A stretch of 26,095 nt of DNA from a virus (lineage: Duplodnaviria; Caudoviricetes): IMG/VR virus record IMGVR_UViG_3300048575_000470, positions 1-26,095 of that record; one strand, 5' to 3'. Positions within the stretch are counted from its first letter, which is position 1. The number at the start of each line of letters is the position of its first letter. Below the pieces are notes generated by a model. It saw only the letters and a list, made by a program, of their open reading frames with translations. It did no database searches and was not told the origin of the DNA. Below are positions 1-26,095 of the stretch, one piece after another. A program made the translations under genes and the position numbers.

Positions 1-441
1 TCAGGCGGAAGGAGCGCTGACCGCTTCGACCATTTCGACCGTGGTCGCGCTCTCGATGCGCTCAGCCAGATCGTCCATTTCGATCGAGGCCGACATGAAG
101 TCAGCGTCTTTGAGCGCTCGCTTGAGCGTCTCGAAATGGGCGCTCTCCAGCACGACGAATTCGGCGCCGGGCGGCAGAGCGTCGAACACCCGCATAACTT
201 TGGCCCTGGCCCGGACCTCGTCCGTTCCAAACTGCTGGGCCTGCCGCGGGCGCTGCGACAAGAGATCGTAAAGCACGCCCGGAACATCGAGGGCCATAGC
301 CTCGACAATTCCAGCCTCTTCGAACGGGCTGACGGCAATCGCGCCCTTGTTCTTGTGGGCCTCATAATAGGCGGTCCGCGCATGCTCGACTGAGCGCCGG
401 CGCGGCTGGATAGGGGTGATGTCGATTTTGATGCCTTTCAC
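1..441 (-). CDS. Hypothetical phage protein downstream of tail fibre (possible fibre-associated protein)
   Basis: 146-aa ORF with a GTG start 2 nt after the upstream stop, preceded by AGGAGG. Same strand as the operon. Function suggested by position only. Confidence 0.65.
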   Translation of the reverse strand: MKGIKIDITPIQPRRRSVEHARTAYYEAHKNKGAIAVSPFEEAGIVEAMALDVPGVLYDLLSQRPRQAQQFGTDEVRARAKVMRVFDALPPGAEFVVLESAHFETLKRALKDADFMSASIEMDDLAERIESATTVEMVEAVSAPSA

Positions 442-443
442 GA

Positions 444-782
444 TCAGCCCTCCTGCCGAACGAGAGGCATCGGACGGGGCCGGTTCTGGTCCTTTTGAAA
501 GGCGATCTGCTGCGCCAGATCTTCCTTCATCTGGTTGACCCTCTCTCCCCCGATCGCGGCGTGCACCCAGCCCATCACGGTATCAAGCGTGAGTGTCTCG
601 AATGCCGCGAACGCATCGCGATCAGGACCGCCGAGGATCGTGCAGCCGATGCATCTGGCCGTAACACCGCTCTCGTCAGTACCGGCAAAATCCCAGTGCA
701 CTGTCTTAACGACATTCGTCAGTCCATCCTCGGACGGGACGACGATCGGGTCGCACTGAAGGCCCCATTTATAGGTAATCAT
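444..782 (-). CDS. Small tail-fibre-associated protein (possible fibre assembly chaperone)
   Basis: 112 aa, SD GAGGTG. The pattern TYKW..DGLTNVVKTVHW...GTD...F..LT.DTVMGWV resembles small proteins commonly found after phage fibre genes. Confidence 0.7.
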   Translation of the reverse strand: MITYKWGLQCDPIVVPSEDGLTNVVKTVHWDFAGTDESGVTARCIGCTILGGPDRDAFAAFETLTLDTVMGWVHAAIGGERVNQMKEDLAQQIAFQKDQNRPRPMPLVRQEG

Positions 783-816
783 GATTGCACCTCGTCTCCT
801 TGATTGAAGTTAGCCG

Positions 817-2898
817 CTATGCCGCGGCAAGCTGCGTCACGGTTCCGTTCGAACCGCGATATTTCAGAACGCCATTTTCGACGTAGAGTTGGCCACCTGC
901 GATATTTGATGTGGGCGGCGTGCCGCTCCCTATCGCGATAACGTACACGCCATTATTGCCGAATGACGAGGACCCAACACCGACGTTGCCGTTAAAAAAG
1001 CACGCTCGACCCGTGCTCAAAACTAGCGATGCTTCAGCCACCCCCATTGTACCGCCTGTACCAAGACACAGCGTACCTCCTGACGCGATAGACCAAATGT
1101 ACGCGGGTCCTGTAGTGCGCGTTAGCTGCACGGTACTTCCTTGGATTTGGCAGTGATTACTACCATCAAAAATATCAAGCTGAGCGCCGGGGCTGGTCGT
1201 ACCGATGCCAACATTGCCGCCAGCTGGGTTCAATAAAATTGAAACATCGTTCGCCTGCCCAGCACGAACACCAGCTACCGTGACTGTCTTTGCGGTCTGA
1301 TTTACCGTGATATACCCATAGATGCCGTTGTTGTTCGTGTTACCAACAGCGAAGACCGCCTGACTTTCATTAGTCGTGTAGCTCTGATTGCTGTAGACCG
1401 TGAGCAATTTCGTTGGAGCCGTCGTACCGATACCGACGTTGCCACCGTTCTGGAGCGTGAGACGGTCGCTCGTGGCATCCCAGAATCGCAGGTCATTGCT
1501 ATTGCTGGGCAAATATATCTGCCATTTGATAACGTTCGCCTTGGAGAATTCGAGGTACGCATTATTCGCAACGGGGCTATCGATACGCATTGCGGCATCG
1601 CCCGTGCCGTTAGCGAGCGTAAGCTGCCGCAAGGGACTAGTCGTCCCGATGCCGACGTTACCCGCGGTAGTAAGCGTGACGCTCCGCCCCGGCGTTCCCA
1701 ACGCAGACCCATCGGTCCCATTTGTTATATAGAAATTGCTGTCCCCAGCTTTCGACCCCAGAGAGCCCAAAAAGACGCTGTTTTGTAGTAGCGACACGCT
1801 GGCCGGGGCGTTCTGCGCGCTCTCGATCAAGATCGGTGATCCGTCGATCAAATTGGACGACGTACCGCTGCCAACGACCAGCAGGTTTGTATTCGTCGCG
1901 CCGAATATCTGCGCGCGCGCTTTAGGAGTGGCGGTGCCAATACCAATATTCCCGCCGCGATCAGCACATAAAACCGTGACCGACGGGCTCGTGTCATAGG
2001 CAGTGGAGCGCTTCAGAACAAAGTCGCCGTTTGCGGTATCGTCGGTACGGATAAGCCACGCCCTACCCCCCGAAACGGGGTTCGCCCTGAAAATGATACC
2101 GCCTGCATAAGACCCAGAGCCATAGCCAAGAGATAAGCTGTATCCCTGCGAAACAAATACTTGGCCGCTGACGTGCAGCAAAGAATTAGCGTCGACCGCG
2201 GTTGTTCCAATGCCAACCTTGCCGTCGGCGGCCCACACACCGCTGGGAAAATAAGTGTTGCCGCTGAACGTCTTGTTCGAAAGCACCTGGACACCAGAAG
2301 GCGTTACATAGCCGCTGGCCGCGAAGTAGCCAACTTCGCGCCAGTTTCCGGAGCCGTCCGAAACATAGAACCCGGTGTCGCCGGCCGCGGTCTGTCGGTT
2401 GGCGGCGCCCTTGAGGATCAGCGAAGCCGCGTTGTGCGTCAGGGTCAAGGCGCCCAAGAAGGTCACGACCCGAAACTTCGCCGGCTTGGTCCCAAACGAC
2501 GTGATCGCGTTTGTGCCCGTCACCGTCAGAACGTAGGTCGGCTGCGCGCCAATGTCGGTCGTTCCGTTTGCTGCCGATGCGATGGTCGTATCCGGGCTGT
2601 CGAACACAGAGCCCGTAGCGATCACATTCACCATCGTGCGGACCGCACCTTCAAGCTGCGCGGCAGGTGGCAAATAGGAGATGTGGTACGGCGAAGCGTT
2701 CAGGGCATCGAAGATCCAGCCAGGCGCTTCCAGGGTGGCAGTGCGTGCCACGGGATCGACAGCGACGATCGGCGCCATGCCCATGAACAGGTCATTGACG
2801 CGGATCGTGTCGAGAACAGCGGCACCGCCGAAAGTAACAACGGCTCCACCTTTGGCTACCGTCGCAGTGCCGACATTGTAACGAGTGATGGTCGCCAT
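817..2898 (-). CDS. Tail fibre / receptor-binding protein with GNVGIGT repeat modules
   Basis: 693 aa, rich in G/T/S/N. N-terminal GTATVAKGG..VTF.G anchor-like segment and six G(N/K)(V/I)G(I/V)G(T/S) motifs. Located after the tail-tip genes. Confidence 0.85.
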   Translation of the reverse strand: MATITRYNVGTATVAKGGAVVTFGGAAVLDTIRVNDLFMGMAPIVAVDPVARTATLEAPGWIFDALNASPYHISYLPPAAQLEGAVRTMVNVIATGSVFDSPDTTIASAANGTTDIGAQPTYVLTVTGTNAITSFGTKPAKFRVVTFLGALTLTHNAASLILKGAANRQTAAGDTGFYVSDGSGNWREVGYFAASGYVTPSGVQVLSNKTFSGNTYFPSGVWAADGKVGIGTTAVDANSLLHVSGQVFVSQGYSLSLGYGSGSYAGGIIFRANPVSGGRAWLIRTDDTANGDFVLKRSTAYDTSPSVTVLCADRGGNIGIGTATPKARAQIFGATNTNLLVVGSGTSSNLIDGSPILIESAQNAPASVSLLQNSVFLGSLGSKAGDSNFYITNGTDGSALGTPGRSVTLTTAGNVGIGTTSPLRQLTLANGTGDAAMRIDSPVANNAYLEFSKANVIKWQIYLPSNSNDLRFWDATSDRLTLQNGGNVGIGTTAPTKLLTVYSNQSYTTNESQAVFAVGNTNNNGIYGYITVNQTAKTVTVAGVRAGQANDVSILLNPAGGNVGIGTTSPGAQLDIFDGSNHCQIQGSTVQLTRTTGPAYIWSIASGGTLCLGTGGTMGVAEASLVLSTGRACFFNGNVGVGSSSFGNNGVYVIAIGSGTPPTSNIAGGQLYVENGVLKYRGSNGTVTQLAAA
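961..2223 (-). repeat. Six spaced GNVGIGTTxP-type protein motifs
   Basis: Motifs start near 2223 (GKVGIGTT), 1953 (GNIGIGTATP), 1662 (GNVGIGTTSP), 1443 (GNVGIGTTAP), 1218 (GNVGIGTTSP) and 990 (GNVGVGSS). Spacing is about 73-97 aa. Confidence 0.85.
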
Positions 2899-2933
2899 CA
2901 GCTATCGTCCTTGAGATGCTTCTATTAAGTGGG

Positions 2934-3224
2934 TTAGCCGCCAGCTTTCTTTTTGCTGGCCGGCTGTGGCTTGGCAGCGGTCCTCGCCTCAAGGGCCGCA
3001 ATTGCTGCGTCTTTCTCCTCGATCAAACTGAGCAGGCGAACCACCTCTTCGCGCCCCTGCTGGACCAAGCTCTGGAAATACTCGCGCTCGCCGGCGAATG
3101 TCGCGGCTTCGCTTTCAGACCGCGTCACTCGCTCCAGGAGCTTTTGGTACCGGCGCTCAGAGAGTTCGAGGCGCATCTCCACGGTCATGGCTCCGGCCAC
3201 AGCTGAATTTGTAGTCTCACTCAT
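2934..3224 (-). CDS. Small coiled-coil hypothetical phage protein
   Basis: The likely start is ATG at 3224 (SD GAGGTG), not GTG at 3233. 96 aa, heptad-like E/R/L-rich core and basic C-terminus. Fills the gap between the central fibre and side fibre genes. Confidence 0.7.
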   Translation of the reverse strand: MSETTNSAVAGAMTVEMRLELSERRYQKLLERVTRSESEAATFAGEREYFQSLVQQGREEVVRLLSLIEEKDAAIAALEARTAAKPQPASKKKAGG

Positions 3225-3234
3225 TGCAGTCACC

Positions 3235-6200
3235 TCATTTGGTGTTTTGAAGGATTTCTACAGAAACGGACTTGACGTGCATCGTGTCGCCGCTCGTATT
3301 GAACAGCCACGGCAGCACCTGCGTGTACCAACTGGACGGAATGCGGCAGCGCGCGATGATTGTCTGATAGATGGCGTTTGACCCGGTCGACACCGCGACC
3401 ATGCTCTCGTCCATGTACTGGTATTTTCCAATGATGGTGTTCTTCACCATGAAACCTGCGCGCATCGTGACCTGCGATGAAGTCTGCGGCTGATAGGTGC
3501 ACATGAACTGCATAACGATTGTGGCGGAGGCGCCGTTCACGTTGAATGGAATAGAGTTGCCGGTGCTGATCGCCGTGATGGTGTTGGCTGGGAGATCGAA
3601 CTTTGTCGCTGGCATATCGGGCACAGCGCTCGGCTGCTCCGCCAACCCAGGCCACCAATTCGTGAGCTGTCCAGACGTCCAGAAATTCAGGTTGGTTAGG
3701 CCGCCTGTCTGAATGCGATCGAGGATCAGCATCTTCGTGGCACCATCGAAGGCCGCGAAGGTAGTTCCGTCATCAGCAACGAATGATGTTCGGGAAGCAA
3801 CGATGTCGATGTAGGACAGGCCGTTCTTCACCTTCAAGAACAGACCTGCAGTTGCAGAGTTGCCGCCAGAGGTTCCTGATGCGGTGATTGCGACCTGGGA
3901 GTCGTAGCCTGTCGGCGCGGCCGTCGCAGCAAATCGGATATAGCCGCCGGCATAGATGTTACCGACCTTGGCGTCGATGCCATTGACGGTCGTGATCGAG
4001 GCATAGTTCGCGGCCGCCGATGCTTGCGTAAGGTAGTTCGCAGACGCGCTGGCCTGGGTCACATAGGTTGAAGAGGCATCGGCCTTCGTCAGGTAGTTTG
4101 CGCTCGCCGTCGACAACGACAGATAAGTCGAGGACGCGTCGGTGGTCTTAAGGTATGTGCTCGCCGCTGCGGTAGATGTCAGGTAGGTGCTACCCGCTGC
4201 CGATTGGCTCAAATAAGTTGAAGCCGCGTCGGCCTGCTTGAGATAGGTGTTCGCGGCAGAGGTCTGGTTCAGGTACGTCGACGACGCGTCCGAGATCTTC
4301 AGGTAATTTGCGGTGAGATCTGACTTCGTTTCGTAGTTTGCCGCAGCCGACGCCTGCGTGAGATAGGTGTTCCCAGCCGCGCTTTGAGACAGGTAGGTAG
4401 ATGAGGCGGACCCAATCGTCAGGTAGGTGGATGCCGCAGTTCCGGACGGCAGATAGGTCGCTGTCGCAGAGGCCTGCGTCAGGTACGTGTTCCCTGCCGC
4501 TGTTGTGGTCAGATAGGTCGAAGCAACGGTGGATAGGACAGCATTGTCAGCAGCGATGAACGCTGTGTCCCGAATATCATTCCAGGCGGCGTTCAATCCC
4601 CACTGATAGGGATGATTGGCGTCGTCGGTGTCGAACCACAGATCACCAACCGCCAGCGCGGCCGGCGCCGAGGTCTGGGCGAAGGTACGGTTCTTGGAGT
4701 TGGCGGCACTCGACACCAGCGAGACGGTCGATTGAGTCGCATAGTTGCTCGCCGCAGCCGTTGTGGTGAGGTACGTGGTCGAAGCCGCAGACGCCGTCAG
4801 ATAGGTGGACGACGCCTCTGATTTCGAAAGATACGTGCTGCTGGCCGACGACTGGGTGAGGTACGTGTTTCCAGCGGCCGTTTGAGACAAATATGTAGTC
4901 GCTGCGGCCGCGATCGTCAGGAACGTCGCCGCAGCATCGTTCCTGCTCTGATAGACGAGCTGCGCTGTCGATTGCGACAGATAGGTGTTCGCAGCGGCGG
5001 TTGACGATAGATAGGTCAACGCTGCCGCGGTGACCGACAAGTAGGTATCGCCCGCATCCACCTTGGTCAGCATCGTGTCGAGGCGCCGAGCCAAGGCAGA
5101 ATTTGGACCGGTAGCCATATCGATCTGCGACGCAATTTCCGCGAAAGCTGCCCCGGTCGCCGACGATATCGATGCTCGGACGGACTGAAGGTCAGTAGCG
5201 CTGCCGAGCAGGCCAACCGACGCCGCCAAAATAGCGGCTTGCATCTTGTCAATCAGTTCACGAGAGGAGGCCGCTGCCTCACTCGCAAACTGATTGGCGG
5301 CCTGCTGCGCGGAGGACGCTTCTTCCTTGGCTTGATCGGCGGTGTTTTTCGCCGCGATAATAGCGTCCTTTACGGACGGCGCGAGCTTGTCCTCGTCGAC
5401 ACCTTCATTCGGAACAGGGTCGTTTGCAAGCCTAGCGATAGTTTCATCATCGATCGCCCTGCGAACCGTCGGTGTAAAGTGACTAGTCGCGATCGGCTCG
5501 CTCAACGAGCGCGGTGTGACTTTCGGGTCCCATGGCGGTATAACCCCGCCATCAGCCAGCAACTCGGGAGCGTAGGGAATGCATGTGAGGTGGGCGGTTT
5601 GGTCCGCCTTAACGCCCACACCCACGAGCAACGCCTGAAGCGTTTCATTTCCGGCCACACCGAACACACAGTGATTGCCAACCACCGGTGCAGCTGCGGG
5701 CGCACGCGGGGTGACAAGCGTCAGCGTGTCGGTGGTACCTGCAACAGTTACAATTGACATAAGACCGATCGAGGAACCGCGCTGAGCCTTCAGCACATAG
5801 GATGTGCCTTCCTCCATCGGAACTTCTTCGTCGATCACAAAACCGGTGACATAGCCGTCGTCTTCACGCGTCAGCACTTGCTTGATACGCGTGCCGCGAA
5901 TTCCAACCAGCATGCGGGGATGCGCGACATCGACACGTGCGCCCCACGGCGCGACCAGCCCTTCGCGATCGCAATCCCAGTCGTAGGTTTCCGGCCGGTG
6001 CGTGCGCTGATGAATATAGCGCCAGCCATAAACAAAGGCTTCAGCCGCATCGGTCTTGGTGTCCGTATGGATTGCCTCGATCGCCGTGGCGTTGCTCGCA
6101 TCGTATCCGTCAGCATAGACGGTGCGAACCTCCTTTTGATAGCCGGATGCAGCGTCGTAGAAGCTCACATTTACGGCGTGCAGAGGCTCTGGGAATGTGA

Positions 6201-7782
6201 TCGCTCCCGAAAAATTCCGGACGTTTCGGCCAGAAAATACCTGCGCCGGTGCTGGGCGCTCATCATCGATCGCGACTGTCAGGAGGCCTTCCACCCACGG
6301 CGTGCCGAGCGCGTGCCCGGAAAGCGCCACTAGCGTCAAAACCTGCTCGACGCTCATCTCGCTTTCGATGATCGTGTCGCACTTCCATCCTTTGGCGGCA
6401 CAGGTTTCGGCAAACTTGCCGAAGTTCGCCACGTTGACGCGACCCTCCAGCGGACGCGCGTTCGCCGGGCCGCGTGCGACCCAATTCATCTGATCGCCGG
6501 GATTGCTTGAAGCATCGCGCCCAACAAACTCTTTGACCCCAACATCCCAGGTCGGGATCAGGGCTTCGGCAATGGCGTTCAGTTCGGCGACTTGGCCATT
6601 GAGCTGGTTGGTGGCGCGGATGCGCAGAGCTGTAAGAGCGAAGTTATCGCCCAAAACTGGACGGCCTTCGCCGAACGATCGCATACAGGTCCAAAACACT
6701 TGATCTTGCAGTCTCGGGGCCTTGTCGCCGGCATCCTCGGTCACGCGGAGAATGCGGACGTCATACTGGCCCTTCGCAACAGCCCAACTGACGTTGCGCC
6801 GGAAAGCCTGTGGCTTGGTCTCGCGATAGGTAACCACCCCGCCGACGCCAACGGGGGCGTCGAGCCACACGCCGCTGTCGATTGGACGATATTGAAAATG
6901 GATTTCAACCGTCGCGGGGTCCTTGCCGTTCCAGGCCAAAGACGTCCACGACAGATCGATGCTGATAAGCGTGGTATCCTTCTGGGTCTGCCGTTGCACC
7001 CAGCCATTGTCATGCACGAGCTCGAGCGACCCATAGGTGTCCTCGCGGACGACGCGATCGTACAGAGAGGGAAACGGATCTTCGGGAGTTAGCCGGTGCT
7101 GCACCTCAACATCTTTGAAGACGCTAAGAGGCGTTTCGCCGATGCGAAGATCGCTCAGCCGCACCGGCCCAACGCTCCACTGAACCAGCATGCGCAGATA
7201 GACGTCGTCGCCAACAGCCTCGGTCCAGGTCGATGCTGCCAACCGCGGCACGACGCGGCGCTTGCCCAGCAACACGGGGCAAACGCCGTCCGGATCGGCG
7301 GTGTTCGAGGAACCTGTTATGCCGTACGTCGCCGACGTGCTCGCCTTATTGCCGCCCAACACACGGGCGACCAATGATCCGGCGGCGCCAAGTGCCGACA
7401 GCTCGGTGAGGGCAACAAGCCCATAGATCGCCTGGGCTGCGGCGAGCGACGTGATGCCAAACGTAGAGCCGATCGCGGCGGTGACCACGCCCGGCGAAAG
7501 TGCCGCCACGATGGTCGTGATCGCCATCGCGATGGTTTCGAACTGCGGGGTCGGGTAGAGCAGAACATAGTCGCCCGGTTCCGGAACGACATGGTCGCGA
7601 TTGCAGGGCTGGATTTCAGATTGGTTGACGTAGGTCCGGACCCGGCCCATCTCGTCGGGGTCAATTAGGCCATCGCTGATCGCGCGATCAAGGATTTCGC
7701 CGAGCGTCAGCGGATCGGTGATTTGGATCGTCTTGCGACGACCACCGATAGGCGCGGCGATCTGGACGTCGAGGCCGCTCAT
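3235..7782 (-). CDS. Tail tip/central fibre (host specificity, gpJ-like) protein with N-terminal gpI-like domain
   Basis: 1515 aa directly after the NlpC/P60 gene. Motifs P...PVLLGKRRV.P, GQYDVRILRVT, ALRIRATNQLNG and SSNP are typical of TipJ-like proteins. Followed by a coiled-coil/repeat stalk and a C-terminal domain. Confidence 0.88.
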   Translation of the reverse strand: MSGLDVQIAAPIGGRRKTIQITDPLTLGEILDRAISDGLIDPDEMGRVRTYVNQSEIQPCNRDHVVPEPGDYVLLYPTPQFETIAMAITTIVAALSPGVVTAAIGSTFGITSLAAAQAIYGLVALTELSALGAAGSLVARVLGGNKASTSATYGITGSSNTADPDGVCPVLLGKRRVVPRLAASTWTEAVGDDVYLRMLVQWSVGPVRLSDLRIGETPLSVFKDVEVQHRLTPEDPFPSLYDRVVREDTYGSLELVHDNGWVQRQTQKDTTLISIDLSWTSLAWNGKDPATVEIHFQYRPIDSGVWLDAPVGVGGVVTYRETKPQAFRRNVSWAVAKGQYDVRILRVTEDAGDKAPRLQDQVFWTCMRSFGEGRPVLGDNFALTALRIRATNQLNGQVAELNAIAEALIPTWDVGVKEFVGRDASSNPGDQMNWVARGPANARPLEGRVNVANFGKFAETCAAKGWKCDTIIESEMSVEQVLTLVALSGHALGTPWVEGLLTVAIDDERPAPAQVFSGRNVRNFSGAITFPEPLHAVNVSFYDAASGYQKEVRTVYADGYDASNATAIEAIHTDTKTDAAEAFVYGWRYIHQRTHRPETYDWDCDREGLVAPWGARVDVAHPRMLVGIRGTRIKQVLTREDDGYVTGFVIDEEVPMEEGTSYVLKAQRGSSIGLMSIVTVAGTTDTLTLVTPRAPAAAPVVGNHCVFGVAGNETLQALLVGVGVKADQTAHLTCIPYAPELLADGGVIPPWDPKVTPRSLSEPIATSHFTPTVRRAIDDETIARLANDPVPNEGVDEDKLAPSVKDAIIAAKNTADQAKEEASSAQQAANQFASEAAASSRELIDKMQAAILAASVGLLGSATDLQSVRASISSATGAAFAEIASQIDMATGPNSALARRLDTMLTKVDAGDTYLSVTAAALTYLSSTAAANTYLSQSTAQLVYQSRNDAAATFLTIAAAATTYLSQTAAGNTYLTQSSASSTYLSKSEASSTYLTASAASTTYLTTTAAASNYATQSTVSLVSSAANSKNRTFAQTSAPAALAVGDLWFDTDDANHPYQWGLNAAWNDIRDTAFIAADNAVLSTVASTYLTTTAAGNTYLTQASATATYLPSGTAASTYLTIGSASSTYLSQSAAGNTYLTQASAAANYETKSDLTANYLKISDASSTYLNQTSAANTYLKQADAASTYLSQSAAGSTYLTSTAAASTYLKTTDASSTYLSLSTASANYLTKADASSTYVTQASASANYLTQASAAANYASITTVNGIDAKVGNIYAGGYIRFAATAAPTGYDSQVAITASGTSGGNSATAGLFLKVKNGLSYIDIVASRTSFVADDGTTFAAFDGATKMLILDRIQTGGLTNLNFWTSGQLTNWWPGLAEQPSAVPDMPATKFDLPANTITAISTGNSIPFNVNGASATIVMQFMCTYQPQTSSQVTMRAGFMVKNTIIGKYQYMDESMVAVSTGSNAIYQTIIARCRIPSSWYTQVLPWLFNTSGDTMHVKSVSVEILQNTK
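3979..4518 (-). repeat. Block 2 of 10-aa (30-bp) tandem repeat, 18 units
   Basis: Units TYLTTTAAGN ... NYASITTVNG in exact 10-residue register. DNA is degenerate at synonymous sites. Confidence 0.92.
4717..5046 (-). repeat. Block 1 of 10-aa (30-bp) tandem repeat, 11 units, consensus TYL(T/S)xxxAxx
   Basis: Units TYLSVTAAAL, TYLSSTAAAN, ... NYATQSTVSL counted from the translation. Confidence 0.92.
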
Positions 7783-8207
7783 AACCGCTCCCAGAAGCCA
7801 GCAATAAACGGCGCATAGACGAATGACCTGAACGACACGATCACAGTTCCGCCGATGGCGTTTTCCTGCACGTGCAACATTTCGTCGTCGTTCAGCACCA
7901 AGCCAACATGGTAGAGGCGTGGATCGTCGGTGCGACCGCGCTTATCAAAGCCAATCACGCAACCCTCGACCGGCGCCGAAAGCCGCCTCCATTCTCCAAC
8001 GAGAGCGGCCGTCACCATCTCCACGCTTGCCCGGTCGTAGCCTTTCAGTGTGGCATATGCCTCCTGATAATCCGGCCACGACTTTCCGAGTTCGTGCACG
8101 CCGATCCAATGCACCAAGCCCCAGCAATCCCAGCCGCTTGGGTTCGCGCCCCGCTCCTGAAACGGTACGCCGACGTATTTTGCGCATTGCTCTTTGAGTG
8201 TGCTCAT
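7779..8207 (-). CDS. NlpC/P60 family tail-tip protein (lambda gpK-like)
   Basis: Motifs YVGVPF..RG....WDCWGLV (catalytic Cys) and HVGL....MLH. Position in the tail-tip module. Confidence 0.9.
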   Translation of the reverse strand: MSTLKEQCAKYVGVPFQERGANPSGWDCWGLVHWIGVHELGKSWPDYQEAYATLKGYDRASVEMVTAALVGEWRRLSAPVEGCVIGFDKRGRTDDPRLYHVGLVLNDDEMLHVQENAIGGTVIVSFRSFVYAPFIAGFWERL

Positions 8208-8680
8208 CAGTAGACGAGCCCCGGGTGCGTTTTGCGCGTAAAGCGGTATTGCGAGAACGGCTCCCGGGTCAGGTCAGGCATGCCGAGAGTGACCTCGATC
8301 GCATCGTCGTAGCGCGCATCAATAAAGACTAGCCCAGGCCATTTGGTCTCAACGACATCCGGCGCAGATGCAAACACCAACTCCCATCTCGCCTCCGGCG
8401 GCTCACTCGTCCCGGCCGCTTGGCGTAATGTGGCGATTATTTCGCCGGAGATGTTTTCAATCCTGAGGCTGGCCGGTTGTAGGCCGTCAGCCGTTTGCTC
8501 AGGAGGAATAATCTCAAACGGACAGAACCGATAGGTGTGCCCACGGGAAACAAAGTCTTCTCCATTCAGCACCAGCCTGATCGGATCGGTAAGGGTCGCA
8601 TGGGTGATGGTCAACAGCACCAAGCGAGGATCGCTGCTAACATCCTTGTTGGCGTCGTTGATGAAATATTCGCTTACCAT
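8207..8680 (-). CDS. DUF1833-like tail-tip protein (gpL position)
   Basis: Pattern LLTITH..L..PIRLV......SRG..Y...PFEI.PP...LRIENI...EPF...RFT...PGL. Confidence 0.8.
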   Translation of the reverse strand: MVSEYFINDANKDVSSDPRLVLLTITHATLTDPIRLVLNGEDFVSRGHTYRFCPFEIIPPEQTADGLQPASLRIENISGEIIATLRQAAGTSEPPEARWELVFASAPDVVETKWPGLVFIDARYDDAIEVTLGMPDLTREPFSQYRFTRKTHPGLVY

Positions 8681-9027
8681 TTGTCGACTTCCAGCGGCAC
8701 GGTCACGTCAAACTTCGGAGCCCTCTCGACACCGCTCGGCGGCGCATCGGCGACGAAGCGGGCATTTACGGTTTCACCAGTGAAAGGCTGAACGAAATCG
8801 AACCACACACCGCCGCCGGCGCCTTCCTTTTTGAAAAAGGAGAAGATCTTCGACATCTCGGCGCCGGTGCATCGGTACACCAGCGATATGCGGTCGAATG
8901 ATGCCGTGGTTGTCTGGCTCTGCTTGGCAGGACCGACATCCACTTCGAAGCGCCGAGCGACAGGTGCGGGCGCGATCTGAAATCCACCCCAGCGTGGAAC
9001 AGGAAGGTCGGAAGGCCACGCCGGCAT
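8674..9027 (-). CDS. Distal tail protein (gpM/Dit position)
   Basis: 117 aa directly after the tape measure gene. WP..LP start, G.AKQ, and F..F......GG..WFDF..P......ARF pattern. Confidence 0.75.
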   Translation of the reverse strand: MPAWPSDLPVPRWGGFQIAPAPVARRFEVDVGPAKQSQTTTASFDRISLVYRCTGAEMSKIFSFFKKEGAGGGVWFDFVQPFTGETVNARFVADAPPSGVERAPKFDVTVPLEVDKW

Positions 9028-11903
9028 CAGCTCCTCCGCTTCAAAATAGGGGCAGCGCCGTAGCGCTTGAGCGCTTTATCGGCACCGCCCGATGCGATGA
9101 TGGAGGAGAAGGCCTTGCCCATGTCCCGTTTCACATCAACACGAACGACGTTCGCGGATGCGTCGTATTGCTGGGTCGCTTGCAGAGGTTCGCCGTGATT
9201 GTGGAATTCGATCTTCGGCATCGGTGACCCCATGCCTGCACCGGCGCCGGCCGGAAGTTGCAGCACGGTCGGGCGGCTTAAGGCCGCTTCCCACCGGTCG
9301 ATGACCTGATCGGATTGCGTCCTCTGCTCCTTCGTCAACACCCATTCATCGTCCTTGGCGATGATGGGGACTTCACCCGGACCCAAGATTGGTCCGCCGC
9401 CATGATAGCGCGGCGCGCCATAGAACAAGGACGAGGGAACTTCGCGCGTGGCGACGGGCGAGGCGATATCGCCGCCAGTGTGAAAAATTCCAGAAAGAAA
9501 AGATGCACCACCGCCGGACATTCCAAGGAAGCCGCCGAGTGTGTCGAGAATTCCGCCGCCGATCGAGTTCATCGCGCCGGAAATGTACTTCTGGTACACC
9601 ATGCGGGAGAACTGATCGAGGATGAAGTCCGTCAGGCCTCCGAAGCTCAGCTTCCCGGTTTTTGCGAAGTTCGCGAACGTGTCTTCACCCGTCTGTGCCC
9701 AACCACGAAGAAAGCCTTCGCTCTTCGATGCCCAGTCTTGGTTCGAACGCAGGATGTCGCTGTTGGCACGCATGATGCCAGAAGCCCAATCCTGTCTGTT
9801 TCGCAAGTCCTCTTCATAAAGATTGGTGAGCTTATGCCCCATGAGAAGGTCAAGTTTCTCGTGATACTCGTCCCAACTCAGCCCTGCCGCTTCGAGTTTT
9901 TTTGCATTGATTTCGTACCACTCATTGATCTCTTTTCGGCCGACAGCGAGCTTTGCATCCGCCATCGCATTCGCCATGAGGCCGCTAGCAGATCCGATCT
10001 GCTGATCGATATTTTGCATTGCCTCCAGGGCGTGGTCAGCGGCCAACTGCTCCTTCTTCTCCTTCGTGACGCGGGCGATGGTCGAGGCAAGTCGGCTATG
10101 CGCTGCCTCATCAGCCCAAGCTAAGGCCGTCACATACGGCAGCGTCGCCTTGGCGATTTCCTGCTGATCGTTAAAGTCTTGGAGCGCAACGCTTCCATTG
10201 CGATAGGCCTCCGCGCGGCCCCGCGCCGTTCTTGCGTCGAGTTCGCCTTCGGCGATCACCTGCGGCGCATCTTTCAAAAGGTCTTTAATGCGCTCGTAAT
10301 GTTCCTTTTCGACTTCGTTGAGGTTGCGGGACGCATCGGCGCGCTCCTTTCGCGCTTTGGCGATCTCGCGATCGACCACAGCAACGGCCTGGTCCTTTGA
10401 GAGCGCTTTACCATCGGCACCGGTCGCGCCAATGCCCTTGGCATAGTCGTCTATCACGCGCTTGCGTTGGTTTTCCAAAGTACGGAGCTTTTCGTCATAT
10501 GAACTCAGCCCCATGCCGTTGATGAGATCGCTTAGGTCGTCTGCCTCACGCTTGCGATCTGCTTCGTTCTTCTGTTTCGTCGCCTTGGCAAGATCGTCTT
10601 GAATATCTTTGATCGGGCGCGGCTTCAGAGGGATAAATCCGGTCTGCGGGAGAAATCCAAGCCGTCCGATGCCCTTATGCGCGTCGGCGAGTTCTTTGTT
10701 TAGAGCAGCCACGTCCGCTACGTCGGGAGCCATGGAGCGGCCAAGAACGTCCCATAGATCAGATAGGCTGGCCTTGGCCTCCCGAAGCTTTCGCGACCAG
10801 TATCCGGTCTGCTCCGCAGCGTTGTTGATCCGATCGGACCACGCGTCGGTGATGATCTTCTGTGCCTCAGTTATCCGGCCAGATTGCTCCAGGTCCTTTA
10901 TGTTCCGCAGCGTGGCTTGATCGAGAAGCCCGTAGTCTTGGGTCAGCTGCTTGGCGAATTCGGACGGCTTCTTCAGTTCGTCCGCAGCTTTTGCCGCGGC
11001 TTGGGCAACATCGGTCCCCAATACCGCAGCATAGTCGCGGGACATCTTTGCCAACTCCGGCCAAAGCGAAGTATCGATATTGGCATCGGTGAAGGCCGCC
11101 GCAACTTCACGAGCCGTGCGCGAAGACACGTCGCCTGATTGAGAGAGGACCGCGGTAAGGCCGGAATACTGTTTGGAAGTCGCCGCGATCGAAATTCCGT
11201 GCGCTTGCAGCGAGACGTTTAGGCGACCAACCGAACGAGCATAACTTTCCTCGGCTGCCATCAGGGCTACTACGGCCGCCGCAGCAGCCGTTGCCGCCGA
11301 CGCAATGGGAAACTCTTTAGCGAGATCTGGAATTGCCGAAAGGCCGGCTCTGGTGCGTGAAATGACGCCGCGGCTCACGCCACCAAACTTGCCGAGCTTG
11401 GCGAGCTTGACCTCAAGCTCGTCGAGCGCCATTCCGGTAGCCGTGGCCTCCTTTCGGGCAGCAACCAGGTCAACGGCGAGCTTCGCCGATGCGGCGCCGG
11501 TCACAGCCGAATATTCGGCTTCGGTGATATTCTTCGCTGCGAGAGCACCGCGGGCCGCATTGATGGTCGCGTTGTATTCGGCGTGGGCCGCTGACATCGC
11601 CCGCACCTTTCCGATCACGTGATCGCCAGCGGCAGCCTGGGCGCTCATCGCCTCGACCTCTACGCGCCGTGCAGCACCAGTTTTGGCCAACGCCGCTTCG
11701 GCTTGAGCCGCGGCGCTGGTCTGTCCCTTAAGCGCCACAGCCCCAGCATCGAACTTGGCGGCCGTATCTGCCATCGTGTCGCCGGCGTCGCGTGCTTTTG
11801 CCTTCACACCGGCAAGTGCGGCCTCTGTCTCCTTGGAAGCGCCGACGACAGACTTGGCATCGGCGGTGATGGTCAGTTTTGCTCGGAGGTCGCTGCCGTT
11901 CAT
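9027..11903 (-). CDS. Tail tape measure protein
   Basis: 958 aa, Ala-rich and helical, following the chaperone pair. C-terminal FHTGG...APRYHGGG...EVPII....EWVLT motif typical of siphophage tape measure proteins. Confidence 0.92.
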   Translation of the reverse strand: MNGSDLRAKLTITADAKSVVGASKETEAALAGVKAKARDAGDTMADTAAKFDAGAVALKGQTSAAAQAEAALAKTGAARRVEVEAMSAQAAAGDHVIGKVRAMSAAHAEYNATINAARGALAAKNITEAEYSAVTGAASAKLAVDLVAARKEATATGMALDELEVKLAKLGKFGGVSRGVISRTRAGLSAIPDLAKEFPIASAATAAAAAVVALMAAEESYARSVGRLNVSLQAHGISIAATSKQYSGLTAVLSQSGDVSSRTAREVAAAFTDANIDTSLWPELAKMSRDYAAVLGTDVAQAAAKAADELKKPSEFAKQLTQDYGLLDQATLRNIKDLEQSGRITEAQKIITDAWSDRINNAAEQTGYWSRKLREAKASLSDLWDVLGRSMAPDVADVAALNKELADAHKGIGRLGFLPQTGFIPLKPRPIKDIQDDLAKATKQKNEADRKREADDLSDLINGMGLSSYDEKLRTLENQRKRVIDDYAKGIGATGADGKALSKDQAVAVVDREIAKARKERADASRNLNEVEKEHYERIKDLLKDAPQVIAEGELDARTARGRAEAYRNGSVALQDFNDQQEIAKATLPYVTALAWADEAAHSRLASTIARVTKEKKEQLAADHALEAMQNIDQQIGSASGLMANAMADAKLAVGRKEINEWYEINAKKLEAAGLSWDEYHEKLDLLMGHKLTNLYEEDLRNRQDWASGIMRANSDILRSNQDWASKSEGFLRGWAQTGEDTFANFAKTGKLSFGGLTDFILDQFSRMVYQKYISGAMNSIGGGILDTLGGFLGMSGGGASFLSGIFHTGGDIASPVATREVPSSLFYGAPRYHGGGPILGPGEVPIIAKDDEWVLTKEQRTQSDQVIDRWEAALSRPTVLQLPAGAGAGMGSPMPKIEFHNHGEPLQATQQYDASANVVRVDVKRDMGKAFSSIIASGGADKALKRYGAAPILKRRS

Positions 11904-11930
11904 GACGCAAAAACACCCCTCAAGAGCCCT

Positions 11931-12266
11931 TTACGCGCCGCGTAAAGCCGCCTCCTCGCGGGCGTCGTAGAGGGAAATGGCTTCTTGCTCGACCTGTCGC
12001 AGCGCATCCCAAAGGTCGGGAGTGAGGCGAATGCGGAGGCCTTTTGCGACGACGGGAACAACGCCGTAATCGATCCCATGGCGGCGCGTGAACACGATGA
12101 CCTTGCTCCCCGAGTAGAGGGAACCCGTCTCGACCCTCCACTGCGTTTGTAGGGCGAGGTATAGCCGCACCGTGTCGCGGTTCTCGGGCTCAACGATGAA
12201 CTCCTTCGGCTCATTGGTCTCGGGCTCTACCTGGGCCAGGGCTGCGTCTATGTCTGCGTCAGGCAC
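11931..12266 (-). CDS. Tail assembly chaperone, downstream (gpT-like, DUF1799-like) part, probably expressed by -1 frameshift
   Basis: Motif PEN.DTVRLYLAL.TQWR...GIDY. This frame is open without a stop upstream to the slippery site at 12359-12365. Confidence 0.85.
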   Translation of the reverse strand: MPDADIDAALAQVEPETNEPKEFIVEPENRDTVRLYLALQTQWRVETGSLYSGSKVIVFTRRHGIDYGVVPVVAKGLRIRLTPDLWDALRQVEQEAISLYDAREEAALRGA

Positions 12267-12304
12267 ACCGCGCTGCCGCGCCTCTTGACGAAGGGCGTCG
12301 ACGT

Positions 12305-12718
12305 CTAGTCCGCTTGGGCCGCCGACGCTTCCGAGATGGAAACGGACGGCCTCACGAAGTTTTTTGGCAGGCGGCCTTCGCGCATCATCAGATAGCCGGC
12401 GAGCACGCCGTTCTGGATGTACGGGGTCGCGCGCATCAATTCGAACATCGAAGCATCGTCGACGCTGCTCTCGTCTTCCGTGGGCACGTTGGCAAAGCCG
12501 TCGACCACCTTTTCGATGATATAAGCGTCAAAGTCGGCTGTCTTCTCGGCCTCCTTCAACAGAGCCTCGTGCTCTTTCTTGCCCACATGGTCGAGCCGGA
12601 AGCGAACGTTGAGTTCCTGAAACTCAATACCGCCATCCACCGGAACCGGGATCTGGCACGGGAACATGACCGATCGGCCGGTCATAGATTTCAGATAGAC
12701 AAAGCGCTTGTTGGACAT
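12305..12718 (-). CDS. Tail assembly chaperone (gpG-like)
   Basis: The likely start is ATG at 12718 (MSNKRF), 1 nt after the tail tube stop, giving 137 aa. Lies between tube and tape measure genes and ends ...LPKN, typical of these chaperones. Confidence 0.85.
   Translation of the reverse strand: MSNKRFVYLKSMTGRSVMFPCQIPVPVDGGIEFQELNVRFRLDHVGKKEHEALLKEAEKTADFDAYIIEKVVDGFANVPTEDESSVDDASMFELMRATPYIQNGVLAGYLMMREGRLPKNFVRPSVSISEASAAQAD
12359..12365 (-). other. Programmed -1 ribosomal frameshift slippery site A AAA AAC
   Basis: Minus strand reads CTG CCA AAA AAC TTC. The -1 frame continues LREAVRFHLG...RGVPDADID into ORF 11931-12266. Confidence 0.88.
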
Positions 12719-12719
12719 G

Positions 12720-13658
12720 TCACTGCACCGTGAGTTTGAGGTCGCCGTTTCCGGCCGGGGCTTTGGCGAAGCGCAGCGGAATGCTGTCGCAGAGAAAGCC
12801 ATTCACATTGGCATGCGTGGGCTGTCCAAACTGGACGCGCGCGCCGTCGATCTTGACGATGTTGCCGGCAACGGTGCCATGCGTCAGAGAAAGAGTGCCC
12901 GTCGTCTTGGCCTTGTAGCGGGCAACCGGGTCGAACGTCGCGATCGGCTGCTTGCGGAACTGGATCGTGCCGGTGACGATCCGATCGGTGATGGCGACCA
13001 GTTCGCTGTTCGCGACATTGCTGTATGCCACGACATTGCCAAGGTCGATCTGCAAGCTTTCGACCGGCGGCGTGATCCCGTGGATCGAGATTATTGTGTT
13101 GGCCTTATTCATCGGGACGCCTCGCAACAGAGCCGCCACGGTGGATTTGACGTCGGGGAACGCGACATCGGCAGCCGGTGTGGCCAAACCGGTCATGGAC
13201 CACTGCAGCATGGGCACAGTGTTCCGCGCCCAGACGATGCTGAGAGTGCCGCGAGACATCGGCATCTTGTGCATGACGCCGCCCCAGTCAAAGTAGATGG
13301 AGCTTGCCTTTGCGGTCGCCTCGACCCAATTCTGGGTGGTGTATTCGACCTTGGTCGTCTCGGTGATGGTTTCAAGAAGGCCACACGCTTGCATCAGGCA
13401 ACCGTAGTATGCAGCGGTGCCCGCCGCGCCAGATCCGGCGAAAGGTGTCTTGAACGTCAGCGTCTGGTAGACTTCGCTCGGCTCGTTGAGGTCGGCACCC
13501 CAATCGGCACTCGCCGGCCGATCTTCGGAGAATGTGCCGGCCGCCGGATTGATATTGATGTCGTAGGCAAGAAACCCCGCCGTTCCGGTTAGCACCGGGT
13601 CTGTGCCGGGCGTGGTCTCAAGGCCGGCCTGCAACGTCATCTGATTAGCGAGCAACAT
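12720..13658 (-). CDS. Major tail tube protein
   Basis: 312 aa. E.T.G.DP N-terminus, GSGAAGTA..YG.LMQACG, ITDR..TG and HGT.AGNIV motifs of tube proteins. Confidence 0.85.
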   Translation of the reverse strand: MLLANQMTLQAGLETTPGTDPVLTGTAGFLAYDININPAAGTFSEDRPASADWGADLNEPSEVYQTLTFKTPFAGSGAAGTAAYYGCLMQACGLLETITETTKVEYTTQNWVEATAKASSIYFDWGGVMHKMPMSRGTLSIVWARNTVPMLQWSMTGLATPAADVAFPDVKSTVAALLRGVPMNKANTIISIHGITPPVESLQIDLGNVVAYSNVANSELVAITDRIVTGTIQFRKQPIATFDPVARYKAKTTGTLSLTHGTVAGNIVKIDGARVQFGQPTHANVNGFLCDSIPLRFAKAPAGNGDLKLTVQ

Positions 13659-13901
13659 CTACTTGCTTCCCTTCTGCGCCGGCGCGGGCGCGTTGGTCTC
13701 TGCTTTCGGCTTGGCCAGTTCGGCGATCGCCGCTTCGCGCGCTGCGCCGTCGAGCGCCATTATGCGTTCGCGCTCCGCCTGTGGCTGGGCGTAGACGAGA
13801 GGGGCCTGCGTCGGTGGCAGCTCGCCGATCGCCTTGAACAGCGCACCGGCTTTCGCCGCAGCCTTCGCCGCCGTCTCGTCGTAAGTTGATTTTTGTTGCA
13901 C
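13659..13901 (-). CDS. Small hypothetical phage protein
   Basis: 80 aa, GTG start with upstream GGAGG. Abuts both neighbouring genes exactly. Confidence 0.65.
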   Translation of the reverse strand: MQQKSTYDETAAKAAAKAGALFKAIGELPPTQAPLVYAQPQAERERIMALDGAAREAAIAELAKPKAETNAPAPAQKGSK

Positions 13902-14333
13902 CTATGCCTCCAGAGTGTACGGGCATGCGAAATCGCAGGCCCAAATGAGAAGTCCCTGTTCAAGATCTTGATGTTCGACGCCGCCGCGCATGTAGATCAC
14001 GGGCGAAGCCTCGCCGGCAGGCGTCCATCCGACGAGATTGACCTTCACGGCCTCGGATACATCTTCAACGCTGTCGAGGTTGCCCATGCGCCGCGCGCTC
14101 ATCTTAGTGAAGCCCATCAGGACGCGAACCGCTCGGACGGTCGTCTGGCTAACCACACCGGTACCGGCGTTATTCGTCCCCGCGATTTCGGTCAGGGGCA
14201 AAACAAAGGCGCGGCCGTTCCAGCGCACGGCTTCGGGTTTGGAAGGCATCTCGCCGAGACCGCTCACAATTGAGAAGGTATCGGGTACGAGTATTGCCGT
14301 CAGACGTTCGATCACGTCCGCCACCCGCATCAT
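13902..14333 (-). CDS. Tail terminator / neck protein (Mu gp37-like position)
   Basis: 143 aa. AFVLP..E, L.GWTP and W..DF pattern. Located before the tail tube gene. Confidence 0.75.
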   Translation of the reverse strand: MMRVADVIERLTAILVPDTFSIVSGLGEMPSKPEAVRWNGRAFVLPLTEIAGTNNAGTGVVSQTTVRAVRVLMGFTKMSARRMGNLDSVEDVSEAVKVNLVGWTPAGEASPVIYMRGGVEHQDLEQGLLIWACDFACPYTLEA

Positions 14334-14935
14334 GGCCGATCCCCCAGCAAGGCAGCTTCAAGGTGGCGACCGGCAAGGGCGCTGATCTCGTTCGCGTTAT
14401 CAGCACTCATGCCGAGATATGGGCGCGCGTGGATGTAGACGTCGTGTTCGGGTATTTCGACATGGCTCTCAAATGTCGCTTTCGACTTCTTTACGAAGCG
14501 GTAGAGGGACATGTCGACTTTCTCGCCGAAAGGCGTGTTGGCCGCACGTTCGAGTTTTTCCTTGCTGCGGTAGATGCTTTGGGATCGCGCATAAACCTTG
14601 TAGCGATTGCCAAATTGCATCGCGGCGGCATAGACACGGTTCGATCCCTGTTCGACGCCGCCGCCGGGCAGAATGTTGTAGGTCTGGCTCGCAAAGAGAA
14701 ACCCTTCTTCGTAGAGCGTTTGGCCTCCAGTCCGCTTCGCGCGTTGGGACGGCAGCCAGGGCGTGCCGTCCGGCTCGGACTGTGTGTCGAACCGCATCTG
14801 TGTGTGGCTGACAAGCGAATGGCCAACAGCGTCCCAAAACTCATCAGATTGGCGCTCACCGAACGTCTTCAGCCGTTCGCAGGCGTCGCGAACCATGGCG
14901 TCATCCCATTCGATTTCGAGTACCGCGCCGGTCAT
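14330..14935 (-). CDS. Virion morphogenesis protein (Mu gpG / tail completion S family)
   Basis: Motifs T..RF..Q..PDG.PW.PS, GSNRVYAA.MQFG and I.ARPYLGMS. Confidence 0.88.
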   Translation of the reverse strand: MTGAVLEIEWDDAMVRDACERLKTFGERQSDEFWDAVGHSLVSHTQMRFDTQSEPDGTPWLPSQRAKRTGGQTLYEEGFLFASQTYNILPGGGVEQGSNRVYAAAMQFGNRYKVYARSQSIYRSKEKLERAANTPFGEKVDMSLYRFVKKSKATFESHVEIPEHDVYIHARPYLGMSADNANEISALAGRHLEAALLGDRP

Positions 14936-15351
14936 CAGAAGTCCTTCAGGCTTTCACGGGTAAAGATGCGGGGCGGAGCCGTAACGATGATGGTGTCGGC
15001 TGGCTGGGTGGCCGGTGCCGCCGCATCCTGACCAATGAGCAGCGAGCGGCCGTCAGCAACACGACGCAGAAAGACGAGCTGGTCCTCATAGTCCTTGCGT
15101 ACGCGGTCGCTGCACGGGTCAGACAGATGGTAGCGCGCAATGGCGCATGTGATGTTGGCGAGCTGTTCGGTCTGATTGATGATGCCGGTGAGCTTGGCTT
15201 CCGAATTGACTTCTGCAGTCGCGTTTTCGAGAGCCTTGGTCAACACGCTCTCATCGATGACACCGGCGGGCGGGTTTGCGCGATCGGTAATGGCGATCAC
15301 CTCTTCAAGCCCGAAGCGGTCAATCATGTCCTGCTTGGTGGCGTACGCCAT
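14935..15351 (-). CDS. Mu gp36-like head-tail adaptor (DUF1320)
   Basis: The likely start is ATG at 15351 (MAYATKQDMIDRFG) with SD GGGAG. Motifs C.IARYHL and V.KDYE....FL..VADG. Confidence 0.9.
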   Translation of the reverse strand: MAYATKQDMIDRFGLEEVIAITDRANPPAGVIDESVLTKALENATAEVNSEAKLTGIINQTEQLANITCAIARYHLSDPCSDRVRKDYEDQLVFLRRVADGRSLLIGQDAAAPATQPADTIIVTAPPRIFTRESLKDF

Positions 15352-15384
15352 TCTTTGCCGCTCCCGGATGCTCTCGATCAAAGT

Positions 15385-15499
15385 GGGGACGGCGATCCAG
15401 GCCGATCACCGCCCCCTTTCACTCTCGTAGGCGCCGGGCTTTTGCCCTTGTTGGTTCCACCGTGGCCTGACCGGCGCGCCCTCTTCGCTCTCGGGGGAA
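15385..15499 (-). ncRNA. Putative structured RNA directly downstream of the tRNA (multi-stem, loop-loop pairing); 3' hairpin may also act as a terminator
   Basis: Folded by eye: GGGCGC/GCGCCT, GCCG/CGGT, GGGC-AAAA-GCCC and a 13-bp hairpin 15416-15404/15397-15385. Loops CAGGCC and GGCCTG are complementary. Confidence 0.5.
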
Positions 15500-15501
15500 T
15501 T

Positions 15502-15578
15502 TGGTTGCGCGGGTCGGATTTGAACCGACGACCTCTAGGTTATGAGCCTTGCGAGCTACCGAGCTGCTCCACCGCGCG
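15502..15578 (-). tRNA. tRNA-fMet (initiator, anticodon CAT), 77 nt, encoded CCA
   Basis: CGCGCGG TG GAGC AGCTCGGTA GCTC G CAAGG CTCATAA CCTAG AGGTC GTCGG TTCAAAT CCGAC CCGCGCA A CCA. Full cloverleaf with initiator determinants C1xA72, A11:U24, G30-C40 and G31-C39. Confidence 0.96.
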
Positions 15579-15585
15579 TAATCGG

Positions 15586-15933
15586 TCAGGGCCCTTTCGA
15601 CTTGGCGATCAGGTCGCGAAGCGCCTGGCGCCGCGCGTCCTTGCTACCGAACGGCTTCGGGTCGATGCCCTGCGAAGTCAGAAGCTGGCCAAGAGCATCG
15701 AACCCGAGCGCATCGATTTCGCCCTCGGTCGGCAACGAATTACCGCCACCTTTATCGCCCGTGTTCTCAAGCGGCGAGGACGAAGGGGCGAGCTTGACCG
15801 CGCCCGAGTTGATCATACGTTTGGAAAGGGTGTCGGGAAGCTCGATGCTGTCGCCTTCGCTGTAGATCTCACCATCGTGATGGATCGCCGTCAATGCAAT
15901 GCAGGCGATCAACGTGCTGGTCAATTTTGCCAT
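15586..15933 (-). CDS. Head-associated protein after major capsid (Mu gp35 / lambda FI-like position)
   Basis: 115 aa. N-terminal HDG.IY.EGD.IEL......GAV motif, a linker, then a short helical HeH/LEM-like C-terminus. Confidence 0.7.
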   Translation of the reverse strand: MAKLTSTLIACIALTAIHHDGEIYSEGDSIELPDTLSKRMINSGAVKLAPSSSPLENTGDKGGGNSLPTEGEIDALGFDALGQLLTSQGIDPKPFGSKDARRQALRDLIAKSKGP

Positions 15934-15945
15934 GCGAAGCGCTCC

Positions 15946-16878
15946 CTACGCCGCCGCGTCTTCGAAGAAGTAGCCGCAGCTCGACGCCACAACTCTTTCG
16001 TCAAGACACTTCACCGTGCGCGCAACCTCCGCGCCGTAGGCGCCGATCGAGCTGTCGGTATAGGTGCCCGCAACGGTTTGGCCGTATTTCGCGGTCCAAC
16101 CGAAGGTGAGCCCACCCATCGGGTCCGCCATCGGATCGATGAAGAGCATCGCCATGTGGTTGCCCCACAACCGGCTGAGGCTGGCCGTCTGGCCCGGCTT
16201 CGCGGTGTTGTAGCGCGCCGCACCGACATAGATGTTCTTGACTTCCAACAGCTCGGCAACCGCCTGCTTGGAAGCCGCACCGCTATCGCCCGAATTCCTG
16301 TTCGTCGCTGCGACGATGGTCGGGTTTTTGCGGAATGCCGTCCATGCGCCCTGGCCGAACACCAGCGAGTTCGGGCGCACGAGCGGAACGTCGAGTGCCG
16401 ACAACGCGAGCGACAGCGCATCGCAGCTCGCATGGCTGAACTGGCTCGTGCCAGAGAGAACTGTCCGGTTCGCTGCCGGATAAGTGGTGCGCGCGAAAAC
16501 CTTCGCCGCTGTGCGCTGTTCGTGACCGATATCGACGAACTGCGTCGCCTTCGCGGTGGCGCGGTCCAGCGGGTTCGGAACTTTGAGTTTGAGGGCGGCA
16601 TCGATGTCGCGCACCGGCACGGGAATTTCAAAGCCAAAGTCGTTGCAGCCGCCGGTCTTTTCGACGCCGCCGAGTTCGCCCTGCGGGACCTTGCCGCGAC
16701 GGCCGACCAGTGTGTCGGGAACATTGAACGGCTCGTCGGCCGGATATTCGAGATACTTGTATTCCTGGGTCAGCACCGTCACTTCGGGCAGAACCAGATC
16801 GGCGATAAACTCGGCATTGCGATACGCAATCGCGATACCGGTCAGCGCGGCGGAAACAGTGAAAGGCGTTCTGGACAT
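15946..16878 (-). CDS. Major capsid protein
   Basis: The likely start is ATG at 16878 (SD CAGGAG), giving 310 aa. LT.IAIAYRN..FIAD.VLP, RPN.LV.G and G.TFGWTA motifs. Follows the protease and decoration genes. Confidence 0.9.
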   Translation of the reverse strand: MSRTPFTVSAALTGIAIAYRNAEFIADLVLPEVTVLTQEYKYLEYPADEPFNVPDTLVGRRGKVPQGELGGVEKTGGCNDFGFEIPVPVRDIDAALKLKVPNPLDRATAKATQFVDIGHEQRTAAKVFARTTYPAANRTVLSGTSQFSHASCDALSLALSALDVPLVRPNSLVFGQGAWTAFRKNPTIVAATNRNSGDSGAASKQAVAELLEVKNIYVGAARYNTAKPGQTASLSRLWGNHMAMLFIDPMADPMGGLTFGWTAKYGQTVAGTYTDSSIGAYGAEVARTVKCLDERVVASSCGYFFEDAAA

Positions 16879-16902
16879 AAAAATCTCCTGCGCCAAGCGC
16901 GG

Positions 16903-17313
16903 TTAGCCAGCCACCGCGGGCGTGGTGACCTGCGTGCGGGCGAGATGAACGAGGATGAAATCGCCGTCGGCGGTCGCGGCTGAATAGGCAGTGCCGCCGC
17001 TCTGTGCCTTCGCGCCAGCGGCTGGCGTGCACGTTACGGCCTTGCCGTTTGCGTCGGACGTCACATACGCGCCGGCAGCAATGGCGCCTCCGGCTTCGAT
17101 TTCGGCGAGGCCTTCAAGAACCACGTCGAAGTGGTCACCATCCGCGGCGTCGATGTTGGGAACGCTTGCCCCCATCATAAGATCGGACGAGGCCGACGCT
17201 TGCACATAGTGCTGATCGCTGACCGTCGCATCGCCGGTCTTCGAGGGACGCACGAAGCGCCGAGACTTGATCGCGCCAACGGCGATCCTGGTAACCGTCA
17301 GACCGGGGTTCAT
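16903..17313 (-). CDS. Capsid decoration/cement protein (DUF2190-like)
   Basis: 136 aa. DVVLEG.AEIEAGGAIAAG..VTSDANGKAV and A.ADGD.I.V motifs. Confidence 0.82.
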   Translation of the reverse strand: MNPGLTVTRIAVGAIKSRRFVRPSKTGDATVSDQHYVQASASSDLMMGASVPNIDAADGDHFDVVLEGLAEIEAGGAIAAGAYVTSDANGKAVTCTPAAGAKAQSGGTAYSAATADGDFILVHLARTQVTTPAVAG

Positions 17314-17816
17314 TTGGGTTCCATCTCCTTTTGGACGTGACGAACGGCCTCTTCCGGGCTGACCGCGATGCCCTTCGCCGCCTGTTCGGCGACGTACGCT
17401 CGCGCCTTGGTGCCGAGCAATTCACCGAACGCAAGCTGATCGGACGGGACGCCTTCGACCTCGCCATCCGGCTTCGATACTTCGGCGAAGTTCACGACGA
17501 TGCCACTCTGCGAGATCAGGCCGCGGAAGTAATCGCGTGGCGATTGCTCCTTCTTGGCATCGCCTTCTCCGAACGAGATGGTGCCTTCGTGATCCAGGCC
17601 CGCCATAAAGGCGAGAACACCATCGCGCGCGGACGGAACGAGCACGCCCTTTTTGACCAGGCCATCGACCAGTGCCACGTCGGCGTCGGTGCGGACCTTC
17701 TTGGCCGCTTCGGCAAAGGACAAGTCCCTCGCTTTGGCGTCATCTTCACGCTGCTTAAGCGCAGCCTCGCGCGCGGCCAATTCGGCTTCGCGTTGTTCGG
17801 CGGTTTTTTCGCCCAC
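17310..17816 (-). CDS. Nested in-frame scaffold protein (Mu gpZ-like)
   Basis: AGAGGAG-CCCAAG-GTG at 17816, in frame with the protease and opening a coiled-coil (EQREAELAAREAALKQRE). 168 aa. Confidence 0.65.
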   Translation of the reverse strand: MGEKTAEQREAELAAREAALKQREDDAKARDLSFAEAAKKVRTDADVALVDGLVKKGVLVPSARDGVLAFMAGLDHEGTISFGEGDAKKEQSPRDYFRGLISQSGIVVNFAEVSKPDGEVEGVPSDQLAFGELLGTKARAYVAEQAAKGIAVSPEEAVRHVQKEMEPK

Positions 17817-18476
17817 CTTGGGCTCCTCTCTGTGTTCGGAAAACGCGGGGTTCACCGCGCCTTCGGTGTTGGCGATGCGCGCCCGCGTGGCCGCATCTTC
17901 GATGGCGCCGACATCCCAATCGGCGATGACCTTGTTGGCCTCATCGAGACCTTTATCTGCGATGAGAAAATCGCGGATAGATCGGAAGAGACGCCCGACC
18001 GTATCGAGCACCCAGCCCATGTCCGGGCCATCGGCGAATTCGACAAGCCCCGCATCACCATCGGCGAAAGAAACGGGCCGAAGCCCTTTCACGGCTGGGG
18101 GCTGCGCGCCGAGAAACCCGACATGCCGGAGATAGTATGTGCCGGGGCACGGGTTGTTTGCGCTGTTCGGCTCATAGAACGATGCCGAGACCTTTTTAAA
18201 TCGGCCGGCGCGCACGATGTCGACAAAGCCTGCGTCGATGTCGTCGCCAAACTGAGCGACCAGCGTGCCATTCGAGACGGAAAGCCTCTTCACCCAACCA
18301 TAGGCGGGCGCATTACCTTCAGGATGACCGATGACCGCGGGCGCCTCATGCTTGGCCGGATCGTAGGCCGCAGCGCTCTTGGCAAGGTCAGCGTCCGAAA
18401 ACGAAACTTCGCGGCCGTCCATCGCGATGTGACGGCCAGCGCGGAAGATGTCCACTAAGGGGTTTTTCAGCGTCAT
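17310..18476 (-). CDS. Prohead protease/scaffold (Mu gpI-like)
   Basis: Motifs IFRAG.H, HEAP.VIGHP...PAYGWV, FKKVSASFY and YLRHVGFLGAQPPAVKGL. The start is either ATG 18476 or ATG 18488, and neither has a clear SD. Confidence 0.9.
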   Translation of the reverse strand: MTLKNPLVDIFRAGRHIAMDGREVSFSDADLAKSAAAYDPAKHEAPAVIGHPEGNAPAYGWVKRLSVSNGTLVAQFGDDIDAGFVDIVRAGRFKKVSASFYEPNSANNPCPGTYYLRHVGFLGAQPPAVKGLRPVSFADGDAGLVEFADGPDMGWVLDTVGRLFRSIRDFLIADKGLDEANKVIADWDVGAIEDAATRARIANTEGAVNPAFSEHREEPKVGEKTAEQREAELAAREAALKQREDDAKARDLSFAEAAKKVRTDADVALVDGLVKKGVLVPSARDGVLAFMAGLDHEGTISFGEGDAKKEQSPRDYFRGLISQSGIVVNFAEVSKPDGEVEGVPSDQLAFGELLGTKARAYVAEQAAKGIAVSPEEAVRHVQKEMEPK

Positions 18477-18510
18477 GGCCCGTAACATGGCCTGAGCCGG
18501 ACGGGTCGTG

Positions 18511-18532
18511 GCCTTTGAAAAAATTCAAAGGC
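18511..18532. promoter_or_regulatory. Perfect dyad GCCTTTGAA-N4-TTCAAAGGC upstream of the protease gene; candidate late-promoter activator site
   Basis: 9-bp arms, AT-rich in a GC-rich background, centred about 45 nt upstream of ATG 18476. This is the position of the C-activated late promoter PI in Mu. Confidence 0.6.
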
Positions 18533-18789
18533 GATAGAGGCTGGCGGGGAAGATGCGCGTCGGACCGGAGAGGGCTGGCGTCGAAGCGGGGCGCCGAACT
18601 TTCATACCCCGGTTCGGGCCCATTTTGGAGGGGGTGCGGCCTTGCGAGGCGGAGCGGAGGGGGAGGAAAGCCCGGCATCCCTCACCAGAGGCCCCAAAAG
18701 GGGTTCAAAAGGCACGGTTAACGACCCGCGCGAACACCGGAGCGGCCCGGGGGCAAAATGGCCGCCAGCGGGCTCCCCTGACGGAGGCG

Positions 18790-19620
18790 TCATGCCCCGG
18801 GGCAACGCAGACTCCCCCGCATCAGGGACAACCGGGCGCGCTGGCGTCGGATGATGCGCTCGGCAAAGCCGATATCGCCCCCTAACGCCCTCAGGAGCGC
18901 CACGCCGGGGTTATAGCCAAACCCGGGGTCGATACCTTTCGGGACACGGGTGACCTCGCCGGTGCGCTTGTTGGTGAAGTCGACAGCCCCCAGATCAGGT
19001 GCCTCCATTTTGATGCGGCCTGATTTCTCCAGCCTCGCAAACATTGCATCCGAAACCGGGATCACGCTGCAGTGACACTTCCAGGCATTGGGTGGGTAAT
19101 GCGACAGCCACCACGGATCATCCACGGGCAAACATATGCCGTCCCACGCTTCATGTTCGGCACGCGGATGCCGACTGAAGTTGTGCTTGTACATGAGGTA
19201 CGGGATGTCGGCCTTATTACGCTCGATCTGGAGCCAGCGGCCGGCGGCATAAGATTGCCGAAGGTTGGTGTCGTAGATGATATCGAGCCGTCGCACTGAT
19301 CCCAACCGGCTCTCGACCCACTTGCCGCTCGCAGGATCGTAAGCGGGGCCCGTTCCCCACCATCCCTTATCCTGCAAAATTGGAATGAGCTTTTTCGACC
19401 AGCTTTCGTACGTCTCGCCACTCGCAATCGCATCTTCGATGGAACTGCCGATATCGCCAAGCACATCGTGGCCAGCGGTTTTGGCGACCGTGAACGCAGT
19501 GGAATGCTCGTGCTGCCATAGATCGAGCCAAGAAAATTCCGGCGCCGGCCGATCTAGACGCTTCGCGAACGCCTTCAGAGCATCTTTCGGCGTCAGGTTG
19601 CGGACGACGAGTTCTGGCAT
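18790..19620 (-). CDS. Minor head protein MuF (gp30-like), short form
   Basis: Motifs W.D.WQ.EH..AFTVAK, L..KGWWG, RRL.IIYDTNLRQSYAAGRW, HYPPNAWKCHC and GIDPGFGYNPG. Confidence 0.93.
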   Translation of the reverse strand: MPELVVRNLTPKDALKAFAKRLDRPAPEFSWLDLWQHEHSTAFTVAKTAGHDVLGDIGSSIEDAIASGETYESWSKKLIPILQDKGWWGTGPAYDPASGKWVESRLGSVRRLDIIYDTNLRQSYAAGRWLQIERNKADIPYLMYKHNFSRHPRAEHEAWDGICLPVDDPWWLSHYPPNAWKCHCSVIPVSDAMFARLEKSGRIKMEAPDLGAVDFTNKRTGEVTRVPKGIDPGFGYNPGVALLRALGGDIGFAERIIRRQRARLSLMRGSLRCPGA

Positions 19621-19621
19621 T

Positions 19622-21088
19622 TCAGGGCGCTTTCGGCTTGTCTTTTACGGTAGCGCCGATCGCACCGCCGGCCGTCGCTTGGAAAGTGGCGCCTTCAATC
19701 TTTTTGGCGAGCGCATCCACGTCTGGGTCGATCTTGGCGAGCGCGCGCCGCACATCTGCAAACGATGAGCTCTTATCGATAGCTTCTTGCGCTTGGTCTT
19801 TGATCGGTGCGATCACAGGTTCCCATTCCGATGCGAGCAGCTCGGCAATGGTGCCGATGGTATCGGTCTTCGGCGCAGCCTCGGCGAAAGCGGGGCCAAT
19901 CACAGTCGGCATCGGCGCACGCTTCGTCCAGTCGCCTCCATAGGTTTCCTGTACATAACCTTCGCTCGGCTCGAAGCCCATATCGTAAATCGTCTTGTCG
20001 CGCGTTGCGCGCTTGTCGAGATCTTCGGGATCGTCGAACAGCCGATAAACCCGAGGCGGCACGGCTCCGGGAAAATTCCATTCAGAAAGCCAGCGTGCCG
20101 GTCCCGCCATGAACGATGCGCACTGAAGGTCGGAGTCCGACTTCGAAACCTCCTCCCGCACTTCAAAATGGACTTTGCCTTGCGATAGCGACGCGCCGTT
20201 ATCGGTGGTCATAGTCTGACTCAAGATGACCTTGGAGATCGCGCCTTCCATCTTGTCGTAGAGTTGGTCGTATCCAGCTGCGCCGGATCGCGCCGCCTCC
20301 AGCAGCTCCAGCACCATATTGTTGGGGATGGCGACGGCGGCGTCGGTGGAGACTGCTTGCGCGGCGGCAAGCGCCTTATCCCTGATAGAGTTCTCGGTGC
20401 CGGGCGGAATTTTTACCACCGTCGTTGGAGCCCCGAACTTTTCCAAGAACATCAGCCAAAACTTCATGCCGTTGCGCTTGAAGTATGCTGGCCAATAGCA
20501 GTGATGGCCGAGGCCAAGCCCATAAGGAAGATCGTCGTTGTCGCCGCCGACCGTCCAGGTCCAGAACTTTTTGGGCGGCATTAACTCGCCGGTTGCCATA
20601 TCGCTGCGCGTGAGGAGACGAAGCCCGCCAGACGTGTCGAACCGAAACCGGCGCGCACGGCGCACCTGGATCTTTTCTAGGAAGACGTGGCGCCCGTCTT
20701 GCGCCCACATCGTCTCGCCGATGCCGTACCCATAGAACGTGGCGTACATCATCTTGTTGCACGCGTTGTCGAAGAGGAGCGTCGGCGAAGACAGCATTTC
20801 TCGCAAGAAATCGGCGGCCATCACCGATTGCTTATCGGTGGCTCCGGCATCGACTTGCCACTCGCGCGAGATCACCGCGAGGCGCCGTTGCTGAAAACAT
20901 GAAAACACCTGATCGTCGCGCATCACCTCCTCATAGATTTCGATCCCCGCGCCCTTGCCCGCAATGACGCTGTCCTGGTTGATTTCCAGCGGACCGATAT
21001 AGGGCTTCGTGATATCGCGGCCATCGCCCGAGACGGCGATCTCCTCCATCACCGGCTTGGCGTTCTCCGCCGATTTTTCGTCGGCCAT
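19622..21088 (-). CDS. Portal protein (Mu gp29, DUF935)
   Basis: Motifs D.QV.SC.QQRR.AV, PYG.GLG..CYWP..FK, FLEKFG.P and ISKVILSQTMTTD. Confidence 0.93.
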   Translation of the reverse strand: MADEKSAENAKPVMEEIAVSGDGRDITKPYIGPLEINQDSVIAGKGAGIEIYEEVMRDDQVFSCFQQRRLAVISREWQVDAGATDKQSVMAADFLREMLSSPTLLFDNACNKMMYATFYGYGIGETMWAQDGRHVFLEKIQVRRARRFRFDTSGGLRLLTRSDMATGELMPPKKFWTWTVGGDNDDLPYGLGLGHHCYWPAYFKRNGMKFWLMFLEKFGAPTTVVKIPPGTENSIRDKALAAAQAVSTDAAVAIPNNMVLELLEAARSGAAGYDQLYDKMEGAISKVILSQTMTTDNGASLSQGKVHFEVREEVSKSDSDLQCASFMAGPARWLSEWNFPGAVPPRVYRLFDDPEDLDKRATRDKTIYDMGFEPSEGYVQETYGGDWTKRAPMPTVIGPAFAEAAPKTDTIGTIAELLASEWEPVIAPIKDQAQEAIDKSSSFADVRRALAKIDPDVDALAKKIEGATFQATAGGAIGATVKDKPKAP

Positions 21089-22753
21089 CTAAAATCCTCC
21101 AAAGTCGTTGTGACCCGCGACCGTGCCAAAGCCGGTATGGGTGAAGTTTTCGCCGCGTCCATCGCCCATGTCGCTGTGTGTCTGGCGCGGGCCAGTGCTG
21201 GCGAAATCAATCTCTCCGACCTCGACTAGGCTTGCGGCATAGGCGAGCATCGCCGCTGGCGCGAAGTCGCCGTGACGCTCGCCGCCATCGCGATCATCGT
21301 TGTGGACGCCGTGGGGGACCATCGGCACACCGGCGATCAGCTTCACCATTGCCAGATCCGACACCAGATAATCGTCGGCCGGGAACTCAAACGAGCGATC
21401 TTCAATCGCCGCTTTCAGCTTGGGACCGTTTTCGAGATACCAGTGCTGGCTGAACTGGACACACTCAACTTCCGCCTCGCCGTACTTCTGCATCGTGACT
21501 TCGGCCAGATAGGCGCCGTTGCCAGTCTTGTCGAACTTGCCAGCGCCACGGCGGGGAAGCCGCTCGGTCACATAGAAGACAACCTGCTTCTGCTGTTCGA
21601 ACGGGACGTTTCGCATCTCAATGACGAACGGCGCGCGTCGCGTGAGATTTGCTCCGATCGCGACCGGAACAAAAATCGAAAGGTCGCCATTACGGCCAAA
21701 GTCCTGCCCGTAGGCGTGTCGATCGCGCGGATTTAGGCGAGCGATGACGGGATCGATATGCTCCTTTAGCCAGTCTGCAACGAACTTCTCGCGATAATCC
21801 TGAGGCTTTGTCGTGAACCCATCCGGACACTGCAGCCGCAAGACCGGCAGATCCTTGATGGTGCAGGCCTCGATCACAACGCGCGGTATATAGACGCCGC
21901 TGCCGAGGCTCGGCACGCAGTCAAGTTCCTCATCAGCGTGCGAGCCGTAGTTCTTGCGGATCTTCGCACGCCATGCTGCCTCAGCTTCGGGGGTCCATTC
22001 CTTGCCGGTCACAAGGCAGATGCGCTGGAACAATCCCTGTTCGACAGCCTCATCAAAGGTGCAGCGCACGACGCAGCCGATCTTCTTGCCGGACCGGATG
22101 TCTTCGATGAGCTTGTTAAACGGGTTCTCGGCGCCGTTATGCGTCGAGATCACAAGCAGCTTGCCGCCCCAGATCAACAGGGCGAACGCGGCCTTCAGCA
22201 GCTCATCAGCGTCATCGTGGAACGCGAACTCATCGAGGATGACGTAACCCTGCCGGCCACGAAGCGACCGCGGGCGGGACGTCAGCGCGACAATTTCAAA
22301 GCCGGACGCAAAGCGGATGCGAAACGCCTGGATGAAGCGGTCTACGCCTTTATCCTGACCATCCGGGAAAACGAATTCTTCGGCTGCTGTGGCAGCCGGC
22401 GCGAAGGAGCGCGCCCACATCCCACATGTGTCAATGAACTCTCGGGCCATATCGAGGTTATACCCGATATAGAGCACGTCCATTCCACCCGCCGACTTCT
22501 GCGCGCCGGCCGTCAACACCGCGTCCGCGCCGACGCCCCAGGTCGCGCCCGTGCGTCGGCTCTTTTCAGCAACGGTTAACTGGTTGACTGCCGTCGATTG
22601 GAGCAGCTCAACCTGAAACGGCATAAGGATGTCGGGAAGGTCTTTACCCTCAAGGCATGAAGGCAGCGACGCCACCGCGTTCATCCGGTGGCGCTTCCAC
22701 TCTTCCTCTGTCAGTGGCGCGCCGCTGAGCACGCCGATCGGCTCGGCGCTCAT
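21089..22753 (-). CDS. Terminase large subunit (Mu gp28-like)
   Basis: Walker A-like EKSRRTGATW, Walker B VILDE, ISTHNG, and nuclease motifs GQDFGR and HGD. Confidence 0.95.
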   Translation of the reverse strand: MSAEPIGVLSGAPLTEEEWKRHRMNAVASLPSCLEGKDLPDILMPFQVELLQSTAVNQLTVAEKSRRTGATWGVGADAVLTAGAQKSAGGMDVLYIGYNLDMAREFIDTCGMWARSFAPAATAAEEFVFPDGQDKGVDRFIQAFRIRFASGFEIVALTSRPRSLRGRQGYVILDEFAFHDDADELLKAAFALLIWGGKLLVISTHNGAENPFNKLIEDIRSGKKIGCVVRCTFDEAVEQGLFQRICLVTGKEWTPEAEAAWRAKIRKNYGSHADEELDCVPSLGSGVYIPRVVIEACTIKDLPVLRLQCPDGFTTKPQDYREKFVADWLKEHIDPVIARLNPRDRHAYGQDFGRNGDLSIFVPVAIGANLTRRAPFVIEMRNVPFEQQKQVVFYVTERLPRRGAGKFDKTGNGAYLAEVTMQKYGEAEVECVQFSQHWYLENGPKLKAAIEDRSFEFPADDYLVSDLAMVKLIAGVPMVPHGVHNDDRDGGERHGDFAPAAMLAYAASLVEVGEIDFASTGPRQTHSDMGDGRGENFTHTGFGTVAGHNDFGGF

Positions 22754-23313
22754 GACGGCTTAATTCCAAGAATGCGCTCTTTGATGGCGGCGACAGTGTC
22801 CGCCGAAAATCCAGGTGTCTTCGCGGCGACGGCCTCGACTTCATGAATTGCCTTTTGTGTGGCTTCCTTGGCCGCCTCTTGCTTGATCCTCACGATGCGA
22901 TCAGCGTCAGTCTTTCGCGCTGCGGATAACCGGTACAGAGCATCCGAAAGTCCGCGAAGCTCTTTGACGTCGATGTGAGCATCCTCGCCTTCAGACATCA
23001 CCTTCATTTGAAGCCTGAAGATTTGCTCCTGCACCATCTCGTAATTGAGCTTGGACTGATCATCGTCTGAGAGGTCGCCAAGGTCGGCGCGCAATTGCTT
23101 CACGGCTTCGCGCGAGGACCGCATCAGGCCAGCGACCTGTTCCACAGACTTGCGATATCGACCAAGGGCAGACCGGGACGGGGCATCTTCTCCGATCTCT
23201 TGCGCGAGAAGATCCCGCAACTCTGTTAGCGTCAGCGATTTGTCGGCGCATAGCGCATCAACACGAACGCGTTGCTCTGGCGGTAGTTGCTCGATGGTGG
23301 AGCGCTGGACCAT
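22750..23313 (-). CDS. Mu gp27-like small terminase (DUF3486)
   Basis: S.IEQLP N-terminus, SRSALGRY, and G.S.DT...IK.RILGI C-terminus. Located directly before the large terminase. Confidence 0.88.
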   Translation of the reverse strand: MVQRSTIEQLPPEQRVRVDALCADKSLTLTELRDLLAQEIGEDAPSRSALGRYRKSVEQVAGLMRSSREAVKQLRADLGDLSDDDQSKLNYEMVQEQIFRLQMKVMSEGEDAHIDVKELRGLSDALYRLSAARKTDADRIVRIKQEAAKEATQKAIHEVEAVAAKTPGFSADTVAAIKERILGIKPS

Positions 23314-23316
23314 CGC

Positions 23317-23652
23317 TCAGGCCTCATCAATGGCGCGGCGCACACCTTTTACGGTGATGTTGCCTTGCGCGACGGCGATACCCTCATCGGTGACTTTTGC
23401 CACGAAGTAGACGCGCTCCTCTTCGTCGGGATCAGCGGCGCCATCGGTAATCACGTCGTACGCGACAAGCTCCTTCTGACCGAGCCAATGAATATCGTCG
23501 CGCACGGCTTGCAACGTCAGTCCCTGCCGCGCCCCGACGGCCTTTAGGCCGATCTCGAGTTCCCGGTCGCTTGCCTGACAGCCTGCACGATACAGAAACT
23601 GCAAGATAAGAAGACGGCGGCGCTCGGCGAGCTTGATCTCAAAAGGCGTCAT
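23317..23652 (-). CDS. Mu gp26-like winged-helix protein
   Basis: Motifs RRLLIL..L, VR.DI.WL....LV and A.VT.EG..VAQG...V.GV.R. Confidence 0.85.
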   Translation of the reverse strand: MTPFEIKLAERRRLLILQFLYRAGCQASDRELEIGLKAVGARQGLTLQAVRDDIHWLGQKELVAYDVITDGAADPDEEERVYFVAKVTDEGIAVAQGNITVKGVRRAIDEA

Positions 23653-23665
23653 GATGCTCTACTCG

Positions 23666-24055
23666 CTAAGACTTGGGTGTCATCAGGCTCTCAGTGACGA
23701 GCTGGAGCGCCCGTTCGCTTCGATCCTGGCTTTGGTGGAGGGAGCGAATTTCAGCAGCGAGCGCTTTTACGTCGCCGGCGATATCCGAGATCTTGTCGTT
23801 CAGTTTTGCAACTTCATCGACCTGCGGCAGTGCGTTGATGTCGCGCTCAATGGCGATGATGCGCCGGTCATGATCGATAACCGTCTTGCGCAGCGGATCA
23901 AGCCTGTCCTTTTCGAGCTTCGTAACCGCGGCAGAGACTTCGTCTTCCGCTTGGTCCTGCGACGTCTTTTCGATGAAAAACTTGGCCGCCAGCCACAACA
24001 TCGAAATGATGCCTGGGGCGCCGATGATCAGTTGGATGGTGTTCTCAGGCGACAT
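23666..24055 (-). CDS. DUF2730 family membrane-anchored coiled-coil protein (Mu gp25/releasin-like)
   Basis: The likely start is ATG at 24055 (TAATG overlap with the upstream stop), giving 129 aa. N-terminal TM segment and HDRRI..IE.DI..LP..DEV..L...I..I.GD motif. Confidence 0.8.
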   Translation of the reverse strand: MSPENTIQLIIGAPGIISMLWLAAKFFIEKTSQDQAEDEVSAAVTKLEKDRLDPLRKTVIDHDRRIIAIERDINALPQVDEVAKLNDKISDIAGDVKALAAEIRSLHQSQDRSERALQLVTESLMTPKS

Positions 24056-24294
24056 TATGGTCCCCGCATTCTCATAGTGCGTTCGTGAATTTCCTGGCAC
24101 GACGTGCAGCGTGTCGCGCCAGGAACTGCCCGGCGTCGCTCTGGCGGAATTGGATCGCTGCAATCCTTGCAGCACTCGCGGTCGCCATTGATCGCAGCGG
24201 ACATTTCTGCGGCGGACAGCTCGGCGCGCAGATGCGCAAGGGCAGCATCTCGCCGAGCCTGTTCAAAGCGCTGCGCCGCATCGACATCATCCAT
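24055..24294 (-). CDS. TraR/DksA C4-type zinc finger protein
   Basis: N-terminal MDDVDAA (DxxDxA tip) and CKDCSDPIPPERRRAVPGATRCTSCQ. Confidence 0.93.
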   Translation of the reverse strand: MDDVDAAQRFEQARRDAALAHLRAELSAAEMSAAINGDRECCKDCSDPIPPERRRAVPGATRCTSCQEIHERTMRMRGP

Positions 24295-25126
24295 AGATCA
24301 CGCTGGCCCCGGACAAGATGAGCGCCATCGTCATCATTTCGGAGGCGAGTTGTTTCCCACAGCGCCGAGCGCTGACATAGCCGATGACTTCAGCTTGTCC
24401 CGGCAGGGCTTGCCGAACTTTTGATCGAGCGTCAGCCGTCCTTCCTGCTCGTCCAGTGCCCAGGTGAGCGCGGCGGCGGTGGCGTCCTTCAGCGGAGCGA
24501 CGCGCACCTTGTCGACCACCCAGGCCGGCGGCGGGCACCACAGCTTTCCCGTCTTGGTGGTCAGCGCCGGCTGGTTGTCCGGGCACAGCGTGAGAGAGGG
24601 GAGCGGCTCCGGGCACGCCAGCACCGTCTCCACCCGCGCCGTCGCTGCCGCTACCGCGGGAGAGTAGTCCGGTGTCGGGGTTACGGAGGAGGTCGAGCAG
24701 GCCGCGACGAACGAGATGATCGCCATCGCTGCCGAGCGGAGCATCAATCGGGACATTGCGGGTAACCTCCAAAAAGTTGTTGTAGGCTGTCTGGCGATCG
24801 GCGCGGTCGCGCTCGATCTGGGACTGCAGCTTGACGAGATCGCCCTGCAGCTTACCGAACTGCTCGCCGAGCTTTCCAAGCGTGCCGACGAACTTCACTT
24901 CTTCATCAGCCTTGGCCTGACGCGCGTCGTCGCGTTCTTTGATCGCGGCATCGCGGGCGTCGGTCACGGCCGGCAGCGCCTGGCTGTCGGCTCGCCAGCC
25001 GTTGACGCGATTGACAAACACGATGCCGCCAACCAGCACGGCGATCAGCAACGCGCCGATCAAGCCCCATTTGATGAGCGTGAGATAGGACGTTACGGGC
25101 GATACGGTGGGGAGCAAACCGGACAT
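24287..25126 (-). CDS. Inner-membrane spanin (Rz-like)
   Basis: N-terminal TM segment (WGLIGALLIAVLVGGIVFV) followed by a coiled-coil. Sits in the lysis cassette and hosts an embedded lipoprotein gene. Confidence 0.78.
   Translation of the reverse strand: MSGLLPTVSPVTSYLTLIKWGLIGALLIAVLVGGIVFVNRVNGWRADSQALPAVTDARDAAIKERDDARQAKADEEVKFVGTLGKLGEQFGKLQGDLVKLQSQIERDRADRQTAYNNFLEVTRNVPIDAPLGSDGDHLVRRGLLDLLRNPDTGLLSRGSGSDGAGGDGAGVPGAAPLSHAVPGQPAGADHQDGKAVVPAAGLGGRQGARRSAEGRHRRRAHLGTGRAGRTADARSKVRQALPGQAEVIGYVSARRCGKQLASEMMTMALILSGASVIYG
24334..24756 (-). CDS. Outer-membrane lipoprotein spanin (Rz1-like), embedded in the +1 frame of the i-spanin
   Basis: GGAGG 9 nt before ATG 24756. Signal peptide MSRLMLRSAAMAIISFVAA-C (lipobox), Pro-rich with four more Cys. 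140 aa. Confidence 0.82.
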   Translation of the reverse strand: MSRLMLRSAAMAIISFVAACSTSSVTPTPDYSPAVAAATARVETVLACPEPLPSLTLCPDNQPALTTKTGKLWCPPPAWVVDKVRVAPLKDATAAALTWALDEQEGRLTLDQKFGKPCRDKLKSSAMSALGAVGNNSPPK

Positions 25127-25341
25127 CAGCGACCACCCACCTTGATCTTGGACAGCGGGCAGCGGATGCCGGGCGCAGTCGCAATGACCTTCATGGTCTC
25201 GCTGGCCAGATGATCGGCGATGTCCTGCGCTTCTTCGTTCCCGTACCCGTGGTCTTCCTTGATCGTGATGAGAACCTCGATATCCGCTTCGGTTGCGTCA
25301 GCCTTTAAGCCGCGCATCACTCGCTTTGAGATTTTACTCAT
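25126..25341 (-). CDS. Small soluble hypothetical protein in the lysis cassette
   Basis: The likely start is ATG at 25341 (ATGA overlap with the holin stop). 71 aa MSKISKRV...KVGGR, with its stop overlapping the i-spanin start (TGATG). Confidence 0.7.
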   Translation of the reverse strand: MSKISKRVMRGLKADATEADIEVLITIKEDHGYGNEEAQDIADHLASETMKVIATAPGIRCPLSKIKVGGR

Positions 25342-25580
25342 TGCTGCCCCCTCGGCGCTTCCGATTGACCGTTGAAAAAGATGCCCGCGCCCACGCCGCC
25401 GAGCATCGCGGCAACGGCGGTGCCGTAGGCGATCGGATCGAAGGGCTGGCCTTTGACGATCACGGCGACGGCGACCATCACGTGCATGAACGCAAACGCG
25501 ATGATGAAGCCGATGCGGATCGGGCACCACACCCGATCGCCGTCATCCTCGGTCGCGATGGTCCGCAGCGGATTGGTCAT
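25338..25580 (-). CDS. Putative holin (two TM helices)
   Basis: 80 aa with two hydrophobic segments (IGFIIAFAFMHVMVAVAVIV; AYGTAVAAMLGGVGAGIFF). Coupled to the endolysin stop. Confidence 0.7.
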   Translation of the reverse strand: MTNPLRTIATEDDGDRVWCPIRIGFIIAFAFMHVMVAVAVIVKGQPFDPIAYGTAVAAMLGGVGAGIFFNGQSEAPRGQQ

Positions 25581-26089
25581 GGCACGTACCGGAAGAACCG
25601 GTGGTGACCGATGGAGGCGAATGGCAGACCCTTAGCCCAGCCCGGCATGCGCACGGCATCGGGGTTGTAGTAGTGCGTCGTTTCGGGCAGCCGATCTTGA
25701 GCCTTGCCTGAGATCACGTCGCGGGCGAGCTGGTGGGCACGGCAGAACCGCGGGTCGCTGTGATCGACCTTCAGCGCCTTCTGGCGGTTCGGGTCGTTCT
25801 CGTTCCAGCACGAGAACTGGTGAAAGGTGCGAAAGCTCGCAAGACAGGCGCCCGCGATGGAGCCATCGCCAAACAAACTATGCGGCTTGCCGTGTTCGGC
25901 AAGGTGATCCTTGGCCAGCGCCACCCGGTGCATGATGACATAGCCGACGGCAATCTGGCCCTCTTCAGGTTCCGAACGCGCTTCGGCATAAATGGTCCGG
26001 GCGAGGACCTCGTCCTCGCCCAGGGCCGCGATGTTCCGGTCGGCATATGCGATCATGGCGGCGACAATGCGCTGCCGCCGCCGCGACAT
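25577..26089 (-). CDS. Endolysin, SleB/Hydrolase_2 cell wall hydrolase family
   Basis: Motifs LARTIYAEARSE (catalytic Glu), GQIAV..VI..RV, QFSCWN..DPN, THYY and IG.HRF. The exact start is uncertain at the window edge. Confidence 0.92.
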   Translation of the reverse strand: MSRRRQRIVAAMIAYADRNIAALGEDEVLARTIYAEARSEPEEGQIAVGYVIMHRVALAKDHLAEHGKPHSLFGDGSIAGACLASFRTFHQFSCWNENDPNRQKALKVDHSDPRFCRAHQLARDVISGKAQDRLPETTHYYNPDAVRMPGWAKGLPFASIGHHRFFRYVP

Positions 26090-26095
26090 GGCCTC

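Follow-up and report, generated by a model that had tools for sequence, protein, structure and literature searches.

Mu-gpT-DE (RF03012) is named for its site downstream of Mu gpT capsid genes, and the RNA element described here likewise lies downstream of a gpT-type capsid gene in four of its five members, although the RF03012 model has 53 positions and the element about 122 nt. In attenuators, the base of a terminator-like hairpin is contested by a strand of a structured domain. The element shares with attenuators and riboswitch platforms an upstream structured domain and a place in a long operon, and one of its strands is likewise predicted to contest the base of such a hairpin. RNA-based antitermination has also been described for conAn (PMC8191782). 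Unlike attenuators and conAn, the element has a hairpin loop that would pair with the upstream domain, a weak tail, and a mid-operon site among phage structural genes. The pRNA of phi29 (PMC4201828) resembles it in length (about 120 nt), three-way junction and two complementary loops; in the element, however, the second loop is carried by a separate terminal hairpin outside the junction domain. Moreover, pRNA serves the phi29-family motor (gp10 connector, gp16 ATPase), whereas the phage studied here encodes Mu gp27 and a large terminase, and most of its relatives are without the element. The manA (RF01745), ROOL and GOLLD RNAs are also phage-associated and structured, but their models do not match the element, and ROOL averages 581 nt, with GOLLD longer still. 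Short manA RNAs form 8- to 60-mers via intermolecular kissing loops (10.64898/2026.07.01.735769), manA is found in what are probably the 5' UTRs of metabolic genes (PMC2864571), and ROOL and GOLLD occur near prophage tRNAs (PMC5737381). Finally, theta ribozymes (PMC10879173) provide a parallel for the two members of our family that adjoin the 3' end of a phage tRNA; in contrast to them, none of the five members contains the nested double pseudoknot with a C opening J4/2, as judged by a loose descriptor uncalibrated on a known ribozyme.

The window (the whole stretch of DNA analysed, 26,095 nt) is a 26-kb provirus record with a Mu-like late region on the minus strand, on which all features below lie unless stated otherwise. 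This region runs from the small and large terminases through portal, Mu F, protease and cement/scaffold genes to the capsid gene; the portal is of Mu type and the small terminase is Mu gp27. The major capsid gene (15946..16896) is B3-like (phrog_1005, E 1.3e-70; 41% identity to the phage B3 capsid). It is followed by a small gene in the gp35 position (15586..15933, an ORF with a sub-threshold DUF7210 match only), a tRNA-Met(CAU) gene with a C-A first pair and an encoded CCA (15502..15578), the RNA element (15375..15496), the gene for the Mu gp36 head-tail adaptor (14935..15351; PF07030, E 2.5e-19; phrog_195) and the tail genes. Since one homolog of the element sits in genome G079, which belongs to the same order as G006 (Rhizomicrobium), we infer that the host of the phage is alphaproteobacterial. 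A 300-nt non-coding gap between Mu F and the protease gene (18489-18789) is presumably where a late promoter would be expected. Two other features of the window lie on the plus strand. A tRNA-His call by ARAGORN (25723-25806), antisense to the endolysin gene, is probably spurious, since it is absent from the Rfam calls. A 618-aa ORF (15127-16983) runs antisense across the capsid gene, the tRNA and the element, in register with three sense genes; it has no family match and is probably a shadow frame, and coding by it over the element is disfavoured by indels of 1-2 nt among the members.

Alignment of the five members delimits a conserved RNA of about 122 nt. It begins with a 5' CCCC (15493..15496) that is invariant in four of four columns, followed by a purine-rich leader (15482..15492) and a three-way junction domain (15429..15481). 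This domain is closed by P2 (15481-77 with 15433-29), whose five pairs form in 25 of 25 cells with one one-sided change. Within it lie the 5-bp hairpin P3 (15458..15476; 25/25 cells), whose loop L3 (15471-63) contains the 5' strand of a loop-loop helix, CAGGCC (15464..15469); an invariant AAC (15454..15456) within the linker from P3 to P4; and P4 (15437..15446), with a 3-bp stem invariant in all five members and an (A/U)AAA loop invariant in three of four columns. A linker of 12-14 nt (15417..15428), in which the members differ by 1-2 nt indels, leads to P5 (15385..15416). In every member P5 is a GC-rich hairpin of 13 bp with a predicted energy of -24 to -27 kcal/mol; its pairs form in 65 of 65 cells with three one-sided changes, and its loop L5 (15403-398) supplies the 3' strand of the loop-loop helix. 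The tail (15375..15384) has few U residues in the 8 nt 3' of P5 (4, 3, 4, 3 and 3 in the five members) and a near-invariant (G/A)AUC, and conservation stops there.

The initial annotation had drawn much of this fold by eye, and its coordinates on the minus strand are exact throughout: the stem GGGCGC (15481-76) with GCGCCT (15434-29), the hairpins GCCG-[GTCAGGCCA]-CGGT and GGGC-AAAA-GCCC, the segments CG-AGAG-CG (15493-86) and CG-AGAG-TG (15427-20), a third CGAGAG (15376-71), and the 13-bp hairpin at 15416-15385 whose loop GGCCTG (15403-398) is complementary to CAGGCC (15469-64). The homologs adjust this picture. The stems are real, but the junction stem and the stem of the first hairpin each come to 5 bp, and the element lies where it had been placed but is conserved to about 15375, beyond the proposed boundary at 15385. 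The symmetric AGAG/AGAG loop is not a family trait, with AGAG on both strands in one of five members, and the third CGAGAG, though present, belongs to a run of purines ahead of the following start codon and is missing in two of five. Nor is fusion to a tRNA a defining feature, as three of the five members are without a tRNA and start 0-9 nt past a stop codon. The purine loop beside P2 may bear some likeness to the substrate loop of the VS ribozyme.

Taken alone, the window sequence does not go beyond chance. Its folding z-score is -1.55, 15 of 200 shuffles fold as well, and its minimum-energy fold omits the first hairpin as originally drawn. In 20,000 shuffles a perfect 6-nt complement to the P5 loop arose in 7.1% anywhere in the upstream 85 nt and in 0.39% within a fixed 9-nt loop. 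It is the homologs that lift the element above chance, because the pairs of P2, P3, P4, P5 and the loop-loop helix form in 160 of 160 cells over 32 pairs, a level of matched cells that 9 of 500 shuffles reached. These pairing counts come from an alignment fitted to our own model; with partners slid out of register, 34-45% of cells pair. The shuffle test, on five related sequences, matched the observed pair count in 49 of 500, and the 9 of 500 for cells lies in a range that unstructured related sequences reach in 5-25% of cases according to the tool's own guidance. The stems are close to invariant (47 of 52 columns), at a distance where the gp36 proteins are 60-79% identical and gp36 fourfold sites are 40-51% identical in nine pairs and 69% in one, with 5 of 35 such sites invariant in all five members. 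G-U to A-U exchanges in the stems are consistent with the minus strand being the sense strand. In L170, whose P5 is possibly homologous, 13 of 13 pairs are kept with two two-sided changes.

Two-sided changes within the family are confined to the loop-loop helix, where three of the six positions change on both sides and 30 of 30 cells still pair. The chance of this agreement was 0.012 by column permutation and 4 in 120 by permutation of whole loops. Among 93 unrelated hairpins with the same stem letters, six have a perfect complement upstream and none has it in a minimum-energy loop, as against three of five family members on each test and five of five with G-U allowed. The earlier proposal is thereby borne out as regards a structured RNA that is conserved and whose loop-loop pairing covaries, and the comparison of sequences points to such an RNA, about 120 nt long, in five Mu-like phages, where it lies between head genes and neck genes.

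Besides the window, the family comprises four homologs, L167, L168, L169 and L339, the first three from a gp36-anchored search. Among 301 genomes of the host order, 10 carry gp36, and L339 alone of these carries the element. In held-out scoring, L339 reached 77.8 bits with a model built without it (R1), and L167-L169 reached 90-113 bits with model R2. The family occupies 5 of 218 distinct capsid-to-gp36 intervals. Model R1 gave no match in 100 capsid-anchored and 88 gp36-anchored loci; a metagenome scan on gp36 yielded no member, and a metagenome hairpin scan, which gave 79 loci, yielded nothing new, one locus being a copy of L167. In 151 host-order genomes, model R3 recovered G079 and three weak matches, of which one, before a metabolic gene, was taken as chance and the other two were poor alignments. 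The junction pattern matched one of 401 genomes of the class, a pattern on the AGAG register of the initial annotation matched no viral contig, and blastn against phages and plasmids returned tRNA or short chance matches only. Further scans of genomes of the host order and class, metagenomes and gp36-anchored loci yielded no sixth member. Three rhizobial hairpins (L178, L198 and L209) share the letters of P5 and were rejected, as the upstream domain is absent; their prophage loci contain strings of hairpins with purine- or pyrimidine-rich loops near a GapR-like gene. A GapR-like DNA-binding gene also lies just before gp36 in L167 (2259-2501, PF10073), L170 and L341, and in L167 it stands between the RNA and gp36.

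The genes upstream of the element vary among the members. In L167 and L168 the element directly follows a gpT-type capsid gene (PF10124 in L168, with 76% identity between the two), in L169 it follows a FluMu_N gene, and in L339 and the window it starts 5 nt after a tRNA that is 100% identical between them. The capsid upstream is gpT-type in four of the five members, whereas that of the window is B3-type, a different family. Despite its different capsid, the gp36 of the window is 66-79% identical to those of L167, L168, L169 and L339. Since the window's capsid family differs from that of the other four, the RNA travels with gp36 and not with a capsid type. The combination of related gp36 genes with a B3-type capsid in the window and gpT-type capsids elsewhere also amounts to head-module exchange.

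Comparison with catalogued RNAs, the check that the initial annotation had called for, returned no family for the element. Rfam scans of the window, of the element up to E 10, of the four homolog loci and of 14 plus 20 further loci found only tRNAs above threshold. The suggested kinship with Mu-gpT-DE finds no echo in the Rfam model: RF03012 gave no match at the element even to E 10 and 10.1 bits at best elsewhere in the window (threshold 49), in a test that had no positive control, true members being found in 0 of 30 records. Nor did it match in four other member or look-alike records or in L061. This comparison is with Rfam's model of Mu-gpT-DE and not with the ZWD alignment, which differs from it (PMC7657543). 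The literature search returned no description of the element, although an entry in the supplements of PMC5737381 or PMC10690425 is possible; its motifs are absent from those supplementary tables of PMC10690425 (10,006 candidates) that were examined, which are part of the set. We rate the element as a new RNA family.

Folding of partial transcripts suggests that this RNA may pass through two exclusive conformations. The 5' CCCC and the G-run at the base of P5 are both invariant, so that the competing CCCC/GGGG helix has zero covariation. Earlier in transcription, CCCC is predicted to pair with the G-run of P2 (0.74). In chains cut 8 nt into P5, CCCC and the P5 G-run are paired in the minimum-energy fold of four of the five members, and when the cut falls 9 nt into the P5 3' arm the probability of capture is 1.0, 0.98, 0.92, 0.99 and 0.78. 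In the full-length chain it falls to 0-0.08. Shuffled leaders reached the observed capture in 0, 0, 1, 0 and 3 of 60, in a test designed after the pattern was seen. In this predicted state 1, a purine-rich 4x4 loop lies inside the helix (GAGA/GAAA or GCGA/GUAA in four of five members), with the leader as one side; shifted in register, it would be the conserved counterpart of the symmetric loop of the initial annotation. Once the chain is complete, the 3' C-run is predicted to claim the G-run of P5, and RNAalifold independently predicts that the leader pairs with the tail (state 2); in that helix one cell is broken and one position shows three types of pair. In all five members the energies favour the full-length fold, by 5.0-7.3 kcal/mol with pseudoknot and stacking energy excluded. 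The nascent RNA is thus predicted to capture the P5 G-run with its 5' CCCC and then to release it, though state 1 could be a folding intermediate without a regulatory role.

The explanation that we prefer, tentatively, is a co-transcriptional two-state attenuator that acts in cis at the head/neck boundary and would limit read-through into the neck and tail genes. During synthesis, the 5' CCCC would hold the G-run at the base of P5, so that only a 9-bp hairpin is possible and transcription reads through (state 1). The 3' C-run would then displace CCCC and complete the 13-bp hairpin ahead of the short U-containing tail, giving a stop (state 2), after which pairing of leader and tail would leave a closed, nuclease-resistant end. 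The junction, the A-rich loop and the loop-loop contact might time the exchange or bind a phage or host factor. Such a device would serve the need for many capsid subunits and few neck subunits, and the upstream tRNA, an optional neighbour found in two of five members, would be a passenger.

We favour an attenuator because the element has a fixed place at a gene boundary without room for a promoter, starting 0-9 nt past a stop codon or 5 nt past a tRNA and stopping a short way ahead of the following start codon, and because its strands are predicted to compete and its conservation ends about 10 nt past the hairpin. By eye, the same P5 stem letters precede U-runs in the unrelated contigs L223, L262 and L268. 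A census of terminators is weak support, since a hairpin with at least 5 U occurs in 27 of 218 distinct capsid-to-gp36 intervals in sense and in 16 in antisense. The loop-loop pair is altered on both sides between the two tRNA-bearing members, which fits a function that can do without a link to the capsid mRNA. Against the attenuator stands the weak U-tail of 3-4 U in 8 nt: none of the five members has the at least 5 U in 8 nt expected of an intrinsic terminator, and a terminator scan omits the element. In L438 and L452, a U-tailed hairpin comes right after the capsid gene and a look-alike element further on, a coexistence which implies that such elements are no simple replacement for a terminator. 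The available portion of PMC12867686 contains nothing on Mu late terminators. The stoichiometry of capsid to neck proteins from one long late transcript is usually credited to simple terminators; if the attenuator is correct, phages would have a new means of setting this ratio, in which a hairpin loop locked to an upstream junction is combined with two exclusive folds. The element is a small target, and natural compensatory variants are already available.

Somewhat less probable, and on balance unlikely, is a free small RNA that is cut from the late transcript, has paired ends and, through intermolecular pairing of its loops, forms rings or chains that act in trans on the host or on assembly. 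The predicted pairing of the 5' and 3' ends and the sharp stop of conservation at both would suit a released molecule, and a tertiary fold is suggested by the near-invariant stems together with A-rich segments left unpaired. Where a tRNA precedes the element, in two members, processing of that tRNA by RNase P and 3' trimming would release the 5' end of the RNA. The kissing-loop oligomers of manA and the occurrence of ROOL and GOLLD near prophage tRNAs are precedents. However, promoter space is absent and the place at the gene boundary is fixed in all five members, and a free RNA would make the second exclusive leader fold superfluous. A packaging role like that of phi29 pRNA, which the initial annotation had raised as speculation, is unlikely, since genes for both terminase subunits are present in this phage and the RNA occurs downstream of capsids of two families; its presence in only 5 of 218 intervals argues in the same direction. 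If the loops do pair between molecules, the element would add a natural RNA of 120 nt to the short list of self-assemblers.

We consider it rather unlikely that the element is a barrier to mRNA decay without switching, that is, an exonuclease-resistant knot that guards the head mRNA at its 3' end or the neck-tail mRNA at its processed 5' end. The weak U-tail suits such a barrier better than it does a terminator, and the element remains linked to gp36 in phages with different head genes. A precedent is the Rhodobacter puf operon, whose stoichiometry is set by segmental mRNA stability (PMC10064930). In the two members that carry a tRNA, however, its excision would separate the element from the capsid mRNA, and still two-sided change has kept the loop-loop pair; a barrier also leaves unexplained why an invariant 5' CCCC competes with P5.

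The two least likely readings are a self-cleaving ribozyme and a plain terminator. A new small ribozyme for processing of the late transcript or of the tRNA 3' end is very improbable: the compact fold with its junction, pseudoknot and invariant unpaired bases, the start 5 nt past the tRNA CCA in two of five members and the theta precedent would all be compatible with it, but the loose HDV-like descriptor and the hammerhead core were each found in none of the five members, Rfam scans to E 10 returned no ribozyme family, and three of five members are without a tRNA. The initial annotation had itself failed to fit a theta-like fold, and these scans agree with it. An ordinary intrinsic terminator with incidental upstream structure is slightly less credible still, for while the P5 letters recur in unrelated hairpins and the single-sequence z-score is just -1.55, the upstream domain is conserved as well as P5, L3 tracks L5 through two-sided changes, and the tail is poor.

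It is also conceivable, though doubtful, that the element founds a class of kissing-loop switches in phages, placed where head genes meet neck genes, that couple head output to neck and tail expression. In such a class, the folded domain might respond to a host signal or to a protein of phage assembly, or pair between RNA molecules, and further members would be L350, L087, L170, L438, L446 and phage POA1180, which have a similar layout with unrelated sequence. By eye, unrelated sequences in L350/L011 (3667-3775), L087, L170, L341, L394, L438, L446, L451, L452 and POA1180, and also in L006 (3455-3605), show a long 3' hairpin with a loop complementary to a segment upstream of it. These look-alikes often follow an A-rich stretch and a C-run, and that of L350 has a true U-tail. 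An automated screen of 69 non-coding hairpins for the layout matched 8, 5 and 3 of them at three cut-offs, compared with 3.1, 1.1 and 0.3 after loop swapping; family members make up 3, 2 and 2 of these matches, and several of the by-eye cases were missed. The wider class is thus suggestive, a lead and not established.

The capsid-gp36 gap of Mu-like phages is a recurrent place for tRNAs and uncatalogued RNAs. A second uncatalogued sequence family is found in L170 (1944-1985), L351 (1356-1460) and L353 (1950-2057), with 76-86% local identity and no Rfam match. Genes for tRNA-Met or tRNA-Gln recur in L061 (3788-3863), L170 (1864-1938), L352 (1943-2017), L339 and the window, and that of L339 starts directly past a stop codon. 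The tRNA-Met genes of the window and L339 are 100% identical, though the synonymous sites of their gp36 genes are 44% identical. This phage tRNA-Met, examined in the window, L339 and L461, shares 84% identity with another tRNA-Met of G079 and carries an A-A mismatch in its anticodon stem; it might serve, we presume, to escape a host anticodon nuclease.

Follow-up and report, generated by a model that had tools for sequence, protein, structure and literature searches.

The head operon and its tRNA gene

The window, by which is meant the whole stretch of DNA analysed (26,095 bases), contains the late half of a phage genome, with genes for gp27, terminase, a Mu-type portal, gpF, protease, cement protein, capsid, gp36, neck and a lambda-like tail (Table 1). 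The Mu-type portal, gpF, gp27 and gp36 genes lie in a Mu-like order, which is typical of a Mu-like head-packaging module and bears out the context given in a preliminary description of the sequence.

Table 1. Features of the head operon around the tRNA gene
Feature	Coordinates	Strand	Basis or remark
Mu gp36 head-tail adaptor	14935..15351	-	Pfam PF07030, phrog_195
Conserved non-coding element, ~120 nt	15376..15496	-	Shared with three close relatives lacking the tRNA
tRNA(CAU) of initiator type, recoded with respect to host tRNA-fMet; CCA present in the gene	15502..15578	-	ARAGORN and Rfam
Post-capsid ORF of 115 aa, placed as Mu gp35	15586..15933	-	No PHROG or Pfam match; weak match (tblastn) to its counterpart in L055/L056
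Major capsid protein, B3-type	15946..16896	-	phrog_1005; probable start ATG at 16878 behind GGAG
Cement/decoration gene (16903-17313) and head protease (17310-18488), upstream part of head operon	16903..18488	-	PHROG/Pfam
Mu-type gpF, portal, large terminase, gp27 small terminase	18790..23313	-	PF04233, PF06074, PF03237, PF11985

Within the head operon ARAGORN identifies a 77-nt tRNA-Met(cat), and the same gene is matched by the Rfam tRNA family (55.2 bits, E = 1.5e-9), which is the sole family match within the window. The first base of the tRNA lies 7 nt past the TGA of the post-capsid ORF on the shared strand, and its 3' end is an encoded CCA, with a further 150 nt to the ATG of gp36. There is a full cloverleaf with a CAU anticodon and a single stem mismatch, at 28x42. 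Thus the two programs and the positions uphold what had first been described, a complete tRNA(CAT) with initiator determinants and CCA just behind the post-capsid gene. Minimum-energy folding alone gave no cloverleaf (z = -1.11). A second ARAGORN call, tRNA-His at 25723-25806 on the plus strand, was rejected, as it lies antisense inside an endolysin-like ORF and has no Rfam match.

The preliminary description also held that the gene has no room for a promoter of its own. This is true of the 7-nt gap alone. A crude consensus scan gave neither a sigma-70-like site nor a terminator on the tRNA strand in the stretch from capsid gene to tRNA. Across the scanned region that scan gave 1 promoter-like site, with 1.1 expected by chance.

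The nearest cultured capsids to that of the window are B3-like, with 41-42% identity, and the four closest capsids of all have 59-65% identity. The scanned window genes include no transposase, in a window of 26,095 bases whose identical capsid is on record on a contig of 36,978 bases. L556, the closest long relative, has the Mu transposase domain PF09299, as do nine of 12 records that carry a tRNA in the head operon; the three records lacking it are only 72, 38 and 15% complete. The host of the window phage is likely to be alphaproteobacterial, because the anticodon stem has the A29-U41 form discussed below and because the sole named near homologue of gp36 comes from a Rhizomicrobium MAG (51%).

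The three closest relatives by gp36 (L555-L557) share with the window gpF (74-80%), gp36 (65-76%) and neck, and differ in portal (28-31%) and in the type of capsid. The downstream junction of this mosaic coincides with the 3' end of the tRNA. These relatives have no tRNA, yet they carry the element that lies downstream of it in the window. We therefore see the window tRNA as the terminal part of an exchanged head module.

Initiator character of the tRNA

The tRNA has the marks of an initiator: C1xA72, G2-C71, C3-G70, G4-C69, A73, A11-U24, G30-C40 and G31-C39. The determinants of the formylase are given in PMC9976931 as C1xA72, A73 and the pairs 2-71, 3-70 and 4-69 (papers are cited here and below for the parts of their text that were available), and the full set is present. 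The A11-U24 pair is of the purine11:pyrimidine24 kind, which occurs in nine of the 21 distinct phage copies described below. Two of the three adjoining G-C pairs of the anticodon stem are present (30-40 and 31-39). The third, 29-41, is A-U, which is the alphaproteobacterial form and occurs in 26 of 27 host fMet genes, so that the stem departs from the strict rule of three G-C pairs and follows that of the host class. Two features are unusual, the A28.A42 mismatch and a 5-68 pair that is flipped to C-G.

Overall identity points the same way. The tRNA matches host fMet genes at 65-68 of 77 positions, elongator tRNA-Met at 51/77 and tRNA-Ile2 at 45/77, so that both the identity marks and the overall match support the initiator type proposed at the outset. 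An elongator tRNA-Met would have a paired 1-72 and pyrimidine11:purine24, where the window tRNA has C1xA72 and A11-U24. The isoleucine determinants of tRNA-Ile2 include C4-G69, U12 and C29-G41 (PMC9976931), and at these positions the window tRNA has G4-C69, G12 and A29-U41. Across 21 of the window genes, ATA occurs 17 times in 7207 codons.

Recurrence in Mu-like head operons

The capsid-gp36 interval was surveyed in relatives, as the preliminary description had suggested. Eight protein-based searches gave 416 loci, which formed 354 groups after near-identical records were merged. A tRNA(CAU) lies in the head operon in 18 of the 354 groups of Mu-like head loci, or ~5%. This rate is rough, since some loci break off before the slot, later queries were aimed at carrier clades and a tRNA pattern was what first revealed two of the 18. 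By search, carriers made up 3/154, 10/42, 0/24, 2/47, 4/80, 2/15, 2/24 and 1/30 loci. A single-protein capsid scan gave three weak loci, and a metagenome scan 0/24 carriers. All counts are of ARAGORN calls at the default threshold; the low threshold gave ~90 calls scattered in ORFs of relatives. Rfam was kept out of the counts because it missed the tRNA of L123, for which the ARAGORN score is 124. A tRNA pattern scan of 18 of the 64 parts of a viral collection found 120 loci, seven of them beside Mu head genes, and added L288, L324 and L346. With the window, the carriers total 22 loci having 21 distinct tRNA sequences.

The carriers span two capsid families, the B3-type phrog_1005 and the Mu gpT-type phrog_371. 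The tRNA usually lies between the post-capsid gene and gp36 or a neck gene; in L170 and L182 it lies instead between the cement and capsid genes. The gap from the upstream stop codon is 5-19 nt in most carriers and 38 nt in one. In four carriers (L175, L198, L199 and L288) the stop codon of the post-capsid ORF is the TAG formed by tRNA positions 8-10, which argues for a single transcript, and cleavage by RNase P would strip the stop codon from the post-capsid mRNA. In L056 the upstream ORF appears to extend further into the tRNA gene. The tRNAs of L175 (4472-4548) and L198 (4475-4551) have a T loop with A54 and G60, unusual for a bacterial tRNA.

No other intact isotype occupies the slot in the 416 loci; with the exception of the anticodon-less tRNA of L474, the remaining ARAGORN calls score at most 104 and lie elsewhere. 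In the four cultured phages checked (B3, D108, POA1180 and vB_ThpS-P1) there is no tRNA in this region, which agrees with the earlier statement that classic Mu-type phages lack tRNA genes.

Presence is patchy. Around 95% of the related loci, including the three closest relatives of the window, have no tRNA. On a FastTree tree of 164 B3-type capsids the 11 carriers require 10 changes, a number as low being reached in 104 of 500 shuffles, and clusters of capsids at 90% identity contain carriers and non-carriers mixed. Two Jiella prophages differ by a near-precise indel of the size of the tRNA. Degenerate copies exist in L056 (one base short), L474 and L162. That the gene is a patchy, mobile cassette taken from a broader pool of recoded phage tRNA(CAU) genes, and that a conserved structured element lies downstream of it, had both escaped the preliminary description.

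Genes for tRNA(CAU) with the same acceptor stem also occur in many unrelated viral contigs (L278-L397 and L457-L472; ~430 estimated), where they are often solitary, have more than 60 different anticodon arms and lie next to varied genes. Of the 16 viral loci picked out by a pattern scan for C5-G68, none lies next to Mu head genes.

Conservation of cloverleaf and initiator identity

The phage copies vary in a manner that preserves the structure. Taken over 16 copies, 95.5% of cells are paired; both sides have changed in 12 of 21 pairs, and there are compensated changes in all four stems. The covariation score of these 16 copies is reached by none of 500 shuffles, which ignore relatedness, and it exceeds those of all the slid controls.

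The anticodon CAU, A72, A73, C3-G70, G4-C69 and G30-C40 are kept in all 21 distinct copies, and G2-C71 and the encoded CCA in 20 each. Five of the 21 copies were found by a pattern that requires several of these marks; the 16 found through proteins bear them too. Position 1 is C in eight copies, U in seven, G in four and A in two, so that 14 are mismatched with A72 and seven have a weak U1-A72 pair. The U1-A72 pair, and the lack of purine11:pyrimidine24 in 12 copies, may lead to weaker formylation. Host elongator tRNA-Met shares the formylase pairs and has U72 or C72 in those examined, and A72 is therefore the telling mark. In six copies the body is nearer to host elongator tRNA-Met than to the initiator, yet A72 is present.

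The invariant G30-C40 of the phage copies is described in PMC5389676 as the one essential pair of the anticodon stem, and the variants of 29-41 and 31-39 seen here (A-U, U-A, C-G and a third A-U) sustain E. coli according to the same paper. These comparisons show that both the cloverleaf and the positions giving identity for MetRS, formylase and P site are under selection. The initiator tRNA is among the most conserved of bacterial genes, and these natural variants, which match mutants made in E. coli, show how far it can be rewritten.

Departure from the host initiator tRNA

We compared the phage copies with 27 full fMet genes from alphaproteobacterial genomes having related prophages (29 of 31 genomes matched; partial genes and one same-genome duplicate were dropped). 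This is the comparison with host tRNA-fMet that had been proposed, made here against hosts of related prophages. The best match is 68/77. The tRNA is thus neither identical to any of these genes nor, in view of its recurrence in relatives, a recent host-identical insertion confined to one phage, the possibility that had been raised against it. The window tRNA shares with the alphaproteobacterial tRNA-fMet (the 1st-AU variant; PMC5389676) C1xA72, A11-U24, the A29-U41, G30-C40 and G31-C39 pairs, A73 and CCA, and it differs from it in C5-G68, C27-G43, A28xA42, C51-G63 and U17. The nine differences from the nearest host gene thus comprise compensated changes in the pairs 5-68, 27-43 and 51-63, the 28x42 mismatch and position 17. 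Six of the altered positions (5, 27, 28, 42, 43 and 68) are invariant across the 27 host genes.

The arm formed by positions 27-43 is identical in 26 of the 27 host genes, and not one of the 21 phage copies has it. Five of the 21 are also altered at positions 32 and 38 of the loop, and the window loop (C32-A38) is identical to that of the host. For five prophages the host genome could be read, and in all five the phage copy departs from that of its own host, whose stem is standard (in G746 the 3' side only). The departures are not confined to this arm: position 9 differs in 14 of 16 copies, the pair 11-24 in 11 and position 57 in 10, and unrelated phages show just as much variety in their tRNA(CAU) genes. 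Since change is as frequent outside the arm, and as great in unrelated phages, the departure belongs to a broad phage gene pool as a whole and by itself is no proof of evasion; drift within such a pool can yield the same picture.

An origin as the remnant of an att site was rejected. The gene lies in the middle of an operon, its 3' half departs from the host at positions 42, 43, 51, 63 and 68, and there is no integrase among the 31 ORFs scanned, in keeping with the doubt first expressed about such an origin.

Other occupants of the slot

The element of ~120 nt that follows the tRNA and precedes gp36 comprises a 13-bp hairpin and a multibranch part, and is present in L555 (5621-5758), L556 (5856-5991) and L557 (5865-5999). 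Two-sided change occurs in three of 34 pairs, in a comparison of four sequences only. A C-run at its 5' side could pair with the G-run of the hairpin, making a switch possible.

In L474 (3398-3470) a full tRNA body lies in the slot; its 3' end is eroded, and in place of the anticodon loop it has a UUCG tetraloop. The elements of L162 (4761-4788), L508 and L510 (both 3744-3771) keep the T arm, the 3' strand of the acceptor stem and ACCA (eroded in L508), the D and anticodon arms being replaced; each could be a remnant or a mimic of the top half of a tRNA. Other structured non-coding elements follow the post-capsid gene in L473 and L478 and the tRNA in L324. Rfam has no family for these or for the downstream element. 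One of them bears a motif that we take to be reminiscent of antisense RNAs of the C4/CI type. In the Jiella prophages L250 and L248 an ORF lies between the post-capsid gene and gp36 that, read by eye, we presume to be acyl-carrier-protein-like. Upstream of the head genes, L227 (1774-1853), L228 (1808-1885) and L203 (317-394, minus strand) have low-scoring tRNA-like elements on the other strand.

Possible function

Judged from the sequences compared, the gene is a selected, mobile and recoded initiator tRNA that recurs in Mu-like head operons. The tRNA would be made within the head transcript from the head-operon promoter and released by RNase P/RNase E and 3' trimming. Host enzymes would charge it with methionine and formylate it, and it would be used at the P site for initiation while virion proteins are made. 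If host tRNA-fMet is hit by toxins or defences late in infection the phage copy would stand in, the least certain step being whether the selective agent is toxin or shortage. The reading that we favour, with a probability of about 0.45, is that the recoded tRNA backs up host tRNA-fMet that has been cut or modified by toxins or defences late in infection. An altered tRNA would likely allow the phage to keep initiating when the host initiator tRNA is scarce or attacked.

Several observations are consistent with such a back-up. The gene recurs in 18/354 groups and two capsid families as the only intact isotype in its slot; its identity marks are fixed in 21/21 copies, with covariation unmatched in 500 shuffles; and the host 27-43 arm is matched by 0/21 copies, with loop positions 32/38 changed in five and departure from the own host in 5/5. 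Its presence is patchy, as judged by the 10 changes for 11 carriers and the Jiella indel, and patchy presence is typical of accessory counter-defence genes. VapC enzymes cut tRNA-fMet in the anticodon stem-loop, reading both sequence and structure (PMC7180214), and one from the alphaproteobacterium Bosea also cuts there (PMC8522696). The C5-G68 pair of the window copy lowers acetylation by AtaT to 25-50% in vitro (PMC7595197).

Against this, the window copy keeps the host loop and G30-C40/G31-C39, so that escape from an enteric-type VapC is not evident from its sequence and it may still be cut. Where the nuclease is VapC-LT2, phages are reported to refrain, in general, from encoding tRNA-fMet (PMC10264068). 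The divergence is not limited to sites of toxin contact, C5-G68 occurs in one of 21 copies and AtaT is a toxin of E. coli. The A28.A42 mismatch of the window, U1-A72 in seven copies and the missing purine11:pyrimidine24 in 12 also weigh against a back-up, as does the fact that ~95% of related loci manage without a tRNA. Genes with PIN domains occur in three of four carrier hosts and 10 of 14 control genomes, and do not separate the two.

The close rival is dosage, in which the phage supplies extra tRNA-fMet at the peak of virion synthesis to hosts with a single fMet gene, and the changes are drift under structural constraint. We regard this as possible, though somewhat unlikely. It accounts equally for the conserved identity, and it suits both a slot in the most-translated operon and divergence spread across all arms. 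A single full fMet gene is present in 5/5 carrier hosts and in 13/26 non-carrier hosts with a full copy (hand count; one-sided Fisher ~0.05), which favours dosage over toxin back-up, although draft assemblies collapse copies in rRNA operons and inflate such single-copy counts, and the carrier sample is five. For supply alone a host-identical copy would serve best, yet 0/21 match the host arm.

Alternatively, the cloverleaf could be a site for RNase P/RNase E that splits the late transcript into head and neck-tail parts and sets their ratio, leaving the tRNA as a by-product. The position 5-19 nt behind the stop of a head gene in most carriers, or overlapping that stop, would fit, as would the anticodon-less L474, the T-arm-plus-CCA remnants of L162, L508 and L510, and the other structured elements that fill the slot in non-carriers; RNase P is moreover indifferent to tRNA sequence (PMC9976931). 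Such a device would have no need of CAU, A72 or G30, yet none of the 21 intact copies has lost them and every intact tRNA in the slot is of this isotype, and in two carriers the tRNA lies between the cement and capsid genes. We consider it improbable.

Neutral or decaying cargo, with other phages or a tRNA-Met att site as its source and a tolerant gap as its place, and use in a role other than initiation are the readings that fit worst. The first would explain the presence in ~5%, the degenerate L056, L474 and L162 and the stem mismatch of the window copy, and many Paracoccus prophages do integrate at tRNA-Met(CAT) (PMC6536676); compensated changes in all four stems, a full-length gene in mid-operon with no integrase among the scanned window genes, and the same isotype in the same slot of two capsid families make it a distinctly poor candidate. 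Service as an elongator tRNA-Met, or as a lysidine-modified tRNA-Ile2 reading AUA, is suggested by the elongator-like D and anticodon arms of six relatives and by the C5-G68 pair that the window copy shares with host Ile2 genes, and is made very improbable by the far closer match to fMet, the missing isoleucine determinants and the rarity of ATA.

The back-up reading can be put more broadly, though only tentatively. Transposable phages of the Alphaproteobacteria may repeatedly plug a one-gene anti-defence cassette, the recoded initiator tRNA, into the capsid transcript, with an initiator or elongator body in which only the MetRS, formylase and G30 marks are kept and the rest is reshuffled to outrun toxins directed at tRNA-fMet.

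Relation to known systems and significance

A single tRNA(CAU) is also found in a temperate alphaproteobacterial phage, Sinorhizobium phage phiLM21, and 15 of 25 phiLM21-like prophages carry one tRNA (10 Met, four fMet and one Val; PMC12429752). The phiLM21 tRNA has A72, A11-U24 and G30-C40, and its anticodon stem is that of carrier L577; in build it matches our carriers, and we take it to be from the same gene pool. Unlike the window phage, the phiLM21-like phages integrate at tRNA genes (PMC12429752), and the phiLM21 tRNA lies after antiterminator and HNH genes and before terminase, whereas that of the window is inside the head operon. The nuclease-evading phage tRNAs of van den Berg et al. 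2023 (PMC10264068) likewise have an anticodon arm that departs from the host's, and their proposed role is to take the place of host tRNA that has been cleaved. In those tRNAs it is the loop that has changed, and phages are reported as generally avoiding tRNA-fMet; here a lone tRNA-fMet has mostly stem changes (loop in 5/21, none in the window).

The order protease, (cement), capsid, small ORF and gp36 is shared with Pseudomonas phage B3 (Beetrevirus), Ochrobactrum phage POA1180, D108/Mu and vB_ThpS-P1. Unlike these, the window has a tRNA in the head region and a lambda-like tail tip, and it is too distant for membership of their genera. Phage-borne initiator tRNA is known, as is the solitary tRNA-Met/fMet of phiLM21-like prophages. 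For the slot in the Mu-like head operon we found no report in a search of mostly open-access papers on Mu-like phages, phage initiator tRNAs and toxins. The available parts of PMC6536676, PMC12724379, PMC12482277, PMC10783043 and PMC8541194 contain nothing on such a tRNA, and the Mu-like phages described in those of PMC9769972 and PMC4236739 have none.

What tRNAs do for the phages that carry them is an open question, studied mostly in large lytic phages with many of them. Here a temperate phage of ~37-43 kb has a single tRNA, which one prophage may carry and a near-identical one lack. The hosts can be cultured (Rhodopseudomonas sp. AAP120, Jiella endophytica), and supply and toxin evasion can therefore be tested directly against each other. 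If the broader proposal of an anti-defence cassette is true, the 21 natural variants would constitute a ready-made map of toxin recognition, and would point to an undescribed defence that is triggered late and blocks initiation.
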